DNA from: an uncultured Planctomycetales bacterium | GTDB lineage: Bacteria; Omnitrophota; Gorgyraeia; Zapsychrales; Fredricksoniimonadaceae | DNA: 64,000 nucleotides | Direction of reading: 5' to 3' | Assembly (NCBI GenBank): GCA_964643325.1 | Contig: CAZXSE010000003.1 | Location: 13,960-77,959 of the forward strand | Part shown: piece after piece, positions 1 through 64,000 of the stretch | How positions within the stretch are numbered: position 1 is the first letter of the stretch | Layout of the letters: every line of letters begins with the position of its first letter | Translations under genes and position numbers: made by a program | The notes under the pieces: generated by a model | Told to the model about the DNA's origin: nothing | Seen by the model: only the letters and a program-made list of their open reading frames with translations | Databases searched by the model: none

Positions 1-370
1 TGCGGTCATCCGCCGTCAGTTCCGGCCCCTCAACCATCTTGCCCTTGCCGTGGCCTTTGGCTTCCTTACGGATGATGAATGTTTTTACCGGCACCCCGTC
101 CAGAAAACTTACCGCGCCCACCGCGCCCACCATGGGGTCAGCCCCCAGCGTCGGACCGCCGATGGCCGTCGGACTCTTGTCCTTGACCAGATCACGGATC
201 AGCCGGCCGCACAAAAATGCCCCCTCGGCCGAGAGCGTGACAAGGCGCGCATCGAGATAGTAGCTGCTCTTTTTCCCCGACGAGAGCGTAAAATCCCCCT
301 TGAAAAAAGCCTGGGACTTGAGGATCTCAAACAGGCGCTTTCTGGCATCAGCCATCGATAAGTCGAACAT
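1..370 (-). CDS. pyrE: orotate phosphoribosyltransferase, partial (C-terminus beyond window start)
   Basis: Not in the ORF track because it is open at the window edge. Manual reverse-strand translation from ATG 370-368 gives MFDLSMADARKRLFEILKSQAFFKGDFTLSSGKKSSYYLDARLVTLSAEG...FIIRKEAKGHGKGKMVEGPELTADDR, in frame to position 1. This is a PyrE-like type I PRTase pattern. Confidence 0.85.
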   Translation of the reverse strand, partial: MFDLSMADARKRLFEILKSQAFFKGDFTLSSGKKSSYYLDARLVTLSAEGAFLCGRLIRDLVKDKSPTAIGGPTLGADPMVGAVGAVSFLDGVPVKTFIIRKEAKGHGKGKMVEGPELTADDR

Positions 371-388
371 GGACCAGACCTTTCTGTA

Positions 389-742
389 TCATTTGATCTC
401 CGCCGGGATCTCCATCTTCCGGCGCTGGGCTTCGAACAACAGCTGATAACGGAACTTAAGGAGGTCCTTGTAGCGCTTGTAAGCCTTGGGCGTAAAACCG
501 CTGGTCGCATGGAACGCCTTCATGCCTTCGATCTCAACGAGCGCGTCGATATAATTGTCCGCCACCTGCTGGTCATCCAGCGAGGCCATGTCCTTGGCGT
601 CAATGATCTGGAGTTCCTGGACCGGGTCGCCGGAAAACCCTTCGGGGCCGACCTTTTCCGACAGGCTCGGCTCAAGGGCTCCCGCTGACGCGCCGATCAA
701 TAAGCACGATGCCATCAAAAGACCGCATAATATCTTTCTCAT
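389..742 (-). CDS. small secreted protein of unknown function
   Basis: ORF 389..823 trimmed to the internal ATG at 742, which is preceded by a perfect SD (AAGGAGGTG). The N-terminus MRKILCGLLMASCLLIGASAGA looks like a signal peptide. Confidence 0.6.
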   Translation of the reverse strand: MRKILCGLLMASCLLIGASAGALEPSLSEKVGPEGFSGDPVQELQIIDAKDMASLDDQQVADNYIDALVEIEGMKAFHATSGFTPKAYKRYKDLLKFRYQLLFEAQRRKMEIPAEIK

Positions 743-763
743 AACACCTCCTTGTTGGGCGTC

Positions 764-792
764 ATTATTGCGGATTTTCCGGATGCTGTCAA
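764..792 (-). promoter_or_regulatory. sigma70-like promoter for the 389-742 gene (TTGACA-17-AATAAT)
   Basis: On the minus strand, TTGACA is at 792-787, the spacer is 17 nt and AATAAT is at 769-764. It sits about 20 nt upstream of the SD and ATG. Confidence 0.45.
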
Positions 793-816
793 TACAACAG
801 CGTCTTTGCGGGGATT

Positions 817-845
817 TTGACAACGCGATGCCGCAATGTTATCAT
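817..845 (+). promoter_or_regulatory. sigma70-like promoter for comF (TTGACA-17-TATCAT)
   Basis: TTGACA is at 817-822, the spacer is 17 nt and TATCAT is at 840-845. The comF ATG at 852 lies 6 nt after the -10 box, and no SD is present. Confidence 0.45.
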
Positions 846-851
846 CGCCTC

Positions 852-1607
852 ATGATCAAGGATATCTACAGGGGCCTGATCGACATCATCTTTCCGCGAA
901 ATTGCCTGCTGTGCCGGCATTATCATCCGGACACAGCCCATGACCCGTTATGCCCCTCGTGCCGTGACGCCCTTCCTTGGAACAAGCCGCCTTTTTGCGT
1001 GCGCTGCTCGCGCCATCTCGAAGCGCTGACCGAAGAAAGCCTCTGCCCGTCGTGCCGCGCCCATCCGCCGCATTTTGATGAGAGCTGGGCCCTGCTCAGA
1101 TACGAAGCCGGCGGCAGCGAACTCCTGCGGCGGTTCAAGTTCCGCGATAAAACATCCATCCGCCATACATTTGCCGCCCTCTTGAAAAACTTCATGGCGC
1201 GTTACACGCTGCAATTCCCGCAGGCGGCCATGATCATTCCCATGCCCCTGCATGCCGCGCGCTTGCGCGAACGCGGCTATGACCAGGCCGCACTCCTGGG
1301 CGCATGCGCCGCGTCGGTGCTTCATATCCCCTTAAGAACGGATATTCTGCGGCGCCAGCGGCACACCCGGCGCCAAAGCGGACTGCCCGCAAAAGACCGC
1401 TGGACAAACATCCAGGGCGCTTTTACAATAAACCCTGTTTTAACGGCAGATATCGTCGGGCGCGAGATCATCCTGGTGGACGATGTCCTGACCACGGGCG
1501 CGACAGCATCCGAAGCCGCAAAAACCCTCAAGGACGCAGGCGCGTCCAGGGTCATTGTCATCACGCTGGCCATTGCCTCATGCGCATCTTACGCAACTAC
1601 ATCCTGA
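852..1607 (+). CDS. comF: ComF family protein (amidophosphoribosyltransferase-like competence protein)
   Basis: ORF 555..1607 trimmed to MIKDIYRGLIDIIFPRNCLLC. It has N-terminal Cys-rich zinc-finger motifs (CLLC, CPSC, CVRC, CPSC) and a C-terminal PRTase motif ILVDDVLTTGAT. Confidence 0.8.
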   Translation: MIKDIYRGLIDIIFPRNCLLCRHYHPDTAHDPLCPSCRDALPWNKPPFCVRCSRHLEALTEESLCPSCRAHPPHFDESWALLRYEAGGSELLRRFKFRDKTSIRHTFAALLKNFMARYTLQFPQAAMIIPMPLHAARLRERGYDQAALLGACAASVLHIPLRTDILRRQRHTRRQSGLPAKDRWTNIQGAFTINPVLTADIVGREIILVDDVLTTGATASEAAKTLKDAGASRVIVITLAIASCASYATTS

Positions 1608-2677
1608 ACGAATGCTTCCTCCCTTTTGTCATGTCCCTGGGAGTGCTGACCTTTGTCTTTTTGCTGGGCTATCTGCCCCAGCTGGCCAACAAGGTGATCA
1701 ACCAGGGCGTGGACATCCTGTCCGTCACGCTGGCCTTCTTCTATAATATTCCCGTCCTTCTGGGTTACACGCTCCCCGTCGCGGCCCTCGCGACCGTGAT
1801 CCTGACCTTCAGCCGTTTTTCATCCGATAACGAGATCATTGCCATCCGCGCCAGCGGCATCTCGCTGCGCAGCCTTTTGGCCCCGCTCGTCGCGATCGGG
1901 ATCATCCTGTCGCTCGTCATGCTCATCTTGAACGATCGCGTCATCCCCAATGCCTACGAAGCGCAGCGCACCGTGCTGCAGACCTCCGGGGCCCGCAATC
2001 CGGCCGCGCTGCTTGAACCCGGCACCTTCATCGACGCTTTTAACGGGAACATCATTTTCATTTACCGGATCGAACACGGCAGGATGTACAGCGTCCGCAT
2101 CTGGCAACCCCAGCCCGACGGAAAACCGACCCGCATGATCTCCGCCCAGGAAGGCGAATTCACCCCCGTGCCCGGGCAGCAGAAAGTGCTCCTGAAGCTG
2201 ATCAACGGCACCTCCGACGAGCCGGACTTTGACAACCCCAATAATTTCTACAAGCTCAACTTCAAGACCTCGTTCATGACGCTTGATATGGCGCGCAAGG
2301 CGGGCAAGCTCGAAAAGAAACCCAAAGGCATGGGCCTCAAGGAGCTCGACCGCGAGATCCGGCGCCTGGAAAAGACAAAAGACGACATTTACCGCAACGC
2401 GCTCATCGCCGAATACCATCGCAAGCTGTCCTGGGCGCTATCGCCCTTGATCTTCATCCTGCTGGGATTCCCCATGGCCGTCATCACGCACCGCCGGCAG
2501 AAAAGCGCGAACCTTCTGATGGCGGTCATTTTCGCAGCGCCCTATTATCTGTTATCGGTCGGCTGCCAGGCCCTGGCTCAGCAGGCGTTCCTGCCGCCGG
2601 ACGTGCTCATGTGGCTGCCCAACATCATCGGCGGGGCCATTGTCCTGGTCCTGAACTACAAACTATGCGCATCCTAG
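1580..2677 (+). CDS. lptF: LPS export ABC permease, LptF/LptG (YjgP/YjgQ) family
   Basis: ORF 1304..2677 trimmed to MRILRNYILNECFLPFVMSLGVL. It is a multi-TM protein with a central periplasmic domain, followed by a paralogous gene. It overlaps the comF end by 28 nt. Confidence 0.8.
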   Translation: MRILRNYILNECFLPFVMSLGVLTFVFLLGYLPQLANKVINQGVDILSVTLAFFYNIPVLLGYTLPVAALATVILTFSRFSSDNEIIAIRASGISLRSLLAPLVAIGIILSLVMLILNDRVIPNAYEAQRTVLQTSGARNPAALLEPGTFIDAFNGNIIFIYRIEHGRMYSVRIWQPQPDGKPTRMISAQEGEFTPVPGQQKVLLKLINGTSDEPDFDNPNNFYKLNFKTSFMTLDMARKAGKLEKKPKGMGLKELDREIRRLEKTKDDIYRNALIAEYHRKLSWALSPLIFILLGFPMAVITHRRQKSANLLMAVIFAAPYYLLSVGCQALAQQAFLPPDVLMWLPNIIGGAIVLVLNYKLCAS

Positions 2678-3771
2678 ACCGTTATATCATCTGGGACGTG
2701 ATCAGGATCTTCCTCGCGGCGATCCTGTTGTTCACGTTCCTTTATATCCTCATCGACGCGGCGACGCACCTTGATGATTTTCTTTCCAATAAGGTCCCGG
2801 CGCAGGTCGTCCTGAACTATTACGCCTCGTTCTTTCCGGTCATCTTCGTGCAGACATCGCCCATCGCGTGCCTGCTGGCCGTTCTGTTCACCTACAGCGG
2901 GCTCAACAATAACAACGAGATCATCGCGCTTCGCGCCAGCGGGCTCGACTACGCCCGTATCACCCGCCCGGCCATCATCTTCGGGCTCATGGTCACGGCC
3001 CTGGTCTTTCTCGTCAACGAGCGCTTTGCCCCCCAGGCGGCCATGCTGGCCCAGGAGATCAAGAAGGGCAAGATCGAGGTCAGCGCCCAGACGCGCGCCG
3101 ACAAGCCGCAGCCCGTCAAATACCTGTTCTTCTACGGAACGAACAACCGGCTCTTTTTCATCGACGAGTTCGACCCTTCAACAAAAAGCATGACCGGCGT
3201 GACGATCATCACCCAGGACGATCAGCAACGCATGACGGAAAAGATAACATCCTTCAAGGCTGTATGGACCGGCCGGGACTGGCGGCTTTCCAACTGCCAG
3301 GTCGCCACCTACGCGCCCCAGGACCAAGCCCCCATCGCTGATGTGCAATTCTTCAAGGAAAAAGCCGTGGACTTGGGCGAAACGCCCGAGGACCTGCTCA
3401 AGCGCCGGCTCAATGTCACCTCCATGAACATCCGCCAGCTCAAGGCTTACATCAAACGCTTCAAGGCCAGCGGCGCCATTGCCGCGCTCAATAACCTTAA
3501 AGTGGATCTGCAGCAAAAGATCGCCTATCCTTTTGCCTGCATCGTCATCATCTTTGTGGGATTGCCGTTCGCGCTGGTGACCGGGCACCGCAAGGGGCTG
3601 ACCTTCGCTTCCGTCGGGATCGCGCTGGCCATCGGGTTCTTGTTCTACGTGGTCAATGCCGTGGGGCTGGCGCTCGGCAAAGGCGGGGTCCTGCCGCCAC
3701 CGGCGGCCGCGTGGCTGACACCGGTGCTTTTCATGGGCGCAGGGTTCTATCTGATCCGCAGGATGTTCTAG
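2665..3771 (+). CDS. lptG: LPS export ABC permease, LptF/LptG family
   Basis: ORF 2611..3771 trimmed to MRILDRYIIWDVIRIFLAAILLF. It has the YjgP/YjgQ architecture and overlaps lptF by 13 nt. Confidence 0.8.
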   Translation: MRILDRYIIWDVIRIFLAAILLFTFLYILIDAATHLDDFLSNKVPAQVVLNYYASFFPVIFVQTSPIACLLAVLFTYSGLNNNNEIIALRASGLDYARITRPAIIFGLMVTALVFLVNERFAPQAAMLAQEIKKGKIEVSAQTRADKPQPVKYLFFYGTNNRLFFIDEFDPSTKSMTGVTIITQDDQQRMTEKITSFKAVWTGRDWRLSNCQVATYAPQDQAPIADVQFFKEKAVDLGETPEDLLKRRLNVTSMNIRQLKAYIKRFKASGAIAALNNLKVDLQQKIAYPFACIVIIFVGLPFALVTGHRKGLTFASVGIALAIGFLFYVVNAVGLALGKGGVLPPPAAAWLTPVLFMGAGFYLIRRMF

Positions 3772-3773
3772 TG

Positions 3774-4499
3774 TTAACGGCCCTTGAAAAGGCCGCCGAT
3801 CGTATTGAGCAGCCGGCCCGCAACACCTTTGGCATCATCGGCCTTGAATGACAAAAGGTCATCCAGCCCCGTCGGAATAAGCGCCTGGAAAAATACCGCG
3901 GCTGCAAGTTCGTTCTGGCTCTTGATATCCCTGATCGTCCTCTCCTTCATGTTCATATCAAAGACCGTTACCTCAGGCTTGTCCTTGCCGGAAGTATAGT
4001 CCTCCATGATGACCTTGCCGATGCCCAGCACCAGCTCGTCGATCCGCATCTTGATCTCGGGGGCAGGGGCCGGCTTCGCCGAAGATGCCGCGCTCTTATC
4101 CGCATTCTTGGCGTTGTCCTTTTGCGCAAACTGCAGCGCGTTGACGTTCAGGAGCCCATCCCTGTTCTTAATGAGCCGGATCTCTTTCAGGATGAGGCGC
4201 ATGCGCGGTACATGCAATTCGCCCTTCATCAGCGCCGCACCGTCAAGCGTCACATCGATCTCGGGAATATCCGCCATGGGCGCGCCCGACGGAAAGCCTT
4301 TCGGATTATAAACTTTCATGCCGCGCACTGTTGCCGACTGACGCACAAATCCGACCGAGAACTTCTGCATGGTCACATTGACGCCCACCGCGGACTTCGC
4401 AGCCGCGATCACGGCTGTTTTGATAAGAAAATCCTTGGCGCAGACCAGGAACAAGGCCGCAGCGCAGCAACATCCAACGATCAACAGGAATTTCTTCAT
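3774..4499 (-). CDS. membrane-anchored hypothetical protein (tentatively AsmA-N/DUF748-like)
   Basis: ORF 3774..4712 trimmed to MKKFLLIVGCCCAAALFLVCA (N-terminal anchor). The start overlaps the alr stop (ATGA). The fold assignment is from pattern only, and the central linker is low-complexity (KSAASSAKPAPAPE). Confidence 0.6.
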   Translation of the reverse strand: MKKFLLIVGCCCAAALFLVCAKDFLIKTAVIAAAKSAVGVNVTMQKFSVGFVRQSATVRGMKVYNPKGFPSGAPMADIPEIDVTLDGAALMKGELHVPRMRLILKEIRLIKNRDGLLNVNALQFAQKDNAKNADKSAASSAKPAPAPEIKMRIDELVLGIGKVIMEDYTSGKDKPEVTVFDMNMKERTIRDIKSQNELAAAVFFQALIPTGLDDLLSFKADDAKGVAGRLLNTIGGLFKGR

Positions 4500-5659
4500 A
4501 CATACCTCCTTGATAAGCGACTGCCCAAATTGCAAACGATCTCGTAATTGATAGTACCCGCCCATTCGGCCAGCTGATCCGCCGTAATGCAAGCCTTCTT
4601 CTGACGGCCAAGCACAACAGCCTCGTCCCCGATCGCGACCTTGCCCGCGCAGGCGGCCAATGAAATATCCACAATGGTCTGGTCCATGGTGACCCTTCCC
4701 AGGACCGGACATTCCACCCCGTTGATCAGCACATGAGCCCGGTTCGAGAAAGCGCGCAGATACCCGTCGCTGTAACCGATGGACAGGACCGCGGCCGGAA
4801 TGTCATTGAGTGCTCTGAACGTATGCCCATAACTGACACCGGAACCGCGATGAATGGTCTTGACGAATAACACCTTCGCTTTCACGGCCATCGCGGGCTT
4901 AAGATCGATGATCTGGCGCATGCCTGACGCCGGATAAAGCCCGTAAAGCGTCACACCGGGCCGCGCCAGATTGAAGAAGCGGTTCTTGTACCCGGCCAGC
5001 CCCGTGCTGTTGGCGGCATGCAAGTAGGTGAACGCAATGCCATCCTCGATCAGGTCGGCGACCACATGAGAGAAATCCTGCATCTGCCGGGCCGTGAACG
5101 CTTCGTCTGTATCAGCGACGGGGAAATGCGTGAAGAGCCCTTCGATCTTCAGGTGCTTAAGAGCGGCGATCTGCCGGATAAAAGACGCGGCCTGTTTGTG
5201 CCAGACGCCAAGCCGACCCATCCCGGTATCGATCTTGACATGGACCATCACACGCTTACGGGCGCGCCCGGCCGCGGCATCAAGCTTGCGCGCAAAAGGC
5301 AATGTGCATACGGCCGGCGTCAGGTCATGCCTGACGATATACGGCACAAGTTCGGAAAGCGTACTTTCAAAAAGGACGATGCGATGCCTGCAGCCGCTTT
5401 GGCGCAGAGCGATCGCCTCCTGCACATTCGATACCGCGAAGAAACGGCCCCCTTCTTTGGCAATGGCCCGCGCCGCCTCCACCATGCCATGGCCATAAGA
5501 ATCCGCCTTGACCACGGAAAGGATATCGACATTGCAATTCGCGCGCGGGTCAAGCTGGCACCGGGCGAGTTTGCGGATCTCGCGGAAATTATGACGGATG
5601 GCCTTAAGATCGATCTCGGCCCAGGCCACAGGCTGCGGGAACGGGGTCTTTGCCGGCAT
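4496..5659 (-). CDS. alr: alanine racemase
   Basis: Has the PLP-lysine motif VVKADSYGHG and is 387 aa, typical Alr length and layout. Confidence 0.9.
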   Translation of the reverse strand: MPAKTPFPQPVAWAEIDLKAIRHNFREIRKLARCQLDPRANCNVDILSVVKADSYGHGMVEAARAIAKEGGRFFAVSNVQEAIALRQSGCRHRIVLFESTLSELVPYIVRHDLTPAVCTLPFARKLDAAAGRARKRVMVHVKIDTGMGRLGVWHKQAASFIRQIAALKHLKIEGLFTHFPVADTDEAFTARQMQDFSHVVADLIEDGIAFTYLHAANSTGLAGYKNRFFNLARPGVTLYGLYPASGMRQIIDLKPAMAVKAKVLFVKTIHRGSGVSYGHTFRALNDIPAAVLSIGYSDGYLRAFSNRAHVLINGVECPVLGRVTMDQTIVDISLAACAGKVAIGDEAVVLGRQKKACITADQLAEWAGTINYEIVCNLGSRLSRRYV

Positions 5660-6387
5660 CAGGCGTGCCCTTTCTTGGGCGCATCCTTATGGCCCGAGAC
5701 CTGGCAGTCCTCGGGATAAAGATAAAGCGGCGCCAGCGTGTCGATCTTATCAACCTCGCCCTTCAAAAGCCGCTGATAACCGATCCGGGCCAGCTCCTGC
5801 GCTTTGGGCAGCCAGTGTTTCTCAAGTTCAAAAACAGGCTTGAACTTGTCAGCCAGGACCATGATCCTCTCGCGATAGAGCGGGATGGCGTCACCGGTAA
5901 AAACAACCTCGCCTTCAAGCCCTTCCAGGACTTTCTCGACGGGCTCAAGCTGGTATTCCCGGTGGCGCACCAGCGCCCCGTTCTTCTTGTCGTAGAGTGA
6001 ACTATAGACCATGCCGCGACGCGCGTCATTGATGACGCACACCTGTACCGCGGCGGCCTTGCGCAGGCGCGACGGCCGGACATTCATGGCAATGGCATCA
6101 AGGCTGGAAACGCCCACAACGGGCTTGCCGGTCACCATCACGAACGCCTTGAGCATGGAAAGCCCCACGCGCAGACTGGTAAAAGAGCCGGGCCCGAGGC
6201 CCACCACGAACCCGTCAAGATCACCCAAACGGATATTGGCGTTCTTCAGGACCCTCTCGATATCAAAGGTAATGGTCATGGACAGGTCCTTGCGCGGACG
6301 GACATTGCGCGAGGCAATGGTCTTGTCTCCGTCGCTGACCGCGAGGCTCAGATGCTTGGTGGATGTATCGACCGCCAGGATCTTCAT
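5659..6387 (-). CDS. tsaB: tRNA t6A37 biosynthesis protein TsaB (YeaZ)
   Basis: N-terminus MKILAVDTSTKHLSLAV and GLGPGSFTSLRVG motif. It sits adjacent to tsaE. Confidence 0.85.
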   Translation of the reverse strand: MKILAVDTSTKHLSLAVSDGDKTIASRNVRPRKDLSMTITFDIERVLKNANIRLGDLDGFVVGLGPGSFTSLRVGLSMLKAFVMVTGKPVVGVSSLDAIAMNVRPSRLRKAAAVQVCVINDARRGMVYSSLYDKKNGALVRHREYQLEPVEKVLEGLEGEVVFTGDAIPLYRERIMVLADKFKPVFELEKHWLPKAQELARIGYQRLLKGEVDKIDTLAPLYLYPEDCQVSGHKDAPKKGHA

Positions 6388-6845
6388 ATCTTGAACTTCA
6401 GGGACCTTTCCTTGAATGCCGCGCCGCGGCCGCCGATGGCAATGGCCCGCTTGTCATCCCCCGCATGCTTTAATGTAACATGCCAATGGTCTTTCGGCAG
6501 TAAGTTTTCCAACCGTTCGGACCACTCGATGGCCGTGATGCCATTACCGTAAAAGAACTCCTCATACCCGATACCGAAAAGGTCCGCCGCGCAAATGCGA
6601 TAAAGATCAAAGTGGTACAGCGGCACCTTCCCTTCATAAACATTGAGCAGCGTGAACGTCGGGCTGTGAACGCGCGCCGGAGATATCTTCAACCCCGACG
6701 CCATGCCTTTGACGAACGCAGTCTTGCCACTGCCCAAGTCGCCGAACAGGCATACCGTATCGCCGCGCTTGAGGGTTTTGGCGAACTTCGCGCCCAGCGC
6801 CAGCGTCTCTTCATAAGAACGCGTGAGATATCGCCCGGTCTTCAT
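6384..6845 (-). CDS. tsaE: tRNA t6A37 biosynthesis ATPase TsaE (YjeE)
   Basis: P-loop GDLGSGKTAFVKG followed by SPTFTL..Y....LYHFDLYR, the typical YjeE pattern. Confidence 0.85.
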   Translation of the reverse strand: MKTGRYLTRSYEETLALGAKFAKTLKRGDTVCLFGDLGSGKTAFVKGMASGLKISPARVHSPTFTLLNVYEGKVPLYHFDLYRICAADLFGIGYEEFFYGNGITAIEWSERLENLLPKDHWHVTLKHAGDDKRAIAIGGRGAAFKERSLKFKI

Positions 6846-7753
6846 CAGAAATGCCGGAACCCTTTCAGATCGACCGGCGCCACATTACCGCCGGCATGCA
6901 CCATACGAAAACCCTCCCGCCGGGGACGGATCACGCCGATGGGATAAAACCGGAACTTTTCCGGCCCTTGATATTCCAGGAGCTTGCGCGCCCGTACCGA
7001 CGGCATGGTGAACAAAAGTTCGAAATCTTCGCCGTCGCATAAAGCCTGGGTGACATTAACACCCTGATGACACGGGATGAGCTTTTCTTCAATGAGCGCG
7101 CCTACGCAGCTGGCTTTGAGGATATGCCCCAGATCGCCCGCCAGCCCGTCGGAAAGATCCATCATGGACGATGGTTTGAAGTTGTTGACCAAAAAACGCG
7201 CCTCTTTAACGCGCGGCGCAAACTTCAAATGACGCCCCGACTTAAGCGAGCCGCCCAAAGGCCCCGACACAAAGATCCAGTCGCCCGTGCGCGCGCCCTG
7301 CCGGCGGATGAGCGAACGCTTCTCGACCTCGCCCAAGAGCGCCACATTCACCACGATCTTGTCAGACTTGACCGTATCCCCGCCGACAATGCTGATCCCG
7401 AAGATCCGGGCCAGGGCCCACATGCCGGCGTAAAGGTCCTTGACGTACCGCGCTTTGATATTGCCCGGCACGCCGAGCGAGACCACGGCGAACACGGGCT
7501 CGCCGCCCATGGCCGCCACATCGCTCACATTGCACGCGAGCGCTTTGTGCCCCACAAGGCGCGGCTTCATGCGGCGCGAGAAATGTACATCCTCCACCAG
7601 CATGTCCGTTGTAAAAAGCAGCAGCCGCCCGCCCTTAACCTTGAGCACGGCCGCGTCATCGCCAATGCCCTTGACCACACGCGGCAAAAGGTTCTGGAAC
7701 TTCTTTAAGGTCTCGATCAGGCCGAATTCACCAAGATGCGATAGCTTTGTCAT
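6845..7753 (-). CDS. thiL: thiamine-monophosphate kinase
   Basis: GEFGLIE, GIGDDAAVL and TTDMLVEDVHF motifs of the AIR-synthase-like ThiL family. Confidence 0.85.
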   Translation of the reverse strand: MTKLSHLGEFGLIETLKKFQNLLPRVVKGIGDDAAVLKVKGGRLLLFTTDMLVEDVHFSRRMKPRLVGHKALACNVSDVAAMGGEPVFAVVSLGVPGNIKARYVKDLYAGMWALARIFGISIVGGDTVKSDKIVVNVALLGEVEKRSLIRRQGARTGDWIFVSGPLGGSLKSGRHLKFAPRVKEARFLVNNFKPSSMMDLSDGLAGDLGHILKASCVGALIEEKLIPCHQGVNVTQALCDGEDFELLFTMPSVRARKLLEYQGPEKFRFYPIGVIRPRREGFRMVHAGGNVAPVDLKGFRHF

Positions 7754-8793
7754 GTGCGCTCACTCATACGCAGAATGTTCTTATAATACGGCGGACGTAT
7801 GATGCCATACTCAGTCACAATACCCGTGATCAATTCATGGTCCGTTACATCAAACGCGGGATTAAACACCTTCACACCCTTGGGTGCTGTCATCTTGCCT
7901 GCGAAAGACCGCACTTCATCCGCGTCGCGCTCCTCGATAGGAATATCCCACCCGGTCTTCGCCTTCAGGTCAAATGTCGTCTTGGGCGCGACCACATAGA
8001 ACGGGACCTTATGATGCTTTGCCAGAACAGCGAGCATATAAGTGCCGATCTTGTTGGCCGCATCCCCGTTGGCCGCAATGCGGTCAGCGCCCGTGAAAAT
8101 AATATCCACGCCCTTGTTCTTCATCACGCTCGCGGCCATGTTGTCGCAAATGAGCGTCACATCGATCCTGTTCTTTTGCAATTCCCACGCCGTCAGGCGC
8201 GCGCCCTGCAACAGCGGCCGCGTTTCAAGGGCATAGACTTTGAACTTCCTGCCGGCTTCTTTGGCCGCGTACATCACGCCAAGCGCCGTGCCATAATCCG
8301 CGGTCGCAAGGCCGCCCGCATTACACACGGTCATGACCGTCGCGCCGTCTCTTATAAGTTTCGCCCCGTGCTTGCCCATGGCCCGGCACACAGCCCGGTC
8401 CTCCTCGTAGATCGCCAGCGCCTCTGATGTCAGGACCTTCTTAAGCTGCGCGACAGAAAGACGCGGATTATTCTGTGCCAGAAGCCGCATCTGCGTAAGC
8501 GCGTGAAAAAGATTGACCGCCGTCGGACGCGACGCGGCGATATGATCACACACTTTGCCAATGTGACGGATGAGCGCGGCAGTATCCTTGCCCTTGAAGG
8601 ACTGCATTCCTAAAAGAACGCCAAAGGCCGCGGCAATGCCGAGCGCCGGCGCGCCGCGGACTTTCAATGTTCTAATGGCATACCAGAGCGTGTCCACATC
8701 CCGGCAATCCAGATAGACCAATTTTTCGGGAAGCAGGGTCTGGTCAATGATCCGCGCCGAACGGCCGGTCCATGAAATAGTGTCAACAGCCAT
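7750..8793 (-). CDS. mtnA: S-methyl-5-thioribose-1-phosphate isomerase (eIF-2B alpha/beta/delta family)
   Basis: IIDQTLLP...LKVRGAPALGIAAAFG N-terminal pattern and GADRIAANGD motif. Confidence 0.75.
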   Translation of the reverse strand: MAVDTISWTGRSARIIDQTLLPEKLVYLDCRDVDTLWYAIRTLKVRGAPALGIAAAFGVLLGMQSFKGKDTAALIRHIGKVCDHIAASRPTAVNLFHALTQMRLLAQNNPRLSVAQLKKVLTSEALAIYEEDRAVCRAMGKHGAKLIRDGATVMTVCNAGGLATADYGTALGVMYAAKEAGRKFKVYALETRPLLQGARLTAWELQKNRIDVTLICDNMAASVMKNKGVDIIFTGADRIAANGDAANKIGTYMLAVLAKHHKVPFYVVAPKTTFDLKAKTGWDIPIEERDADEVRSFAGKMTAPKGVKVFNPAFDVTDHELITGIVTEYGIIRPPYYKNILRMSERT

Positions 8794-8803
8794 AGCAGTT
8801 ACA

Positions 8804-10312
8804 TTATCCTTTTTCTATCTCGATCCGCGGAAAAAGCGGCGGATGCGTTTCAAGTTTTGTTCCTGCCTTCAACCCGCCCCAGACCAATCCCGTTGCCTGC
8901 GCGCCGAGGATCTCCAGCACCCGTTGTGCTTTTTGCGGCATGACCGCCCGCAACAGGACCGCGCTCAATCGCAATGCTTCTGTCGCGACATAAAGCACGC
9001 GGCCCGCGCCCGCAAGGTCTGTCTTGGCCAGCTTCCACGGCGCCTGGACTTCCATATACTTGTTAACGGCGCGGATCAGGTCCATGATCTCATTGATCGC
9101 TCCGTCCACTTTATACTCTCGCAAAAACTCCTGCACCTTACCGCCCAGCGCGGCCCCGCGGGCCTCGATATCCTTATCCTGCGCCGACAACTCGCCCGGC
9201 GCCGGGACAATGCCGTCAAAATACTTCCCGATCAGGCCCGACACGCGATTGAGCAGATTGCCGAAATCATTCGCCAGGTCGCTGTTATAACGTTTGATGA
9301 AATTCTCCGGCGTGAAATTGCAATCCGCGCCCAGGGTCATTTCCGCCATCAGGTAGTACCGCACCGCGTCCACACCGTGCTGTTCGATCAGGTCCAGCGG
9401 CTTGACCACATTGCCCAGGGACTTTGACATCTTACTGTCCCCGATCAGCCACCAGCCGTGCGCGAAGATCGTCTCGGGCAGCGGCAAGTCCAGCGCGAAC
9501 AGCATGGTCGTCCAGTAAATGCAGTGCGTGGTCAGGATATCCTTCCCGATCAACTGAACCGACGCGGGCCACCAGCGGCGGAACCTCGCCTCATCAACAA
9601 GATACCCGGGCGCTGTGATGTAATTGATCAGCGCGTCGAACCAGACATAAGTGACATAATCGCGATCAAAGGGGATCTCGATGCCCCAATCCAGGCGCGA
9701 CTTCGGACGGGAAATGCAAAGGTCCCCGAGCGGCTGGCGCAGAAAGCCCAGCATTTCATTCTTGCGGTGTTCGGGGCGGATAAGCCCCGGATGGTCGCTG
9801 ATATACTGCAGCAGCCTGTCCTGATACTTGCTCATCCGGAAGAAATAATTCTTCTCCTTGATGGTCTTTACCTCGCGGAACTGGCCCGAGGCCGCTTCCT
9901 TCTCCGTGATGAACCGCTCTTCAGCGACGGAATAAAGGCCTTCGTACTCTTTCTGGTAGATATCGCCCTTGTCATAGACCGCCTGCAAGACCTGCTGAAC
10001 AACCTTCACGTGACGCGCTTCGGTCGTCCGGATAAAATCATCATTGCTGATCTCAAGCGTCTTCCACAAATCACTGAACCGCGGCGCCAGGTCGTCGCAA
10101 TGCGCCTGGGGCGTCATGCCGCGCTTGACGGCGGCCTGCTGGACCTTTTGCCCGTGCTCGTCAAGCCCGGTCAGAAAGAACACATCATCGCCAAGCTCCC
10201 GGTGGAACCGGGACAACACATCCGCCAGGATGGTCGTGTACGCGTGGCCGATATGCGGCGCGTCATTGACGTAATAAATGGGCGTGGTGACGTAAAACTT
10301 ATTTTTTGTCAT
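8804..10312 (-). CDS. metG: methionine--tRNA ligase
   Basis: Class I aaRS motifs HIGHAYT and KMSKSLGN. N-terminus FYVTTPIYYVNDAPHIGH. Confidence 0.95.
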   Translation of the reverse strand: MTKNKFYVTTPIYYVNDAPHIGHAYTTILADVLSRFHRELGDDVFFLTGLDEHGQKVQQAAVKRGMTPQAHCDDLAPRFSDLWKTLEISNDDFIRTTEARHVKVVQQVLQAVYDKGDIYQKEYEGLYSVAEERFITEKEAASGQFREVKTIKEKNYFFRMSKYQDRLLQYISDHPGLIRPEHRKNEMLGFLRQPLGDLCISRPKSRLDWGIEIPFDRDYVTYVWFDALINYITAPGYLVDEARFRRWWPASVQLIGKDILTTHCIYWTTMLFALDLPLPETIFAHGWWLIGDSKMSKSLGNVVKPLDLIEQHGVDAVRYYLMAEMTLGADCNFTPENFIKRYNSDLANDFGNLLNRVSGLIGKYFDGIVPAPGELSAQDKDIEARGAALGGKVQEFLREYKVDGAINEIMDLIRAVNKYMEVQAPWKLAKTDLAGAGRVLYVATEALRLSAVLLRAVMPQKAQRVLEILGAQATGLVWGGLKAGTKLETHPPLFPRIEIEKG

Positions 10313-11138
10313 CTTTTCCTGTGTCTTTTACCGCGTCTTTTGCCGCATCCGGATGCGGGATATGCATCTTGACGATCTTACCGTCCCCGACGTCCACCTG
10401 AACAAAGCGCTTGAGGATGTCCAGGTTAATGACCTTACCCCGGCCCTCGGGCGTTTCGATCTTTCCGCCCATCTTCGGCAGCCCCTTGTTGAGCTCCTTG
10501 TACACATTGAACTCGTAAGCCATGCAGCACTTAATGCGGCCGCACACGCCGGAGATCTTCGATGGATTCAGCGGCAGCGCCTGCTCTTTTGCCATCTTGA
10601 TGGAAAGCTGGCTGAAATCCTTGATGAACGAGGCGCAGCATAAATGCTGGCCGCACACGCCGTAGCCCTCGATCATCTTGGCGCGGTCGCGCACGCCGAT
10701 CTGCTTGAGCTCAATGCGGACGCGAAAGACCTTCGCAAGCTCCTTGATCAGGTCGCGAAAATCCACACGCCCCTCGGCCGTGAAATAAAAAATAACCTTC
10801 GACCCGTCGAACGAATGCTCGCTACTGAGCATGTTCATGTCGAGCTTAAGTTCGTTGATCTTGCTGATGCACACATGCAACGCGTCCTTGGACTTGGTGC
10901 GGTTGTGTTCGATCTGGCGCATGTCCTGCTCCGTCGCCTGGCGCAAAACCTTGCCGGAAGCAAAGAACTTCTTCTCGGACTCGTTCTTGGGGATGATGAG
11001 CGATGTCACGCGCGCGAATTCCGTTCCGCGCTCGACCTCCACGATCACGCGATCGCCGCGGCGGCATGGCACATCCCGGTCATCCACATAAATGGCCGGA
11101 CGGTATTCGCCGAGCCGGACCTGTATCAGTTTTCCCAT
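10299..11138 (-). CDS. ricT: PSP1 domain protein (RicT/YaaT-like)
   Basis: PSP1 C-terminal pattern with Cys cluster GVCGQHLCCASF...GVCGRIKCCMAYE. It sits directly after holB, as in Bacillus. Confidence 0.8.
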   Translation of the reverse strand: MGKLIQVRLGEYRPAIYVDDRDVPCRRGDRVIVEVERGTEFARVTSLIIPKNESEKKFFASGKVLRQATEQDMRQIEHNRTKSKDALHVCISKINELKLDMNMLSSEHSFDGSKVIFYFTAEGRVDFRDLIKELAKVFRVRIELKQIGVRDRAKMIEGYGVCGQHLCCASFIKDFSQLSIKMAKEQALPLNPSKISGVCGRIKCCMAYEFNVYKELNKGLPKMGGKIETPEGRGKVINLDILKRFVQVDVGDGKIVKMHIPHPDAAKDAVKDTGKDDKK

Positions 11139-11151
11139 AACGCGTCCTCTC

Positions 11152-12126
11152 TTAATTCATCAGGTCCCTGACAACCGTCAGGACGACCTTCACATTTTGA
11201 TTTCCGTCCACACGCCTGATCGCGTCCGTGACACGGTCCACATGAGCGCTTAATTCCTGCGGCGTCCAGCGTGCCGTAAAGCGCTCGATCTCCGGGCGGC
11301 GGTCGCAATTCACTGCCTTGTCCGCGGCTCCGGACTTGATCAACAGCGCGTCGCGCAATACCATCAGGACCACGTGCAGCGCCTCGCGCGCGCGCTCCCG
11401 GGCCTGCTCACGCTCGCCCCCGACAACTTTCAAGAACTGCTCCGTATCGCCCGGCCCCAGGAACGCGTCCAGCACCGTACGCCGGCGCAAAAGAAAATCC
11501 TCACCGAGCTCAACGGCGCGCCCGGGGCTGCCTTGCCCGAACGCGGCCAGAACAATGGCATCATCCATGGCCGACCCGTTCTGTTCCCGCAACGACCGCG
11601 CCAGCGACGCGGTTGACATGGCCGGGAACCGCACCATCTGGCACCGCGAACGGATCGTGCCCAGCAGCGCATCCGGCGTGGATGTTGTCAGGACCAGCAC
11701 CGTGCCCGGCCGCGGCTCCTCAAGCGTTTTCAGGAAAGCATTGGCCGCTTCGGGATTGATCGATTCCGCGTCCTGAATGATGGCGAACTTCACGCGCGCT
11801 TCCAGGGCGCGGAACTCAAGCCGCCCGATGACCGCCCGGACCTGATCGATGCTGATGCCCGCCTTATCGCCGGGCTTTTGCACAAGAACAACATCCGGAT
11901 GATTCCCGCCGGCGATCCTGCGGCATGACGCGCAGTCGCACGCCGCCGGATCAGGCCCGCCTTGAAGGCAATTGACCCGCTGCGCCAGCGCCAGCGCGGT
12001 CTCATGCTTACCGATGCCTTTGGGCCCGGTAAAAAGATACGCGTGCGCCAGCTTACCGGCGGCGTAAAGGCCGGCCAATGACGCAAGGATATCCTTGTTC
12101 ACAAGATCTTCTCCACGGCCCGGCAA
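11152..12126 (-). CDS. holB: DNA polymerase III subunit delta'
   Basis: HAYLFTGPKGIGK Walker-like motif and a CxxC zinc module (CDCASC). An alternative GTG start at 12102 would overlap the tmk stop (GTGA). Confidence 0.8.
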   Translation of the reverse strand: MPGRGEDLVNKDILASLAGLYAAGKLAHAYLFTGPKGIGKHETALALAQRVNCLQGGPDPAACDCASCRRIAGGNHPDVVLVQKPGDKAGISIDQVRAVIGRLEFRALEARVKFAIIQDAESINPEAANAFLKTLEEPRPGTVLVLTTSTPDALLGTIRSRCQMVRFPAMSTASLARSLREQNGSAMDDAIVLAAFGQGSPGRAVELGEDFLLRRRTVLDAFLGPGDTEQFLKVVGGEREQARERAREALHVVLMVLRDALLIKSGAADKAVNCDRRPEIERFTARWTPQELSAHVDRVTDAIRRVDGNQNVKVVLTVVRDLMN

Positions 12127-12716
12127 ATATCCGCAAAATTCTCTTCCTTGCTCCGGGCGCCATTGATCGTGATCACCCTTGTGGGCTCGGCCTTGGCAAT
12201 GGCATGATAGCCCGCCCGCACCCGTTCGTGATATTGAACAGAGCGCAGTTCAATGCGGTCGCGTTCAGTCCCCCGACGGCGCAGCCCCTCTTGCGTATCC
12301 AGGTCCAGGAAGAACGTCACATCCGGCCGTATCCCCTTGGTCGCAAAAAGCCCCATTGCCTTGATCACATCAACAGGCACGCCGCAGCCGTAACCCTGGT
12401 ATGCCACCGTTGAATCAAGGAACCTGTCGCAGATCAGCACTGTGCCTTTCGCCAGTTCGGGGATCACGATCTCCTCGACGAGCTGGGCGCGCGCGGCCAT
12501 ATAAAGCAGTGTTTCACATTCCTGGTTCATGGCCGTATTCTTCACATCCAGCAGGATGGCGCGCACCTGCTCGCTGATCGCCACACCGCCCGGCTCACGG
12601 ATCAATTTTGCCGCCACGCCGCGGGCCGTCAGATGGTCCAGCAAAAGTTTCGCGTGCGTGCTCTTGCCGCAGCCTTCAGATCCCTCGAATGTGATGAACT
12701 TTCCCTTCAACGCCAT
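12099..12716 (-). CDS. tmk: thymidylate kinase
   Basis: FITFEGSEGCGKST P-loop and DRF..S..AYQG motif. Confidence 0.9.
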   Translation of the reverse strand: MALKGKFITFEGSEGCGKSTHAKLLLDHLTARGVAAKLIREPGGVAISEQVRAILLDVKNTAMNQECETLLYMAARAQLVEEIVIPELAKGTVLICDRFLDSTVAYQGYGCGVPVDVIKAMGLFATKGIRPDVTFFLDLDTQEGLRRRGTERDRIELRSVQYHERVRAGYHAIAKAEPTRVITINGARSKEENFADICRAVEKIL

Positions 12717-12719
12717 AAA

Positions 12720-14117
12720 TTATCCCCGCCGCCAGCTCTGGCCGGCTTTTCCGTCCTCGACGATAATACCGCGCGCTTTCAGCGCGTCGCGCAAAGCATC
12801 CGAACGCGCCCAGTCCTTCTCCTTGCGCGCCTGTGCCCGTTCATTCAACAAGGCTTCATCATCTGCCGTAAGCCCGGCCGGCGCATCTTCAAGCGTAAGC
12901 CCAAAGATCCCCTCGAGGACCTCGCGCAGGAATTTCCCGGCCAGATGAACGCTGCCTTCAAAATAATCATCCTGTTTTCCATCATCAATGAAGCGGTTCA
13001 CCGCGCTCACAAGGTCAAAGATATGCCCCAGCGCCAGCGCCGTATTGAAATCCGCGTCGAGCGCCGCAATGATCTTTTCCTTGGCATCCAGAAGGAACTC
13101 GACCTCATCCATGGCCACCGCGAGCTTTGGCTGCGGCACGGCCTTGATCTTGGCAACAAGGTTCCTGAAGCGCGTAATGCCCTTTTCCATGTCGGCCAGC
13201 TTTTCTTCAGTGTAATCGATAGAGCTGGCATAATGCGTCGATAAAAAGAACAGCTTCATGGCGCCGGTCGAATGCTTTTTCAGCGCGTCCTGCACGGTAA
13301 TGAAATTGCCGAGCGACTTGGCCATCTTTTGCCCGCCGATGGTCAAGAGCCCGTGATGGATCCATGTCTTCGCAAAAACCTTGCCGGTCAGCGCTTCGGC
13401 CTGCGCGATCTCGTTCTCGTGATGCGGAAAAATAAGGTCGCGCCCGCCGGCATGGATATCAAGCGTCTCCGTACCCAGATGCTTGATGCTCATGCAGGAA
13501 CATTCAATGTGCCAGCCCGGCCGGCCATTACCCCACGGGCTAGGCCACGACGGCTCACCCGGCTTGGCCTTCTTCCACAAGGCAAAATCCAGAGGATCCT
13601 CTTTCTTCTCGTCCTTATCGATGCGCACGCCCTCGCGCATCTTATCCACGCTCTGCCCGGAAAGTTTCCCATAATCCGGGAACGAGCGCACGCGAAAATA
13701 AACATCGCCATCCACGGCATACGCGTGGGTTTTCGCGATCAACCCCTCGATATGGGCGATCATCAGCGGAATATTCTCCGTCGCGCGCGGCTCAATGTCC
13801 GCGCGGCCGATGCCCATGTCCGCCATGTCCTTGTGGTAAAGGTCAATATTCTCGCTGACAACAGCCTCAAAGGTCTTGCCCGTCTGCTGGGCCTTCGCAA
13901 TGATCTTGTCGTCCACATCCGTGATGTTGCGCACGAACTTCACGTCATAACCGCGATAGCGCAGATATTTCACCAGGCTGTCAAACGTATAGAGCGAACG
14001 GGCATGGCCGATATGACACTTGTCATACACCGTCACCCCGCACGAATACATGTTGATCCTCGCCGGAGCGTTCGGCAATGCCTGCCGGTCTTTTGTAAGT
14101 GAATTGTATAATTCCAT
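12720..14117 (-). CDS. cysS: cysteine--tRNA ligase
   Basis: HIGHARS and KMAKSLGN class I motifs. SD AGAGGG lies upstream of the ATG at 14117. Confidence 0.95.
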   Translation of the reverse strand: MELYNSLTKDRQALPNAPARINMYSCGVTVYDKCHIGHARSLYTFDSLVKYLRYRGYDVKFVRNITDVDDKIIAKAQQTGKTFEAVVSENIDLYHKDMADMGIGRADIEPRATENIPLMIAHIEGLIAKTHAYAVDGDVYFRVRSFPDYGKLSGQSVDKMREGVRIDKDEKKEDPLDFALWKKAKPGEPSWPSPWGNGRPGWHIECSCMSIKHLGTETLDIHAGGRDLIFPHHENEIAQAEALTGKVFAKTWIHHGLLTIGGQKMAKSLGNFITVQDALKKHSTGAMKLFFLSTHYASSIDYTEEKLADMEKGITRFRNLVAKIKAVPQPKLAVAMDEVEFLLDAKEKIIAALDADFNTALALGHIFDLVSAVNRFIDDGKQDDYFEGSVHLAGKFLREVLEGIFGLTLEDAPAGLTADDEALLNERAQARKEKDWARSDALRDALKARGIIVEDGKAGQSWRRG

Positions 14118-14141
14118 GAAACCCTCTTCTTACTGATTAAC

Positions 14142-14157
14142 AGCGCGCGTATCAGCC
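14142..14157. repeat. 16-nt exact direct repeat AGCGCGCGTATCAGCC (partner at 14370-14385)
   Basis: The identical 16-mer was read at both positions. Related GCGCGC-N-(T)CAG(Y)C(C) motifs start at 14178, 14203 and 14319, and one lies inverted at 14476-14492. Confidence 0.9.
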
Positions 14158-14217
14158 TTGGCCATATGTCCCAAGTAGCGCGCCTTTATCAGTCTCGCTC
14201 ACGCGCGCCTTTCCATT

Positions 14218-14312
14218 GGCCTGCGGTGTGTTTCGCCGCTCAACAGAGAGCGTCTTTTTCCGGAATAACGGTAAGCCGCTCTCTAATTCGCGGCTTAAAC
14301 ACACCGCAAGCC
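14218..14312. repeat. long nested-hairpin repeat, copy A (inverted relative to copies B and C)
   Basis: Outer stem GGCCTGCGGTGTGTTT/AAACACACCGCAAGCC, a 5-bp stem GCCGC/GCGGC and an inner stem AGAGAGCG/CGCTCTCT. The reverse complement aligns with copy C through GCCGCGAATTAGAGA...TCTCTG.TGAGCGGCG. Confidence 0.8.
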
Positions 14313-14369
14313 ACTGCGGCGCGCTATCCATGATCAGTGCCGGCCGACAATGAAAATCCTCTTCTGCAA

Positions 14370-14492
14370 AGCGCGCGTATCAGCCGAAGGCATGTTTTTG
14401 CAGCGCATTCAGAGACCGGCTTACAATAATACCTTTAGAAAAAGACGGTCTCTGCGCGCTAAAAAACATGCCGAGGCTGATAGAAAGCGCGC
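14370..14492. repeat. long nested-hairpin repeat, copy B (abuts cysE stop codon)
   Basis: Nested stems are GCGCGC.TATCAGCC/GGCTGATA.GCGCGC, GGCATGTTTTT/AAAAACATGCC, AGCGC/GCGCT and AGAGACCG/CGGTCTCT. The apical loop is GCTTACAATAATACCTTTAGAAAAAGA. Confidence 0.8.
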
Positions 14493-15157
14493 TACTTAAA
14501 CTTTTTCTCAAGCTCTTCGAGTCGCCTGGTCAACGCATCAATGTCCTGCGTCACCGGATCAAGGATCTGCGCGTGCGCCAGCTTCTGGTCGATCTTTTCC
14601 CCGTCCTGCCTGGTCACATGCCCGGGCACGCCGACGACCGTCGTGTTCGCGGGAACGCTCTTAAGAACGACCGCGTTCGCGCCGATATAAGAATTACTGC
14701 CGATCTCGATATTGCCCAGGATCTTCGCGCCCGCGCCGACAACGATATTATCGCCCAGCGTCGGATGACGCTTGCCGGTCTCTTTTCCCGTACCGCCAAG
14801 GGTCACGCCTTGATATAACAATACATTATCCCCGACGATCGCGGTCTCGCCGATCACCACCCCCATGCCATGGTCGATAAAAAGTCCCTTGCCAATGGTC
14901 GCGCCCGGATGGATCTCGATGCCGGTCAGAAAGCGCGCCAGCTGCGAAAGGGCGCGCGGGATGAGCGGCAGCTTCCATCTCCAAAGTCCGTGCGCCATGC
15001 GATGCAGGACGATCGCGTGAAGCCCGGAATACAGGAACAGGACCTCAAATGTATTCGTCGCCGCCGGGTCGCGCTCCTGCACACCCTTGACCTCCTGATG
15101 AAAAAACACCAGCATGATCGCGAAGAATATGATCAGTACCCATAAAATGAACATCAT
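14492..15157 (-). CDS. cysE: serine O-acetyltransferase
   Basis: [20 protein letters not shown] motif and hexapeptide repeats ([22 protein letters not shown]...). A strong SD (TAAGGAGAG) precedes the ATG at 15157, giving a 14-aa hydrophobic N-terminal extension. Confidence 0.9.
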
Positions 15158-15167
15158 AGAACTCTCC

Positions 15168-15659
15168 TTACGCTTTTCTCAAAGACGCGATCGCATACGC
15201 GGCCATGCCCTGTTTGGCTCCTACAAAACCCAGGCCTTCTCCCGTCGTGGCTTTGACATTCACGCGCGCCTGGTTCATATTCAGGGCCCGCGCGATGTTC
15301 GCGCGCATCCGCTCCTTATACGGCATGATCTTCGGCTCTTCGGCCAAAAGAACAATATCCACGTTCACGACCGCGAATCTCTTCTTCACGAGCAAGGCCC
15401 TGACCTGCTCTAACAGGGAAATACTGGAAGCGCCTTTATACTTCGGGCTTGTATTGGGAAAAAGTTCCCCGATATCGCCCAGCCCCGCCGCACCCAGGAG
15501 CGCGTCCATAGCTGCGTGCACGATGACATCCGCGTCCGAATGGCCTTTCAAGCCCTTCGCATGCGGCACGCACACGCCGCCGAGGATGAGCTTACGTCCC
15601 CTGACCAGCTGATGAACATCGTAACCGATGCCCGCATAATACCCTTTGGGTAATGACAT
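15168..15659 (-). CDS. ispF: 2-C-methyl-D-erythritol 2,4-cyclodiphosphate synthase
   Basis: GIGYDVHQL and GHSDADV motifs, 163 aa. Confidence 0.9.
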
Positions 15660-15681
15660 ATTCCCTCTCCAAGGAACTTCT

Positions 15682-16347
15682 TTATTTCAAAAATACCCGC
15701 GCCGTCAAAAGATCCTCCGGCGTTGTGATCTTGATATTCGTGTATGCCCCCATAAAAACATTCACCTTCGCACCCATCCGCTCGACGAGCGCCGCGTCAT
15801 CGCTCGCGCCCTGCGTGTCCTCCCGGTAGGCGCGCTCCAGCAAGGGCCGCGAAAAAACCTGCGGCGTCTGCACCTCCCACAAGAGGGACCGGTCAAATGT
15901 CTCGGTCACTGTCATGGCTGCGGGATCCACCGCCTTGATCGTGGGCTTGACCGGCACAGCCGCGATCGCAGCCCCTGTCGCCTTGACCGCCTCAAGCCCG
16001 GCCGTAATGATCTCCGGTGTGACCAGGGGCCTCACTCCGTCGTGAACAATGACCACCCTCGCCTCCGGCGGCAAAAGCGCCAGGGCATTACGCACGGAAC
16101 CGGTGCGCGTATCAGCGCCCGCGACAACGGCTTTCACTTTCGTAAACCCGCGCGCGATCTTTTCATGATCGCCCTGCCAATCACGATGCACCACAAGAAC
16201 AATGCCGTCAACCGCCGGGCATTCCTGAAAAACACCCAGCGTGCGCGCGATCACAGGCGCCCCGCCAAGCTCAGCCAGTGGCTTCGGCATTGCCCCGCCA
16301 AAACGCGCGCCCGTGCCCGCCGCCGGGATAATGGCCCAGACGCTCAC
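15682..16347 (-). CDS. ispD: 2-C-methyl-D-erythritol 4-phosphate cytidylyltransferase
   Basis: IIPAAGTGARFG N-terminal motif, 221 aa, adjacent to ispF. Confidence 0.9.
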   Translation of the reverse strand: MSVWAIIPAAGTGARFGGAMPKPLAELGGAPVIARTLGVFQECPAVDGIVLVVHRDWQGDHEKIARGFTKVKAVVAGADTRTGSVRNALALLPPEARVVIVHDGVRPLVTPEIITAGLEAVKATGAAIAAVPVKPTIKAVDPAAMTVTETFDRSLLWEVQTPQVFSRPLLERAYREDTQGASDDAALVERMGAKVNVFMGAYTNIKITTPEDLLTARVFLK

Positions 16348-17330
16348 CGGCCACCTGTTTTCCCAAAGATCATCCGCCCCGCCTGCGTCTGCAGGACCGA
16401 GGTCACGCTGACCTTGACCTTCTGGCCGACATGACGCCGCCCCTCGGAGACCACGACCATGGTCCCGTCCTCAAGATACCCAATGCCCTGATGCTCTTCC
16501 TTGCCTTCCTTGACGATCTGGATGTCCAGCTCCTCGCCCGCGAAGACCACAGGCTTAACAGCATTGACCAGGTCATTGACATTGATGATGTCCACTCCCT
16601 GGATGCCGGCCATGCGCCCCAGGTTGAAATCCGTCGTGCAAAGCCGCGCTTCCAGCATCTTGGCAAGCTTCACCAGCTGCAGGTCCACAGGCCCTCCTTC
16701 ATTGCCCAGATCATCCTCCTGGACCCGGATATCGACCAGCGTGTCCTTCTGCATGATACGCAGGATCTCTAATCCCCGGCGCCCCCTTTGGCGCTTGAGA
16801 TCATCCTCGGAATCCGCGAGCCGCTGCAATTCATGAAGGACAAAGCGCGGCACGACCAGCCTTCCGGCCAAAAAATGCGTCCTGTAAACATCGAATACGC
16901 GCCCGTCGATAATAGCGCTCGTATCCAGGATGATAACACCGTCTTTGACATCGGTCCGGCGGAAGCGGACATACGGGATGATCAGGTTGAACTCGTCCTT
17001 GCCGCGCATGGCAATGACCGCCCCGAGATAAGAGAATATCAGCGTCAAAACGACCCGGAACGCCGACAGGGCCCCCGGCTCCATGGGGACAAGGGCGATC
17101 GTATCCGCCACGAGCTTGGCCATGATAATACCGAACAAAAGGCCGAAAACAACGGACGAGAGCCCGCGCACGGAAACGCGCTTCATCGAGATCTCGATGA
17201 GGATCAGGAAAAGGCCTCCTGCCAGGGCGACGAGGACCCCGAGCAGGTCCTGATTGTAAATATTTCCCACCAGAAAACCGACCACCGCGCTCAACACCAG
17301 AAAAAAGATACGGATGAACAATAACGTCAT
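16344..17330 (-). CDS. yacL: membrane-anchored PIN/TRAM domain protein (YacL-like)
   Basis: N-terminal TM helices, then a PIN-like segment (IILDTSAIIDGR...VVPRFVLHELQ) and a C-terminal TRAM-like segment (KVKVSVTSVLQTQAGRMIFGK). Confidence 0.8.
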   Translation of the reverse strand: MTLLFIRIFFLVLSAVVGFLVGNIYNQDLLGVLVALAGGLFLILIEISMKRVSVRGLSSVVFGLLFGIIMAKLVADTIALVPMEPGALSAFRVVLTLIFSYLGAVIAMRGKDEFNLIIPYVRFRRTDVKDGVIILDTSAIIDGRVFDVYRTHFLAGRLVVPRFVLHELQRLADSEDDLKRQRGRRGLEILRIMQKDTLVDIRVQEDDLGNEGGPVDLQLVKLAKMLEARLCTTDFNLGRMAGIQGVDIINVNDLVNAVKPVVFAGEELDIQIVKEGKEEHQGIGYLEDGTMVVVSEGRRHVGQKVKVSVTSVLQTQAGRMIFGKTGGR

Positions 17331-17348
17331 AAAGCCTCCTGACCGGTC

Positions 17349-18728
17349 TTAGCCGCGCACCGCGTCCAGCGCTTCCCTGACATTCGCCACAGGGACGAGC
17401 TTCAGGGTCTTGAGCGTGACGGGGTTCTTTGCCTTCAAATTATTCTTCGGGACCAGGCAACGCTTGAACCCGAGCTTTTCCGCTTCGTTGAGCCTCAGCG
17501 GCAGGTGCGAAACGCTCCTGACCTCCGCCGAAAGCCCGACCTCGCCCAGCACCGCCATGTCCGACGGGATGGGCTTATCCAGAAAGGCCGAGGCGACGGC
17601 CAGCGCCGCTGCAAGGTCCGCGGCCGGATCCTCCACGCGCACACCGCCGACCACGTTCAGGAATATATCCTGATCCTCCAGCCTCAAGCCCACCCGCTTT
17701 TCAAGCACGGCCACCAACAGCGCCAGGCGGTTCGCGTCGAATCCCTGAGCTTTCTGCCGCACCATGCCGAACGCCGAGCGCGCCACCAGCCCCTGCACCT
17801 CGACGAGAAAAGGCCGTGTTCCTTCAAGGATGGGCACAACGGCCGACCCCGACGCCTCCTTAGAGCGCTCGGAAAGGAATATCTCCGACGGGTTCGGAAC
17901 TTCCGCCAGGCCGTCGGACGTCATTTCAAAAACACCTAGTTCATTGGTCGAACCAAAACGGTTCTTGACCGCGCGCAGCACCCTGTACGCCGAATAACGC
18001 TCCCCTTCGAAATAAAGCACCGTGTCAACGATATGCTCGAGCACCCTCGGCCCGGCGATCGACCCGTCCTTGGTCACATGGCCGATCAAAAACATCGCGA
18101 TACCCTGCGATTTTGCCAGCTGTGTCAGGATCGACGCGCATTCGCGCACCTGGCTGACGCTGCCCGGCGATGAGCCCATGCCCGGCTGATAAACGACCTG
18201 CACCGAGTCGATCACAACGACCTCGGGCTGCAGCGTATTGATGAACGCGATCACCGCGTTAAGGTCGGTCTGATTGACGATAAAAAGCGACTGGGACGGA
18301 TGCTCCAGGGTCCTGTCGGCGCGCATCTTGGTCTGCGCCGTGGATTCTTCGCCGGAAACATAAAGCACCTTCAGCCCCTGGGCGCTGAGCAGGCACGCGG
18401 CCTGCAACGCGATCGTTGATTTGCCGATGCCCGGGTCCCCGGCAATGAGCGTCACGGACCCTGTTACCAGACCCCCGCCCAAAACCCTGTCAAACTCCCC
18501 GAGGCCGGTGTGATAACGCTCTTCCTCGCCGGCGGGGACATCCTTGAGCAGTACAGGCGCATCGGTGTTGGCCACCAGCCCGCGCGCGGAATTATCCGCC
18601 GGACGCGCGATCTGCGCCTCCTCGACGAACGTATTCCAGCTCTGGCATCCCGGGCACTTCCCGATCCAGCGGGAAGATTCCTGGCCGCAACCCTGGCACA
18701 CAAAAATGGTCTTTTGTTTAACAGCCAT
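17349..18728 (-). CDS. radA: DNA repair protein RadA/Sms
   Basis: N-terminal zinc finger CQGCGQESSRWIGKCPGCQSW, Walker A GDPGIGKST, KNRFG motif and a Lon-like C-terminal domain. Confidence 0.95.
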   Translation of the reverse strand: MAVKQKTIFVCQGCGQESSRWIGKCPGCQSWNTFVEEAQIARPADNSARGLVANTDAPVLLKDVPAGEEERYHTGLGEFDRVLGGGLVTGSVTLIAGDPGIGKSTIALQAACLLSAQGLKVLYVSGEESTAQTKMRADRTLEHPSQSLFIVNQTDLNAVIAFINTLQPEVVVIDSVQVVYQPGMGSSPGSVSQVRECASILTQLAKSQGIAMFLIGHVTKDGSIAGPRVLEHIVDTVLYFEGERYSAYRVLRAVKNRFGSTNELGVFEMTSDGLAEVPNPSEIFLSERSKEASGSAVVPILEGTRPFLVEVQGLVARSAFGMVRQKAQGFDANRLALLVAVLEKRVGLRLEDQDIFLNVVGGVRVEDPAADLAAALAVASAFLDKPIPSDMAVLGEVGLSAEVRSVSHLPLRLNEAEKLGFKRCLVPKNNLKAKNPVTLKTLKLVPVANVREALDAVRG

Positions 18729-18737
18729 GCAGGCCCC

Positions 18738-19505
18738 TTATTTGCCCTTCGGACGATAGAACAATTTCCACGGATTGGCCTTCAGATCGGCCGACAATTC
18801 TTCAAGGTTCGTGAAAACGTCCGGGTCCGTGAGGAACTTCCCGACGGTGCCATCACCGCTCTTCATCATCCCCGTCAGGTCCGCCGTATTCGCCAGGATC
18901 GCCGAAAAGGCCCTGGTGTTGGTCTCTGTCAAAAGCCCTTTGTTCAAACTTTCCGTCAGCCCCGCCAGATGCGCGAGCGTTGCCGCCAGCGCGGTCTTAT
19001 TGCCCTCGGTCAGGATGCCGTTATTGATATTATTGAGCGTTGTCGTGACCTCCCCGCCGAGACTGCCCACCATTTTCGTGATGGTCTCCATGGGCACCGG
19101 GTCCTCGCCGCGCACGGTCATGCCCGGCATCACCAGGGCCGCGGACGATCCCGGGATGATCTCCAGGTATTTCTCGCCCAGAAGCCCCAGTTGATTGATC
19201 ATGAACGTTGAATCCGCCGGGACCTTGTGGCCCGCTTCCATCCAGGCCTCCGCGACTACGTGCGTCTTGCGATCGGTATTGTCGTACACGACCCTGATCG
19301 CGCGCACATGCCCCGCGTCAACGCCCGCCACGCGCACCGGCGCGCCCTTTTTCAAGCCGTCGGCATACGAAAAAACAACGCGGCAATCCTGCCCCTTCTT
19401 GAAGATCGAGAAATCACTGATAGCGAACACGAACACGATCAGGCACGCCAGCGCGGCCACGACGAACATCCCGACCTTGACCTGAAGATCCGCTTCTTTC
19501 GGCAT
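18738..19505 (-). CDS. mlaD: MCE-domain protein MlaD
   Basis: ORF 18738..19529 trimmed to the ATG at 19505, which has SD GGGAGAAG. It has an N-terminal TM (VGMFVVAALACLIVFVFAI) and an MCE pattern (GLKKGAPVRVAGVDAGHV). Confidence 0.8.
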   Translation of the reverse strand: MPKEADLQVKVGMFVVAALACLIVFVFAISDFSIFKKGQDCRVVFSYADGLKKGAPVRVAGVDAGHVRAIRVVYDNTDRKTHVVAEAWMEAGHKVPADSTFMINQLGLLGEKYLEIIPGSSAALVMPGMTVRGEDPVPMETITKMVGSLGGEVTTTLNNINNGILTEGNKTALAATLAHLAGLTESLNKGLLTETNTRAFSAILANTADLTGMMKSGDGTVGKFLTDPDVFTNLEELSADLKANPWKLFYRPKGK

Positions 19506-19537
19506 ACTCTTCTCCCGATTCCGTCCCATTAAAAACG

Positions 19538-20311
19538 TTATCTCACATGCCCGAACTTCATGCTCTCGTCCTCGGTGATGGGGCCGAGCGCTTCACCGTT
19601 AATGAACTGCCTTACGACCGGATGACGCGAGGCGCGGATCTCGTCCGGCGTCCCGTCCGCGATCACCTGTCCGTGATAGAACATCGCGATCGTATCCGCG
19701 ATCTTGTACGCCGCGTTCATGTCATGCATGACCACGATGGACGTGACTTTGAGCCGGTCCCGCATCTGGATGATCAGCTGCTGGATCGCGTCGGAAGTGA
19801 TCGGATCGACCTCGCTGGTCGGCTCATCGTAAAGGATGATCCGCGGCTCCATGCACAGCACGCGCGCCAGGCTCACCCGCTTGCGCATGCCTCCCGACAG
19901 TTCCGAGGGCATCAACTCCTCGATGCCGCTCAATCCAACCAAAGAAAGCGCGTGCCCCACGCGTTCTTTCTTTTGCGCTTCCGGCATCCCGGTGAACTCG
20001 TCCAGCACGAACCCGACATTCTCGCCGACGTCCAGCGAATCAAAAAGCGCCCCTCCCTGGAACACCAGGCCGATATTGCGGCGCACGCGATCCAGTTGGG
20101 CGCCGGCCAGCTGCGTGATCTCGGCGCCGTCGATGGCAATGGACCCCGAGTCGGGCCTCAACAGCCCGATGATGTGCTTCAAGAGCACGCTCTTGCCCGC
20201 ACCCGAGCGGCCGATGATCACCTTGGTCTCGCCGGCGCGCACCTGCAGGTTCAGCCCGTTAAGGACCTGGACCTTATTGAATGTTTTATAAAGGTTGCGT
20301 ATCTCTATCAT
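19538..20311 (-). CDS. mlaF: ABC transporter ATP-binding protein MlaF
   Basis: ORF trimmed to MIEIRNLYKTF. Walker A GRSGAGKS and signature LSGGMRKRVSLAR are present. The start overlaps the mlaE stop by 1 nt. Confidence 0.85.
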   Translation of the reverse strand: MIEIRNLYKTFNKVQVLNGLNLQVRAGETKVIIGRSGAGKSVLLKHIIGLLRPDSGSIAIDGAEITQLAGAQLDRVRRNIGLVFQGGALFDSLDVGENVGFVLDEFTGMPEAQKKERVGHALSLVGLSGIEELMPSELSGGMRKRVSLARVLCMEPRIILYDEPTSEVDPITSDAIQQLIIQMRDRLKVTSIVVMHDMNAAYKIADTIAMFYHGQVIADGTPDEIRASRHPVVRQFINGEALGPITEDESMKFGHVR

Positions 20312-21099
20312 CAGGCGTTGAACAAAAAGTAAAAGATGAATGTAAAGAAACAGTCGAACATGATGATCAGGATGAACGCGCGCACCACCGACATGGTCGT
20401 GGCGCGCCCGACACCGTCGGCCACGCCCTTGACATGAAGGCCCTCGAAGCACCCGACCGTCGCGATGATCATGCCGAAGAACATGGTCTTGACCAGGCCC
20501 GTCACAACGTCCTTGACCGCGAGCGAGTCAATGACCATGTTCCAGTACATGTGCGCGTCGATCGACAGCTTGAAATTGCAGATCACGAACCCGCCGAAAA
20601 TACCGACCAGGACGGCAAAAACAGTAAGGACCGGCAGCATGACGGCCAGGGCCAGAAAACGCGGCACCGCCAGATAGCGGACAGGGTCCGTGGCAAAAGC
20701 CCGCAGCGCATCCACCTGCTCGGTCACGACCATGGAGCCGATCTCCGCCGTGATGCCCGCCCCGACACGGCCGGCCACGATCAATGCCGTCAATACCGGC
20801 CCGAGCTCGCGCGTCAAGGAGACCGCGATCACGTTCGGGATATAGATCTCCGCCGAAAGCTGCAGCATCAGGTACGCCATCTGAAGCGCGATGATCATGC
20901 CCACAAACAGCGCCACCAAAGACGCGATCAGGAAACTTCCCGGCCCGACGCGCTTTGCCTGCACCAGGAACCGGTACGGAGAGAACGGCGGTGTCAGCGC
21001 CGCAATCATGATCTGCGCCCCCAACAGCGTCAGCTCTCCGACGTAACGGAAACCGTCCCGCGCCGCGCCCTTTGATCGTTCAAGCCATTCACGCCCCAT
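20311..21099 (-). CDS. mlaE: ABC transporter permease MlaE
   Basis: 262-aa multi-TM protein with an MlaE-like pattern (RELGPVLTALIVAGRVGAGITAEIGSM.VTEQ.DAL). Confidence 0.85.
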   Translation of the reverse strand: MGREWLERSKGAARDGFRYVGELTLLGAQIMIAALTPPFSPYRFLVQAKRVGPGSFLIASLVALFVGMIIALQMAYLMLQLSAEIYIPNVIAVSLTRELGPVLTALIVAGRVGAGITAEIGSMVVTEQVDALRAFATDPVRYLAVPRFLALAVMLPVLTVFAVLVGIFGGFVICNFKLSIDAHMYWNMVIDSLAVKDVVTGLVKTMFFGMIIATVGCFEGLHVKGVADGVGRATTMSVVRAFILIIMFDCFFTFIFYFLFNA

Positions 21100-21114
21100 A
21101 CGCCCCCTTCAGGA

Positions 21115-22097
21115 TCAAAACCCGATATGCTTCTGCAGCCCCACCACGCTCTCACCCGTGTCCCTCACATCGCCGTTGCCGGTGATAAAGGACTTGAGCT
21201 GTGTCGTCTGCGCGCCGTCAACATCCGCCCGGCGGAACGCCCAGGCGCGGCCGCTGTGCTGGTCCTCAACGATCAATTCTTTCTTCAGCTGCCGCAACTG
21301 CGTTCCCATCCGCGGCATATCGCTCACATCCACAACGCCGGTGACCCTGAAACCGGGCCCGTCGGAAGGGTCGATCCTCCCTTCGGCGATGCGGATCAGC
21401 GGAAAAGTCCCTTCCAGATGAAGGTCAAGATTATCGTAATCGATCCGTTTCAACCGGCCGTTGTATGCCGTCAGCCGGCCGCTGACCCCGGGCCGCGCCA
21501 GCGGGCCTTTTAACGCAAGGGCCGCGCTCGCAATGCCGCTGACAGGCGGCGTATCCACGCCGCGCGCCTGAAGCATGTCCCAGAACTCATCAAGGTCGGC
21601 GGACAGCAATTCCAGTGAAACATCCATCTCATGCCGGTCCATCAGGTCGATCGCGCCCTTGCCCGCGAACGCCCCGAACCAGAACGCGTCCACGATCAGG
21701 CGGCGCTCGCGCACCGCGAATTTCAGGTATCCGTCGCGAACAGGCTTGTAATTGAGCAACGTGTACTGCGTTGACAGCTCGCCCGACAGTTCCCGGCGCA
21801 TCGGGTCATTCCCGACGACCACGAATTTCCCTTCCAGGACAGCCGCGACATCCCATGCCCGGGTCGCGACATGCCGCAGGTCCGCGCGCAGGTCATACTG
21901 CCCCGGACCGGGGTGCGTGATATCCAGGACCGCCGCGCCCTGCCCTTCCTGCCCGACGGTCACCGACAGGCTCTGGGCCTGAAGGTCCAGCATGCCCTCG
22001 AAAGGGATCGTCATTCGCGGCGTGTTCCCGGCCTGAGCCGGCGCCGTCACGGCGACCAGGACCCACAGCGCTATGCCCGCACCAGAACGCCCATGCA

Positions 22098-22101
<4 letters not shown>
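21115..22101 (-). CDS. secreted protein of unknown function (first gene of the mla block)
   Basis: Signal peptide MMHGRSGAGIALWVLVAVTAPAQAG. No family motif recognised; a weak resemblance to AsmA/TamB-type repeats is speculative. The start overlaps the clpC stop by 4 nt. Confidence 0.65.
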
Positions 22102-24545
<2,444 letters not shown>

Positions 24546-24566
24546 ACCCCTGCCTCCTGTGTGCTG

Positions 24567-25622
24567 TTACGCCTTGTTCTGGAATTTCTCGCGGATAAGC
24601 CGGGCCCGCCGGATATCGCGTTCCGTTGTCCCCAGTTTCTTGCCCTCGATCTTCTGCAGATGCGCGGGCTGGATCATGATAAAAAGTTCATTGAGCGCCT
24701 TGGGATCAAGGTCCGTGATGATCCCCATATCCACGCCGAGCCGGACCATGGACAAAAGTTCGATGGTCTCCTGGCTCGAGATGATGTGCGCGCTCTTGAG
24801 AATGCCCCATGCCCGGCATACCTTGTCTTCCAGCACATCACGATTCTGCACCAACAGCGCCTGACGCGCCTGCTCTTCCTGCTCAACGATCTGTTTGATC
24901 AGGCCGTTGATGTTCTGGATGATGTCCTGCTCGCTGTGCCCCAGGGACACCTGGTTCGATATCTGATAAAAGTTGCCGATCGCCTGCGTGCCTTCGCCGT
25001 AAAACCCGCGCGAGGCAAAACTGAGCTTCGCGATCGCCGAGAGGACCTTATTGATCTGCCGCGTCATGACCAGCGCCGGCAGATGCACCATGACCGATCC
25101 GCGCATGGCCGTCCCCGTGTTGGTCGGGCACGCGGTCAGAAAACCCCACTCGGGCAGGAACGCGTAGGGCAGCTGCTCGGACAGGGCATTGTCAATGGCA
25201 TTGATCGCGGACCAGGTGCTGTCCAGATCAAATCCCGACTGCATGATCTGGATACGCAGATGGTCCTCTTCATTGACCATGACCGAAAGCGCTTCTTCCT
25301 TCGAAACGATCACCGCCTTGCCCTGCGGATTGGCCGCATGGTCATGGCTCATCAGGTGGCGCTCGACGAGGAACTGCCTGTCCACATTATCCAGCTCGTT
25401 CAGGCGAAAGAACGTCGCATCCTTGAAGAACGGCACCACACCCATGGCGCGTTCGACCGCGGCCAGGACCGTCTCAAGCCCTTCTTTATCGGCGCGGTTC
25501 GTGAACGGCACCGAGGTCAGGTTGCGCGCCAGACGGATGCGCGAGGACATCACGATGTGCGCGTAAGGGCCCGTGCCTTTGAGCCACTCGCCCGTGCTGT
25601 GAATAAGGTCGTTCAATTGCAT
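24567..25622 (-). CDS. mcsB: protein arginine kinase McsB (ATP:guanido phosphotransferase)
   Basis: ORF trimmed to MQLNDLIHSTGEWLKG, which has SD GGAGTGAGG. The guanido-kinase pattern is SSRIRLARN...P, TACPTNTGT.MR.S. It lies between mcsA and clpC. Confidence 0.85.
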   Translation of the reverse strand: MQLNDLIHSTGEWLKGTGPYAHIVMSSRIRLARNLTSVPFTNRADKEGLETVLAAVERAMGVVPFFKDATFFRLNELDNVDRQFLVERHLMSHDHAANPQGKAVIVSKEEALSVMVNEEDHLRIQIMQSGFDLDSTWSAINAIDNALSEQLPYAFLPEWGFLTACPTNTGTAMRGSVMVHLPALVMTRQINKVLSAIAKLSFASRGFYGEGTQAIGNFYQISNQVSLGHSEQDIIQNINGLIKQIVEQEEQARQALLVQNRDVLEDKVCRAWGILKSAHIISSQETIELLSMVRLGVDMGIITDLDPKALNELFIMIQPAHLQKIEGKKLGTTERDIRRARLIREKFQNKA

Positions 25623-25626
25623 AGCC

Positions 25627-26178
25627 TCACTCCTGCCCTTCCATGGTATGGATCCGGTCGCGCAGCGCCGCGGCCCGCTCAAAATCCTCGCGCGCGATCG
25701 CCTCCTGAAGCTGCCGGCGCAGGTCCTCAGCCGTATCTTCTTTCGGAGCGCCTCCGGCGGGCGCGGCAGTGATCACGGCGCCCGTCACGGGCGCAACGCC
25801 CTCGAGCGGCGCGCATTGCACGGGCTTTTTTCCCAGATGCATGTTCGAGCCGTGGATCTTCTTAAGCAGGGCCTTGAGTTGCGGCTTGAACGCCAGATAA
25901 CACTGCGCGCAGCCAAAACGGCCGAACTTGCGAAAATCCTCATAGGTCAGGCCGCACGCCGCGCACTGGATAACGCCCGGCTGTTGCTGCTGCAGATCCG
26001 GCACGTGCTTGCCGAAGTCCGTCAGCCCGGCGAGAAGATCGGCCAGGCCGAACTGCTGCTCCATGTGCTGGCTCTGCTCGCGCGCGCAATCTTCGCACAG
26101 GTGCATCTCGATGGCCTTCCCGTCAACGATCTCGGTCAGATGGACTGTCGCTTTCTTGACGCATTTGTCACATTTCAT
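25627..26178 (-). CDS. mcsA: McsA (UvrB/UvrC-motif, zinc-finger activator of McsB)
   Basis: CxxC pairs (CDKC, CEDC, CAAC, CAQC) and a C-terminal UVR motif LQEAIAREDFERAAALRDRI. Confidence 0.85.
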   Translation of the reverse strand: MKCDKCVKKATVHLTEIVDGKAIEMHLCEDCAREQSQHMEQQFGLADLLAGLTDFGKHVPDLQQQQPGVIQCAACGLTYEDFRKFGRFGCAQCYLAFKPQLKALLKKIHGSNMHLGKKPVQCAPLEGVAPVTGAVITAAPAGGAPKEDTAEDLRRQLQEAIAREDFERAAALRDRIHTMEGQE

Positions 26179-27050
26179 CAGAACCTCACCCCGTCTTTGC
26201 GTGTGACCTCATGGAACAATTTAAGGAGCTTCGCCGTCACAAGCCCGGGCTTGCCCGTGCCGATCACGCGCCCGTCGATCTTCACGACAGGAATAAGCTC
26301 CGCGGCCGTCCCGGTCAGGAACACCTCGTTGGCGTTAAAGAATTCATGGCGCGTGATGAGCGTTTCCTGCACCTTCAGCTTCAGGCGCCGGGCGGCCAAT
26401 GCCATGACCGCGTCGCGCGTGATCCCGTGCAAGTGCCCCTGCAGCGGCGTCTTCAGGACGCCGTTCTTGACCATGAAAATATTATCCCCCGTGCACTCCG
26501 CCACATAACCGCTGCCGTCGAGCAGGATCGCTTCGGGCACCCCGGCATTGTTGGCCTCGATCTTGGCGAGGATGTTGTTCAGGTAATTAAGCGATTTCAG
26601 CTGCGGATTGATCGCTTCCGGATGATTGCGCACCGTCGGCACGGTCACGATCGACAGTCCGTTCCTGTAAAGTTCCGCAGGATACAGCGTGATCTTATCC
26701 GCGATGATGATGACATTGGGCCGCCCCTTGCATTTGCGGGGATCAAGCCCCAGGTCGCCGTCGCCGCGCGTGACGATCAGACGGATATACCCGTCGCGCA
26801 GGCCGTTGGCCTTCAGCGTCCTGACCACGGCCGCGATCATGTCCTTTTTGGTCATGCCCGGATCAATGAGCATGGTGTGGCAGGTCTCATACAGCCGGTC
26901 GATGTGTTCCTGCAGCTTGAACACGACGCCGCTGTAGGCGCGGATCCCTTCAAAAGCGCCATCGCCATAAAGAAAGCCGTGATCGAACACGGAAACCTTC
27001 GCATCCTCTTTGGCCACCAGCTTCCCGTTCACGTAGATCTTAAGCGCCAT
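26178..27050 (-). CDS. ilvE: branched-chain amino acid aminotransferase (class IV)
   Basis: FDHGFLYGDGAFEGIR motif. The ORF-track start at 27062 is a GTG. The ATG at 27050 (MALKIY) has SD GTGAGGT 5 nt upstream. The stop overlaps the mcsA start. Confidence 0.85.
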   Translation of the reverse strand: MALKIYVNGKLVAKEDAKVSVFDHGFLYGDGAFEGIRAYSGVVFKLQEHIDRLYETCHTMLIDPGMTKKDMIAAVVRTLKANGLRDGYIRLIVTRGDGDLGLDPRKCKGRPNVIIIADKITLYPAELYRNGLSIVTVPTVRNHPEAINPQLKSLNYLNNILAKIEANNAGVPEAILLDGSGYVAECTGDNIFMVKNGVLKTPLQGHLHGITRDAVMALAARRLKLKVQETLITRHEFFNANEVFLTGTAAELIPVVKIDGRVIGTGKPGLVTAKLLKLFHEVTRKDGVRF

Positions 27051-27108
27051 AACATACCTCACTTTTTTGTCTCTTGATTATAAACAAACCCCGTCATCAA
27101 AGAAGCAA

Positions 27109-27795
27109 CTATTTGACTTTCGTCAGCGCCCCGTCCTTCATATGGACGATCCGCAGGCACCGCGCGGCTACGGCTTCATCATGCGTGACAATAATGATGG
27201 CCTGTCCGCCGGCATGAAGCCCCAGGATCAGCTCAATGACCGCGGCGCCCGACGCTGAATCCAGATTGCCGGTGGGCTCATCGCACAACAGGACCTTCGG
27301 GCCATTGATGAGCGCCCGCGCGATCGCCACGCGCTGCTGTTCGCCGCCGGAAAGCTGATGCGGTTTGTGCGACGCACGCGCTCCAAGCCCCACGCGCCCC
27401 AGGGCCGCGCACCCTTCCTCCTCGAGCCGGCGCATGCTGCGCATGCCGCCCTTACCGCCGCGCACCAGCGCCGGCATGAACACGTTCTCCAGCGCCGTGA
27501 ATTCCGGCAGCAGATGATAGAACTGGAACACAAGGCCGATCCCGGCATTACGTATCGCCGCGCGACGAACATCGTCGAGCGCGTAAATATCCTGCCCATC
27601 CAGGAAAACCTTGCCCCGGTCCGGCGCGTCCAGTCCGCCGAGCACATGCAACAGCGTTGATTTTCCCGCGCCCGAGGGGCCGACGATCGCCAGCGACGTG
27701 CCTTCGGCCGCCTCCAGGTCGATCCCCCGCAGCACCTCGACGCGTTTTTGCGTGTCCGTGTACGCCTTATGTATGTTCTGTACTCTTAACAGCAT
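27109..27795 (-). CDS. lolD: lipoprotein-releasing ABC transporter ATP-binding protein LolD
   Basis: Walker [13 protein letters not shown], signature [15 protein letters not shown], and adjacency to a LolC/E-type permease. Confidence 0.8.
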
Positions 27796-27800
27796 GGGCT

Positions 27801-29003
27801 CTATTGATACCTCAATGCTTCCACCGGCGCCAGCGATGCCGCGCGCGCCGACGGATAAAGCGTTGCCAGATAACTGATCAATACCGCACTCGCCGTGATC
27901 ACCGCCACGTCCGCCGCCTGGACCAGGACCGGCAGATGGTCGATGTAATAGACCGTCGCGGGAAGCTTGATGAGCTGTGTTTCCTTAAGGATATAGCTCA
28001 AGCCCATGCCGCCCGCCACGCCCAACAGCGTTCCAACGACGCCGAGCGTCACCCCATAGAAAGTGAAGATCCGGCGTATCGCGCCCGACGGAACGCCGAT
28101 CGAGCACAGGATCCCGATATCCTTGGTTTTGGTCGTGACCGTCACGATGAGCGTGCTGATGATGTTGAATGACGCCACCAGCACGATGAGCGTGAGGATC
28201 ACGAACATGGCGAACTTCTCAAGCCTGAGCGCGGCAAAGAAATTCATGTTCTGTTCGATCCAGGTCCGGACGACATAACTGAACCCGATCTCGGCGATCA
28301 CCCCGTCCTTGACCCGCGCCGCGCCGTCCACATCATCAAGCCGCAAGGCCACGCCCGAGACCAGGTCCGCGGGCAGATTGAAGATCGTCCGGGCCTTGGC
28401 ATAATGCACCAGGATCAGGTTCCGGTCGTAATCATACATCCCCGAATCAAAGATCGCCGCGACCTTGAGCTGATACCGCCAGCCCTCGCCTGCCGCGCCG
28501 GAGACCGGCGACAAAAGAGCCAGCGTATCGCCGGGCCTGAGATCATAATACCGCGCCAGTTCCCGGCCGATGATCACATCATCCATGCCAAGCTGCGCGA
28601 CGGTGTAGCCATCTTTCAAGTAGGCATTGATCTGCGTGACGCTGCCCTCAAGCGCAGGGTCCACGCCGCGCAGCAAAAGCCCTGCCGCGCGATTATCGCG
28701 CTCCAGGAATACATTACCGTGCACGAACGGCGCGGCCGAGGCCACGCCCTTGACCGTCCGGATGCGCGCGATCAAGGCACCCGCGTCCCTGACGCCTGTC
28801 TCGCGTTCGACGACCATGTGCGCGGTAGTGCCGATGATCTTGGCCTTAAGGTCGCGGTCGAACCCGGCCATCACGCCGATGACAACAATAAGCGCGGCGA
28901 CGCCGATGGCAATGCCGGCCACCGACACACCGTTGATCAGCGCGAGGAACCTGTCCTTGCGCGCGATCAAATATCTGTAGGCGATCCAAAGTTCATAGTT
29001 CAT
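27801..29003 (-). CDS. lolC: lipoprotein-releasing system permease, LolC/LolE family
   Basis: ORF trimmed to MNYELWIAYRYLIARKDRF. It has a MacB/FtsX-type 4-TM topology with a large periplasmic loop. Confidence 0.8.
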   Translation of the reverse strand: MNYELWIAYRYLIARKDRFLALINGVSVAGIAIGVAALIVVIGVMAGFDRDLKAKIIGTTAHMVVERETGVRDAGALIARIRTVKGVASAAPFVHGNVFLERDNRAAGLLLRGVDPALEGSVTQINAYLKDGYTVAQLGMDDVIIGRELARYYDLRPGDTLALLSPVSGAAGEGWRYQLKVAAIFDSGMYDYDRNLILVHYAKARTIFNLPADLVSGVALRLDDVDGAARVKDGVIAEIGFSYVVRTWIEQNMNFFAALRLEKFAMFVILTLIVLVASFNIISTLIVTVTTKTKDIGILCSIGVPSGAIRRIFTFYGVTLGVVGTLLGVAGGMGLSYILKETQLIKLPATVYYIDHLPVLVQAADVAVITASAVLISYLATLYPSARAASLAPVEALRYQ

Positions 29004-29014
29004 CGTTACCGCGC

Positions 29015-30466
29015 TTATTCCACCGGTTTCATCAGCGGGAACAAAATGACATCCCGGATGCACGCGGAGTCCGTCAGGAGCATGACCAGCCGGTCAATGC
29101 CGATGCCAAGCCCGCCCGCCGGCGGCATCCCGTATTCCAATGCCCGCACGAAATCCTCGTCGATATTGCGCAAGCCCGTCTCCGTATCATCCGTCAGATC
29201 CTCCACCAGGCGCGCGCGCTGCTCTTCGGGATCATTAAGCTCCGAATACGCGTTGCCGACCTCCATGCCCGCGATAAAGAACTCAAAACGTTTGGAAAGC
29301 GCGGCATTCGCCGGATCGGTCTTGGCCAGAGGGCACAAGAACGTGAAATAATCCGTGAAGAACACCGGGTCAATGGTCGCGTCCTCATCCAGGATATCTT
29401 CGACGATCTTCATGATCGCGGACTTGGTCAACCGGTCCACCTTGTAATTGCCCGGGCGCTTTGCCTTGACCTTATCCATCATCACGGTCGCGCTGTCGTC
29501 GGGGTTGATATCGAATTTCTCCTTCACCAGCCCCGCGAAGCTCACCCGCTTCCAGGGCGGCGTGAAATCAATGGTCTTGCCCTGATACTGGACCTTGTAA
29601 TCCCCGGTCACTTCTTTAGCAAGGGAACTGACCAGCGTTTCGGCGATGTCCATCATGTCCTGCATATCGCCATACGCCTGATAAAGCTCAAGCATCGTGA
29701 ACTCGGGATTGTGCCGCGTGGACACGCCCTCATTGCGGAAATTGCGGTTCATCTCATAAACGCGCTCAAATCCTCCGACGAGCAAGCGCTTGAGATAAAG
29801 CTCGGGCGCGATGCGCAGGAACACATCCATATTGTAAGCATTATGCTTCGACTGGAAGGGCTTGCCGCGCGCGCCGCCCGCCTGGGTCTGGAGCATGGGC
29901 GTCTCGACCTCAAGAAAGCCGCGCGCCTCCAGGAAATTTCGCACCGACGAGATGATCTTGCTGCGCTTCATAAAAACATCCCGCACCCCGTCATTGGCGA
30001 TCAGGTCCACATAACGCTGGCGGTAACGGATATCCACATCCTTAAGCCCATGCCATTTCTCCGGCAGGGTCGCAAGCGACTTGGAAAGCAGGGTGAACTT
30101 TTCCACGCGCAAACTCTTCTGCCCCATCTTGGTCGTGAACAGTTTTCCCTCGGCGCCAATAATGTCCCCGATGTCCAGCAGGCGGAACGCAGCCCATTGC
30201 TCGCCGAGAACGGCTTCCTTGAAGAACAATTGGAGCCTGCCCGTGCGGTCCATCAGGTCCCCGAAGAAAACCTTGCCATGATCGCGCAACGCCATCAAGC
30301 GGCCGGCCACCAACGCCGGCTTATCTTCCGCAAAACCATCAAGGACGGACGTAACAGCTTCTGTTCCTAAGAACCTGCCGCCGTAAGGGTTAAGGCCCTT
30401 GGCCCTGAACGCGTCACGCTTGTCCATCCTGATCTTTTTTATCTCATCAAGCTCCACGGGACACAC
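29015..30466 (-). CDS. lysS: lysine--tRNA ligase (class II)
   Basis: FRNEGVSTRHNPEFTMLE motif 2 region and GLGIGIDRLVMLL motif 3. The ORF-track start at 30466 is a GTG, and other in-frame starts (GTG 30457) are possible. Confidence 0.9.
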   Translation of the reverse strand: MCPVELDEIKKIRMDKRDAFRAKGLNPYGGRFLGTEAVTSVLDGFAEDKPALVAGRLMALRDHGKVFFGDLMDRTGRLQLFFKEAVLGEQWAAFRLLDIGDIIGAEGKLFTTKMGQKSLRVEKFTLLSKSLATLPEKWHGLKDVDIRYRQRYVDLIANDGVRDVFMKRSKIISSVRNFLEARGFLEVETPMLQTQAGGARGKPFQSKHNAYNMDVFLRIAPELYLKRLLVGGFERVYEMNRNFRNEGVSTRHNPEFTMLELYQAYGDMQDMMDIAETLVSSLAKEVTGDYKVQYQGKTIDFTPPWKRVSFAGLVKEKFDINPDDSATVMMDKVKAKRPGNYKVDRLTKSAIMKIVEDILDEDATIDPVFFTDYFTFLCPLAKTDPANAALSKRFEFFIAGMEVGNAYSELNDPEEQRARLVEDLTDDTETGLRNIDEDFVRALEYGMPPAGGLGIGIDRLVMLLTDSACIRDVILFPLMKPVE

Positions 30467-30556
30467 CTCTTCTCTTAAGTATTAATATTACAATTTTAGA
30501 GAGTTATTATAAATAAAAGGGCGGGAAGTGTCCAGAGAAACGACGGGAAGCCGGAT

Positions 30557-31375
30557 TCAACCGGCAATGATGGTAATGCCGCAACGGTCAGCCAGGGCGA
30601 CGGTGCGTTCGCGGTCAATAATGATGGTCTTACCCGCTTCAATGGCCAGGCATGAGGCGCCGGCTTTCTTCATGACCTGGATGGTGCGGGGGCCGATGAC
30701 CGGCACATCAAAACGGCTGTCCTGCGCGGGCTTGGCAACTTTCACGACGACCGCGCGCTCATGCGTTATCCGGCCGCCGCGCAAGATGCACTGGTCCGTT
30801 CCCTCCATGGCCTCGATGGCCACAATGGCCTTGCCCTGCACCACCACGGTCTGGCCGATATCAAGAGCGCCCATCTGTTTGGCAATGGCCGTTCCGAACG
30901 CAATATCATCAAGCTCCGCAAGGTCCGGCGCCCTGCGGGTCAGCGTGCCGGCGGGCGCCAGGAATTCCTTGATCAGCAGCGTAGAATCCAAAAGCTCCAT
31001 GCCCTCGGCCTTGAGCCGGTCCGCGACCGCGCCAAAGATCGTGTCGCAGCGGCGGTCCTTGAGCGCGTTAAAGAGAGCTTGATGCTCATCATCCACGGGC
31101 GCGTTCCTGTTGAACAAATGGTCAGGATCGACCTTGCCGGCCATCAGAACATGATGAACGCCGCGGGCGCGAAAATACTCGAAGAATTTCCTGAACTCGC
31201 CGGGAGTGAACCAGCGGACCTCGTCGGAACAAAGATGCACCAACAGTGACGCGTCGCCCTTGACCGCAGCGGTCACCACGCGCACGCCCTTAAGCCGCGC
31301 TGCCCGGGCAAAGACCAGCGGGAACTTGCCGCTGCCTGCGATAAGACCGATCGTTTGAGGAAGGAACGGGGACAT
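30557..31375 (-). CDS. lpxI: UDP-2,3-diacylglucosamine diphosphatase LpxI (DUF1009)
   Basis: ORF trimmed to MSPFLPQTIGLIAGSGKFPL, which has SD GGGAGA. It has the LpxI-like pattern (DIGQTVVV..G.IVAIEAMEGTD) and lies immediately after lpxA. Confidence 0.8.
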   Translation of the reverse strand: MSPFLPQTIGLIAGSGKFPLVFARAARLKGVRVVTAAVKGDASLLVHLCSDEVRWFTPGEFRKFFEYFRARGVHHVLMAGKVDPDHLFNRNAPVDDEHQALFNALKDRRCDTIFGAVADRLKAEGMELLDSTLLIKEFLAPAGTLTRRAPDLAELDDIAFGTAIAKQMGALDIGQTVVVQGKAIVAIEAMEGTDQCILRGGRITHERAVVVKVAKPAQDSRFDVPVIGPRTIQVMKKAGASCLAIEAGKTIIIDRERTVALADRCGITIIAG

Positions 31376-31376
31376 G

Positions 31377-32186
31377 TTATTCTCCCGCGGAGAACTCTTT
31401 GGCGGACCCGCACAACCCGCGCTCCGAGGCGGCGGCGAAATCAAGAAGATGCCTGACCTCGGGGGTCAGGGTAATGTCCTTGTTGATCTGCTCGATCGCG
31501 TTGGAACGCGCGAGCCCCGAGAAGAACAGGATGCGGTACGCCTCTTTCAGGGGCTTCATCGACGATGCCGTGATGCCGGCGCGCCTTAAACCCACGGCAT
31601 TGATATTATAAACGACCGCGGGGCTGCCGACGCACAGCGCGTACGGCGGAACATCCTGGATCACGCGCGAACACCCGCCCACCATGGCCATGACGCCAAC
31701 GCGGCAGAACTGATGGAGCGCTGAAAGCCCCCCGATGATGGCCTTATCCTCGACGACAACATGGCCGGCGAGGGTCCCGGCATTGGCGAACACGCAATCA
31801 TTGCCCACCTTGCAATCATGCGCCACATGCGCGTACGCCATGAAAAGATTGTTGCTGCCGATGCGGGTGATGCCGCCGCCCGCGATCGTGCCGCGATTGA
31901 TGGTCACGAATTCGCGGAAGATATTATCCTTCCCGATCTCAAGGGCCGTCACTTCGCCCTTCTTGTATTTCTTGTCCTGCGGGTCCGAGCCGATGGACGC
32001 GTGCGGAAAAATGCGGCACCCCTGGCCGATCGTCGTCGTGCCGCCGATGGTCGCGTGCGCGGCCACCTCGACATGGTCGCCGAGGGTCACCTCGCCATCA
32101 ATGACCGCGTAAGGCCCGATCGCAATGCCGTCGCCGAGCTTGACCGTTGACGCGATGACCGCTGTGGGATGGATATGATTCGCCAT
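31377..32186 (-). CDS. lpxA: acyl-ACP--UDP-N-acetylglucosamine O-acyltransferase
   Basis: ORF trimmed to MANHIHPTAVIASTVKLGDGIAIGPYAVI. It has left-handed beta-helix hexapeptide repeats and is about 269 aa. Confidence 0.9.
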   Translation of the reverse strand: MANHIHPTAVIASTVKLGDGIAIGPYAVIDGEVTLGDHVEVAAHATIGGTTTIGQGCRIFPHASIGSDPQDKKYKKGEVTALEIGKDNIFREFVTINRGTIAGGGITRIGSNNLFMAYAHVAHDCKVGNDCVFANAGTLAGHVVVEDKAIIGGLSALHQFCRVGVMAMVGGCSRVIQDVPPYALCVGSPAVVYNINAVGLRRAGITASSMKPLKEAYRILFFSGLARSNAIEQINKDITLTPEVRHLLDFAAASERGLCGSAKEFSAGE

Positions 32187-32196
32187 AAGGATCTTT

Positions 32197-33510
32197 CTAT
32201 TGTTCGCCGAACGCAAAACCCATTTCGGCCTCGCAAACGACCTGCCCGTCGACCTTGCACACGCCTTTGGCCTGCGCGATACGTGAACGGGATTTGGTGA
32301 TCTCAACTTCCATGACCAGCTGATCGCCCGGCTCAACGATCTTGCGGAAGCGGACATTATCAACCGACATATAGAACCCGATCTTACCAAGGAGCGCGGG
32401 CGTTGACAACAGCGTTACCGCCGCCACCTGCGCCATGGCCTCGAGCATCAGAACGCCCGGCATCACGGGCTTCGCCGGAAAGTGCCCCTGAAAAAAAGCT
32501 TCATTGGCCGTCACGTTCTTCACGGCCAGCGCGCGTTTACCGGATTCAAGCTCAAGGATCCGATCCACCAGAAGGAACGGATACCGGTGCGGGATCACAC
32601 CCATGATGCCGCGCACATCCATGGACGTTCCTTCTTTATATTCTACTCTTGCAAGAGGGCGCGACGCCTCATACTTTTTCTTTTGCACGACGATCTGTTT
32701 TAAGAGCTCACGATTCAGGTTGTGCCCGCTTTTGAAAGCGAATACATGCCCCTTGATCGCGGTTCCCAAAAGGAACAGATCGCCAATGCAGTCCAACACC
32801 TTGTGCCGCGCCGCCTCGTCGGAAAATCTTAATGTGTTATTGATAACGCCATCCGGTCCGAACACCAATGTGTTCGATGTGCTCGCGCCCTGCCCCAGGC
32901 CTTTGGCCAACAGCGCGTCCGCCTCTTCTTTCATGCAGAATGTCCGGCACGGCGCGATCTCTTCCGCATAAGTTGCAGGTGTTACCGTCCAGGTCGCGGT
33001 CTGCCGAAGCAGAGGATGCGGATATTCCAGCGCGTAAGAGACCTTGAAATCCGGCGCCGGAACGATCATGACCGAACATCCGCCCCGGGTCACGCACAAC
33101 GGCTCCTTCACTTCAAAACATATTTTTTCAGCGTCAAGCTCGACGATCCCCGCCGAACGCAGCGCCTTCACGTATTCCAGGGCGCTCCCGTCGAGCCCGG
33201 GCGCTTCGTCCCCGTTCATTTCGATCGTGATATTATCGATCCCGAGGCCGCACAAGGCGCTCAGGCAGTGTTCGACCGTATAAATGACCGCATCGCCGTT
33301 CTTGAGCGCGGAATATCTCCCGCCCTCGGCCCCGAAAATAACATCCATGCTCCCCAGCTTGATCGACGGGGCTCCCACCAGGTCGGTTCGCACGAACGTG
33401 ATGCCCGCTCCAGCCAAAGCTGGCTTCATGACAAGGCGTACCTCATGCCCCGTGTGCAAACCCTTGCCGGAAACGCTGACCTCTTTGCCGATCGTCCGCT
33501 GCCTGTCCAT
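32197..33510 (-). CDS. lpxC: bifunctional UDP-3-O-acyl-GlcNAc deacetylase / 3-hydroxyacyl-ACP dehydratase (LpxC-FabZ fusion)
   Basis: The N-terminal LpxC pattern is SGKGLHTG...FVRTD. The C-terminal FabZ pattern is IPHRYPFLLVDRI...FFQGHFP..PVMPGVL.LEAMAQ. Confidence 0.9.
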   Translation of the reverse strand: MDRQRTIGKEVSVSGKGLHTGHEVRLVMKPALAGAGITFVRTDLVGAPSIKLGSMDVIFGAEGGRYSALKNGDAVIYTVEHCLSALCGLGIDNITIEMNGDEAPGLDGSALEYVKALRSAGIVELDAEKICFEVKEPLCVTRGGCSVMIVPAPDFKVSYALEYPHPLLRQTATWTVTPATYAEEIAPCRTFCMKEEADALLAKGLGQGASTSNTLVFGPDGVINNTLRFSDEAARHKVLDCIGDLFLLGTAIKGHVFAFKSGHNLNRELLKQIVVQKKKYEASRPLARVEYKEGTSMDVRGIMGVIPHRYPFLLVDRILELESGKRALAVKNVTANEAFFQGHFPAKPVMPGVLMLEAMAQVAAVTLLSTPALLGKIGFYMSVDNVRFRKIVEPGDQLVMEVEITKSRSRIAQAKGVCKVDGQVVCEAEMGFAFGEQ

Positions 33511-33513
33511 GAA

Positions 33514-34545
33514 CTAGCCGAGCCTCTTTTCGAGTTCCATGATCTTCTTCTCGAGCGCCGCGATGCGTTCCACATACTGCGGCAGGCGCCCCACCAGTCC
33601 CATCTCGCGTATCGCCGCTTTATATTCCTGCGCCGGCGTGCCGAACATCTTGGCTCCCGCCGGAACGTCTTTCGTGATGCCGGATTGCGCGGCCACAACC
33701 GCGCCCTTCCCAACATGAACATGCCCGGCCACGCCCACCTGCCCGGCGATAATGGCATTATTGCCGATGCGGGCACTGCCCGCGATGCCGGCGAGCGCGA
33801 TGACCAGGCAATCTTCGCCGATCTGCACATTGTGCGCGACCTGCACCAAATTATCGATCTTGCTGCCCCTGCCAATGACCGTTCGATCGAACCGCGCGCG
33901 ATCAATAGTGACGCACGCGCCGATCTCCACATCATCCTCGATCACGACCGTGCCCACCTGCGGGACCTTCATGTGTTTTCCGTCAACAGCAATATACCCG
34001 AACCCGTCGGAGCCGATGACCGTATTGCTATGGATGATCACATTATTACCGATGATGCTGTCTTCGCGGACCGTCACGTTCGGATAGATCAGGCAATTCT
34101 TGCCGATGACCGTTTTTTGACCGATAAAACTCCCGGCGCAAATGACCGTGCCGGGGCCGATGGTGACATTTTTATCAATGACCGCGTGCGGCCCGATGCC
34201 CGCGCCTTCGCCGATAACGGCCGAAGGATCAACAACAGCGCTCGCGTGCACGCCTTTGAACTTCGGCGTCAGATCCGTCTTGAACAAAGCAACGGCCTTC
34301 GCGAACGCCAGGGATGGATTGTCCGTCTGGATAACCGTCTTGCCTGCGACCAGCACATCTTTTCCGACGATGATCGCCGCAGCTGGTGCCTGCGACGCCA
34401 ACGGGATGTATTTGGGATTGGCCAAAAAGGTAAGTTCTTCTGCCTGCGCTTCCCTTATCCCGGAAACGCCCTTAACAAGAAGCGCGTCGTTACCCACGAC
34501 GCGCCCTTGGATGAGCTTGGCGATCTCAGCCAGACTTTTCTGCAT
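33514..34545 (-). CDS. lpxD: UDP-3-O-(3-hydroxyacyl)glucosamine N-acyltransferase
   Basis: N-terminal LpxD domain ([14 protein letters not shown]) followed by extensive hexapeptide repeats, 343 aa. Confidence 0.9.
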
Positions 34546-34556
34546 GAACGGATCTT

Positions 34557-35090
34557 TTATTTCTTGCCCTGTTTAAGATAATCCTGATTGAGGCCCTGGA
34601 GCACCGGCTCCGTGATGTTCATGTCCTCCCCGCCATAGATCATGACGCGGTCATTGAAAACAAGGGAATACCCCTGCTGCTTGGCATATTCACTGACGGT
34701 CTTTTCGATCTCCATCAGGATCTCGCGCACCTTTTCGTCGCGCGCCTTGGTCAGGTCCGTGCGCTTCTGGCGGTCAAACTCCATCAGGTCGGCCTTCTTC
34801 TTCTCGATATCCTGCTCGGCCTTGACTTTTTCTTCCTCTTTCAGGGCCGCTGTCTTGCCCTGAAGCTCGCGGATGGCATCGATCTTCTTGTTGCGCTCCG
34901 CCTCGAACTTCTCGCCCTCGACAACAAGGACCTTGTCATAAGCCTTGGTCTTCTCGTACTCGTCAAAAAGCCGGGTCAGGTTGACATAAGCGACCTTGCC
35001 CTTGAGCTCCTGCGCCTGTGCGTTCGGCACCAGCGCGGTGCCTGCTAGGAACAACGCTGCTATAACGATCATCAATTTCCACGACCTCAT
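34557..35090 (-). CDS. skp: periplasmic chaperone Skp (OmpH family)
   Basis: Signal peptide followed by a Lys/Glu-rich coiled coil, 177 aa, located between bamA and lpxD. Confidence 0.85.
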
Positions 35091-35103
35091 ACCATCCCTC
35101 CTT

Positions 35104-37494
35104 TTAGAACCCTCTGCTCACGCTGAAATAGAACTTCCCGTTGCCTGTGCTGCTCTCGCCGGGCTGCTTGTCCAGCGGGATCCCGTAATCAAGGTTCATC
35201 GGGCCGATCGGCGTTTTCACGCGGAAACCAAGGCCATAGCCCGAATAGAGCTTGTTCTTGCCAAGGCTGCTCGACTTGTCCCAGACATTGCCGATATCGA
35301 AGAACGCGGCGAGCTTGATCACCTCGATGAGCGGGATCGTGTACTCGACATTACCGACAAAGATGGAATCGCCGCCGATCGGGTCTTTCGTATTTGCATC
35401 AATAGGACCCACAGAGCGCTCGTCATAACCGCGGATGGACTGGGCGCCGCCCGTGAAGAACCGCTCGAAGATCGGCACCTTGTTGGAATCGCCGTACGCA
35501 TCCACGATCCCCACATGACCGTTAAAAGCCAGGACCGAATTGTACTTGAACGGCACGTAATAGGCGCCATTGCTTTCCAGGCGGTAGAAGTCCTTGTCGC
35601 CCGCGAACGGCCCGCCTGCCACATCGCCCGAAGCGGTGGCGACCCAGCCCTTGGTGGGCGTGATCGTGCTGTCACGATGGTCGAGCGTCCATGAATTACC
35701 CACGGAACTGACCGTGTTCTTGCCAACCTCGGAAGCAAGGTCCGCGGAAACATTGTCTTCCATGTTGCTGATGTCCGTCTTCTCCAGCCGGTAGTACGCG
35801 GCGGTCGAGAGGTAATCCGAGATCTCCTTGCCGGCGCGCAGTTTGATGCCCGTGCGCGTCTGGTCATAGGCGTAACCCGTGCTGCTCTCGCGCAGATGCT
35901 GCATGCGATAAAGATCGAACCCGCCCGAGATCGGATAATCGAACATCCACGGCTCGGTGAACGAGAGGATCTCGTTGTTCTTCTTGGCGCCGATCTCCGC
36001 GCGCGCGGACAAACGCTGCCCGCCGCCGGTAAAGGTCGGCCAGTTGGCGAAGTCGAAGTTCTTCTGCTCAACCTCGACGAACCCGATCAGGCTGTCGACT
36101 GTCGAATACCCGCCGCCAAAACTGAACGATCCGGTCTTGGCTTCCTTGACCTCCACGAGAAGGTCCTTCTGGTCGGGCGTGTCAGTGTCCTGGATGTCAA
36201 AATTCACATCCTCGAAATAACCAAGGTTCGCCAGGCGCTCCTTGCTGCGGCGCAGCTTGACGCCGTTGAACTCATCGCCCGGGTACATGCGCAGTTCGCG
36301 GCGGATCACAAGATCGCGCGTCTGGGTATTGCCCTGGACCTTGATCTTGTTGATGTAGGCGATCCCGCCCTCCTCGACATCAAGCTTCAGGTCCACGCGG
36401 CCGTCCTGCGGATTGAGCGAGGTGGACTCGTTGACCTTCGCGAAAATATAACCCCTGTCGAAATAAAGAGAACGGATATTGGCCACATCATCCGCGAGCT
36501 TGGCCTTGGAGAATATCTTGCCCCGCTTGATGTCCTTCATCGCGGCCTCGATCTCGGTGACGGACACGATCGCGTTGCCGCCCACAGCCAGGCTGCCGAC
36601 ATAATAGCGCTTGCCTTCCTCGACGGTAATATCCACGTTCACCAGCCCCTGGCGCAGCTTCTCGACCGTATAGGCGGCCTTCGCGTCAATATAGCCGTTC
36701 TGCTCATAGAACGCCTGAATGCGGTCCATGTCCTCGGTCAGCACATCTTCCTTCAAATAGCCGGAATTGAACGTCCAGGCCGGGCGCGACTTCATGACCT
36801 TGATGAGCCGCGCGTCCTTGTACGCCGCGTTGCCCAGGACATTGATGCGGCGCACCTTGACGCGGTAACCTTCCCTGATGACCACGTGAAGGCTGATCTT
36901 GTTGGTGGCGTCGTCGATGAATTGCTCGACATCGACCTCGGCCTGCGTCAGGCCCTTCTTCACATACAGTTCCTTGATGGTATTGATGTCGTCATTAAGG
37001 GACTTCTTGTCGAAGAACTTGCCGACCTGCGTCTTGATCTTGGACAAGAGGACCTTCTTGTTATAAAAACGGATCTTGGAGAACGTGATCTCCTCGACGA
37101 TCGGCTTTTCATCAACATAAATGGTGACCTTAAGCCCGTCGCTCTCTTCCGCGCGGTCAACGCGGACATCGGAAAAATACCCGGAATTGTAAAGGCGTTT
37201 GAGATCGTCGGAAATGACCGCCTGGCGGTATTCCTGGCCCACGCGGGTCTTGATCTTGGTCAGGATCGTGGCAATGCCGATGGACTTATTGCCCTTGATC
37301 TCGATGGACTTGACCAGTTTGCCGGCCGGGACATCCGCAGCATCCGGCGCGGACGCCGTGCCGTCAGCCGGAGACTCCGCGGCATCAAGCGCCTGCGTCA
37401 CCGCGGCGTCATCTTGCGCCATCACCATGGCCGGAGCGCCCAAGAAACAGATAATACTAATTACTACAGAGAGGAATAGGGATAGTTTTTTCAT
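35104..37494 (-). CDS. bamA: outer membrane protein assembly factor BamA
   Basis: Signal peptide, repeated POTRA-like segments, C-terminal beta-barrel ending in an aromatic residue (...YFSVSRGF), 796 aa. Confidence 0.95.
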   Translation of the reverse strand: MKKLSLFLSVVISIICFLGAPAMVMAQDDAAVTQALDAAESPADGTASAPDAADVPAGKLVKSIEIKGNKSIGIATILTKIKTRVGQEYRQAVISDDLKRLYNSGYFSDVRVDRAEESDGLKVTIYVDEKPIVEEITFSKIRFYNKKVLLSKIKTQVGKFFDKKSLNDDINTIKELYVKKGLTQAEVDVEQFIDDATNKISLHVVIREGYRVKVRRINVLGNAAYKDARLIKVMKSRPAWTFNSGYLKEDVLTEDMDRIQAFYEQNGYIDAKAAYTVEKLRQGLVNVDITVEEGKRYYVGSLAVGGNAIVSVTEIEAAMKDIKRGKIFSKAKLADDVANIRSLYFDRGYIFAKVNESTSLNPQDGRVDLKLDVEEGGIAYINKIKVQGNTQTRDLVIRRELRMYPGDEFNGVKLRRSKERLANLGYFEDVNFDIQDTDTPDQKDLLVEVKEAKTGSFSFGGGYSTVDSLIGFVEVEQKNFDFANWPTFTGGGQRLSARAEIGAKKNNEILSFTEPWMFDYPISGGFDLYRMQHLRESSTGYAYDQTRTGIKLRAGKEISDYLSTAAYYRLEKTDISNMEDNVSADLASEVGKNTVSSVGNSWTLDHRDSTITPTKGWVATASGDVAGGPFAGDKDFYRLESNGAYYVPFKYNSVLAFNGHVGIVDAYGDSNKVPIFERFFTGGAQSIRGYDERSVGPIDANTKDPIGGDSIFVGNVEYTIPLIEVIKLAAFFDIGNVWDKSSSLGKNKLYSGYGLGFRVKTPIGPMNLDYGIPLDKQPGESSTGNGKFYFSVSRGF

Positions 37495-37541
37495 AGAGTT
37501 GGATTATACTTTCCTTGGTTGCCGCTGTCAAAACGTATCTC

Positions 37542-38885
37542 TTATTCTTGGTCCCGATGCGCCGTTTCAAGATTATCGAAGCGCACAAACTCCTTGGAAA
37601 ACCTCAACTTAATGATGCCGGTCGGGCCATTGCGCTGCTTGGCGATATGGACCTCGGCAAGGCCAAGGTTCTCGGGCGTGGCATTGTAATAATCCTCGCG
37701 CATCAGAAGGACAACAACGTCGGCGTCCTGTTCAATGGCGCCTGATTCACGCAGGTCGGAGAGCATGGGCCTGTGGTCCTGGCGGCTTTCCACCGCGCGC
37801 GAAAGCTGGCTGATGGCAATGACCGGGACACTCAATTCACGCGCAAGCGCCTTGAGCGAGCGGGATATTTCGGAGATCTCCTGCTGACGGCTTTCAGAGC
37901 GCGTCGATGCCCGCATCAACTGCAGGTAATCCACCACAACAAGCCCGATATCATGCGCGGCCTTGAGCCGGCGGGCCTTGGAGCGCAGCTCCATGGGCGA
38001 TATCGCGGCAGAATCATCCACGAAGATCGGCGCGTTCGACAGGCGCGATGCGGCCTTCGTCAACACGGGCCAATCAGATGACGCGAGCATGCCCGTGCGC
38101 ACCTTGGACGCGTCCACGCGCGCCTGGGAACACAGCATGCGCATCATGACCTGCTCTTTCGACATTTCAAGGCTGAAGAACGCGACGCCAATGCCTTTTT
38201 CCATGGCCGCGTATTCAGCCATGGTCGCGGCAAAAGCGCTTTTGCCCATCGACGGACGGCCTGCAACAACGATCAGGTCCGAGCGCTGCAAGCCCGAAGT
38301 TTGGGCATCAAATTCGTAGAACCCGGTCGCGACGCCGGTAACGGTTTCCTTGCGGTGATAGAGCGCGTCAATGGTCTTCATCGTTCCCTTGACCAGGTCC
38401 TTGACCGCCCAGGCCTCCTGTTTCTGCCGGGCATGCGCAATATCGAAAATGACGCGCTCGGCGTCATCCATCAGCGTGGCAACCTCGGCGCCGTCCTCAT
38501 AACTGCGCGCGACGATCTCGGTGGCGCTCTTGATGAGCTTACGCTTGATGCCTTTTTCCTTCACGATCTCTACATGGTGCAGGACATTAGCCGAGGTCGG
38601 CACCGCGTCCGCAAGCTCCGCGAGGAATGCCGAGCCGCCGACCGATTCCAGCACCCCGTCCTGCTTGAGCTGATCGGCAAGCGTGATAATATCCACGTTC
38701 TTGCGGTTGCCGTAAAGCTTGACCATCCCCTCAAAGACCTTCTGGTGAGAAGCGTCATAAAAAAAAGAGCTGTCGAGGCCTTCGATCACGGCCCCGACAG
38801 CATCATCATCCAACAGCATGGCCCCCAGGACGGCACGCTCCGCCGACTGGCTCTGAGGGGGTATCCTTATTTCTTCGTGACCCAT
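37542..38885 (-). CDS. dnaB: replicative DNA helicase
   Basis: N-terminus PPQSQSAERAVLGAMLLD, Walker A GRPSMGKSAFA, 447 aa, follows rplI. Confidence 0.95.
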   Translation of the reverse strand: MGHEEIRIPPQSQSAERAVLGAMLLDDDAVGAVIEGLDSSFFYDASHQKVFEGMVKLYGNRKNVDIITLADQLKQDGVLESVGGSAFLAELADAVPTSANVLHHVEIVKEKGIKRKLIKSATEIVARSYEDGAEVATLMDDAERVIFDIAHARQKQEAWAVKDLVKGTMKTIDALYHRKETVTGVATGFYEFDAQTSGLQRSDLIVVAGRPSMGKSAFAATMAEYAAMEKGIGVAFFSLEMSKEQVMMRMLCSQARVDASKVRTGMLASSDWPVLTKAASRLSNAPIFVDDSAAISPMELRSKARRLKAAHDIGLVVVDYLQLMRASTRSESRQQEISEISRSLKALARELSVPVIAISQLSRAVESRQDHRPMLSDLRESGAIEQDADVVVLLMREDYYNATPENLGLAEVHIAKQRNGPTGIIKLRFSKEFVRFDNLETAHRDQE

Positions 38886-39310
38886 AACCGGAACCTGCCA
38901 ATGACATCCGGATGCAATTTCACGCCGACATCAAAGATGCCCAGCTCTTCAACAGGCTTCTCGAGCACAAGGTCCTTGCGCTCGAACTTGAAACCTTCCT
39001 GCTCAAGGGCGTGCAAGATCTCCGCTTCGGAAACAGCACCGTAAAGTTTTTCCTGATCGTTCACCTCGACCGTGACGGTGCACGAGACCTTCGCCAGGGC
39101 ATCAGCCACGCCCTGCGCCGCGGCGCGGGAGGCTTCATAAGCCGCGTTCAGCTTGGCCTTGACCTTTTCAATATGCTTCATGTTCTCTTTCGTGGCGGCC
39201 ATGGCGATCTTGCGCGGGATCAAATAATTGCGCGCGAACCCTTCCTTGACCTTCACCACTTCGCCACCCTTGCCCAGGTTGGCCACATCATGACATAGTA
39301 TGACTTCCAT
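38867..39310 (-). CDS. rplI: 50S ribosomal protein L9
   Basis: ORF trimmed to MEVILCHDVANLGKGGEVVKVKEGFARNYLIP, the canonical L9 N-terminus. Confidence 0.9.
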   Translation of the reverse strand: MEVILCHDVANLGKGGEVVKVKEGFARNYLIPRKIAMAATKENMKHIEKVKAKLNAAYEASRAAAQGVADALAKVSCTVTVEVNDQEKLYGAVSEAEILHALEQEGFKFERKDLVLEKPVEELGIFDVGVKLHPDVIGRFRLWVTKK

Positions 39311-39314
39311 GCGT

Positions 39315-39602
39315 TCACTTCCTTTTTGCAGAACCGACCGGCAATAAACCCAAGAACCTTGCCCGTTTGATCGCCTCACAGAGCAAACGCTGATTCTTGG
39401 CGTTCACTCCCGTAAAACGACGGGAAAGGATCTTCCCGCGCTCGCTCAAAAGCTTCTTGAGCGTGCTGATATCCTTGTAATCGATGACTTCCGGCACTTC
39501 AACAAGGAACCGCGGCGCCCGGTTGACCCGGCGCGGCTTTTTCTTCTTGTCCTTCTTGTCCTTCTTGTCGTTACGATCGAACTTTCTTGGTGCTCTTTCC
39601 AT
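39315..39602 (-). CDS. rpsR: 30S ribosomal protein S18
   Basis: ATG at 39602 has SD GGAGGAG and overlaps the ssb stop (TAATG). The conserved part is YKD...LKK.LSERGKI..RR.TG..AK.QR.L..AIKRAR.L.LLP. Confidence 0.9.
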
Positions 39603-40033
39603 TATGACTCCTCCCATACCATATCTTCAGAATGAACCACATCATGGGCCGGCCCGCCTTCGCCTGTTGCCCCTTCAGCCTTATCAACATCTTTCACGCT
39701 GCCCGGCGCGCCAAGGAACTGAACGCGCTCCGCGCGCACATCGATCGCGCTGCGTTTCTGCCCGTCGGGAGCATCCCACGAGCGGGATTGCAGCATGCCC
39801 TCCACTAATATAGAGCGGCCTTTGCGCAGGTACTGCCTGCAATCCTCAGCCTGCTTGTCCCAAACGGTCACGGTAACAAAACAGGTATCCTCTTTCAACT
39901 CTCCGGCGCGGTCCTTGAACTTGCGGTTGACCGCGATACGCAAATTGGCAACTGCCTTGCCGCCGGGTGTATAGCGCAATTCCGGGTCTTTTGTCAGATT
40001 GCCGATCAAAAAGACCTTGTTCAGACCCGCCAT
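39602..40033 (-). CDS. ssb: single-stranded DNA-binding protein
   Basis: [27 protein letters not shown]-fold N-terminus, located between rpsF and rpsR. The C-terminal tip (...SEDMVWEES) is atypical. Confidence 0.9.
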
Positions 40034-40053
40034 GCCCGAAGCCCTCCTCGGAA

Positions 40054-40347
40054 TTATTCCCCGACCCGGATGATCAGAAAACGCAAAATACGTTCGTTCA
40101 GCTGCAGCTCACGGCGCAGCTTGCCCATCTCCGACGCCTTGCCCTCGATGTTCAGCAAATAATACGTTGCCTCCCAGGCTTTCCTGATCGGGAACGACAT
40201 CCGCTGGCGCTCGAACCATACTGCCGTATTCACCAGGCTCGCGCCGGTCTTGGCAAGAAGGTCAGCGACGATCTTGGCGATCTCGCCCTTCTCCGCGTCG
40301 GTCAAACGTGCATCCACCATGTAGATCAATTCATACTTGTTCATCAT
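40054..40347 (-). CDS. rpsF: 30S ribosomal protein S6
   Basis: YELIYMVDARLTDAE... pattern, 97 aa, first gene of rpsF-ssb-rpsR. Confidence 0.9.
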   Translation of the reverse strand: MMNKYELIYMVDARLTDAEKGEIAKIVADLLAKTGASLVNTAVWFERQRMSFPIRKAWEATYYLLNIEGKASEMGKLRRELQLNERILRFLIIRVGE

Positions 40348-40924
40348 TCTTCCTTTTGTTATACAATGTCATCGCTCTGGCCGTATCATTCGCAAGCCAC
40401 AAACGGCAGCAATCGCACGCACGCTCCAGAACTTCCCCGATCATCTTCTTCTGTGCCGCGTCAAAAACCGCCAGCACAAAATCTTTTTGCATATCTTCCG
40501 CGGCCGGCGCCCCGATCCCGACCCTCAAGCGTGTGTACTCCTCGGTCCCCAGATGCGCCGCGACCGACTTGAGCCCGTTATGGCCCGCATCAGAACCGCT
40601 CGTCCGCAGCCTGATCTGGCCGATATCAAGCCGAAGGTCATCGCACACGACCAGGATGTCTTCCGGCGCCACATTGTCAAATTTGACGATCGCCGCGACC
40701 GCCCGTCCCGAATCGTTCATGAAGGTTTGCGGCAACGCCACAAGGACCCTCTGGCCGTCCTCACGGACCTCGGCCGTCAATGCCGGGGCGTACCTGCATT
40801 TCTTAAATGCCGCGCCCAACTCCTGCGCCAGCGCCTCAACGACCATAAAGCCGGTATTGTGGCGCGTCTTTTCATATTCACGCCCGGGATTTCCCAGGCC
40901 AACGATGAGTTTTGTTGTTGCCAC
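40331..40924 (-). CDS. pth: peptidyl-tRNA hydrolase
   Basis: LIVGLGNPGREYEKTRHNTGF motif. Confidence 0.9.
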   Translation of the reverse strand: MATTKLIVGLGNPGREYEKTRHNTGFMVVEALAQELGAAFKKCRYAPALTAEVREDGQRVLVALPQTFMNDSGRAVAAIVKFDNVAPEDILVVCDDLRLDIGQIRLRTSGSDAGHNGLKSVAAHLGTEEYTRLRVGIGAPAAEDMQKDFVLAVFDAAQKKMIGEVLERACDCCRLWLANDTARAMTLYNKRKNDEQV

Positions 40925-40954
40925 AACCGGCCCCCACCGTTATCAATACGTCTG

Positions 40955-41680
40955 TTACTTCTTCGCCTCGGGCTTTGCCGCCGGAGCCGCTTTCGCGCCT
41001 GCCGCCGGGGCTGCTTCCGCATCCTTCGGCTTTTCCTTGATGACCTCGAGTTCCGGAGCCGCCGCTGCCGCGTCGGTCGCCGCCGCCGCTTCAACCTCGC
41101 GGGTCGCGAACACGAGCGTCACCACCGTAGCGCCCATATCCATCTTGGTGCGAACGCCCTGCGGTAATGCCAGGTCTTTCACGTGAATGGAAACATGCGT
41201 ATCCACGTTCGTCACGTCCACGTCCAGATGCGTCGGAATATCCTTCGGAAGACAGATGACCTCGAGCTCGCGGATCATATGCTCGAGCGTTGCGCCTTCC
41301 TTCTTGAGGCCGATCGCCGTGCCCTTAAGGATGATCGGGATCTTGATCGAAATTTCCTTGTCCATCGAGATGCGCAGGAAATCCAGGTGCGCGACCATGT
41401 CGCTGACCGGGTCATGCTGCGTATCCTTGAGCATGGCCATCAGGTCTCCCTGCTTCTTGCCGGCATCCATCACTTGCAAATGATAGATCGCGCTCGACGT
41501 TTCATAATGGCGGACAATGCGCTCAAAATCCTTGCGCGCCAGCTGAACGGACTGCGCTGCGCCGCCTTCGCCGTAAATAACAGCCGGGACAATGCCCTTC
41601 TTGCGCAGGCGGCACGACGGGCCGCTGCCTTTTACATTCCTTGCTTCAACGGTCAATTCGATCTGTTCCATATCCTTCAA
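40955..41680 (-). CDS. rplY: 50S ribosomal protein L25 / general stress protein Ctc
   Basis: LR..G.VPAVIYG N-terminal pattern and an Ala/Lys/Pro-rich C-terminal tail, 241 aa. Confidence 0.85.
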   Translation of the reverse strand: MKDMEQIELTVEARNVKGSGPSCRLRKKGIVPAVIYGEGGAAQSVQLARKDFERIVRHYETSSAIYHLQVMDAGKKQGDLMAMLKDTQHDPVSDMVAHLDFLRISMDKEISIKIPIILKGTAIGLKKEGATLEHMIRELEVICLPKDIPTHLDVDVTNVDTHVSIHVKDLALPQGVRTKMDMGATVVTLVFATREVEAAAATDAAAAAPELEVIKEKPKDAEAAPAAGAKAAPAAKPEAKK

Positions 41681-41692
41681 CCACCTTCTGCG

Positions 41693-42640
41693 TTAACGAT
41701 TAACATCGAACAGGCAACTGATAGACTGTTCGTTATGAATTCGCTTGATCGCCTCCGCCAACAGCGGCGCAACGGTCAATTGTTTGATCTTCGGGAAACG
41801 CTTGGCCTTTGCCAGCGGGATGCTATCAGAAATGACCAGCTCATCAAGCGCCTTGCAATCATTGAGCTTCTCGGCCGCGGAGCCTGACAGGACGCCGTGA
41901 CTGACGGCCGCGTAAACCTTCTCGACGCCCATCTCCTTGATGGCCTTGATCGCCTCGATCAGGGAGCCGCCCGTCGCCACCATATCATCGACGAGGATCG
42001 CGTTCTTACCCTTGACCTTGCCGAGGATATTCATGACCTCGGTCTCTTCCGGCGAATTGCGGCGCTTGTCGATGATGGCCAGCCCCGCGCCAAGGCGCTT
42101 GGCATAAGCGCGCGCCATGCGGATGCCGCCGACGTCGGGCGAAACCACGACAACATTTTTTAAATTCATCTGCTCAAAATATTCACAAATGGTGTTAATG
42201 GCATAAAGGTGATCAACGGGAATATCAAAGAAACCCTGGATCTGGCTGGCGTGCAGGTCCATGCACAGCACGCGATCAACGCCCGCGGCCGTGATCAGGT
42301 TCGCCACAAGCTTCGCCGTGATCGGCACGCGCGGCTGGTCCTTGCGGTCCTGGCGGGCATACCCGTAGAACGGCAATACCGCCGTGATGCGGTTGGCCGA
42401 GGCGCGCTTGGCCGCGTCGATCAGGATCAAGAGTTCCATCAAATTATCGTTCGTCGGAGGGCAGGTCGGCTGAACAATGAACACATCCTTGCCGCGCACA
42501 TTCGACACGATCTGAACGCGGATCTCACCCTCGCTGAAGCGGCCGCACATGACCTCTGAAAAAGGAATATCCAGGCACGTGCAGATCTTCTCCGCCAGTT
42601 CCTTGTGGGCATTGCCCGAAATAACGCAGATCTCACTCAT
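41693..42640 (-). CDS. prs: ribose-phosphate pyrophosphokinase
   Basis: YARQDRK motif and PRPP-binding loop ILVDDMVATGGS, 315 aa. Confidence 0.95.
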   Translation of the reverse strand: MSEICVISGNAHKELAEKICTCLDIPFSEVMCGRFSEGEIRVQIVSNVRGKDVFIVQPTCPPTNDNLMELLILIDAAKRASANRITAVLPFYGYARQDRKDQPRVPITAKLVANLITAAGVDRVLCMDLHASQIQGFFDIPVDHLYAINTICEYFEQMNLKNVVVVSPDVGGIRMARAYAKRLGAGLAIIDKRRNSPEETEVMNILGKVKGKNAILVDDMVATGGSLIEAIKAIKEMGVEKVYAAVSHGVLSGSAAEKLNDCKALDELVISDSIPLAKAKRFPKIKQLTVAPLLAEAIKRIHNEQSISCLFDVNR

Positions 42641-42641
42641 A

Positions 42642-43898
42642 TCATTTTACCTTCTTTATCACGCGGGCCGGAACCCCGACACCGACCATGCCGGCGGGAA
42701 TACTGCGGGAAGGGGTCACCACGCTACCCGCCCCTGCCACCGCGCCATCGCCCACCGTCACCGGCGCAACCAGAACCGCATCGCACCCGATAAAAGCCTT
42801 GCGGCCGATCTTTGTTTTATTCTTATTCTTTCCGTCGTAATTGGCGGTCACGGCGCCCGCGCCGATATTGGCGCATGCCCCGACCGTCGCATCACCCAGA
42901 AAACTCATATGTTTCATTGTCACGCCCGGCCCCAGCGCCGAACGGGAAACTTCCACGAAATTCCCGACCGTCACGCGATCCGCCAGCGTCGTGCCCTGCC
43001 TTAACCGCGCAAAAGGCCCGACGGAACAAGCACGGCCGATCCTGACCCCCGCGTGGATATACGTGCAGGGATAAATGACCGTGTCCTGCCCGATCACAAC
43101 ATTATCTTCTATATATGTTGTCGCGGGATCGATGATCGTGACCCCACCCGCCATGAACTTTGCCAGTATCTTCTCGCGCTTGATGCGTTCGGCCATGGCC
43201 AGTTCCGCACGGGTGTTAAGCCCGAGCTGAGCGCTCCAGTCCGATGTCACCAGCGCCCCCACTCTTCCGCCGCGCCCCAGAAAAAGCTCGACGGCATCGG
43301 TCAGGTAAAATTCTTTTTTCTTCGCGTTGCATTTGATATCACGGACCGCGTTAAAAATAGCGGCGGCATCAAAACAATAGACGCCGGTATTGATCTCGCG
43401 GACCATGACTTCTTCCGGGGAGCAGTCCTTCTGTTCACGGATCGCCGTGAACAACCCCTTCTTGTTACGAATAATGCGGCCATAACCAGAGGCATTATGC
43501 AACACGGTCGTCAACACCGTGCAAACATTCTTACTGCGGCGGTGCTGTGCGACAAGTTTACGGATGATCGCCTTGTCCAACAGCGGCGTATCTCCGCACA
43601 TGACAAGGACATCGCCCTTGAAACCCTTGAAATGCGGCGCGCAACAACGAAGCGCATGCGCGGTCCCGCGCTGGTCTGCCTGCAATACGGCCTGCGCTCT
43701 TGAGGCCACTGCCTTCGTCACTAGATCAGCCTTATGACCGACAACAACATATGTTCTCAAAGAACCCACAGCCTCGGCGACATCCAGGACATGGTCGACC
43801 AAAGGCCTTCCGGCCAGACGGTGCAGGACTTTGGGCGTTTGTGACTTGAACCGCTTGCCCTTGCCCGCCGCCAGGATGATCGTACGCAATTGAGCCAT
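42642..43898 (-). CDS. glmU: bifunctional GlcNAc-1-P uridyltransferase / GlcN-1-P acetyltransferase
   Basis: ORF trimmed to MAQLRTIILAAGKGKRFKS, which has SD GGAG 4 nt upstream. It has an N-terminal nucleotidyltransferase domain and C-terminal hexapeptide repeats. Confidence 0.9.
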   Translation of the reverse strand: MAQLRTIILAAGKGKRFKSQTPKVLHRLAGRPLVDHVLDVAEAVGSLRTYVVVGHKADLVTKAVASRAQAVLQADQRGTAHALRCCAPHFKGFKGDVLVMCGDTPLLDKAIIRKLVAQHRRSKNVCTVLTTVLHNASGYGRIIRNKKGLFTAIREQKDCSPEEVMVREINTGVYCFDAAAIFNAVRDIKCNAKKKEFYLTDAVELFLGRGGRVGALVTSDWSAQLGLNTRAELAMAERIKREKILAKFMAGGVTIIDPATTYIEDNVVIGQDTVIYPCTYIHAGVRIGRACSVGPFARLRQGTTLADRVTVGNFVEVSRSALGPGVTMKHMSFLGDATVGACANIGAGAVTANYDGKNKNKTKIGRKAFIGCDAVLVAPVTVGDGAVAGAGSVVTPSRSIPAGMVGVGVPARVIKKVK

Positions 43899-43988
43899 AA
43901 CACTCCAGCGCTGTTCTCCGTCGGAAAAATATCCGGACACCCGGTAAAAAATACGCCCGCGAAAAGCAGTTTTCCCAACGGAGCGGTT

Positions 43989-44017
43989 AGTATATCCCAC
44001 GCCCTATTTTTCGTCAA
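43989..44017 (-). promoter_or_regulatory. sigma70-like promoter for glmU-prs... (TTGACG-17-TATACT)
   Basis: On the minus strand, TTGACG is at 44017-44012, the spacer is 17 nt and TATACT is at 43994-43989. An AT-rich UP-like tract lies upstream. The promoter leaves a leader of about 85-90 nt that contains small hairpins. Confidence 0.5.
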
Positions 44018-44173
44018 GTTCAAATATATTAGGGAAAAGGGGGCGGACAAAATATCCAAAAAGACCTGGATTCTGACTAAGATGCGGGAGCCATCCCACT
44101 GCAGGATAGGTATCTCTATATTACTATTACTTGGCCCTTGAAAGAATCCTTTCAAGGGCAGCCATTTGGTCTC

Positions 44174-44218
44174 ATAAAAGCGAAAAACCCTCTCCCATAC
44201 GGGATAAGGGTTTTTCGC
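44174..44218 (-). terminator. Rho-independent terminator downstream of tRNA-Gln
   Basis: On the minus strand, the 12-bp stem GCGAAAAACCCT/AGGGTTTTTCGC (with a nested CCC-GTAT-GGG) is followed by TTTTAT. Confidence 0.7.
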
Positions 44219-44231
44219 TCTATGGAACAAA

Positions 44232-44305
44232 TGGCTGCCCGGCTAGGATTCGAACCTAGAAACTCAGAACCAAAATCTGATGTGTTACCATTACACTACC
44301 GGGCA
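44232..44305 (-). tRNA. tRNA-Gln (anticodon TTG), CCA encoded
   Basis: Manual cloverleaf. The 7-bp acceptor is TGCCCGG/CCGGGCA (U1:A72, discriminator G). The D stem is GTGT/ACAC. The anticodon stem TCAGA/TCTGA carries loop TTTTGGT. The T arm is CTAGG-TTCGAAT-CCTAG. Total length 74 nt. Confidence 0.95.
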
Positions 44306-44325
44306 ATGTACCACAATACTTTTCA

Positions 44326-44385
44326 GAACATCATTGCCCAAGTCCTGAGGCGTTACCGCCGAAGGGCCGGGCAATCTACCACAAT
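44326..44385 (-). other. degenerate duplicate of the tRNA-Gln 5' half plus its 12-nt leader
   Basis: The 19-mer CCGGGCAAT(G/C)TACCACAAT occurs at 44299-44317 and at 44367-44385. The upstream copy continues TGCCCGG-N9-GGTAAC-GC-CTCAG..TTGG, against the tRNA's TGCCCGG-N9-GGTAAC-AC-ATCAG..TTGG. Confidence 0.6.
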
Positions 44386-45260
44386 TATTTGGTACAAACC
44401 GCGAAGCTCTGCGGATATGCTTTGCTAAAGATCTTTTTAAGCCGCTCGGCATCTTTTCGGGTACCAACGACCGCAAAGATCGACGGGCCGCTGCCGGAAA
44501 ATGATACACCCAGCACGCCCTGGCCTGCCACGCGCGCTTTCAACTTCCCCAAATTCGGCTTCAACGCCAGGATCGGCGCTTCAAGGTCATTGAAAAGTCC
44601 GGCGCCAACACCCGCCGGATCATGCTTTCTTAAAGAACGAAGAATGATATTAACATCCCCGTCGGGCCTTGTCAAACGCGCGCGCCGCGGCGCATAACAG
44701 GCGTAAACATCTTTGGTCAAAAGCGGCGCTTTCGCCACAACAAGAAAATGCCAGAGCTTCGTTGTACACGCCAGCGGTCTGATCTTCTCGCCGCGGCCCG
44801 TGCCAACCGCAAAAGGCGCATCATGCAAGAAAAACGCCACATCACTGCCCAATTTATTGGCATAAGCGATCAGGCGTTCGCGCGACAGTTTCAAACGCCA
44901 AAGCCTGTTCAATCCAACAAGCGCGGCCGCCGCATTGCTCGACCCGCCCGCAAGCCCCGCCGCCACCGGGATACGCTTGGTGATCGTGATCCGCGCGCCC
45001 TTTATAACGCGCTCGCCATCCTGAAGCATGGCCGCGGCTTTCCAAACGAGATTCCGATCGTCGCGCGGTACACGCCTGTCATCGCACGCGATGCTGAGTT
45101 TTCCATCCGGCGCCGACGCAAAGGCCATATCATCATGAAGATCGATCCTCTCAAAGAGCGTCACAAGCTCATGGAACCCGTCGGGCCGCTTGCCAACGAT
45201 CCTGAGCGCGAGATTTAATTTGGCATAAGAACGAACCGTGAACGGTGCCATTAGCATCAC
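44385..45260 (-). CDS. ispE: 4-diphosphocytidyl-2-C-methyl-D-erythritol kinase
   Basis: KLNLALRIVGKRPDGFHEL N-terminal motif and GHMP kinase motif PVAAGLAGGSSNAAA. Confidence 0.9.
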   Translation of the reverse strand: MMLMAPFTVRSYAKLNLALRIVGKRPDGFHELVTLFERIDLHDDMAFASAPDGKLSIACDDRRVPRDDRNLVWKAAAMLQDGERVIKGARITITKRIPVAAGLAGGSSNAAAALVGLNRLWRLKLSRERLIAYANKLGSDVAFFLHDAPFAVGTGRGEKIRPLACTTKLWHFLVVAKAPLLTKDVYACYAPRRARLTRPDGDVNIILRSLRKHDPAGVGAGLFNDLEAPILALKPNLGKLKARVAGQGVLGVSFSGSGPSIFAVVGTRKDAERLKKIFSKAYPQSFAVCTK

Positions 45261-46228
45261 TTCTTTCTCAAAGTGTTCTCGGCCTGTTTGATCTTGGACG
45301 CAACATCCAACATGGCCGCATCAAGGGCAGCGGCCCTGCGCCAGGCCTCCAGCGCCAGGTCCATGCTACCCATCTTCGCGTGGACATCGCCAATGTGGTC
45401 AAAGATCACAGGGTCCTTCTCCATGGCCTGCGCCCGATCAAGCAATTCCAGCGCCTGCGTGAACTGCCCTTCCTTATAATATACCCATCCCAGGCTGTCG
45501 AGATACGCCGGATTGTCCGGATCGACGAGGAGGGCGCGCTTAAGCATCTCTTCCGCCCGCTCCAAGGATACCCCATCCTCGGCGTAAGCATATCCCAGGG
45601 CATTGAGGCAGTCCGCATATCCAGGGTCCAGGGCAACACAGCGTTCCAGGAGTCCGACGCCCTCCGCACGGCCAGAGCCGCGAAGATATGAAGACCCCAC
45701 CAGCAGCAATGCGTCCGTATTCTGCGGCTGGATCTGCAGCAGCGCCTCAAGCTGCGCCAGCGCCTCGGCATCCTTTCCCGCGGAATAATAAAAATGCGAG
45801 AGCGCAAAACGGGGCTTGATATCCTGGGGATCGCGCGCGATCTGCACATGAAGGACCTGCTCGTATTCCCTGGCCGCGCTATCAAAGTCCCTGGCCGCGG
45901 AATACGCGAGGACCAGCAGATACCTTGGTTCAAGTTCGTCGGGTTTAAGGCGCAGCGCCGCAGAAAGGGCCTTGACCGCGGTCGGCGCGTCGCCCGCGCC
46001 GGTGCTCACTGCCCCGAGGCGCAGGTACGCCGGAAATGAAGAAGGATCGGCTGTGACCGCTGCCCGGTATTCACCAGCAGCGTCCTGCAACCGATCCTCA
46101 TATTCATAAGAGACGCCCATGATGTAATGGGCCAGGCCTTTGGCCGCGTCAGCGCGGGCAACAGCCGCCGGGGCCAGCGCAAACCCCGCCGCGATGAACA
46201 TGGCCATGAAGCGTCTCATAAACAACAA
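45257..46228 (-). CDS. secreted tetratricopeptide (TPR) repeat protein
   Basis: Signal peptide MRRFMAMFIAAGFALAPAAVARA followed by repeated TPR-like A..Y......P....A...LG helices. Confidence 0.75.
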   Translation of the reverse strand: MLFMRRFMAMFIAAGFALAPAAVARADAAKGLAHYIMGVSYEYEDRLQDAAGEYRAAVTADPSSFPAYLRLGAVSTGAGDAPTAVKALSAALRLKPDELEPRYLLVLAYSAARDFDSAAREYEQVLHVQIARDPQDIKPRFALSHFYYSAGKDAEALAQLEALLQIQPQNTDALLLVGSSYLRGSGRAEGVGLLERCVALDPGYADCLNALGYAYAEDGVSLERAEEMLKRALLVDPDNPAYLDSLGWVYYKEGQFTQALELLDRAQAMEKDPVIFDHIGDVHAKMGSMDLALEAWRRAAALDAAMLDVASKIKQAENTLRKK

Positions 46229-46231
46229 GGA

Positions 46232-46334
46232 CTTAGCGCGTCTCTCTCTTCTTGAGATGGCGAAGGGCCTTGCGCAGTTTCTTGCGTTTGTGGGTCTTGA
46301 TCTTTCTAAGTTTTCTTTTTCTTCCGCACGGCAT
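46232..46334 (-). pseudogene. tiny Lys/Arg-rich protein (bS22 / AURKAIP1-COX24-like), interrupted by a +1 frameshift in an A-run
   Basis: ATG at 46334 has SD AGGA 7 nt upstream and reads MPCGRKKKT-stop. One frame over, the text continues ...KRKLRKIKTHKRKKLRKALRHLKKRETR-stop at 46232. Removing one A from GGAAAAAGAAAAC gives a 33-aa ORF. Confidence 0.6.
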
Positions 46335-46356
46335 AAGTTTGTCCTGTCCTTGTTGA

Positions 46357-47247
46357 TTAAACGATGAGCTTGTTCAACGAATATTCGATGATCCCCTGAG
46401 CGCCGGCATCCTTGAGGGCCGGGATGATCGAGCGCACAATGCCTTCCTCGATCACAGTCTCAACGGCAACCCAGCCGTCCTGCGCCAGCGGCGCGACCGT
46501 CGGGTTCTGCAAGGCCGGCAACTTGCCGAGGAGTTTCTTTAAATTCTTGATCTCGACATTGAGCTTAAGGCCCACCATATTATTGGCCGCGAGCGCCCCC
46601 TTCAGGAGCATGATGACCTGGTCCATCTTCTTGCGCTTCCAGCTGTCTTTGGCCGAGGACCTGTTCGCGATGAACTGCGTCGATGATTCGCACAGCGTTT
46701 CCACGATACGCAATTTATTGGCGCGCAAACTGCTGCCCGTCTCGGTCAGTTCCACGATGGCATCGACCAGGCCCGAGGCGACCTTAGCTTCCGTCGCGCC
46801 CCAGCTGAACTCAACATCCGCCTTGACCTTGTTCTTGGCAAGATACCTCTTCGTAATGCCGACGACCTCGGTGGCAATGCGCTTGCCGGCAAGGCCTTTG
46901 ACCGAGCGGATCTTCGAATCTTCAGGCACAGCCAGGACCCAACGCACCTTGTTGGTCGTGGCCTTGGAATACTGCAGTTCCGTGAGCGTATCCACCTTGG
47001 ACCCGTTCTCCGCGACCCAGTCCGCGCCCGTGATGCCGCAGTCGAGCGTCCCGTCCTCAACATAGCGGGACATCTCCTGCGCGCGCAACAGGACCGGCTT
47101 GATCTCCACATCATCAATGTGCGGAAAATAGGAACGGCTGGAAACGACCAGCTTGTAGCCGGCCTTCTCAAAAAGCGCGACGGTGGCGTCCTGCAAGCTT
47201 CCTTTGGGCAGGCCCAGTTTCAATATCGGCATATCTTTGTCTTTCAT
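46357..47247 (-). CDS. hisG: ATP phosphoribosyltransferase (long form)
   Basis: [11 protein letters not shown]-terminus, D.GITG.D motif and a C-terminal regulatory domain, 296 aa. Confidence 0.9.
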
Positions 47248-47275
47248 AGGTGCATATTTCCTTTACGAGGGGGTT

Positions 47276-47305
47276 ATTATAACCAGATGTCAGAAAAAAT
47301 GTAAA
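47276..47305 (-). promoter_or_regulatory. sigma70-like promoter for hisG (TTTACA-18-TATAAT)
   Basis: On the minus strand, TTTACA is at 47305-47300, the spacer is 18 nt and TATAAT is at 47281-47276. Confidence 0.45.
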
Positions 47306-47360
47306 GAAGAAATCTTCTTCATGTGAACGCGTCGTGCCGGGAACTGCTTTCAAAAAACAC

Positions 47361-47389
47361 TTCCCAAACATCCCGGCTCTCTCTATAAT
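47361..47389 (+). promoter_or_regulatory. candidate promoter for the PpiD-like gene (TTCCCA-17-TATAAT)
   Basis: A perfect -10 TATAAT is at 47384-47389 and a weak -35 at 47361-47366. SD AAGGAG is at 47416-47421 and the ATG at 47429. Confidence 0.35.
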
Positions 47390-47428
47390 TCCCCCATTGC
47401 TTTTAACCAGCCATCAAGGAGTTCTCTC

Positions 47429-48922
47429 ATGCTGCGAATTTTCCGTCACAAAGGCATTACCCGGAAAGTCCTGTGGGTCGTCGCGGGTCTGATCATCGTT
47501 TCTTTTGCCTTGAGCATGGGCGTTTCGCAATACACCGGCACGTTCAGCCTCAGCCAGACGGCAGGCAAGGTTTTCGGCAAGGCCGTATCGCTCAAGGAAT
47601 ATCAGCGCAACTTCCAGAACGCCCAGGACCAGGCCATCATGATGCACGGCTCCAATGCCAGCAGGTTCCTCGCCGTGATGGACATGGACAATGAAACATG
47701 GACACGCATCATCCTGCTCAAGGCAGCCGAAGCTCGCGGCATCAAGGCCATGGATGCCGAGGTCGTGCAATACATTGCCTCGATCCCGTTCTTCCAGCGC
47801 AACGGAGAGTTTGACAAGCGCCTTTATGCCGGCATGGCCCGCAATGTTTTCCACCGCGAGGCGCGGGACTTCGAAGAAGGGCTTCGCGACCAGATCAAGA
47901 TCATGAAACTTTTCGCGCCGCACCTGCAATCCATCACCTTCACCGACGAACAAGTGCGCACCGAATACGAGCGCCGCAACCAAAAGATGCAGGTCAGCTA
48001 CATGCTCATCGCGCCTGAGGACTTTGCCAAAGACATTATCGTCACCGAGGCAGAATTGAGAACATATTACGACACCCGCAGTGACGAGCTGCGCGAACCG
48101 CAAACGGTCAACGCCGTGATCATCACGGTGCCGGCCGCGGAGAACGACCAGGAAGGCGCATTCGCCCTGGCCCAACAGGCGCATGATGCGCTGACCGCCG
48201 GCACTGACCCGGCCGCGGCTGCGAAAGCCGTTGGCGCGACAATTACGGAAACGGGCTTTTTCGACATGAACAATCCGCCTGCGGCCCTGACCGGATCGTT
48301 CGAACTCCTGCAGCAGATCTTCATGGCCGGCAAAGGCGATGTCCTGCCTGTCCAGGGAACAGACAAGGGGCTTCAGGTCATCAAGATCATCGCCCAGAAT
48401 CCGTCATTCACGCCGGAATTCGCCAGGATCAAGGACAAAGTAAAGAGTGCTCTTGTCCAGGAAAAAGCCATCGCGGCGGCATCCGCAAAAGCGGCTGAAC
48501 TTCAAAAAACGCTGGCCGATAAAATAAAAACCGGCGCTGATCTGGCCGCGGCTGCCAAAGAGCTCGGCCTCACCGTCAAACAAACTCCCTTCTTCGGGCT
48601 CGGCGAATATGTGCCCGAGATCGGATTATCCGACGACTTCACGGCAGCCGCCTTCAAGCTGAGCAAGGACAACCGCTTGAGCGAGGCTGTTCTTACCGCG
48701 CGCGGCCCGGCCATCCTCTACTGGCTGGCGACACAGCCGGTCGATGAGCAGAAATTTACCGAGACCAAAGAGGATTTCAAAGGAACGCTTTACGCGCAGG
48801 AGCGCGTGCGCGTGATGAACGAGGTCATCCGTTCTGTGCGCGAACAGGCCAAACTTGAGAATTATATTGAGAAGATCGGCAACAGCCAAAAGAACGCGAT
48901 GGAAAAGTTGCGGGTCAAATAA
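47429..48922 (+). CDS. PpiD/SurA-like periplasmic chaperone (membrane-anchored, parvulin-like domain probably degenerate)
   Basis: The N-terminal TM is KVLWVVAGLIIVSFALSMG, followed by a SurA_N-like region. The overall layout matches PpiD. The ORF is longer than the antisense ORF 47414..48184 and has a strong SD. Confidence 0.7.
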   Translation: MLRIFRHKGITRKVLWVVAGLIIVSFALSMGVSQYTGTFSLSQTAGKVFGKAVSLKEYQRNFQNAQDQAIMMHGSNASRFLAVMDMDNETWTRIILLKAAEARGIKAMDAEVVQYIASIPFFQRNGEFDKRLYAGMARNVFHREARDFEEGLRDQIKIMKLFAPHLQSITFTDEQVRTEYERRNQKMQVSYMLIAPEDFAKDIIVTEAELRTYYDTRSDELREPQTVNAVIITVPAAENDQEGAFALAQQAHDALTAGTDPAAAAKAVGATITETGFFDMNNPPAALTGSFELLQQIFMAGKGDVLPVQGTDKGLQVIKIIAQNPSFTPEFARIKDKVKSALVQEKAIAAASAKAAELQKTLADKIKTGADLAAAAKELGLTVKQTPFFGLGEYVPEIGLSDDFTAAAFKLSKDNRLSEAVLTARGPAILYWLATQPVDEQKFTETKEDFKGTLYAQERVRVMNEVIRSVREQAKLENYIEKIGNSQKNAMEKLRVK

Positions 48923-48939
48923 AGTCTAGCAGTGCGGCG

Positions 48940-49254
48940 TTACTGCGTGCTTTGCTCCAGCCAGTCCAAATAAGCCTGGCTGCCTGCCGTGACGGGAAGG
49001 GCGATGATCTCTGGCGTCGTATAGCTGTGCAAGCGTCGGATCTCGGCTTCCAACCCACCGAACAATGAACGGCGTGTTTTGATCATCAGCAGGGTTTCAG
49101 CCCCCTGCTCGACCTTGCCTTCCCAGCGATAGATCGATGTGACACCTTTAACAATGTTGCAGCACGCGGCCAGTTTCTTCTCAACAAGAGCTCGCGCGAT
49201 CGTTGCCGCTTCAGCCTCATCCTTCGCCGTCACCAGCACAACGATATATTCCAT
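48940..49254 (-). CDS. cutA: divalent-cation tolerance protein CutA
   Basis: ORF trimmed to MEYIVVLVTAKDEAEAATIARALVEKKLAACCNI....SIYRWEGKVE, the typical CutA1 pattern, 104 aa. Confidence 0.85.
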   Translation of the reverse strand: MEYIVVLVTAKDEAEAATIARALVEKKLAACCNIVKGVTSIYRWEGKVEQGAETLLMIKTRRSLFGGLEAEIRRLHSYTTPEIIALPVTAGSQAYLDWLEQSTQ

Positions 49255-49262
49255 ACCTGCTC

Positions 49263-49991
49263 CTATTTCATCATGATAACAGAGATCATGCGGCCCGAAT
49301 GGTCCGCGTCGCGACGGAATGAATGGAAGCGCGCGGCATCCTTGAACGAACACAGGCCGCTGTCAAAAATGTTCGCGGGCAAAACCCCGGCCGCCGTCAG
49401 CTGGCGCAGATTGGCCGCGAAAATATCAAAACGCAATCCCGATGGCGTCTCCTGCGTCTCGAGGGGAAAATATTCCTTGAACTCCTCCCCGACCGCACAG
49501 CTGTCGCGGCGGATGCACGGGCCGATGGCCGCTCGGATATTTGTGGGATCGACCTTGTAAGAGGCGCGCATGACATCGACCGTCTTGTGCGCGATATCAA
49601 GCTTGGTGCTTTTCCACCCGGCGTGAACGGCCGCGATCACGCGGCGCACCGGATCATACAAAAGCGCGGGCAGGCAATCCGCCGTGCGTATCGCGATGGG
49701 CAGTCCGATAACATCAGTAACAACAGCATCCGCCTCGAACGCGCCGGATCTTTCCATATCCTTACGCGTCACCTGCCAGACTTTATCGCCGTGGACCTGT
49801 TTCGGGACAATGATGCCCTGCTCTGCATTAATGCCGCGCGCCTGAAGATACAACTTTTGCGCGGCTGTCAGGACATAAAACGGGCTACCAGGCTCGCCTG
49901 TCATGAAATCAAGCGACCTGTCGCTGGTGAATGCTGTTACGCCGAGGAATTTTGAATAGTTGGTATCTGTCATAGAAACGTTCCGTGGCAT
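49263..49991 (-). CDS. pgeF: purine nucleoside phosphorylase / laccase-domain protein PgeF (YfiH)
   Basis: QVHGDKV, TADCLP and AVHAGWK motifs. The start is uncertain (ATG 49991 or 49973), and 49991 overlaps the outer stem of hairpin copy C. Confidence 0.8.
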   Translation of the reverse strand: MPRNVSMTDTNYSKFLGVTAFTSDRSLDFMTGEPGSPFYVLTAAQKLYLQARGINAEQGIIVPKQVHGDKVWQVTRKDMERSGAFEADAVVTDVIGLPIAIRTADCLPALLYDPVRRVIAAVHAGWKSTKLDIAHKTVDVMRASYKVDPTNIRAAIGPCIRRDSCAVGEEFKEYFPLETQETPSGLRFDIFAANLRQLTAAGVLPANIFDSGLCSFKDAARFHSFRRDADHSGRMISVIMMK

Positions 49992-50109
49992 GTTGCGATA
50001 GCGGTTTGGTGTATGCCATGGCCGCGAATTAGAGACCGGCTACAATAATCCTTGGGAAAAGCCGGTCTCTGCTGAGCGGCGGGCATACACCAAACGCAAG
50101 CAACATGCC
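49987..50109. repeat. long nested-hairpin repeat, copy C
   Basis: Nested stems are GGCATGTTGC/GCAACATGCC, GTTTGGTGTATGCC/GGCATACACCAAAC, GCCGC/GCGGC and AGAGACCGGC/GCCGGTCTCT. The apical loop is TACAATAATCCTTGGGAAAA. Confidence 0.8.
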
Positions 50110-50123
50110 GTCATGGTTGCTAT

Positions 50124-51179
50124 TTATTCCGCTTCCGGCAAACTTCCCTGCTTGAATTCCTCGATATGCCGGATCTTGGTGTCAATGTTCTTGAAGCTCT
50201 TATCGCGGATGTCCCTGTAATTGGCGTCGAGATCGGCAATGAGCTTCTCCATGTCCGCGAAACGTTCCTTGAAAGTGGCGTAATGCTTCACAAAGATCCC
50301 GATATCCTGAATGATCTTGCGCAGGTCGCGCTCAAAACGGAAATTCTCATGCGCCTGACGGATGACCGCGAGCGTAGCATATAACGTGAAGGGCGAACAC
50401 AGGACAACTTTCTGTTTGAGTGCCTCGTCCATGAACTCGGGCGCAACCTCATGGATATAGCCGAAGACCTGTTCGTTGGGAATGAACAACATCACGAAAT
50501 CCAGCGTATTCTCCGACGGATTAATGTAATCACGCGTTTGCAGTTCCTTGACCCGGGCGCGCGCATTCTTAATGAACTCTTTGGAGCACGCCTCGCGTTC
50601 CATATCAGAAGGCGCGTTGACCATCTTGAGATAATTATCCAACGGGAACTTCACATCCATATTAACGATCCGCTCATCCGGCAAAAGGAACGTGATGTCC
50701 GGCTTGGTCGTGGATGATGCCAACTGGGTCTGCTTGCGGTAATTAACATTCTCCAGAAGGCCGGCATGGCGGATGATATCCTCGGCCATGCGCTCGCCCC
50801 ACTGGCCGCGCAATTTCACATTGCCCAGGACATTGGTCAGATTTCCCGTCGTATCCTGAAGCTTGAGCGTGGCCTGCGCGGCATTGGCCAATTCCTTCTC
50901 AAGCGCGCCGAACTTCTGCGCCCTATCCGTTTCCCAGGAGCGCAGCAGCTGTTCATAATCCTTAAGGCGGGCCTCAAGAGCGCGCACAGTCCCTTCCAAC
51001 GCCTGCCGTCGCGATTCCGCGTCCACCGCGTCCTTCGTGCGCTCATCGCGGGCCGCGCGCAACAGCGCTTCAACCCCGGAATTCTGCCGCAGAACAATAA
51101 CAGCAAGAATGGCCGTGACAAAGCCAAGGACCGCGATAACAGCGAACATCATAGGATCATCTCCTGTCGCCAGCGGCAA
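50124..51179 (-). CDS. rmuC: DNA recombination protein RmuC
   Basis: N-terminal TM, then a coiled coil and a C-terminal RmuC nuclease-like domain (KPDITFLLPDERIVNMDVKFPL...LFIPNEQVF). An alternative start is at 51152. Confidence 0.8.
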   Translation of the reverse strand: MPLATGDDPMMFAVIAVLGFVTAILAVIVLRQNSGVEALLRAARDERTKDAVDAESRRQALEGTVRALEARLKDYEQLLRSWETDRAQKFGALEKELANAAQATLKLQDTTGNLTNVLGNVKLRGQWGERMAEDIIRHAGLLENVNYRKQTQLASSTTKPDITFLLPDERIVNMDVKFPLDNYLKMVNAPSDMEREACSKEFIKNARARVKELQTRDYINPSENTLDFVMLFIPNEQVFGYIHEVAPEFMDEALKQKVVLCSPFTLYATLAVIRQAHENFRFERDLRKIIQDIGIFVKHYATFKERFADMEKLIADLDANYRDIRDKSFKNIDTKIRHIEEFKQGSLPEAE

Positions 51180-51465
51180 TGGCCGCCGATATTTTCTCCT
51201 GGAACCTGGCCAGGCGCCGCTGCATCAAACCTTCAAACTCATCCGTCCCAACACCGTGCCCCCGCAGCAATGTCATCGCGTGAATAATGATATCAAGCGT
51301 CTCGGCCTTCCAGTGCAGGTCTTCTGCCGCCAACAATGCCTTGACCTCGTCCACATGCGCGGCCAGCGATTTGAATGTATGCGCGTCCACCGCGCCATCA
51401 CTGCCGTGCAAGGCGCGGGCCAGCGTATTGATCTTCTCCAGGGAACGGATCAGCTGTTCGTCCAC
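51157..51465 (-). CDS. hypothetical all-alpha protein (tentatively MazG-like NTP pyrophosphohydrolase fold)
   Basis: 102 aa. The acidic helix pattern HVDEVKALLAAEDLHWKAETLDIIIHAMTLL resembles MazG/dimeric dUTPase-type motifs. The assignment is weak. Confidence 0.45.
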   Translation of the reverse strand: MDEQLIRSLEKINTLARALHGSDGAVDAHTFKSLAAHVDEVKALLAAEDLHWKAETLDIIIHAMTLLRGHGVGTDEFEGLMQRRLARFQEKISAAIAAGDRR

Positions 51466-51833
51466 CGCAGAAGCTCCCCCTGTGCGTTGAAATAAAAATA
51501 TATCTTCGGGCTTTCAAGAGGCTTGACGATCCGCCGGTAAAGGCATTTCTCAACGCCCTCCTCGATCTGGCAGATGACCGGCTCGCCGAACGCGCGCCTG
51601 ATCCCTGTCTTGTTCTTATATGATGTGAACGCCTCGGGCGCCCGGGACTGTTGCAGCAGCTCTTCAAAACGGGCATCGTGCGCCTTGACGGCCTTGTCCT
51701 GGGCATCCCGCTCGTCGGAATACCCCTTGAGCGTCAATGCCTGGTCAAGATACTGGATCTCGGCACAGCCGGCGCACGCCACAGCCATCACAAGGATCAA
51801 TACGCGCATAGGACCATTATACCAAAGGTTCAC
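51450..51833 (-). CDS. putative lipoprotein / secreted protein of unknown function
   Basis: The signal-like N-terminus ...MRVLILVMAVACAGCAE has a Cys after an AG. The start overlaps the Smr stop (ATGA). Confidence 0.55.
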   Translation of the reverse strand: MNLWYNGPMRVLILVMAVACAGCAEIQYLDQALTLKGYSDERDAQDKAVKAHDARFEELLQQSRAPEAFTSYKNKTGIRRAFGEPVICQIEEGVEKCLYRRIVKPLESPKIYFYFNAQGELLRWTNS

Positions 51834-52081
51834 TGCCAGCGAAAATGGACAAAGATCCGACCGAAATTCTTGTCATCTTTTTCGATGCGATGATACCGCC
51901 CTTTATAATTCTTCTCAAGAAAGCGCAGGACCGATTTCTTCAACTGCCCTGATCCTTTGCCGGGAATGATCTCGAGCGACTCGGCGCGCTTGTCGATCGC
52001 CTCTTCCATGAATTGATGGAGCGATCGTTCAATGGCGCTGCCATTGGAAAAAACATCATGAAGGTCGAGCTTCAGGCGCAT
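51830..52081 (-). CDS. stand-alone Smr domain protein
   Basis: LDLHD....A...L..F...A......LEIIPGKGSGQLKKSV..FL pattern of Smr (MutS2 C-terminal) domains. The usual HGKG is PGKG here. Confidence 0.7.
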   Translation of the reverse strand: MRLKLDLHDVFSNGSAIERSLHQFMEEAIDKRAESLEIIPGKGSGQLKKSVLRFLEKNYKGRYHRIEKDDKNFGRIFVHFRWQ

Positions 52082-52082
52082 A

Positions 52083-54038
52083 TCACCCCTGCTGGATGCG
52101 GTCGCGCTCCGCGGTCAATGCCTGGCGTTCGCTGCCAATGGCGCGCAGGCGCGTCTGGATCTCCTTGAGCCGTCGGCCGCATTCCGCGATCTCTTCACGC
52201 GGACGGCCACTGAACGATGCCGTCATCTGACGCGACTTGATATATGTTTCGGTCTCGAGCTCTTTTTCCTCGCGCTCAAAAGCCTTGAGCTGGTTCTTGA
52301 TCTCCTGGATGCGCTTAAGCGCCTTTTCATGCTGCTGCCGCGCGGCCTGAAGATGCTCGGGCTCGCTCAGGTCTTTCCGGGACTTCTTTTGTTTTTCATA
52401 GGCCTCGCGCCCGTCGCCGGAAGACGGCTTCTTCTTATCCTGCGCCTCATCCCGGCCCTGTTTCTTATCAAGATAATAATCAAGCGAGCCCGGATAATCG
52501 CGGATCTGGCCGTTGTCGACCTCAATGATATGATTCGCGATCTGACGGATGAAATACAGGTCGTGGCTGATGAAACACAAGGTTCCCTTATAATTGCGGA
52601 AAGCCTTTGTCAGGGCTTCCACGCCGTCCACATCCAGGTGCGTCGTCGGCTCATCAAGCAAAATAAGATTCGGCGGATTGATCAGAAGTTTCGCCAGGAT
52701 CAGGCGGCTTTTCTCGCCGCCGGAAAGTACGGACACAGGCTTGAACACATCCGCGCCGTGAAAGTTGAACATGCCCAAAAGATTACGCGCCTGCGTCTGC
52801 GGGAAACTACCGCCCACCGCAGATACAAGCTCCTCGAACGCCGTGCGGTTGGGGTTCAGGACATCCAGGCGCGTCTGCGAAAAATATCCCATCTTTACGC
52901 CGTGGCCCAAGCGCCGCCGCCCGCTATCCACCGGGATGACATCCGCAAGGATCTTCAAAAGCGTCGATTTGCCGGCGCCGTTAGGCCCGACAAGGCACAT
53001 CTTCTGGCCTTTGGTGATCTCGAAATTCAGGTCCTCATAAACCACTTTATCAGCATAAGCCTTGCGGACATTCACCAGGCTCATGACCGTATAGCCGCTC
53101 TCTTGCGTCTCCGGAAAATTAAAGTCCTTAATGCTGACGCGCGAACGCGGCAGGTTAACGCTCTCGCCTTCAAGGCGTTCGAGCATCTTCATCTTGTTCT
53201 GCACCGCGGACGCCCGATTGGGCTGGGCGTGAAAACGCGAGGTGAAGCGCTCAAGCTGGTCCTTCTTCTTGTCCAGCACCTTCATGCGCTTTTCCAGCGT
53301 ACGGTACTCAAGTTCTTTTTGCGCCTCATACGCCTCATAGCTTCCCTTGACCTTGGCCATATTGCCATCCTCAAGGACGATGGTATAGTTCGTCACCTCG
53401 TTCAGGAAAACCTTATCGTGTGAGATCATGACGAACGAGCCCGGATACTGGCTTAAAAAATCCTTAAGCCACAAGGTGGCCGCAAGGTCCAGATAATTGA
53501 TAGGCTCGTCGAGAAGAAGCAGGTCGTAATTGTAGGTCAGCAGTTTGGCCAACAGCGTGCGCATCTGCCACCCGCCGGAAAGCTGGACCACGGGCTTGTG
53601 GAATTCATATTCCTTGAATCCCAGCCCCGCCAGGACCTTCTCGGCCTTGTGCTCAAGCTCATAAAGCCCCAGCGCCTCAAGCCGCTCCAGGATATCGCCG
53701 TAACGCGTCTCGGCGCAAAGGCCGTCATTCTCCATGCGGTGCTTCTCATCAAGCAGCCGCTGGATCTCCTCATCGCCGGAAGTGACCTCTTCCATGACCG
53801 TACGGCTGGAATCAAAATGCGCTTCCTGCGGCAGGTACCCGATCTTGATCCCTTTCTGGATCGTGACGTTCCCGTCGGTCGGCTCCATATCCCCGAGGAT
53901 CAGATGAAAGAGCGTGGTCTTGCCCGCGCCATTGGGCCCGGTCAGGCCGATGCGCTCGTTAGGAAAAATGCTCAGGGACACATTGTCCATGAGCATGCGT
54001 TCGTCAAAATTCTTGGATACCTGTGTGAGTGTGATCAT
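52083..54038 (-). CDS. ABC-F family ATPase (Uup/YheS-like)
   Basis: Two ABC cassettes (GPNGAGKTT with LSGGWQMR, and GPNGAGKST with LSGGEKSR), no TM domain, and a C-terminal charged coiled coil. Confidence 0.85.
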   Translation of the reverse strand: MITLTQVSKNFDERMLMDNVSLSIFPNERIGLTGPNGAGKTTLFHLILGDMEPTDGNVTIQKGIKIGYLPQEAHFDSSRTVMEEVTSGDEEIQRLLDEKHRMENDGLCAETRYGDILERLEALGLYELEHKAEKVLAGLGFKEYEFHKPVVQLSGGWQMRTLLAKLLTYNYDLLLLDEPINYLDLAATLWLKDFLSQYPGSFVMISHDKVFLNEVTNYTIVLEDGNMAKVKGSYEAYEAQKELEYRTLEKRMKVLDKKKDQLERFTSRFHAQPNRASAVQNKMKMLERLEGESVNLPRSRVSIKDFNFPETQESGYTVMSLVNVRKAYADKVVYEDLNFEITKGQKMCLVGPNGAGKSTLLKILADVIPVDSGRRRLGHGVKMGYFSQTRLDVLNPNRTAFEELVSAVGGSFPQTQARNLLGMFNFHGADVFKPVSVLSGGEKSRLILAKLLINPPNLILLDEPTTHLDVDGVEALTKAFRNYKGTLCFISHDLYFIRQIANHIIEVDNGQIRDYPGSLDYYLDKKQGRDEAQDKKKPSSGDGREAYEKQKKSRKDLSEPEHLQAARQQHEKALKRIQEIKNQLKAFEREEKELETETYIKSRQMTASFSGRPREEIAECGRRLKEIQTRLRAIGSERQALTAERDRIQQG

Positions 54039-54044
54039 GGGCTG

Positions 54045-55094
54045 TTAATGTTTTGGACGAAAGGAAGCTCGCGGCCCTGACGATGAGCGGCCGTAAGGTT
54101 TTTTGCCAGCGGGCCTTGCGCCCGCCCCCGCAGGGCGAGGCCCGAATGCCCGCGGCCCTGACGAGGCTTTACCAAATGTTTTTTTCGCGCCAAAGGTCTT
54201 TGGCCCTGATAACGGGCCCCCGAAATGTTTTCTGTCCTTGTCATCACGCCGGGGCGCTTCCTGCCGCGGCGCGCTCTTGGTATCAGCGCTGTGCCAATCG
54301 CGCTCGACGGACTTACGGCGCAGCGGCGAATTCGACGAGAAAAGCGGCCGCGTCATGCGCGCGCCATGTTCCATTCTGGCAGGATGACGCCCGATGGCCC
54401 TTAGCTGCAGCACTTCCTCCCCGGTCAAATGCCGCCATGCACCCGGCTTGGGAAGGTCCAGTTTCAAGGGGCCTTGCGCCACGCGCGTCAGATGGACCAC
54501 GTCATGGCCGACCTCGTGGCACATCAGGCGCACCTGATGCTTGTGCCCTTCATGGATGGTCAGGTCGAATTCCGTAAAATCACCGTCAAACTGGAGATTT
54601 GCCACCTGCGCCGGCGCTGTCTTGAAACTCTCGATGACAACACCCTGTTCCAGCCGGTCCTTCTCGCGCAGCTGCATGCGCCGCACCACCCGCACATGAT
54701 AGGTCTTGTTCACGTCAAAACTCGGATGCGCCAGGCGGTTGGCCAATTCTCCGTCATTGGTCAGCAGCAAAAGCCCCTGGGTGTCCTTATCCAGGCGTCC
54801 CACGGGTTTCAGGTACCGCAACTCCGCCGGCAACAGCGCCATGACCGCGCGCTGGTCGAACTGCGCCTCGCAGGTGGTCACATAGCCCGCGGGCTTGTTC
54901 AACATGACGTATTCATAACCCTTGGGCTGGATCTCGCGGCCCAACAAGGCGACCTTGTCCTCGCCCGGTTCGATCATATGCGACGGTTCGCGAATGACAA
55001 CGCCATTGACCGTTACATCCCCGGCGAGCACATGGTCGAAAGCCTTACGCCGGGAAACGCCGCCGTTATGTGAAATAAAAAGTTGTAGCTTCAT
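54045..55094 (-). CDS. rluB: pseudouridine synthase, RsuA/RluB family, with Arg/Gly/Pro/Lys-rich C-terminal tail
   Basis: S4-like N-terminus (GVSRRKAFDHVLAGDVTVNG), catalytic motif GRLDKDTQGLLLLTNDG, and a disordered basic tail with internal repeats. Confidence 0.8.
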   Translation of the reverse strand: MKLQLFISHNGGVSRRKAFDHVLAGDVTVNGVVIREPSHMIEPGEDKVALLGREIQPKGYEYVMLNKPAGYVTTCEAQFDQRAVMALLPAELRYLKPVGRLDKDTQGLLLLTNDGELANRLAHPSFDVNKTYHVRVVRRMQLREKDRLEQGVVIESFKTAPAQVANLQFDGDFTEFDLTIHEGHKHQVRLMCHEVGHDVVHLTRVAQGPLKLDLPKPGAWRHLTGEEVLQLRAIGRHPARMEHGARMTRPLFSSNSPLRRKSVERDWHSADTKSAPRQEAPRRDDKDRKHFGGPLSGPKTFGAKKTFGKASSGPRAFGPRPAGAGARPAGKKPYGRSSSGPRASFRPKH

Positions 55095-55891
55095 GCCTGC
55101 CTTCTTTGCCGTAACGCTTCGTACACCATGACCGCCGCGGAGACCGAAACGTTGAGTGAATCCACTTTCCCGAGCATCGGGATGCGCAGCTGCTCGTCAG
55201 CGCTCCTGCGCCAGAGATCGCTGAGGCCCTCCTGCTCGCTGCCCATCACGATAGCGCAAGCGCCGGAAAGGTCCCTGCTGAAATAATCTGCCGTAGCGGT
55301 CACGACCGCCGCGCAGATCCTCACCCCGCGAGCTTTGAGGAATGCCGCAGCATCCTTGCTCGTGCACGACACCGTCGGGACCGCGAACACGGCGCCCAGG
55401 CTGGCGCGAATGACATTAGGATTATAGATATCGGTACGCTCGTCGCACACCAACAGCGCCGCGACCCCGGCCCCGTCGCACGTGCGCAGGACCGCCCCCA
55501 GGTTGCCGGGCTTCTCGACGCTTTCCATGACAACGATCAGCGGCTTATCGCCAAGTTTTAACTGCTCCAGCGTTAACTCGGGGCGCTCTACGAGGGCCAG
55601 CACACCTTCCGTGCGGTCGCCGTAGCAGATCTTGTCGAACACGGAACAACCAGCGTCAAAGATCTTTACCTGCCGGCCTTCAAGTTCGCGCACCAGGTCA
55701 TCATCACAACGATACACGCCCTCGCGGCAGATATATGCGCATGAAAAACGCAGGCCCGCGTGCAATGCCTGACGCACCTCGCGCACGCCCTCGACAATGG
55801 TAAGCCCGCGCGCGTCCCGGCTCTTTTTGGTCCGCAGGCGCGCCACGCGCTTGATCCCGGCATTCTGCAGGCTTGATATCTTCTCGATCAT
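55091..55891 (-). CDS. TrmH/SpoU family RNA 2'-O-methyltransferase
   Basis: SpoU_sub_bind-like N-terminus and SPOUT motifs (E.V..PGNLGA.LRT.DGAG, GSE..GL, LNVSV.A.V..YE). Confidence 0.8.
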   Translation of the reverse strand: MIEKISSLQNAGIKRVARLRTKKSRDARGLTIVEGVREVRQALHAGLRFSCAYICREGVYRCDDDLVRELEGRQVKIFDAGCSVFDKICYGDRTEGVLALVERPELTLEQLKLGDKPLIVVMESVEKPGNLGAVLRTCDGAGVAALLVCDERTDIYNPNVIRASLGAVFAVPTVSCTSKDAAAFLKARGVRICAAVVTATADYFSRDLSGACAIVMGSEQEGLSDLWRRSADEQLRIPMLGKVDSLNVSVSAAVMVYEALRQRRQA

Positions 55892-56367
55892 GATGCCTTC
55901 CGCGCAGAGGTGTACTTTTCAAGGTCATACACGATCGCCTTCGACGGCATGGGGATCTTGTCGATCTTCACCTTGGCTGTGGCAAAGAAATCCGTAGCAA
56001 GCGTGCTGTGATAATCTGAAAAGACAACGACGCGCTTGACCCCGGCGGCCACCAGCGCCTTCGCGCAGGTCGTGCAGGGCATATTGGTCACATAGGCCGT
56101 TGCCCCGTCGATCGTATGCCCTTTGCGGGCGGCCTGGACGATCGCGTTCATCTCCGCGTGATTGGTACGCACGCAATGATTGTCAACGACGAGGCATCCG
56201 GCGTCCTCGCAATGAACATCCCCGGGGATGGACCCGTTATACCCGGTCGAAATGACCTCGCGCTCCTTGACCAGGACACAGCCGCAATGCATGCGCGGGC
56301 AGGTCGCCCGCTCAGACGCCAGCATCGCCAGTTTCATGAAATACTCATCCCAAGTCGGTCTTGCCAT
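55888..56367 (-). CDS. dCMP (deoxycytidylate) deaminase
   Basis: ORF trimmed to MARPTWDEYFMKLA, which has SD AAGGGG. Zinc motifs HAEMNAI and PCTTCAKAL are present. Confidence 0.85.
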   Translation of the reverse strand: MARPTWDEYFMKLAMLASERATCPRMHCGCVLVKEREVISTGYNGSIPGDVHCEDAGCLVVDNHCVRTNHAEMNAIVQAARKGHTIDGATAYVTNMPCTTCAKALVAAGVKRVVVFSDYHSTLATDFFATAKVKIDKIPMPSKAIVYDLEKYTSARKAS

Positions 56368-56443
56368 ATCCGGCCCCTTTATAGTTTGTTGATCTGCCCC
56401 GATGATAACACACTTTCCCGCGCGCCCTGCAATATCCCTTACG

Positions 56444-57616
56444 TTAAGCGCGCTCAAAGATCCTTTTAACGCCTTCCTGAAAAACATCAACGGGCGTCAG
56501 CAGGCTCAGCACGATGATCCCTTCTTCATTAAAATCAAAGAAATACCCGGGATGAACGAATACGCGCCGCTCCTTCAAAAGCCTCACGGCCCACTCATCC
56601 TCCGGGATGTCCATGGCGATCTTCACCACCGCGTACCAGCCTCCCTCGACGGGATAGACCGTAACGCCGGCCGGCGTAGCCGGCGTAACAGCGCGCAGGT
56701 GATCGTAATTCGCCTGCACCCGCGCCATGACTTGGTCGCGTATCGCACCGCGCCCCGCCAGCCATGACGGCAATGCGTTCTGCACGGGCGTATTGACCGA
56801 AAGGTATGTATCCGCGATCACCTCAAGCCGCGCGAGCGCATCCTGGACCTGCTTCTTCGGGCCGTTGACCGCGATCCAGGCCAGTTTCATTTGCGGCAGG
56901 GCCATGGCTTTTGATAATCCGCCCAGCGCAAAACTGAGGGCCTTTGAATTCGCCGCCAGGGTCTGGAAACAATGCTCCTGCCCGGCGAACATATAGTCCG
57001 CAAAGACCTCGTCGCTGATGATCGCGGCCCCGCTGGCCGCGCACAGGGTGTTCAGCCGCTTAAGTTCATCCGGCTTCAGGCAGGACCCCGTCGGATTGTT
57101 CGGGCTGACAACGATCACGGCCTTGGTGTCGCGGCTAAGCGCCTCTTCCAGCGAATCCCAGTCAATGCGCCAGGCTTTGCCGTCAAAGAAGATCTGGTAA
57201 TACGCCGTAGCCACGTCATTGATCCCCGCCAGATAAGAAAAAAGCGGATAGCTCGGCGCGGGCAGAAGAACGCGGTCATGCGGATCAGCAAGCAGGCGGA
57301 AAAGGAATGCGTAAGCTTCCGACGAGCTGGCTGTCAGGATGATCTGCCCGGCGTCAACAGAGGCTTGCTTGCCGGCATAATAACCGGCAACGGCCTCGCG
57401 CGCCTTAAGCAGCCCCCTTGATGCCGGCGCATAAACAAGATTGGCCGGATCGGCCAAAAGCGCAAGCAATCCCTCGGCCGGATACGCGATCCCCGCCCTT
57501 GTCGGATTGGACTCCGTGAGATCGCAAAAAGCGCCGCCCCCGGCTCGAAGCTGCGTCAATTCAAGCGACAGGGGATTCTCGCTCAGGTCCCAATCCGTAC
57601 GTTTTGCGAACACCAT
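56444..57616 (-). CDS. pyridoxal-phosphate-dependent aminotransferase (class I/II)
   Basis: 390 aa with the fold-type I aminotransferase layout (NPTG, SDEVF..., GLSKAM.LP..K). Substrate not assignable. Confidence 0.75.
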   Translation of the reverse strand: MVFAKRTDWDLSENPLSLELTQLRAGGGAFCDLTESNPTRAGIAYPAEGLLALLADPANLVYAPASRGLLKAREAVAGYYAGKQASVDAGQIILTASSSEAYAFLFRLLADPHDRVLLPAPSYPLFSYLAGINDVATAYYQIFFDGKAWRIDWDSLEEALSRDTKAVIVVSPNNPTGSCLKPDELKRLNTLCAASGAAIISDEVFADYMFAGQEHCFQTLAANSKALSFALGGLSKAMALPQMKLAWIAVNGPKKQVQDALARLEVIADTYLSVNTPVQNALPSWLAGRGAIRDQVMARVQANYDHLRAVTPATPAGVTVYPVEGGWYAVVKIAMDIPEDEWAVRLLKERRVFVHPGYFFDFNEEGIIVLSLLTPVDVFQEGVKRIFERA

Positions 57617-57662
57617 GATATCCCCGTGTCTATCCCGTCAATATTCCTGTCATGCCGGCCTG

Positions 57663-58691
57663 TTAAAGCTGATCCGCAATACGCAGGACAAGCCTGGCCG
57701 AATCATCCCAACCAAGGCACGCATCGGTAATGGACTTTCCATACACAGCGCCATTCACGTCCTGGCACCCTTCTTCCAGATAACTTTCGATCATCAACCC
57801 CCGGACGAACCACCGCAATTCCGGCGCGAACTTCAGGCTGTTAAGGACCTCTTGCGCCACGCGCGGCTGCTGCGTGAACTGCCGCGCGGAATTCGCATGG
57901 CTCACATCCACGATCACCGCCGGATTGACCAGGCCCGCGTCCTGGTACAATTTCTTGAGCTGCATGATATCCTCATAATGATGGTTCGGCAGGTCGCGTC
58001 CGAATGATGTCACCGCGCCGCGCAGGATGCAGTGCGCCAGGGGATTCCCCGGCGTGGCGACCTCCCAGCCCGCGTACGCGAACACATGAGGCGACTGGGC
58101 GGCCCGCACGGAATTGATCATGACCTGCATGTCCCCGCTGGTGGGGTTCTTCATCCCCACCGGCACATCCAGGCCGCTGACGCTCAGCCGGTGCCCCTGG
58201 TTCTCGACGGAACGCGCGCCGATAGCAACATAGCTTAGAACATCCTCAAGGTACGGATAATTCTCCGGGTAGAGCATCTCGTCGGCAGCGCTCAAGCCCG
58301 ACTCGCCCAGCGCGCGGATATGCATCTTGCGGATGGCGATCAGCCCGGAAAGGATGTTGGGGTCCTCGTTCGGGTCCGGTTGATGCGCCATACCTTTATA
58401 ACCAATGCCCGTTGTACGGGGCTTATTGGTATAGATGCGCGGCACAAGAACAAGCTTGTCTTTCACGCGCTCCTGCAATTTGGTCAGGCGCGCGACATAC
58501 TCACACACCGCGTCCTCGTTATCCGCGGAACACGGCCCGATGATCAACAAAAATCTGTCGCTCGCGCCGGTAATGATATCCGCGACCGCCGCGTCACGGC
58601 CGCGCTTGACTGCGGCCAGCTGCGGCGTGACCGGCAGCTTGGCCAGTATTTCCTTGACCGCCGGAAGTTGTTTTCGATATTCGAATGCCAT
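57663..58691 (-). CDS. aroG: 3-deoxy-7-phosphoheptulonate (DAHP) synthase, class I AroF/G/H type
   Basis: IGPCS, R.Y..KPRTT.G.KG, IGARS.E.Q.HR and VG.KN motifs align by eye with E. coli AroG. Confidence 0.85.
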   Translation of the reverse strand: MAFEYRKQLPAVKEILAKLPVTPQLAAVKRGRDAAVADIITGASDRFLLIIGPCSADNEDAVCEYVARLTKLQERVKDKLVLVPRIYTNKPRTTGIGYKGMAHQPDPNEDPNILSGLIAIRKMHIRALGESGLSAADEMLYPENYPYLEDVLSYVAIGARSVENQGHRLSVSGLDVPVGMKNPTSGDMQVMINSVRAAQSPHVFAYAGWEVATPGNPLAHCILRGAVTSFGRDLPNHHYEDIMQLKKLYQDAGLVNPAVIVDVSHANSARQFTQQPRVAQEVLNSLKFAPELRWFVRGLMIESYLEEGCQDVNGAVYGKSITDACLGWDDSARLVLRIADQL

Positions 58692-58711
58692 ACCCTCTCC
58701 TTGCGCACCGG

Positions 58712-59431
58712 CTATGCCGACTGCGTCGACTGCGCCGACTTCGTCGACTGCGCCGGCAGGCGCTGTTTCAATTCTTCGATCCGACGCTCGGCGTCCTTAA
58801 GCATGGCCGCGACCTTGTCATGATCGTCCTTGGCCACCCAGGCGTCCGCCTCTTTCTTGATACGCAATTTCGCGTTCTCGCTTCTAAGCTCGCGCGCTTC
58901 CTCGAGCAATGCGTCCATGCGCCGCGCCAGGTCATTATGCTGTGCTGTCATCCGGCGCAGATCGCCGGCAATGATACCTTTGGCAAAATGCAGTTCCTTG
59001 ACCTCATGTTCCAGACGGATGCGTTCCCCGGATTGCGCGTCCAGGGCCTCTCGGGTCTGTTGCAGCTCGTCACGAAGCCCCCGTTCCAGCCTTTTTTCCT
59101 TGACGGCAGAGGACTCCTCCCTTTCCCGCCAGCTCTTCTCCTGCGCCAGCTGGCGCTCGAACCCGCCGATAGCGGCCTGCAGTTCCGCGATCTCTTTCAT
59201 TTTGTCCTTCACCTCATCCTGCGCGCTTTGAACGGAGCTCTCCAGCGTCCGGATCCTGCGTTCAAGTTTCTCGATCATCACTGCCTGATCCTTGGCCGGC
59301 GCCGCGGCAACAGGCTCGGGCTTCTCTTTCTTTTTTCTGCGCGCCGGTGAAGGGTCCGGCCACTGCGCCACCACATAGGCCAGAACACCGAGGACCAGCA
59401 ATGCTGCAATGATCGTCAAGACAAGCGACAT
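58712..59431 (-). CDS. N-terminally anchored coiled-coil protein of unknown function
   Basis: The TM is MSLVLTIIAALLVLGVLAYVV, followed by about 190 aa of charged heptad-like sequence. The C-terminal (A/T)(Q/K)S repeats are encoded by a 9-bp tandem repeat. Confidence 0.65.
   Translation of the reverse strand: MSLVLTIIAALLVLGVLAYVVAQWPDPSPARRKKKEKPEPVAAAPAKDQAVMIEKLERRIRTLESSVQSAQDEVKDKMKEIAELQAAIGGFERQLAQEKSWREREESSAVKEKRLERGLRDELQQTREALDAQSGERIRLEHEVKELHFAKGIIAGDLRRMTAQHNDLARRMDALLEEARELRSENAKLRIKKEADAWVAKDDHDKVAAMLKDAERRIEELKQRLPAQSTKSAQSTQSA
58718..58753. repeat. 4 x 9-bp tandem repeat (CGACTGCGY / CGACTTCGT) at the 3' end of the coiled-coil gene
   Basis: Read directly as cgactgcgt cgactgcgc cgacttcgt cgactgcgc. 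It encodes ...AQS TKS AQS TQS A-stop on the minus strand. Confidence 0.85.
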
Positions 59432-59451
59432 CCACCACTCCTTTTGATATT

Positions 59452-59503
59452 AAAGAAACAAGCTCCGGAGCGCGGCGGCCAAACGCCTGTCACGCGCCGG
59501 AGC
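59452..59503 (-). terminator. Rho-independent terminator after the Hpt gene
   Basis: On the minus strand, the GC-rich stem GCTCCGGCGCG...CGCGCTCCGGAGC is followed by TTGTTTCTTT. Confidence 0.6.
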
Positions 59504-59529
59504 CTGCGACAATGCCCCAGGTTCCCCGC

Positions 59530-59880
59530 TTACTTGCCGAACTCTTTTCGAACGCGCGCAGCCTCGGCCTTGAATTCCTCGAACTGCCGGCCCAAAAGCT
59601 CCACCTGCGGCCCGGCCCCCGAAATGTCGCCTGTCTTGGCTTTATTGTCCAGCTCGATGCAATTGGCATGCATTCTCGCGGCGGAAATGTTCCCGGTCGC
59701 CCCTTTGAACCCGTGCGCCATCATCTTGAAGGTCACGCCATCGCCCTTCTGGCAAGCCTGCTGGAACACCGGATATTTCGCCGCAAAGTCCTCGGTAAAG
59801 ATATCAAAAAGTTCGAGCAAAAGGTCCTTGTCGTCCTGCACCCTCTCAAGCGCGTCTTTCAGGTCGATGATCTCTGTCAT
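59530..59880 (-). CDS. Hpt (histidine phosphotransfer) domain protein
   Basis: HGFKGATGNISA motif containing the phosphorylatable His, 116 aa. The start overlaps the kinase stop by 4 nt. Confidence 0.8.
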   Translation of the reverse strand: MTEIIDLKDALERVQDDKDLLLELFDIFTEDFAAKYPVFQQACQKGDGVTFKMMAHGFKGATGNISAARMHANCIELDNKAKTGDISGAGPQVELLGRQFEEFKAEAARVRKEFGK

Positions 59881-61808
59881 TTTTCTTTCCTTTGTTTGAC
59901 CAGATTGATGATCTCCGTGAACAGCTGTTCGCGGTCAATGGGTTTGGGCACATAACCGTCCATGCCCAGGGCCAGATATTTCTCGTGATCCCCGGCCATG
60001 GCATTGGCCGTCATGGCAATGATCGGCAGGTGCAGGCCGGTCTGCTTCTCCTCGGTGCGAATGATCGCGACAGCCTCAACGCCTGTCATTTCCGGCATGA
60101 TATCATCCATCAGGACAATGTCAAAACGGTTCTTGCCAATAGCCTCGACGGCTTCGCGGCCATTATTGGCGGTCATGACATCCCAGCCGCGTTTCTCCAG
60201 GATACGCACCGCGATCTTCTGGTTCACCAGATTATCCTCGGCCAGGAGGACCTTGATCCGGCCGATATCCTCCTGCGGCGACCCGGCGGCGCCCGTCAGC
60301 ATACCTGCCTTGACAACATAAGGCCCGCTCTTGATCTCCAGGCGCACGGTAAAGTTGAACGAACTTCCCTGGCCCTCCTCGCTCTCAACCCAAACGCGCC
60401 CGCCCATCATTTCAGCCAGCTTCTTGGAAATGGCGAGCCCGAGGCCGGTACCGCCATAGCGCCGTGCGGTCTGATCGTCCGCCTGGCTGAACAGTTCAAA
60501 AATGCGGCCCTGCTTGTCCTTCGGGATGCCAATGCCCGTGTCCTTGACAGCGAACATCAGCTCGCCCTCGCTCCCCTGCATGGCATTGAGCGTAACGTTC
60601 ACCGTGACCCCGCCTTTATGCGTGAACTTGATGGCATTGTTGACGAGATTGATGATGATCTGCCGGATGCGGACCGGGTCCCCGATCATTAGCGCCGGCA
60701 CCTGGTCGGATACATTCCAGCTCAAATAAAGATTCTTGTTCTGCGCCAAGACCTGCAATCCGCGGCAGACGCTGCGGACGATCTCGGCGACGGATATCTC
60801 GATGGACTCGATCGCGATCTTGCCGGCCTCGGCGCGTGAAATATCCAGGATGTCATTGATCAGGCGCAGCAGATTGCCGGCCGCGTCCTTGGCCACCTTC
60901 AGGTTCTCGCGCTGCTCGTCGGAAAGCGTCGTGTCAAAGGTCAGATCCAGCATGCCGATGATCGCGTTCATCGGCGTGCGCAGCTCATGCGACATTTTGG
61001 CCAGAAAAAGGCTTTTGCTGTGATTGGCCTCCTCGGCCTCCATCTTGGCCTTCAGGAGCATTTCCTGAATGCGGCGCTGCTTCGTGGTCTCACGCAGGAT
61101 GCCGATGGTCCCCGCCAGGTTCCCTTGCGCGTCCTTGATGACCGAGATCGACGCATCCACATCAAGGATGGTGCCATCCTTCTTGATGACCTGCGTCATG
61201 ATGCCCGAAATAACGCCCTTCTGGCGGATCTTGAGCTTGCGCATCTTGCGCCACTCGCGTTCCGGATACAGGTCCTTGACGGGCTTGTTAAAAAGATCTT
61301 CCCGCCCCATGTCAAACATCTGTTCCGCAAAAGGATTCCAGGCAATGATTTTTTCGGCATTATCGGTCACCGTGATAGCTGCGGCTGAATTGTCAAAGAT
61401 GACCTTAAAAAGCTCCCGTGAACAACTCAAGTCCTTCTCGATCATCCGTTGCCGCGAAATATCCTCAACAACAAGGTCCGTGTACTGCCACCGGCCCCGG
61501 GCATCACGCTCCTCGGTAATGGCCAGGGATGTCCAGACACTGTCCCCTGTTTTGCGCCGCAAGGCGGCCTCGAATTTCTCCGATGGATCCTTCTTCTTAA
61601 GGCTCGCCAGGATATCCTTGAAATTCTTTTCACTCACAAAAAGGTCCCTGACCTTACGGCCGACCAGTTCATCCTGGGCATATCCCATCATGGACGCGAA
61701 CGTCGCGTTCACAAAGACGAACCTGGCGCCGGCGCCGGCCGTGGTCCGGCAGATGCCGATCTTCAGCGCATGGATGAGGTCCTGCGGGTCCTTGTGATGA
61801 TGTGCCAT
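59877..61808 (-). CDS. hybrid sensor histidine kinase / response regulator (PAS-PAS-HisKA-HATPase-REC), no TM segment
   Basis: H-box SHELRTPMNAI. N and G boxes NLVNNAIKFT, DTGIGI and GGTGLGLAI. The C-terminal receiver is LLAEDN...DIVLMDDIMPEMTG...KP. Confidence 0.9.
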   Translation of the reverse strand: MAHHHKDPQDLIHALKIGICRTTAGAGARFVFVNATFASMMGYAQDELVGRKVRDLFVSEKNFKDILASLKKKDPSEKFEAALRRKTGDSVWTSLAITEERDARGRWQYTDLVVEDISRQRMIEKDLSCSRELFKVIFDNSAAAITVTDNAEKIIAWNPFAEQMFDMGREDLFNKPVKDLYPEREWRKMRKLKIRQKGVISGIMTQVIKKDGTILDVDASISVIKDAQGNLAGTIGILRETTKQRRIQEMLLKAKMEAEEANHSKSLFLAKMSHELRTPMNAIIGMLDLTFDTTLSDEQRENLKVAKDAAGNLLRLINDILDISRAEAGKIAIESIEISVAEIVRSVCRGLQVLAQNKNLYLSWNVSDQVPALMIGDPVRIRQIIINLVNNAIKFTHKGGVTVNVTLNAMQGSEGELMFAVKDTGIGIPKDKQGRIFELFSQADDQTARRYGGTGLGLAISKKLAEMMGGRVWVESEEGQGSSFNFTVRLEIKSGPYVVKAGMLTGAAGSPQEDIGRIKVLLAEDNLVNQKIAVRILEKRGWDVMTANNGREAVEAIGKNRFDIVLMDDIMPEMTGVEAVAIIRTEEKQTGLHLPIIAMTANAMAGDHEKYLALGMDGYVPKPIDREQLFTEIINLVKQRKEK

Positions 61809-61809
61809 A

Positions 61810-62091
61810 TCAGCGTTTCAATTTAATGTTCGCGAGCACGGCCGCGAGGTTGATGAGCCCGACCACAACAGCCAGGGCGATGAACGCCGTCCTGAGAAGG
61901 CCCGTCGTCGCATCGATCGCCATGAACCCGCGCATCAGGTAGGATACCAGGGCCACTCCCGCCAGCAGGGAAAAAGACGAAACTAAAAATATCAATAATG
62001 ATAATAAAGAGGACAGCAGGCAGACAAAAATATTGTACAGCAGCAGATTGTCCTTGGCGATATGGCTGGCAGCGATCCCTATCCTCTTCAT
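61810..62091 (-). CDS. small integral membrane protein of unknown function (about 3 TM)
   Basis: 93 aa with hydrophobic stretches LLLYNIFVCLLSSLLSLLIFLV, LLAGVALVSYL and AFIALAVVVGLINLAAVL. Its stop is 1 nt from the kinase start. Confidence 0.55.
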   Translation of the reverse strand: MKRIGIAASHIAKDNLLLYNIFVCLLSSLLSLLIFLVSSFSLLAGVALVSYLMRGFMAIDATTGLLRTAFIALAVVVGLINLAAVLANIKLKR

Positions 62092-62125
62092 AGCCTTGTA
62101 TTTAACCTCTTTTTATCCTTAAATT

Positions 62126-62878
62126 CTAATATCTTGCCCTGCTCAATTCAATCTCTTTCTTCACAGCCCCGATGCGGTCATTGATATCCGGATGCGTCCG
62201 CAGCAGCAGCCATTCATTCTCCTGCCCCTTGCCGTCCTTTGCCAGGATCTCGAACGTTGTCACAATGGCGGAGGGGTCATATCCGGCCAAATGCATATAC
62301 TTGACCGCGAGCCGGTCCGCCTCATACTCATCCTGACGGCTGTAGGCGCGGCTGCCCAGCTGCATCAGCGCGTCGCCCCCGAGCCGCGTGATCCGCGCGG
62401 CCACGTCGCTGGAAAGGGAATTGACGAGCATGGTGCTGACCAGGTCATAGCCCAACGCGGCCTGATATTTCTTGATCACATGGCGCGCCGCGCAATGGCC
62501 GATCTCGTGCGCCAGCACGGCCGCGATCTCGTCATCCGTCAAAAGTTTCTGGTACAATCCCGTATAAAAATAAATGTGGCCACCCGGGATCGTGAACGCG
62601 TTCATTTCATCCTGCTTGACCAAATAAAAAACATACTGATAATCCTGGCGATCCGCGACCTGGGACAAGCGCCGGCCAATGCGATCCAGGCGCGCCTGGG
62701 CGGCCTTGTCAGCGGCAAAAGTCATGCCCCCGCGCATCTGCTGATGGATATCCTGCCCCATCATCACTTCCATGGGGCTGGTGAATACGATGAATTCCTT
62801 CCGCCCCGTGGCCGCGTTATAGCTCAGGCATCCAGAGACCATCACAAGACTGATGAACAGGGCCGCAAAGCGCATCAT
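62126..62878 (-). CDS. M48 family zinc metallopeptidase, probable lipoprotein (YcaL/LoiP-like)
   Basis: ORF trimmed to MMRFAALFISLVMVSGC (lipobox-like). HEIGHCAARH zinc motif. The start overlaps the stop of the HD gene (ATGA). Confidence 0.8.
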   Translation of the reverse strand: MMRFAALFISLVMVSGCLSYNAATGRKEFIVFTSPMEVMMGQDIHQQMRGGMTFAADKAAQARLDRIGRRLSQVADRQDYQYVFYLVKQDEMNAFTIPGGHIYFYTGLYQKLLTDDEIAAVLAHEIGHCAARHVIKKYQAALGYDLVSTMLVNSLSSDVAARITRLGGDALMQLGSRAYSRQDEYEADRLAVKYMHLAGYDPSAIVTTFEILAKDGKGQENEWLLLRTHPDINDRIGAVKKEIELSRARY

Positions 62879-63492
62879 CGTTCGAACTTCACGACATTCT
62901 CCCACCAGATCGTAGAATCCCAATGCTGGAGGTCTTTCCATAATTTCTTCGCCGTGCGCGTCTTGAGGAATCCCGGCGCGCGTTGCAGGAATTTGCGGGC
63001 GACCGGATGCCCGTTATCCTCATATTCCCTGGCCTGGACAAGACATTCCAGGATATCCGCGTCGCGCGCAATGAGCGCTTCATGCGTGCGCTGACTGTCG
63101 TAATCGCCGCGCACATCGATCAGGGCCGCCTTGACCTTCGACGGCAACGGCGCCACCTGATCCTTGAAAACGCGCTTCTCCGCGTCCTTGAAATCAATAT
63201 AGAAATGCCCCATCTTGTGAAGGTCGTTGATCCGCGCCTCATGGATATCATTAAAAAGGGTCATGGCCAGCACGCGATAAGGGTCCGCGCCTTCCTCATG
63301 CGCCATATAAAATCCGATGACTGCGCAGCGGAAACAATGGTCCGCCACGCTCTCGGGATCCTTGATGCCCGCCACCCACCAGCCGCTGCGCTTCACGCGC
63401 TTGAGCAGTCCCGCTTCCGCGAAAAAATCAAGCGGCACGCTGGTGTTACGGGTTCTTTTTTCCCTGCTGGTCTTTTTGTTTTTTAATTTCAT
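62875..63492 (-). CDS. HD domain phosphohydrolase (YfbR-like 5'-nucleotidase family)
   Basis: LKRVKRSGW....ESVADH......IG........D..........NDIHEARINDL pattern. The start is uncertain: ATG 63492 overlaps rlmB by 47 nt, and GTG 63438 is an alternative. Confidence 0.75.
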   Translation of the reverse strand: MKLKNKKTSREKRTRNTSVPLDFFAEAGLLKRVKRSGWWVAGIKDPESVADHCFRCAVIGFYMAHEEGADPYRVLAMTLFNDIHEARINDLHKMGHFYIDFKDAEKRVFKDQVAPLPSKVKAALIDVRGDYDSQRTHEALIARDADILECLVQAREYEDNGHPVARKFLQRAPGFLKTRTAKKLWKDLQHWDSTIWWENVVKFER

Positions 63493-64000
63493 AACAAAAT
63501 ATACTGGTTGCCTGCGCCGCGTTCAGCGACAGGCGCGGTTGCGCCATCCAAATGGTCAGTTTAACATCAAGGTTCTTGAGCGTGATATCCCGGATCCCTT
63601 TGCCTTCCGATCCGACCACCAGGGCCAGCGGAAAAGGCAGCTTGGAACGCGACAGATCTTCCCCGTCCTTGACGACACTGCCCGCGATCCAGAACCCCTT
63701 GGCTTTGGCTTTGGCGATGGCATTGTTCAGATTGTTCACGCGTGATATTTTCACATGGTTCTCACCGCCACAGGCCACACGCGTGACCGTGTCGGTCACG
63801 TCAACGGCCCCGTGCGTGGGAATAACGACCGCAAACCCGCCCAGGCACGCCACCGAGCGCAGGATCGCGCCGAAATTCTGCGGGTCCGTGATCCCGTCGA
63901 GAAAAAGCAGCGTCACCTGTTTTTCATACGCCTCATCCAGCAGATCATCAAAATCCGCGTACGCAAAATCCTTGGTATCAATGATGAGTCCCTGGGTGTT
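63446..64000 (-). CDS. rlmB: 23S rRNA (guanosine-2'-O)-methyltransferase RlmB-type (TrmH family), partial (N-terminus beyond window end)
   Basis: The reading frame stays open to position 64000 (...TQGLIIDTKDFAYADFDDLLDEAYEKQVTLLFLDGITDPQNFGAILRS...VVGSEGKGI...LNAAQATSI). The M in the ORF track is an internal GTG. Confidence 0.8.
   Translation of the reverse strand, partial: NTQGLIIDTKDFAYADFDDLLDEAYEKQVTLLFLDGITDPQNFGAILRSVACLGGFAVVIPTHGAVDVTDTVTRVACGGENHVKISRVNNLNNAIAKAKAKGFWIAGSVVKDGEDLSRSKLPFPLALVVGSEGKGIRDITLKNLDVKLTIWMAQPRLSLNAAQATSIFCYEIKKQKDQQGKKNP

Follow-up and report, generated by a model that had tools for sequence, protein, structure and literature searches.

The window analysed here is a stretch of 64,000 nt of bacterial DNA, in which the genes for serine acetyltransferase (cysE) and cysteine-tRNA ligase (cysS) follow each other on the minus strand (Table 1). 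Relatives of CysS carry the names Candidatus Omnitrophica or Omnitrophota. Given the positions of the two genes, they are separated by a spacer of 374 nt. An earlier note on this DNA had singled it out as the only large gap in a run of minus-strand genes, and this holds from ~4.5 to 27 kb, where the other neighbours overlap or are at most 22 nt apart, in a tally that counts the MlaE open reading frame (ORF) at 20311-21099. The spacer contains two complete hairpins in opposite orientations, two solo fragments of hairpin arms and a local duplication of ~40 nt. Folded as a whole, it is predicted to reach -185 kcal/mol (z -7.8) on the minus strand and -171 kcal/mol (z -10.3) on the plus strand.

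Table 1. Genes, hairpin copies and repeat fragments in the window
Feature	Position	Strand	Basis
cysE, serine acetyltransferase with hexapeptide repeats; upstream gene	14492-15157	-	ORF; syntenic genes of L006-L011 with PF00132
cysS, cysteine-tRNA ligase; downstream gene	12720-14117	-	Matched at 100% by a protein annotated as cysteinyl-tRNA synthetase
cysS, own ribosome-binding site	14119-14130	-	Upstream of the cysS start
cysE-cysS intergenic spacer, whole mosaic (374 nt)	14118-14491		ORF map and fold
Copy A, full-length hairpin with helices P1-P6; canonical strand is the gene (sense) strand	14203-14324	-	Covariance model (CM) R1 and fold
Copy B, full-length hairpin; canonical strand antisense to cysE and cysS	14370-14492	+	CM R1 and fold
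Solo arm GGCTGATACGCGCGCT, P2'-P1' 3' arm of a B-type element, adjoining the cysS ribosome-binding site	14142-14157	-	Exact 16-mer repeat of 14370-14385
Second solo arm GACTGATAAAGGCGCGCT (minus strand), decayed B-type 3' arm	14177-14194	-	Sequence reading; inverted-repeat partner of 14484-14497
Direct-repeat copy 1: cysS start codon, ribosome-binding site AGAAGAGGG, linker, 16-mer arm	14115-14157		Local alignment with 14349-14385
Direct-repeat copy 2: decayed ribosome-binding site and start AGAAGAGGATTTTCATT, linker, 16-mer arm (5' arm of B)	14349-14385		Local alignment
Copy C, full-length element; canonical strand antisense to both neighbours	49987-50109	+	Pattern match, CM R1 and fold

The two complete hairpins, copies A and B, had been described as palindromes in opposite orientations. 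Their orientations stand; the elements are somewhat longer than was given because the GCGCGC stems form part of them. For copy A, this outer stem extends the element beyond its inner arms (14214-14233 and 14297-14316) to the full span listed in Table 1. Copy A scores 124.6 bits with covariance model R1 on the minus strand versus 43 bits on the plus strand (minimum free energy (MFE) -78.4 kcal/mol, z -10.3), and copy B scores 97.5 bits on the plus strand versus 32.5 bits on the minus strand (MFE -66.7 kcal/mol, z -9.8). As noted earlier, copy B reaches the stop codon of cysE (CTA on the plus strand, 14492-14494), which its last stem base either adjoins or overlaps. The reported shared core (a 5-bp helix, a GAATT/ATTC internal loop, an AGAGASCG/CGSTCTCT helix and a TTAC...GAAAA loop) is present, and the pattern AGAGASCG-N(10-40)-CGSTCTCT matches three times in the window versus not once in 100 shuffles. 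The exact 16-mer AGCGCGCGTATCAGCC occurs at 14142 and 14370 as described and, with up to three mismatches allowed, matches six times in the window versus 1.7 expected. GCGCGC..TCAGCC motifs are also there, but rather than forming a class of their own they are the P1/P2 arms of the hairpins together with the two solo arms.

Within the ~40-nt duplication lies a second, decayed version of the cysS ribosome-binding site; cysS retains an intact, separate site downstream of the hairpins. The second direct-repeat copy, seen in the local alignment, marks a local duplication around copy A. Copy C, absent from the earlier note, lies 36 kb from the cysE-cysS copies and nearly fills the 132-nt gap between the stop codon of rmuC (50124) and the start of a yfiH/pgeF-like gene (49991 or 49973); the Pfam assignments of these neighbours are RmuC and Cu-oxidase_4. 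It scores 99.7 bits with model R1 and has an MFE of -76 kcal/mol (z -10.2). Copies A, B and C are only 53-61% identical to one another within one genome, and there is therefore no sign of recent bursts in the source genome, for which the count is three copies at two unrelated spacers in the 64-kb window. An exact-protein look-up aimed at extending the source contig matched only a 1.6-kb duplicate contig (L005), and a further look-up of this kind had no match.

Together with copies from other contigs, these elements make up a repeat family with a shared fold and covarying arms. Its members are 125-135 nt long, and each is one long imperfect palindrome. In every copy folded, the helices follow one another in the same order within a single hairpin (z -8.8 to -10.3). 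Either strand can form the hairpin (-60 to -78 kcal/mol). Of the two, the canonical strand gives the better fold in all 7 copies compared, and covariance-model scores differ 2-3-fold in favour of one strand. The conserved centre of ~60 nt reads GCCGC-GAATT-AGAGNNCGGCTTAC...GAAAAAGACGNNCTCT-GYTGA-GCGGC, and comprises helix P4 (GCCGC/GCGGC), the GAATT/GYTGA internal loop, helix P5 (AGAGNNCG/CGNNCTCT) and an apical loop with the conserved flanks GCTTAC...GAAAAAGA. Across an alignment of seven copies, P4, P5 and the loop flanks are nearly invariant, whereas the outer helices (P1-P3) drift in sequence and keep their complementarity: 91.8% of cells are paired versus 35-48% when the partners are slid, and 11 of 30 pairs show double changes, a number that none of 500 shuffles reached. 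P1 is an inverted terminal pair whose sequence varies across the family, being GGCATTGCC/GGCAATGCC in L002, L003 and L013, GGCATGTTGC/GCAACATGCC in copy C and GCGCGC/GCGCGC in A, B and L021; between L003 and L020 there are compensatory changes in both P1 and P2. A BsaI-type GAGACC/GGTCTC site was rejected as the cause of P5 conservation, as L002 and L013 carry AGAGGGCG through a compensated change. The element has no coding capacity: comparison of the frames between copies found no conserved ORF, frames are interrupted in several copies, and conservation tracks base pairs rather than codons.

The earlier note would have regarded a repeat with no further copies in the genome, and with no discrete transcript or termination signal, as a local duplication; further copies turned up at 49987-50109 and in six other contigs, assigned to Omnitrophota from the names on CysS and Icd homologues (L002, L003, L013, L019, L020 and L021). 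A metagenome scan with the core pattern returned two true relatives (L002 and L003) and one chance match (L004), and this strict pattern probably missed diverged copies. The six lie between icd and lipB, between trm112 and aroQ (L013 and L019), upstream of an ogt-like gene and between cysE and cysS. All nine copies are in short spacers, most of them between co-directional genes. Relative to the flanking genes, A, L013, L019 and L021 are in the sense orientation and B, C, L003 and L020 are antisense; L003 and L020 directly abut a conserved terminator-like hairpin after icd. Copy B and the L021 copy occupy the same site with the same GCGCGC/ATCAGCC arms, in opposite orientations, and the solo arm next to the cysS ribosome-binding site matches in position the 3' arm of the single L021 element. 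A mini-element of 62 nt is nested in the apical loop of the L019 and L020 copies, the P5 helices of which decayed afterwards.

Empty sites, which the earlier note had proposed looking for, exist in the equivalent spacer of relatives, and orthologous sites are filled in some species and empty in others at three spacers. The cysE-cysS spacer measures 16 nt in L009-L011 and 102 nt in L006, and is occupied by other sequence in L007; the element is missing from the icd-lipB spacers (77-116 nt) of L013, L016, L017 and L019; and the trm112-aroQ spacer of L016 is 26 nt, also without it. Contig L012 ends at the trm112-aroQ site in another repeat, where L013 and L019 have the hairpin element. The family is dispersed to unrelated sites and is present or absent between species. 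Where species share a site, the copies are 74-90% identical, whereas synonymous sites are near saturation (52-56%): the L003 and L020 elements are 90.4% identical versus 52.5% at icd third codon positions, and copy B and the L021 copy are 74% identical versus 53-56% at third positions. The sequence is constrained above the neutral level, and conservation so far above the synonymous level at shared sites could equally reflect a host function.

The family matches none of the known families searched. With Rfam 15, the whole window yielded only a tRNA at the gathering threshold, no T-box or other leader reached that threshold, and the spacer, at E values up to 10, gave only generic hairpins of the miRNA-precursor type (15-27 bits versus thresholds of 70-108). 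Nor did we find a match to the element by blastn in plasmids, phages or, in distant mode, 5,426 complete genomes of Escherichia coli (which carries ERIC elements), or with three patterns in viral contigs; a match to a known insertion sequence (IS) or MITE end, which the earlier note had considered, was likewise not found in Rfam, plasmids, phages and E. coli genomes, and no parent autonomous IS with the same ends appeared in plasmids, phages, E. coli genomes (blastn) or viral contigs. Among GTDB species genomes, whose representatives do not include the source genome, the core pattern gave only a chance match in Phaeospirillum (L001). An antisense frame that is always open (AAQQRPSFS..SRSL), searched for as spuriously called ORFs over other copies, had no match in a set of 5.8 billion proteins. 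No transposase, RAYT, integrase or reverse transcriptase was found among 40 window ORFs scanned with Pfam or the called genes of ~150 kb of related loci; for the RAYT (Y1/HUH, PF01797), the genes covered were the 40 Pfam-scanned window ORFs and the called genes of L006-L021. Inspection of nine junction pairs found no clear target-site duplication, and the copies have no direct repeat in common at their flanks. A, B and L021 carry the palindrome GCGCGC at each end, which could belong to the element or be a palindromic target that was duplicated. The literature searched contained no description of intergenic repeats in Omnitrophota.

On balance, we favour the reading that these elements are a new family of non-autonomous hairpin repeats of the REPIN, ERIC and MITE kind, and that the cysE-cysS spacer is an insertion hot spot that collected copies. 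Three options had been offered for the spacer, and it is the MITE/REPIN-type insertion, rather than a cysS leader or a classical intrinsic terminator, that agrees with copies at unrelated intergenic sites of the source genome and other Omnitrophota, in both orientations and with empty orthologous sites. The kinship with REPINs and MITEs is one of likeness more than of strict membership: the searches above found no RAYT, transposase or clear target-site duplication, and the centre is conserved rather than the ends. We infer that the element is mobile, and propose that an enzyme from another part of the genome would now and then copy it to new sites between genes. This candidate enzyme may recognize the central hairpin, which is conserved and asymmetric, and would most likely do so on single-stranded DNA. 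The starting state at cysE-cysS was probably a single B-type copy, as in L021. An inversion or re-insertion of the B-type copy may have come next, and the ~40-nt duplication of the arm and the cysS ribosome-binding site, as well as the arrival of a second, diverged copy (A), would also have taken place there. For the host, the insertions would result in a cysE-cysS transcript that carries a very stable structure, with the intact ribosome-binding site of cysS retained. Fragments, local duplication and a nested mini-element are typical of repeat clusters. What also speaks against a mobile element is that the most conserved part is the centre rather than the termini that a MITE- or REPIN-type transposase would bind, and that the copies, at 53-61% identity within this genome, are far less alike than those of typical MITE or REPIN populations.

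Less probably, the hairpins owe their persistence to recruitment by the host as mRNA or DNA structures that act in either orientation, as a barrier to 3'-5' exonucleases, an RNase III/E site or a partial insulator. Such a structure, if this unlikely account is correct, would set the relative expression of neighbours such as cysE and cysS. Some REP, ERIC and Correia elements are known to act on the expression of neighbouring genes in this way. The confinement of the copies to short spacers, hairpin formation by either strand, the contact with the terminator-like hairpin after icd, conservation beyond the neutral level and the separate ribosome-binding site that cysS keeps downstream all agree with this role, but a purely structural one leaves the conserved asymmetric loop and internal-loop sequences unexplained, and close relatives make do with spacers of 16-26 nt at the same junctions. 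Termination of the classical kind finds no counterpart on the transcribed (minus) strand, which lacks a hairpin with a U-tract: no T-run follows A or B, and a scan of 13900-14700 for intrinsic terminators returned no site on that strand. A stable RNA hairpin of this type could nonetheless have a general effect on a polycistronic transcript. A role for the host as an mRNA or DNA structure would be added onto dispersal, and leaves dispersal itself unexplained.

It is also rather unlikely that the copies are a multi-copy family of structured small RNA genes or functional RNA modules, transcribed from the canonical strand and stabilized by the arms as a stem. The conserved central hairpin and its loop would, in that improbable event, be the RNA motif, for example a protein-binding platform. 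Covariation around conserved internal loops, G-U-compatible changes with a more stable canonical strand in all seven copies, conservation at shared loci far above synonymous sites, and copies that are old and diverged within the genome, like paralogous RNA genes, are what an RNA family would produce. About half of the copies, however, lie antisense to the operon that surrounds them; the search around A and B found no signals resembling promoters or terminators, and no sigma-70-like promoter in the spacer; the element has gone without trace from orthologous sites of sister species; fragments occur, and the loop holds another inserted element after which P5 decayed; and Rfam has no match. Compensatory change, moreover, is common in the hairpins of REPINs, which are DNA elements (PMC3116915).

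We regard as doubtful a further possibility, in which the family is no decaying transposon relic but has persisted for long under purifying selection, its asymmetric central hairpin recognized by an Omnitrophota system (either a new hairpin-directed enzyme that mobilizes single-stranded DNA and acts on a conserved centre instead of conserved ends, or host protein/RNA machinery that makes use of the hairpins) and its apical loop specifically targeted by the 62-nt mini-element. The mini-element would then be a parasite of a parasite.

Comparative data refute a cysteine-specific cis-regulatory leader of cysS (T-box-like, another riboswitch or an attenuator), which we consider highly improbable. 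The very stable structure does lie directly upstream of an aminoacyl-tRNA synthetase gene, but in species whose CysS is 82-85% identical the spacer measures only 16 or 102 nt and lacks the element, which elsewhere adjoins unrelated genes (rmuC/yfiH, icd/lipB, trm112/aroQ and the ogt-like gene); its orientation is reversed between B and L021; and up to E 10 Rfam offers only generic hairpins below a third of their gathering scores. For the cysE-cysS operon itself the finding is an ordinary one, a cluster of inserted repeats rather than a new regulator of cysteine metabolism. A duplication or palindrome of purely local extent, with no wider family, or a chance structure, is refuted with next to no probability left, for although the ~40-nt direct repeat and the solo arms show that local duplication happened, the family also has members at a distance of 36 kb within the window and on at least six further contigs of other species, and 0 of 100-200 shuffles gave an equal result.

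Omnitrophota are uncultured, small-celled bacteria with compact genomes. For these, the conserved core of the family and its covariance model together make a defined model with which genomes can be searched. It can be used to mark insertion hot spots, may explain assembly breaks in Omnitrophota metagenome-assembled genomes (for example, L012 at trm112-aroQ), and helps to avoid spurious ORF annotation, such as the genes of 53-62 amino acids called over element spacers. It also helps in the search for the enzyme that moves or binds the element. What could reward experiments or population genomics is the unusually strong conservation (90% versus 52% at synonymous sites) in combination with change that preserves the structure.

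Among known systems, integron attC sites have R''/R' core sites (RYYYAAC ... GTTRRRY) at their ends, a variable centre and a place in arrays beside intI; we rejected this identity, as the Omnitrophota repeat ends in GGCATTGCC or GCGCGC and has a conserved centre, with neither cassette arrays nor an integrase in the DNA scanned. Correia (NEMIS) elements of Neisseria are inverted repeats of 100-155 nt between genes, co-transcribed and processed by RNase III as hairpins, with an AT-rich, protein-binding centre. They have been named as MITEs (PMC3116915). The Omnitrophota repeat resembles them as an intergenic inverted-repeat hairpin of that size, whereas Correia elements have 26-bp terminal inverted repeats, a TA duplication and hundreds of similar copies, and no conserved GC-rich central helix. 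As expected of MITEs in general, terminal inverted repeats and insertion polymorphism between related genomes are present.

REPINs consist of two highly conserved inverted REP sequences at the ends and a less conserved spacer between them; they are extragenic long hairpins with compensatory changes on both sides, occur in clusters with repeated flanks, persist vertically for long periods without target-site duplication and are presumed to pass through a single-stranded DNA hairpin intermediate (PMC3116915). Each of these traits beyond the REP ends has its likeness in the Omnitrophota repeat, including long vertical persistence, no clear target-site duplication at the junctions inspected and the presumed intermediate. 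REPINs have nearly invariant ends (the REP 16-mers) around a variable middle, but the alignment of seven copies shows the reverse, with a conserved middle and varying ends; and REPINs number hundreds of near-identical copies around a master sequence, in contrast to three per 64 kb that are 53-61% alike. REP-RAYT systems have a RAYT gene (PF01797) in the genome, typically flanked by REPs. BIMEs and RIMEs (bacterial and Rhizobium intergenic mosaic elements) are reportedly mosaic clusters of palindromic units in one spacer, with alternating orientation and partial units (Gilson 1991; Osteras 1995), and exactly this layout of alternating and partial palindromic units is found in the cysE-cysS spacer. 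Their units are short REP-type palindromes (~35 nt) or other sequences, with no sequence similarity to the Omnitrophota repeat in the blastn search of E. coli genomes. BIMEs in E. coli are bound by IHF, gyrase and Pol I.

ERIC (enterobacterial repetitive intergenic consensus, or IRU) elements are imperfect palindromes of ~125 nt, intergenic and usually inside transcription units, in either orientation. Their central inverted repeat is best conserved, copy number is low to moderate, and internal insertion and deletion variants exist. They are present or absent between related species (Hulton 1991, Sharples & Lloyd 1990, Wilson & Sharp 2006). ERIC is regarded as a MITE-like element (PMC3116915). 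The Omnitrophota repeat belongs to a different phylum, has no sequence similarity to ERIC (5,426 E. coli genomes, blastn), and differs in that no TA target duplication is seen and in the strong covariation of its arms, as copies of ERIC vary rather little. It nevertheless shares with ERIC the length and imperfect palindrome, the intergenic placement, usually within transcription units and in either orientation, the conserved central inverted repeat, the low to moderate copy number, the internal insertion and deletion variants, and the presence or absence between related species.

The cysE and cysS genes of the window, both on the minus strand, are separated by 374 nt. The earlier note rightly singled out this spacer, because the remaining minus-strand junctions between about 4.5 and 27 kb in a simple ORF map are of at most 22 nt or overlapping (counting the MlaE ORF at 20311-21099 as a gene). 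Its observation on the spacer is also correct, and non-random: on either strand the spacer as a whole folds far better than shuffled controls (z = -7.8 and -10.3), and a repeat finder recovered the exact 16-mer AGCGCGCGTATCAGCC at 14142 and 14370 together with the inverted arms of hairpins A and B. The GCGCGC..TCAGCC motifs reported there are arms of the two outermost helices (P1 and P2) of A and B, with further occurrences as solo 3' arms of B-type units. Local alignment pairs 14115-14157 with 14349-14385 as direct repeats, in each of which a linker joins the 16-mer arm to a ribosome-binding site with its start codon; in the upstream repeat, between B and A, the latter two have decayed (AGAAGAGGATTTTCATT, 14349-14365, versus the functional AGAAGAGGGTTTCATG of cysS). 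These repeats point to a duplication of about 40 nt of the original cysE-cysS junction that accompanied build-up of the cluster.

A lack of further copies, which the earlier note said would, along with the lack of a discrete transcript or termination signal, leave a local duplication, is contradicted by copy C and by six copies in other contigs. Besides A and B, the window has one more match to the core pattern, at 50031-50070 (0 expected). It belongs to copy C, which takes up nearly all of a 132-nt gap; an unfiltered search of the window found no copies beyond A, B and C. The window organism belongs to the Omnitrophota: Candidatus Omnitrophica/Omnitrophota is the name on its nearest CysS sequences (75-85% identity), and the order ClpC-Mla-RadA-PIN-ispD-ispF-cysE-cysS-tmk-holB is conserved. 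Scanning GTDB species genomes with the core pattern gave a chance match only, and scanning metagenomes gave two true relatives, L002 and L003 (L-numbers denote fetched contigs). Four further copies came from contigs fetched around CysS and Icd homologues and then searched with a covariance model; the element was not found at other positions within these related loci (about 20 kb fetched each).

Positions of the hairpin element, its flanking genes and associated features
Feature	Contig	Coordinates	Canonical strand relative to genes	Context
cysS	window	12720-14117		minus, ORF map
Solo 3' arms	window	14142-14157, 14177-14194		B-type units
Copy A	window	14203-14324	sense (minus)	cysE-cysS
Arms of A	window	14214-14233/14297-14316, 14235-14256/14273-14294		
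Copy B	window	14370-14492	antisense (plus)	cysE-cysS
Arms of B	window	14389-14399/14462-14472, 14410-14422/14442-14454		
cysE	window	14492-15157		minus, ORF map
Copy C	window	49987-50109	antisense	rmuC-yfiH/pgeF-like
Copy	L002			upstream of ogt-like gene
Copy	L003 (Omnitrophota)		antisense	icd-lipB
Copy	L013	16115-16248	sense	trm112-aroQ
Copy	L019	9691-9887	sense	trm112-aroQ, same site as L013
Copy	L020	2357-2558	antisense	icd-lipB, same site as L003
Copy	L021	7825-7963	sense	cysE-cysS, same site as window
Post-icd hairpin	L003	1445-1480		
Post-icd hairpin	L020	2325-2360		
Post-icd hairpin	L019	3680-3715		
Post-icd hairpin	L012	11110-11145		
Spurious frames	window	14152-14331 (-), 14166-14333 (+)		
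Spurious frame	L005	2-163		
Spurious frame	L012	11167-11355		

Every complete unit is one long hairpin with its helices in the same succession: P1 (6-11 bp), P2 (5-9 bp), a 3x3 internal loop of GAA/GCA type, P3 (8-13 bp) and a small loop, P4 (GCCGC/GCGGC), the internal loop GAATT/GYTGA, P5 (AGAGNNCG/CGNNCTCT), a short P6 (CUU/AAG) and an apical loop whose variable middle is flanked by conserved GCTTAC and GAAAAAGA. Scores from a five-copy covariance model are 97-137 bits on one strand versus 32-62 bits on the other, and the element has a defined polarity; the better-scoring strand is taken as canonical. The folding energy of this canonical strand is below that of its complement in 7 of 7 copies (by 1-11 kcal/mol), a modest sign that one particular strand folds. 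No coding frame is conserved. Open frames of 53-62 aa through the repeats, some of them called as genes in public annotations, were rejected as spurious: their similarity tracks the repeat at the nucleotide level, and other copies interrupt them.

In a model-guided alignment of seven copies, standard pairs fill 91.8% of pair cells, versus 35-48% when the 3' partner is slid by 1-3 columns, and in 11 of 30 pairs both partners have changed; none of 500 column shuffles reached these values, and a five-copy alignment gave a similar result. P5 varies only at two positions, which change jointly (AC/GT to GG/CC, or AG/CT). The L003 and L020 elements, compared without a 62-nt insertion, are identical at 122 of 135 positions (90.4%; icd third codon positions, 52.5%), and some of their substitutions are compensated within pairs of P1 (C-G to T-A) and P2; B and the L021 copy are 74% identical (cysS/cysE third codon positions, 53-56%). 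The hairpin structure is maintained by selection or a repair-like process. Identity among A, B and C is only 53-61%, and they have closer kin in other species (B in L021 and L003, A in L002); the family is therefore made up of old sub-lineages under constraint and is not a recent burst.

The same spacers are filled in some species and empty in others. At cysE-cysS, L021 has one copy in 159 nt, and the element is absent from L009-L011 (16 nt), L006 (102 nt) and L007 (704 nt of unrelated material); CysS identity to the window is 85% in L021, L006 and L007 and 82% in L009-L011. The icd-lipB spacer lacks it in L013, L016, L017 and L019 (77-116 nt), as does trm112-aroQ in L016 (26 nt) and L017/L018 (266 nt, with a different hairpin repeat). 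A conserved cysS leader, one option of the earlier note, is ruled out by this distribution, which shows gain or loss at several sites. Another option, a classical terminator, is without support. A terminator-like hairpin, GCCCTGYTGG-N13-CARCAGGGC, is conserved after icd in L012 (followed by a T-run), L019, L020 and L003; the elements of L003 and L020 begin right at the 3' foot of this hairpin and share GGGC with its stem. The 26-nt L016 spacer (8404-8431, GAAGCAATGTCGATAATGGAGG) resembles the element's 3' end and right flank in L013/L019 (GAAGGCAATGTTTAATTAAATGGAG) and could mark a past loss of the element instead of a site that had never been filled. The L007 spacer (9297-10000) holds a 153-aa Laminin_G_3 ORF bracketed by two other near-perfect hairpins, which makes this junction a hot spot where different cargo inserts.

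Some copies have their canonical strand sense to the flanking genes, others antisense. B and the L021 copy, each other's closest relatives, both lie directly after the cysE stop codon and have GCGCGC (P1) and ATCAGCC (P2) arms in common, and are mutually inverted; recombination within its inverted arms may have turned the unit round, or there may have been two insertions into the same palindromic GCGCGC target. Independence of orientation, combined with a strand asymmetry that is conserved, speaks for DNA-level recognition and against a transcript function in the host operon.

Other repeats accompany the family. A 62-nt module of two small hairpins (GTAGCCGCGACTTAGTGAGCGAAGCGAAGTTGCGGC + GCCGATCTCAAACAGATCGGC in L020, 2440-2501, minus; beginning TAACCGCGG in L019, 9737-9802) sits in the apical loop at the same point, after CGGC and before TTAC, in two loci and species. 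It is missing from the sister copies in L003 and L013, and from the window and viral contigs; P5 of its host elements is mutated in L020 and half deleted in L019 after insertion. It looks like a second mini-element targeting the first. An unrelated long hairpin repeat (cccgacaagggg..gcctctgtcttaaatt / aatttaagacagaggc..cttgtcggg) occupies trm112-aroQ in L017 (about 10800-11010) and L018; the family element has the 3' arm of this repeat immediately to its left in L002 (600-660) and the 5' arm to its left in L013 (16065-16115). The L012 contig ends inside this repeat (16065-16119), which suggests an assembly break. The unrelated spacers L019 9437-9690 (trm112-aroQ) and L006 8940-9226 (ispF-cysE) have blocks such as gggtcctgccgc, catctgattgatggt and gcgtcacccgc in common and may represent, over about 250 nt, a third repeat or a small conserved non-coding element. 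In the window, a 16-nt inverted repeat (44156-44171/44225-44240, 94%) reaches into the 3' end of the sole tRNA gene (44235-44305, minus).

With somewhat better than even confidence, we favour a mobile hairpin element that a putative enzyme would move in trans. A structure in mRNA or DNA recruited by the host would explain the strong conservation, yet leaves the dispersal, fragments and orientation data unexplained, and we consider it unlikely; a multi-copy structured RNA, the other main rival and about equally improbable, accounts for the conservation and stumbles on the same three observations. The mobile element, by comparison, fits unrelated spacers, both orientations, filled and empty sites, fragment clusters with duplicated flanks and the missing coding frame, and the MITE/REPIN-type insertion among the earlier options is the one supported. 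Membership of REPINs or MITEs is not demonstrable for the family, because its centre is conserved, its copies have diverged, no target duplication is evident around them and neither a RAYT nor a transposase turned up in the window ORFs scanned or the gene tables of related loci. Searches of Rfam families, plasmids, phages and E. coli sequences gave no match, and a literature search found no repeats described for Omnitrophota. The cysE-cysS locus itself is ordinary; worth following are the strong constraint on the family, its conserved-centre architecture and the second mini-element that seems to target its loop. This is a new family, in Omnitrophota, of a known kind of element: it matches the class of ERIC, REPIN, Correia and BIME/RIME, palindromic repeats between bacterial genes with the behaviour of non-autonomous mobile DNA, and its conserved part is central rather than terminal, the reverse of REPINs (PMC3116915).

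What the first reader, a model, noticed from the sequence alone, without database searches (positions are those of the whole stretch)
49987..50109. Third member of the hairpin family shows compensatory stem changes
Copy C lies in the rmuC-pgeF spacer, 36 kb from copies A and B. It aligns with the reverse complement of copy A through GCCGCGAATTAGAGA(C/G)CGGC...(G)CCG(G/C)TCTCTG(C/T)TGAGCGGCG, so it belongs to the same family.

The helices differ between copies but stay complementary:
- The inner helix is AGAGACCG/CGGTCTCT in B and C, and AGAGAGCG/CGCTCTCT in A. This is a paired C:G to G:C swap.
- The next helix out is GTTTGGTGTATGCC/GGCATACACCAAAC in C, GCGGTGTGTTT/AAACACACCGC in A and GGCATGTTTTT/AAAAACATGCC in B.

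This pattern points to selection on the fold, either as RNA or as single-stranded DNA recognised by a transposase. The copies occur in both orientations relative to the surrounding minus-strand transcription, which favours a palindromic mobile or structural element over an orientation-specific sRNA. Neither option is excluded.
Basis: seen in the sequence. Interest (0 to 1): 0.55.

Follow-up and report, generated by a model that had tools for sequence, protein, structure and literature searches.

The report
Palindromic intergenic repeat family in Omnitrophota
A 123-base stretch that folds into one long hairpin was inserted between two housekeeping genes of an uncultivated Omnitrophota bacterium; it belongs to a small, undescribed family of palindromic intergenic repeats, which is a well-known kind of bacterial element, so it is real but fairly ordinary.

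Summary
Window 49987-50109 is a four-layer imperfect palindrome (RNA -77.6/-76 kcal/mol, z about -9 to -10). It shares a polar 60-nt core with copies A (14202-14325, inverted) and B (14370-14493). A covariance model finds exactly these three copies in 64 kb.

Three more copies exist:
- two in Omnitrophica MAG bin-489
- one on an ENA metagenome contig

All six lie between co-directional housekeeping genes, two sense and four antisense.

The same gene junctions are empty in relatives:
- rmuC/pgeF overlap by 4 nt or are 9 nt apart
- cysE-cysS are 16 nt apart

In other relatives the junctions hold unrelated palindromes, including a textbook GTAG-REP dimer. Copy C is therefore inserted DNA, not a conserved leader.

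The helices covary: 97% of cells pair and 9 of 26 pairs have double changes. The apical stem is nearly invariant in sequence, with a conserved G·A mismatch.

I found no Rfam match, promoter, terminator or G·U strand bias, and no transposase among the 20 window ORFs scanned.

Best reading: a REPIN/ERIC-like non-autonomous palindromic repeat recognised through its apical hairpin. The mobilising enzyme and any RNA role are untested. It is a new member of a known kind, of modest interest.

The parts
49987..50109 (+). Copy C, the whole element. The forward orientation, defined by AGAGASCGGCT-(T)AC...AAG-N-CGSTCTCT, is on the + strand, so it is antisense to the flanking minus-strand genes.
   Evidence: (88.3 bits, E 2e-23)
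49987..49996 (+). C outermost stem, 5' arm GGCATGTTGC. It pairs with 50100-50109. The GGCATGT motif is shared with B and L071, and appears as GGCATAT in L005 and L007.
50100..50109 (+). C outermost stem, 3' arm GCAACATGCC.
50004..50017 (+). C second stem, 5' arm GTTTGGTGTATGCC. This extra layer is specific to copy C. Its GGTGT/ACACC part is shared with copy A.
   Evidence: (I12, 100% complementary)
50082..50095 (+). C second stem, 3' arm GGCATACACCAAAC.
50021..50030 (+). GCCGC stem arm plus the 5' side of the internal loop (GAATT). GCCGC pairs with GCGGC at 50076-50080. The GA adjoining the stem on each strand could form tandem G·A pairs (inference).
50031..50070 (+). Conserved apical module: inner stem AGAGACCGGCT / AGCCGGTCTCT around an 18-nt asymmetric loop (ACAATAATCCTTGGGAAA).
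   Evidence: I3; 10 of 11 pairs invariant across six copies
50071..50080 (+). 3' side of the internal loop (GCTGA) plus the GCGGC stem arm.
14202..14325 (-). Copy A, inverted relative to B and C and therefore sense to the flanking genes. It is the G-type: inner stem AGAGAGCG/CGCTCTCT, second stem GCGGTGTGTTT/AAACACACCGC, outer stem GCGCGCC/GGCGCGC.
   Evidence: (97.2 bits on the - strand against 39.1 on +)
14370..14493 (+). Copy B, C-type and antisense to the genes. Inner stem at 14411-14421 / 14443-14453, second stem GGCATGTTTTT/AAAAACATGCC, outer shell AGCGCGCGTATCAGCC / GGCTGATAGAAAGCGCGCT. The shell overlaps the cysE stop codon by 2 nt.
   Evidence: (89.1 bits)
50124..51179 (-). rmuC, the upstream gene. 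Its stop codon is at 50124-50126, 14 nt from the element.
   Evidence: Pfam RmuC in the syntenic genes of relatives
49263..49973 (-). pgeF, the downstream gene. Its start ATG is at 49971-49973, 13 nt from the element.
   Evidence: (exact product on record)
12720..14117 (-). cysS, downstream of A and B.
14492..15157 (-). cysE, upstream of B.

Best explanation
Copy C is one member of a low-copy family of imperfect palindromes, about 100-135 nt long, found so far only in a few Candidatus Omnitrophota genomes. It is inserted DNA. It split an rmuC-pgeF junction that is overlapping or 9 nt long in relatives.

The family behaves like the non-autonomous palindromic repeats of other bacteria (REP dimers/REPINs, ERIC, MITE-like elements). 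Copies sit in the few permissive spacers of a compact genome, in either orientation, without an own promoter or terminator.

Proposed mechanism (inferred, not shown):
- The unit that is propagated and kept is the folded single strand.
- Its sequence-conserved, polar apical hairpin is the recognition site for a trans-acting protein encoded elsewhere in the genome. This hairpin is AGAGASCGGCT(T)AC...AAG-N-CGSTCTCT, with a G·A mismatch in five of six copies.
- That protein is most plausibly a single-strand-specific (HUH/Y1-type) enzyme.
- The outer stems only need to pair. They therefore diverge freely between subfamilies while staying complementary, through element-level selection for the hairpin, arm-to-arm correction, or both.
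- Extra layers arise by nesting inside older palindromes.

When transcribed inside its operon, the element also puts a hairpin of about -76 kcal/mol 13 nt upstream of the pgeF start codon. That may incidentally affect mRNA processing or coupling.
For: Shown:
1. Three copies in the window share a polar core. Three more copies lie in other genomes at unrelated loci: ribD-ribE and proA-nadD in Omnitrophica bin-489, and icd-lipB on an ENA contig.
2. Empty sites exist. rmuC/pgeF overlap by 4 nt in L083 and are 9 nt apart in L085/L086. cysE-cysS are 16 nt apart in L087-L090. Model R1 finds no copy in about 150 kb of syntenic DNA from relatives.
3. The same spacers hold unrelated palindromes in other relatives: L081, and GTAG-REP dimers in L091 and L096. 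L091 keeps the same outer shell as copy B, abutting the cysE stop codon, but has a different interior, which points to nesting or replacement.
4. L005 and L071 are 81% identical over about 124 nt, outer stems included, yet sit at different loci. The whole unit therefore travels.
5. Pairing is kept in 97.4% of cells and 9 of 26 pairs have double changes, while the inner helix is invariant at 10 of 11 pairs.
6. Orientation is mixed, 2 sense and 4 antisense. G·U counts are 11 forward against 10 reverse, so there is no strand bias.
7. There is no Rfam hit and no promoter or terminator belonging to the elements.
8. I saw no consistent target-site duplication when reading the flanks. That fits HUH-type transposition rather than DDE-type.

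From the literature: compensatory changes are common in REPIN hairpins (PMC3116915). REP dimers fold into large stem-loops and lie between unidirectional ORFs (PMC3733652).
Against: - No mobilising enzyme was identified. Twenty non-syntenic ORFs of the window have no transposase domain, and the rest of the genome could not be read.
- Copy number looks low. There are 3 copies in 64 kb here, and only 2 strict-pattern hits in the whole bin-489 MAG.
- Within-genome copies are only 50-57% identical. That is unlike an actively transposing family and more like old insertions or maintained paralogues.
- The most conserved part is the apex, not the termini, which is the reverse of classical MITEs.
- Only six distinct copies were available, and the alignment used for counting was fitted to the model structure.
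Confidence: 0.6

Rival explanations
1. A host-selected cis-acting RNA structure. The hairpin would be kept because, as part of the operon transcript, it acts as an RNase III/E processing site, an mRNA stabiliser, a terminator without a U-tract, or a decoupler of translation. The conserved apex would bind an RNA-binding protein.
For: - All six copies lie inside co-directional gene pairs and would be co-transcribed.
- The stems stay near perfect despite 50% sequence divergence between copies.
- The core sequence is conserved between genomes: A against L007 is 83%, and L005 against L071 is 92%.
- The elements leave 13-21 nt free before the next start codon in C, L005 and L007.
Against: - Copies are in both orientations, so the transcribed RNA differs between copies: the loop, the mismatch and the internal loop are asymmetric. 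The model scores the reverse strand 50-60 bits lower.
- The junctions work without the element in relatives.
- There is no G·U strand bias, no U-tract terminator and no Rfam family.
Confidence: 0.2
2. Fossil palindromes. These would be old insertions or local inverted duplications that are no longer mobile and have no function. Their arms would stay complementary only through hairpin-templated correction or gene conversion between arms.
For: - Copy number is low and within-genome identity is only 50-57%.
- A and B are adjacent and inverted, within a spacer full of local repeats (AGCGCGC..TATCAG occurs 4 times).
- No transposase was found nearby.
Against: - The apical stem, the TTAC, the AAG and the G·A mismatch are conserved in sequence across genomes and loci. 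Arm-to-arm correction would preserve pairing, not a specific sequence or a specific mismatch.
- Two subtypes, G-type and C-type, are each present in two genomes.
Confidence: 0.12
3. An independent small RNA gene family, with each copy transcribed from its own promoter on the forward strand.
For: The element has a defined polarity and a conserved asymmetric loop.
Against: - There is no sigma-70-like promoter or intrinsic terminator on either strand at C, A or B. One terminator-like hit lies inside A, on its reverse strand only.
- In C the outermost stem starts 13 nt from the pgeF start codon, so any forward-strand promoter would have to lie inside the pgeF coding sequence.
- No Rfam match.
- The element is absent from close relatives' genomes at these and neighbouring loci.
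Confidence: 0.04

Closest known systems
REP dimers / REPINs (RAYT-associated repetitive extragenic palindromes)
   Same: - Intergenic, about 100 nt, two inverted halves folding into one long hairpin.
- Found in either orientation.
- Compensatory changes in the hairpin are common (PMC3116915).
- Located between unidirectional ORFs, with no target-site duplication.
- Several families can coexist in related genomes (PMC3733652).
- A textbook GTAG-REP dimer occupies the very same spacers in relatives.
   Different: - There is no unpaired GTAG/CGTC tag at the foot of a self-folding 20-40-nt unit. The only GTAR is at the loop edge on the reverse strand.
- The arms are barely self-complementary (4-5 bp).
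- Copy number appears low and within-genome copies are very diverged.
- No RAYT was seen.
ERIC / IRU (enterobacterial repetitive intergenic consensus, 127-bp imperfect palindromes)
   Same: - Similar size (about 125 nt), an imperfect palindrome with a highly conserved central inverted repeat.
- Lies in transcribed intergenic regions of operons, in both orientations.
- Present or absent at orthologous junctions between related species.
- Conserved across species. These properties are from established knowledge (Hulton 1991; Wilson & Sharp 2006, cited in PMC3116915).
   Different: - No sequence similarity: the ERIC2 core is absent even with 3 mismatches.
- Different phylum.
- ERIC copies share the whole consensus, whereas here the outer stems differ between subfamilies.
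MITEs (Correia/NEMIS, RPE, Nezha and similar)
   Same: Short, non-coding, palindromic insertions that depend on a trans-acting enzyme. Insertion polymorphism is seen between relatives.
   Different: - In MITEs the terminal inverted repeats are the conserved part and target-site duplications flank the element.
- Here the termini vary, the apex is conserved and no duplication is evident.
Hairpin recognition sites of HUH enzymes (IS200/IS605 ends and their PATE derivatives, rolling-circle origins)
   Same: An imperfect, polar hairpin with a conserved mismatch and a conserved loop-edge tetranucleotide (TTAC). Strand asymmetry is built into a palindrome.
   Different: This is a resemblance in logic only. 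No TnpA, Rep or TnpB gene is adjacent, no left-end/right-end pair is present, and cleavage sites are unknown.

Membership tests
REP / REPIN (GTAG- or CGTC-tagged) | An unpaired GTAG or CGTC tetranucleotide at one end of a 20-40-bp self-folding palindromic unit (PMC3733652). | tested here: not met
   - The arm GCCGCGAATTAGAGASCGGC can self-pair over only 4-5 bp.
- The tag-like GTAA (GTAG in copy C) and CGTC lie at the loop edges on the reverse strand, not at the foot of a unit hairpin.
- By contrast, the L091/L096 repeat GTAGGGGCCGACCTTGTGTCGGCCC meets this feature.
REP / REPIN (GTAG- or CGTC-tagged) | Two inverted units plus a spacer that fold into one long hairpin, with compensatory changes. 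| tested here: met
   Folds. Pair counts: 97.4% paired and 9 of 26 pairs with double changes.
REP / REPIN (GTAG- or CGTC-tagged) | High copy number, tens to hundreds per genome. | tested here: inconclusive
   There are 3 copies in 64 kb, but only 2 strict-pattern hits in the whole bin-489 MAG. The full genome of the window organism could not be read.
REP / REPIN (GTAG- or CGTC-tagged) | A cognate RAYT (Y1 transposase) gene in the same genome, flanked by the repeats. | not testable with these tools
   No transposase domain in 20 non-syntenic window ORFs.
ERIC / IRU | Sequence match to the 127-bp ERIC consensus (central inverted repeat). | tested here: not met
   ERIC2 core AAGTAAGTGACTGGGGTGAGCG: 0 matches with up to 3 mismatches.
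MITE (DDE-transposase-dependent) | Conserved terminal inverted repeats flanked by a target-site duplication. | tested here: not met
   - The outermost stems differ between copies: GGCATGTTGC in C, AGCGCGC in A and B, ATTGCC in L005 and L071.
- No direct repeat consistently flanks the copies.
Any curated RNA family (Rfam 15) | Score at or above the family's gathering threshold. | tested here: not met
   The only hit at the gathering threshold is a tRNA at 44235-44305. E-value searches over both spacers gave only generic miRNA-hairpin models far below threshold.
Integron attC site | RYYYAAC ... GTTRRRY boxes at the base of the hairpin, downstream of promoterless cassettes and next to intI. | tested here: not met
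   By reading the sequence: the base of the hairpin has no such boxes in the right polarity. The flanking genes are conserved syntenic housekeeping genes.

The most novel reading that the evidence does not exclude
The conserved, polar apical module is AGAGASCGGCT-TAC...AAG-ACGSTCTCT, with its fixed G·A mismatch and the GA/GA internal loop below it. It could be the specific recognition or nicking hairpin of an uncharacterised single-strand DNA enzyme. That would define a type of palindromic mobile element whose conserved part is the apex rather than the termini, and which nests inside other palindromes. Alternatively, it could be the binding site of an RNA-binding protein, making this a new Omnitrophota-specific structured RNA class seeded into operons.
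Probability: 0.12. Interest if true: 0.6.

Novelty: new member of a known kind. Interest (0 to 1): 0.3.

Why it matters
Omnitrophota are uncultivated, often ultra-small bacteria with compact genomes, and I found no description of their repeat content in the searched literature.

This family, and the GTAG-REP and other palindromes seen in the same spacers of relatives, show that a handful of permissive operon junctions are repeatedly colonised by different hairpin elements.

Practical uses:
- The elements are strain and lineage markers.
- They are likely break points for metagenome assembly.

Biologically, the combination of an invariant apex and free-running but always complementary outer stems gives a small, clean case for asking what keeps bacterial palindromes palindromic. 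Candidates are element-level selection, arm-to-arm correction, or host RNA function.

None of this changes current understanding unless the apex turns out to recruit a new enzyme.

Tried and rejected
- **Alphaproteobacterial repeat (RIME/Bru-RS type).** Considered from the GC content alone. Rejected because the homologues of the flanking proteins are named Candidatus Omnitrophica/Omnitrophota and the out-of-window copies are in an Omnitrophica MAG.
- **Plasmid collection.** No match for the element or its 4-kb surroundings.
- **Genome-collection scan with the core pattern.** Returned 44 loci, 42 of them unrelated palindromes picked up by the pattern itself, including a Chlamydiae MAG repeat. 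The metagenome scan gave 34 loci with 1 true member.
- **Viral contigs.** 0 hits for the full core and for either half-site.
- **Rfam.** Nothing at the gathering or E-value thresholds.
- **Outer stems as arms of a pre-existing target hairpin at the rmuC-pgeF site.** Rejected for C, because the empty sites have no hairpin (a 4-nt overlap or a 9-nt spacer). Nesting inside an older palindrome remains plausible for B.
- **K-turn reading of the GAATT/GYTGA internal loop.** Rejected by inspection, because the GA positions do not fit the bulged-strand consensus.
- **Divergence between bin-489 and the window organism.** Could not be measured, because no shared orthologues lie in the DNA held.
- **Window contig accession.** Not recoverable.
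- **Closest CysE relatives.** Their loci had gene tables but no DNA.

Full report
**1. What is at the coordinates**

Window 49987-50109 is a four-layer imperfect palindrome:
- GGCATGTTGC (49987-49996) pairs with GCAACATGCC (50100-50109).
- GTTTGGTGTATGCC (50004-50017) pairs with GGCATACACCAAAC (50082-50095).
- GCCGC (50021-50025) pairs with GCGGC (50076-50080), across a 5x5 internal loop (GAATT / GCTGA).
- AGAGACCGGCT (50031-50041) pairs with AGCCGGTCTCT (50060-50070), around an 18-nt loop.

It folds equally well on either strand and far better than chance:
- As RNA: -77.6 kcal/mol on + and -76.0 on -, z -9.3 and -10.3.
- As ssDNA: -44.5 and -43.4, z -9.6.
- In a sliding 150-nt scan of the whole window, C and A are the two most stable windows, and B is among the best eight distinct regions.

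The element is fully intergenic:
- The rmuC stop codon is at 50124-50126.
- pgeF starts at the ATG at 49971-49973. The product from that start is on record, and homologues begin the same way.

**2. Family and polarity**

- The 20-mer GCCGCGAATTAGAGASCGGC occurs only in C (+) and A (-).
- Copies A (14202-14325) and B (14370-14493) fill the 374-nt cysE-cysS spacer.
- The loop and the stem imperfections are asymmetric, so the orientation can be defined.
- A covariance model built from six copies scores the forward strand at 88-97 bits and the reverse at 33-39. It finds no fourth copy in the window.
- The paired C:G (B, C) to G:C (A) difference and the three different second helices are confirmed.

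**3. Organism and relatives**

The window's proteins are found exactly only on short contigs of JGI metagenome 3300076298, and those contigs carry identical elements. Named homologues of PgeF, CysE and RibE are from Candidatus Omnitrophica/Omnitrophota MAGs.

Pattern scans of the genome and metagenome collections returned mostly unrelated palindromes. Three are true members:
- L005 lies between ribD and ribE in Omnitrophica bin-489.
- L007 lies between proA and nadD in Omnitrophica bin-489.
- L071 lies between icd and lipB on an ENA contig.

All six copies lie between co-directional housekeeping genes. A and L007 are sense to the genes; B, C, L005 and L071 are antisense.

There are no hits in viral contigs or plasmids and none in Rfam.

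**4. The element is an insertion**

Synteny around both window sites is conserved in relatives at 69-83% protein identity.

| Junction | State in relatives |
|---|---|
| rmuC-pgeF | 4-nt overlap in L083 |
| rmuC-pgeF | 9-nt spacer in L085/L086 |
| rmuC-pgeF | 185-nt unrelated palindrome in L081 |
| cysE-cysS | 16-nt spacer in L087-L090 |
| cysE-cysS | 190 nt in L091 |
| ribD-ribE | 169 nt with the element in the bin-489 species |
| ribD-ribE | 90 nt with a GTAG-REP dimer in L096 |

The L091 spacer needs a closer look. It keeps the same outer shell as copy B (TAG-CGCGC..TATCAGCC ... ACATGCCTYCGG..GCGCGC), still abutting the cysE stop codon. Its interior, however, is a dimer of GTAGGGGCCGACCTTGTGTCGGCCC, a textbook GTAG-tagged REP.

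Model R1 finds nothing in about 150 kb of these relatives.

The parsimonious reading has three parts:
- The compact junctions are ancestral.
- Different palindromic elements have colonised the same few permissive spacers in different lineages.
- Some elements nest inside older palindromes.

**5. Evolutionary pattern**

Counts on the model-guided alignment of six copies:
- 97.4% of cells form standard pairs.
- 9 of 26 pairs show changes on both sides.
- Shuffled and slid controls are far lower.

These counts lean towards the structure because the alignment was fitted to it, and six related sequences are few.

The three helices behave differently:
- The inner helix is invariant at 10 of 11 pairs and has one C:G/G:C pair. 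A single event explains that pair.
- A G·A mismatch (CG**G**CT / AG**A**CG) is present in five of six copies.
- The middle helix (GGCATRT / AYATGCC) carries double substitutions in A and C.
- The outermost stems are subfamily-specific.

Pairwise identities:
- Within the window, copies are only 50-57% identical overall and 63-78% in the core.
- A resembles L007 (core 83%).
- L005 resembles L071 (81% overall, 92% core), although they sit at different loci in different assemblies.

Subfamilies therefore predate these genomes, and whole units, outer stems included, have moved.

G·U counts show no strand bias, 11 forward against 10 reverse. No promoter-like or terminator-like signals belong to the elements. 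None of the 20 non-syntenic ORFs scanned against Pfam has a transposase domain.

**6. Interpretation**

The features above match the known class of non-autonomous palindromic intergenic repeats.
- REPIN hairpins are documented to show frequent compensatory changes (PMC3116915).
- REP dimers fold into large stem-loops, sit between unidirectional ORFs, and several families can coexist (PMC3733652).
- ERIC elements share the size, the operon-internal location, both orientations and a conserved central inverted repeat. That is established knowledge, and there is no sequence relation.

The family is not a member of any of these by their defining features:
- It has no GTAG/CGTC-tagged self-folding unit.
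- It has no ERIC consensus.
- It has no conserved termini with target-site duplication.

What is unusual is that the apex is conserved in sequence while the base varies. I infer that the apical hairpin is the recognised part and that the rest only has to pair. The recognising protein is unknown. I favour a single-strand-specific HUH/Y1-type enzyme for three reasons:
- Polarity is built into the palindrome.
- The mismatch is conserved.
- There is no target-site duplication.

A host RNA role, such as processing or stabilisation inside operons, cannot be excluded and could coexist as a by-product. The mixed orientation and the dispensability of the element in relatives argue against it as the primary reason for conservation.

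**7. Verdict**

- The feature is a new family of a known kind of element in a poorly studied phylum.
- Interest is modest (0.3).
- The most novel reading still open is an apex-recognised mobile hairpin with a new enzyme, or a new RNA class. I give it about 12%.

Noticed in passing
L091 4015-4039 and L096 1858-1882 (relatives from JGI samples 3300002026/27): An exact 25-mer, GTAGGGGCCGACCTTGTGTCGGCCC, pairs with an inverted partner ending CCCCTAC. It looks like a classical GTAG-tagged REP dimer (REPIN). It sits in the cysE-cysS and ribD-ribE spacers, the same junctions that hold the studied family in the window organism and in bin-489. It is absent from the window.
   Followed up: partly
window 14142-14155, 14177-14192, 14370-14383 (+) and 14477-14493 (-); L091 3976-3990: The short motif AGCGCGC-N(1-6)-TATCAG occurs four times, only in the cysE-cysS spacer (0 expected). 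It forms the outermost shell of copy B and overlaps the cysE TAG stop codon. The same shell sits at the same place in relative L091, so it predates the interior elements.
   Followed up: partly
L081 9816-10000: The closest PgeF relative (75% identity) has a 185-nt rmuC-pgeF spacer holding a different long palindrome (GGCTTTGCG...CGCAAAGCC, fold -88.7 kcal/mol). It has no similarity to the studied family.
   Followed up: partly
window 44138-44305: A tRNA gene lies on the minus strand at 44235-44305 (Rfam, 66 bits). Its 3' end overlaps one arm of a 16-nt inverted repeat (GGGCAGCCATTTGGTC / GAACAAATGGCTGCCC). The repeat encloses a terminator-like hairpin (GCGAAAAACCCT...AGGGTTTTTCGC). This is the fourth most stable 150-nt window in the scan.
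   Followed up: no
all six copies (window A, B, C; L005, L007, L071): The two G-type copies (A, L007) are both sense to the flanking genes. The four C-type copies are all antisense. With six copies this association has a chance probability of about 1 in 15 and no obvious meaning.
   Followed up: no
L011, L025, L027, L031, L044 (Chlamydiae MAG JABDFI01) and L062, L064 (Ga0157379 metagenome contigs): An abundant palindromic repeat of about 130 nt (ACCACCCGCTTCGCTAGAGAGCACAGAGTTCACAGAGAGCGGCTTCG...) lies on at least five contigs of one Chlamydiae MAG, with relatives on two metagenome contigs. It is unrelated to the studied family and was picked up only because its centre matches the search pattern.
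   Followed up: no
window 33016-34581 (+), 40308-41186 (+), 62192-63094 (+), 21115-22101 (-): Several long ORFs (292-521 aa) have no Pfam match at E of 0.001 or lower. The three on the + strand sit in a mostly minus-strand region, so they may be spurious or lineage-specific genes.
   Followed up: no
window 50100-50122: The 3' outer arm of copy C (AGCAACATG) can also pair with CATGGTTGCT immediately downstream, next to the rmuC stop codon. That gives an alternative small hairpin and a third copy of the GCAAC-ATG motif. Its origin is unclear; it could be a remnant of the insertion event.
   Followed up: no
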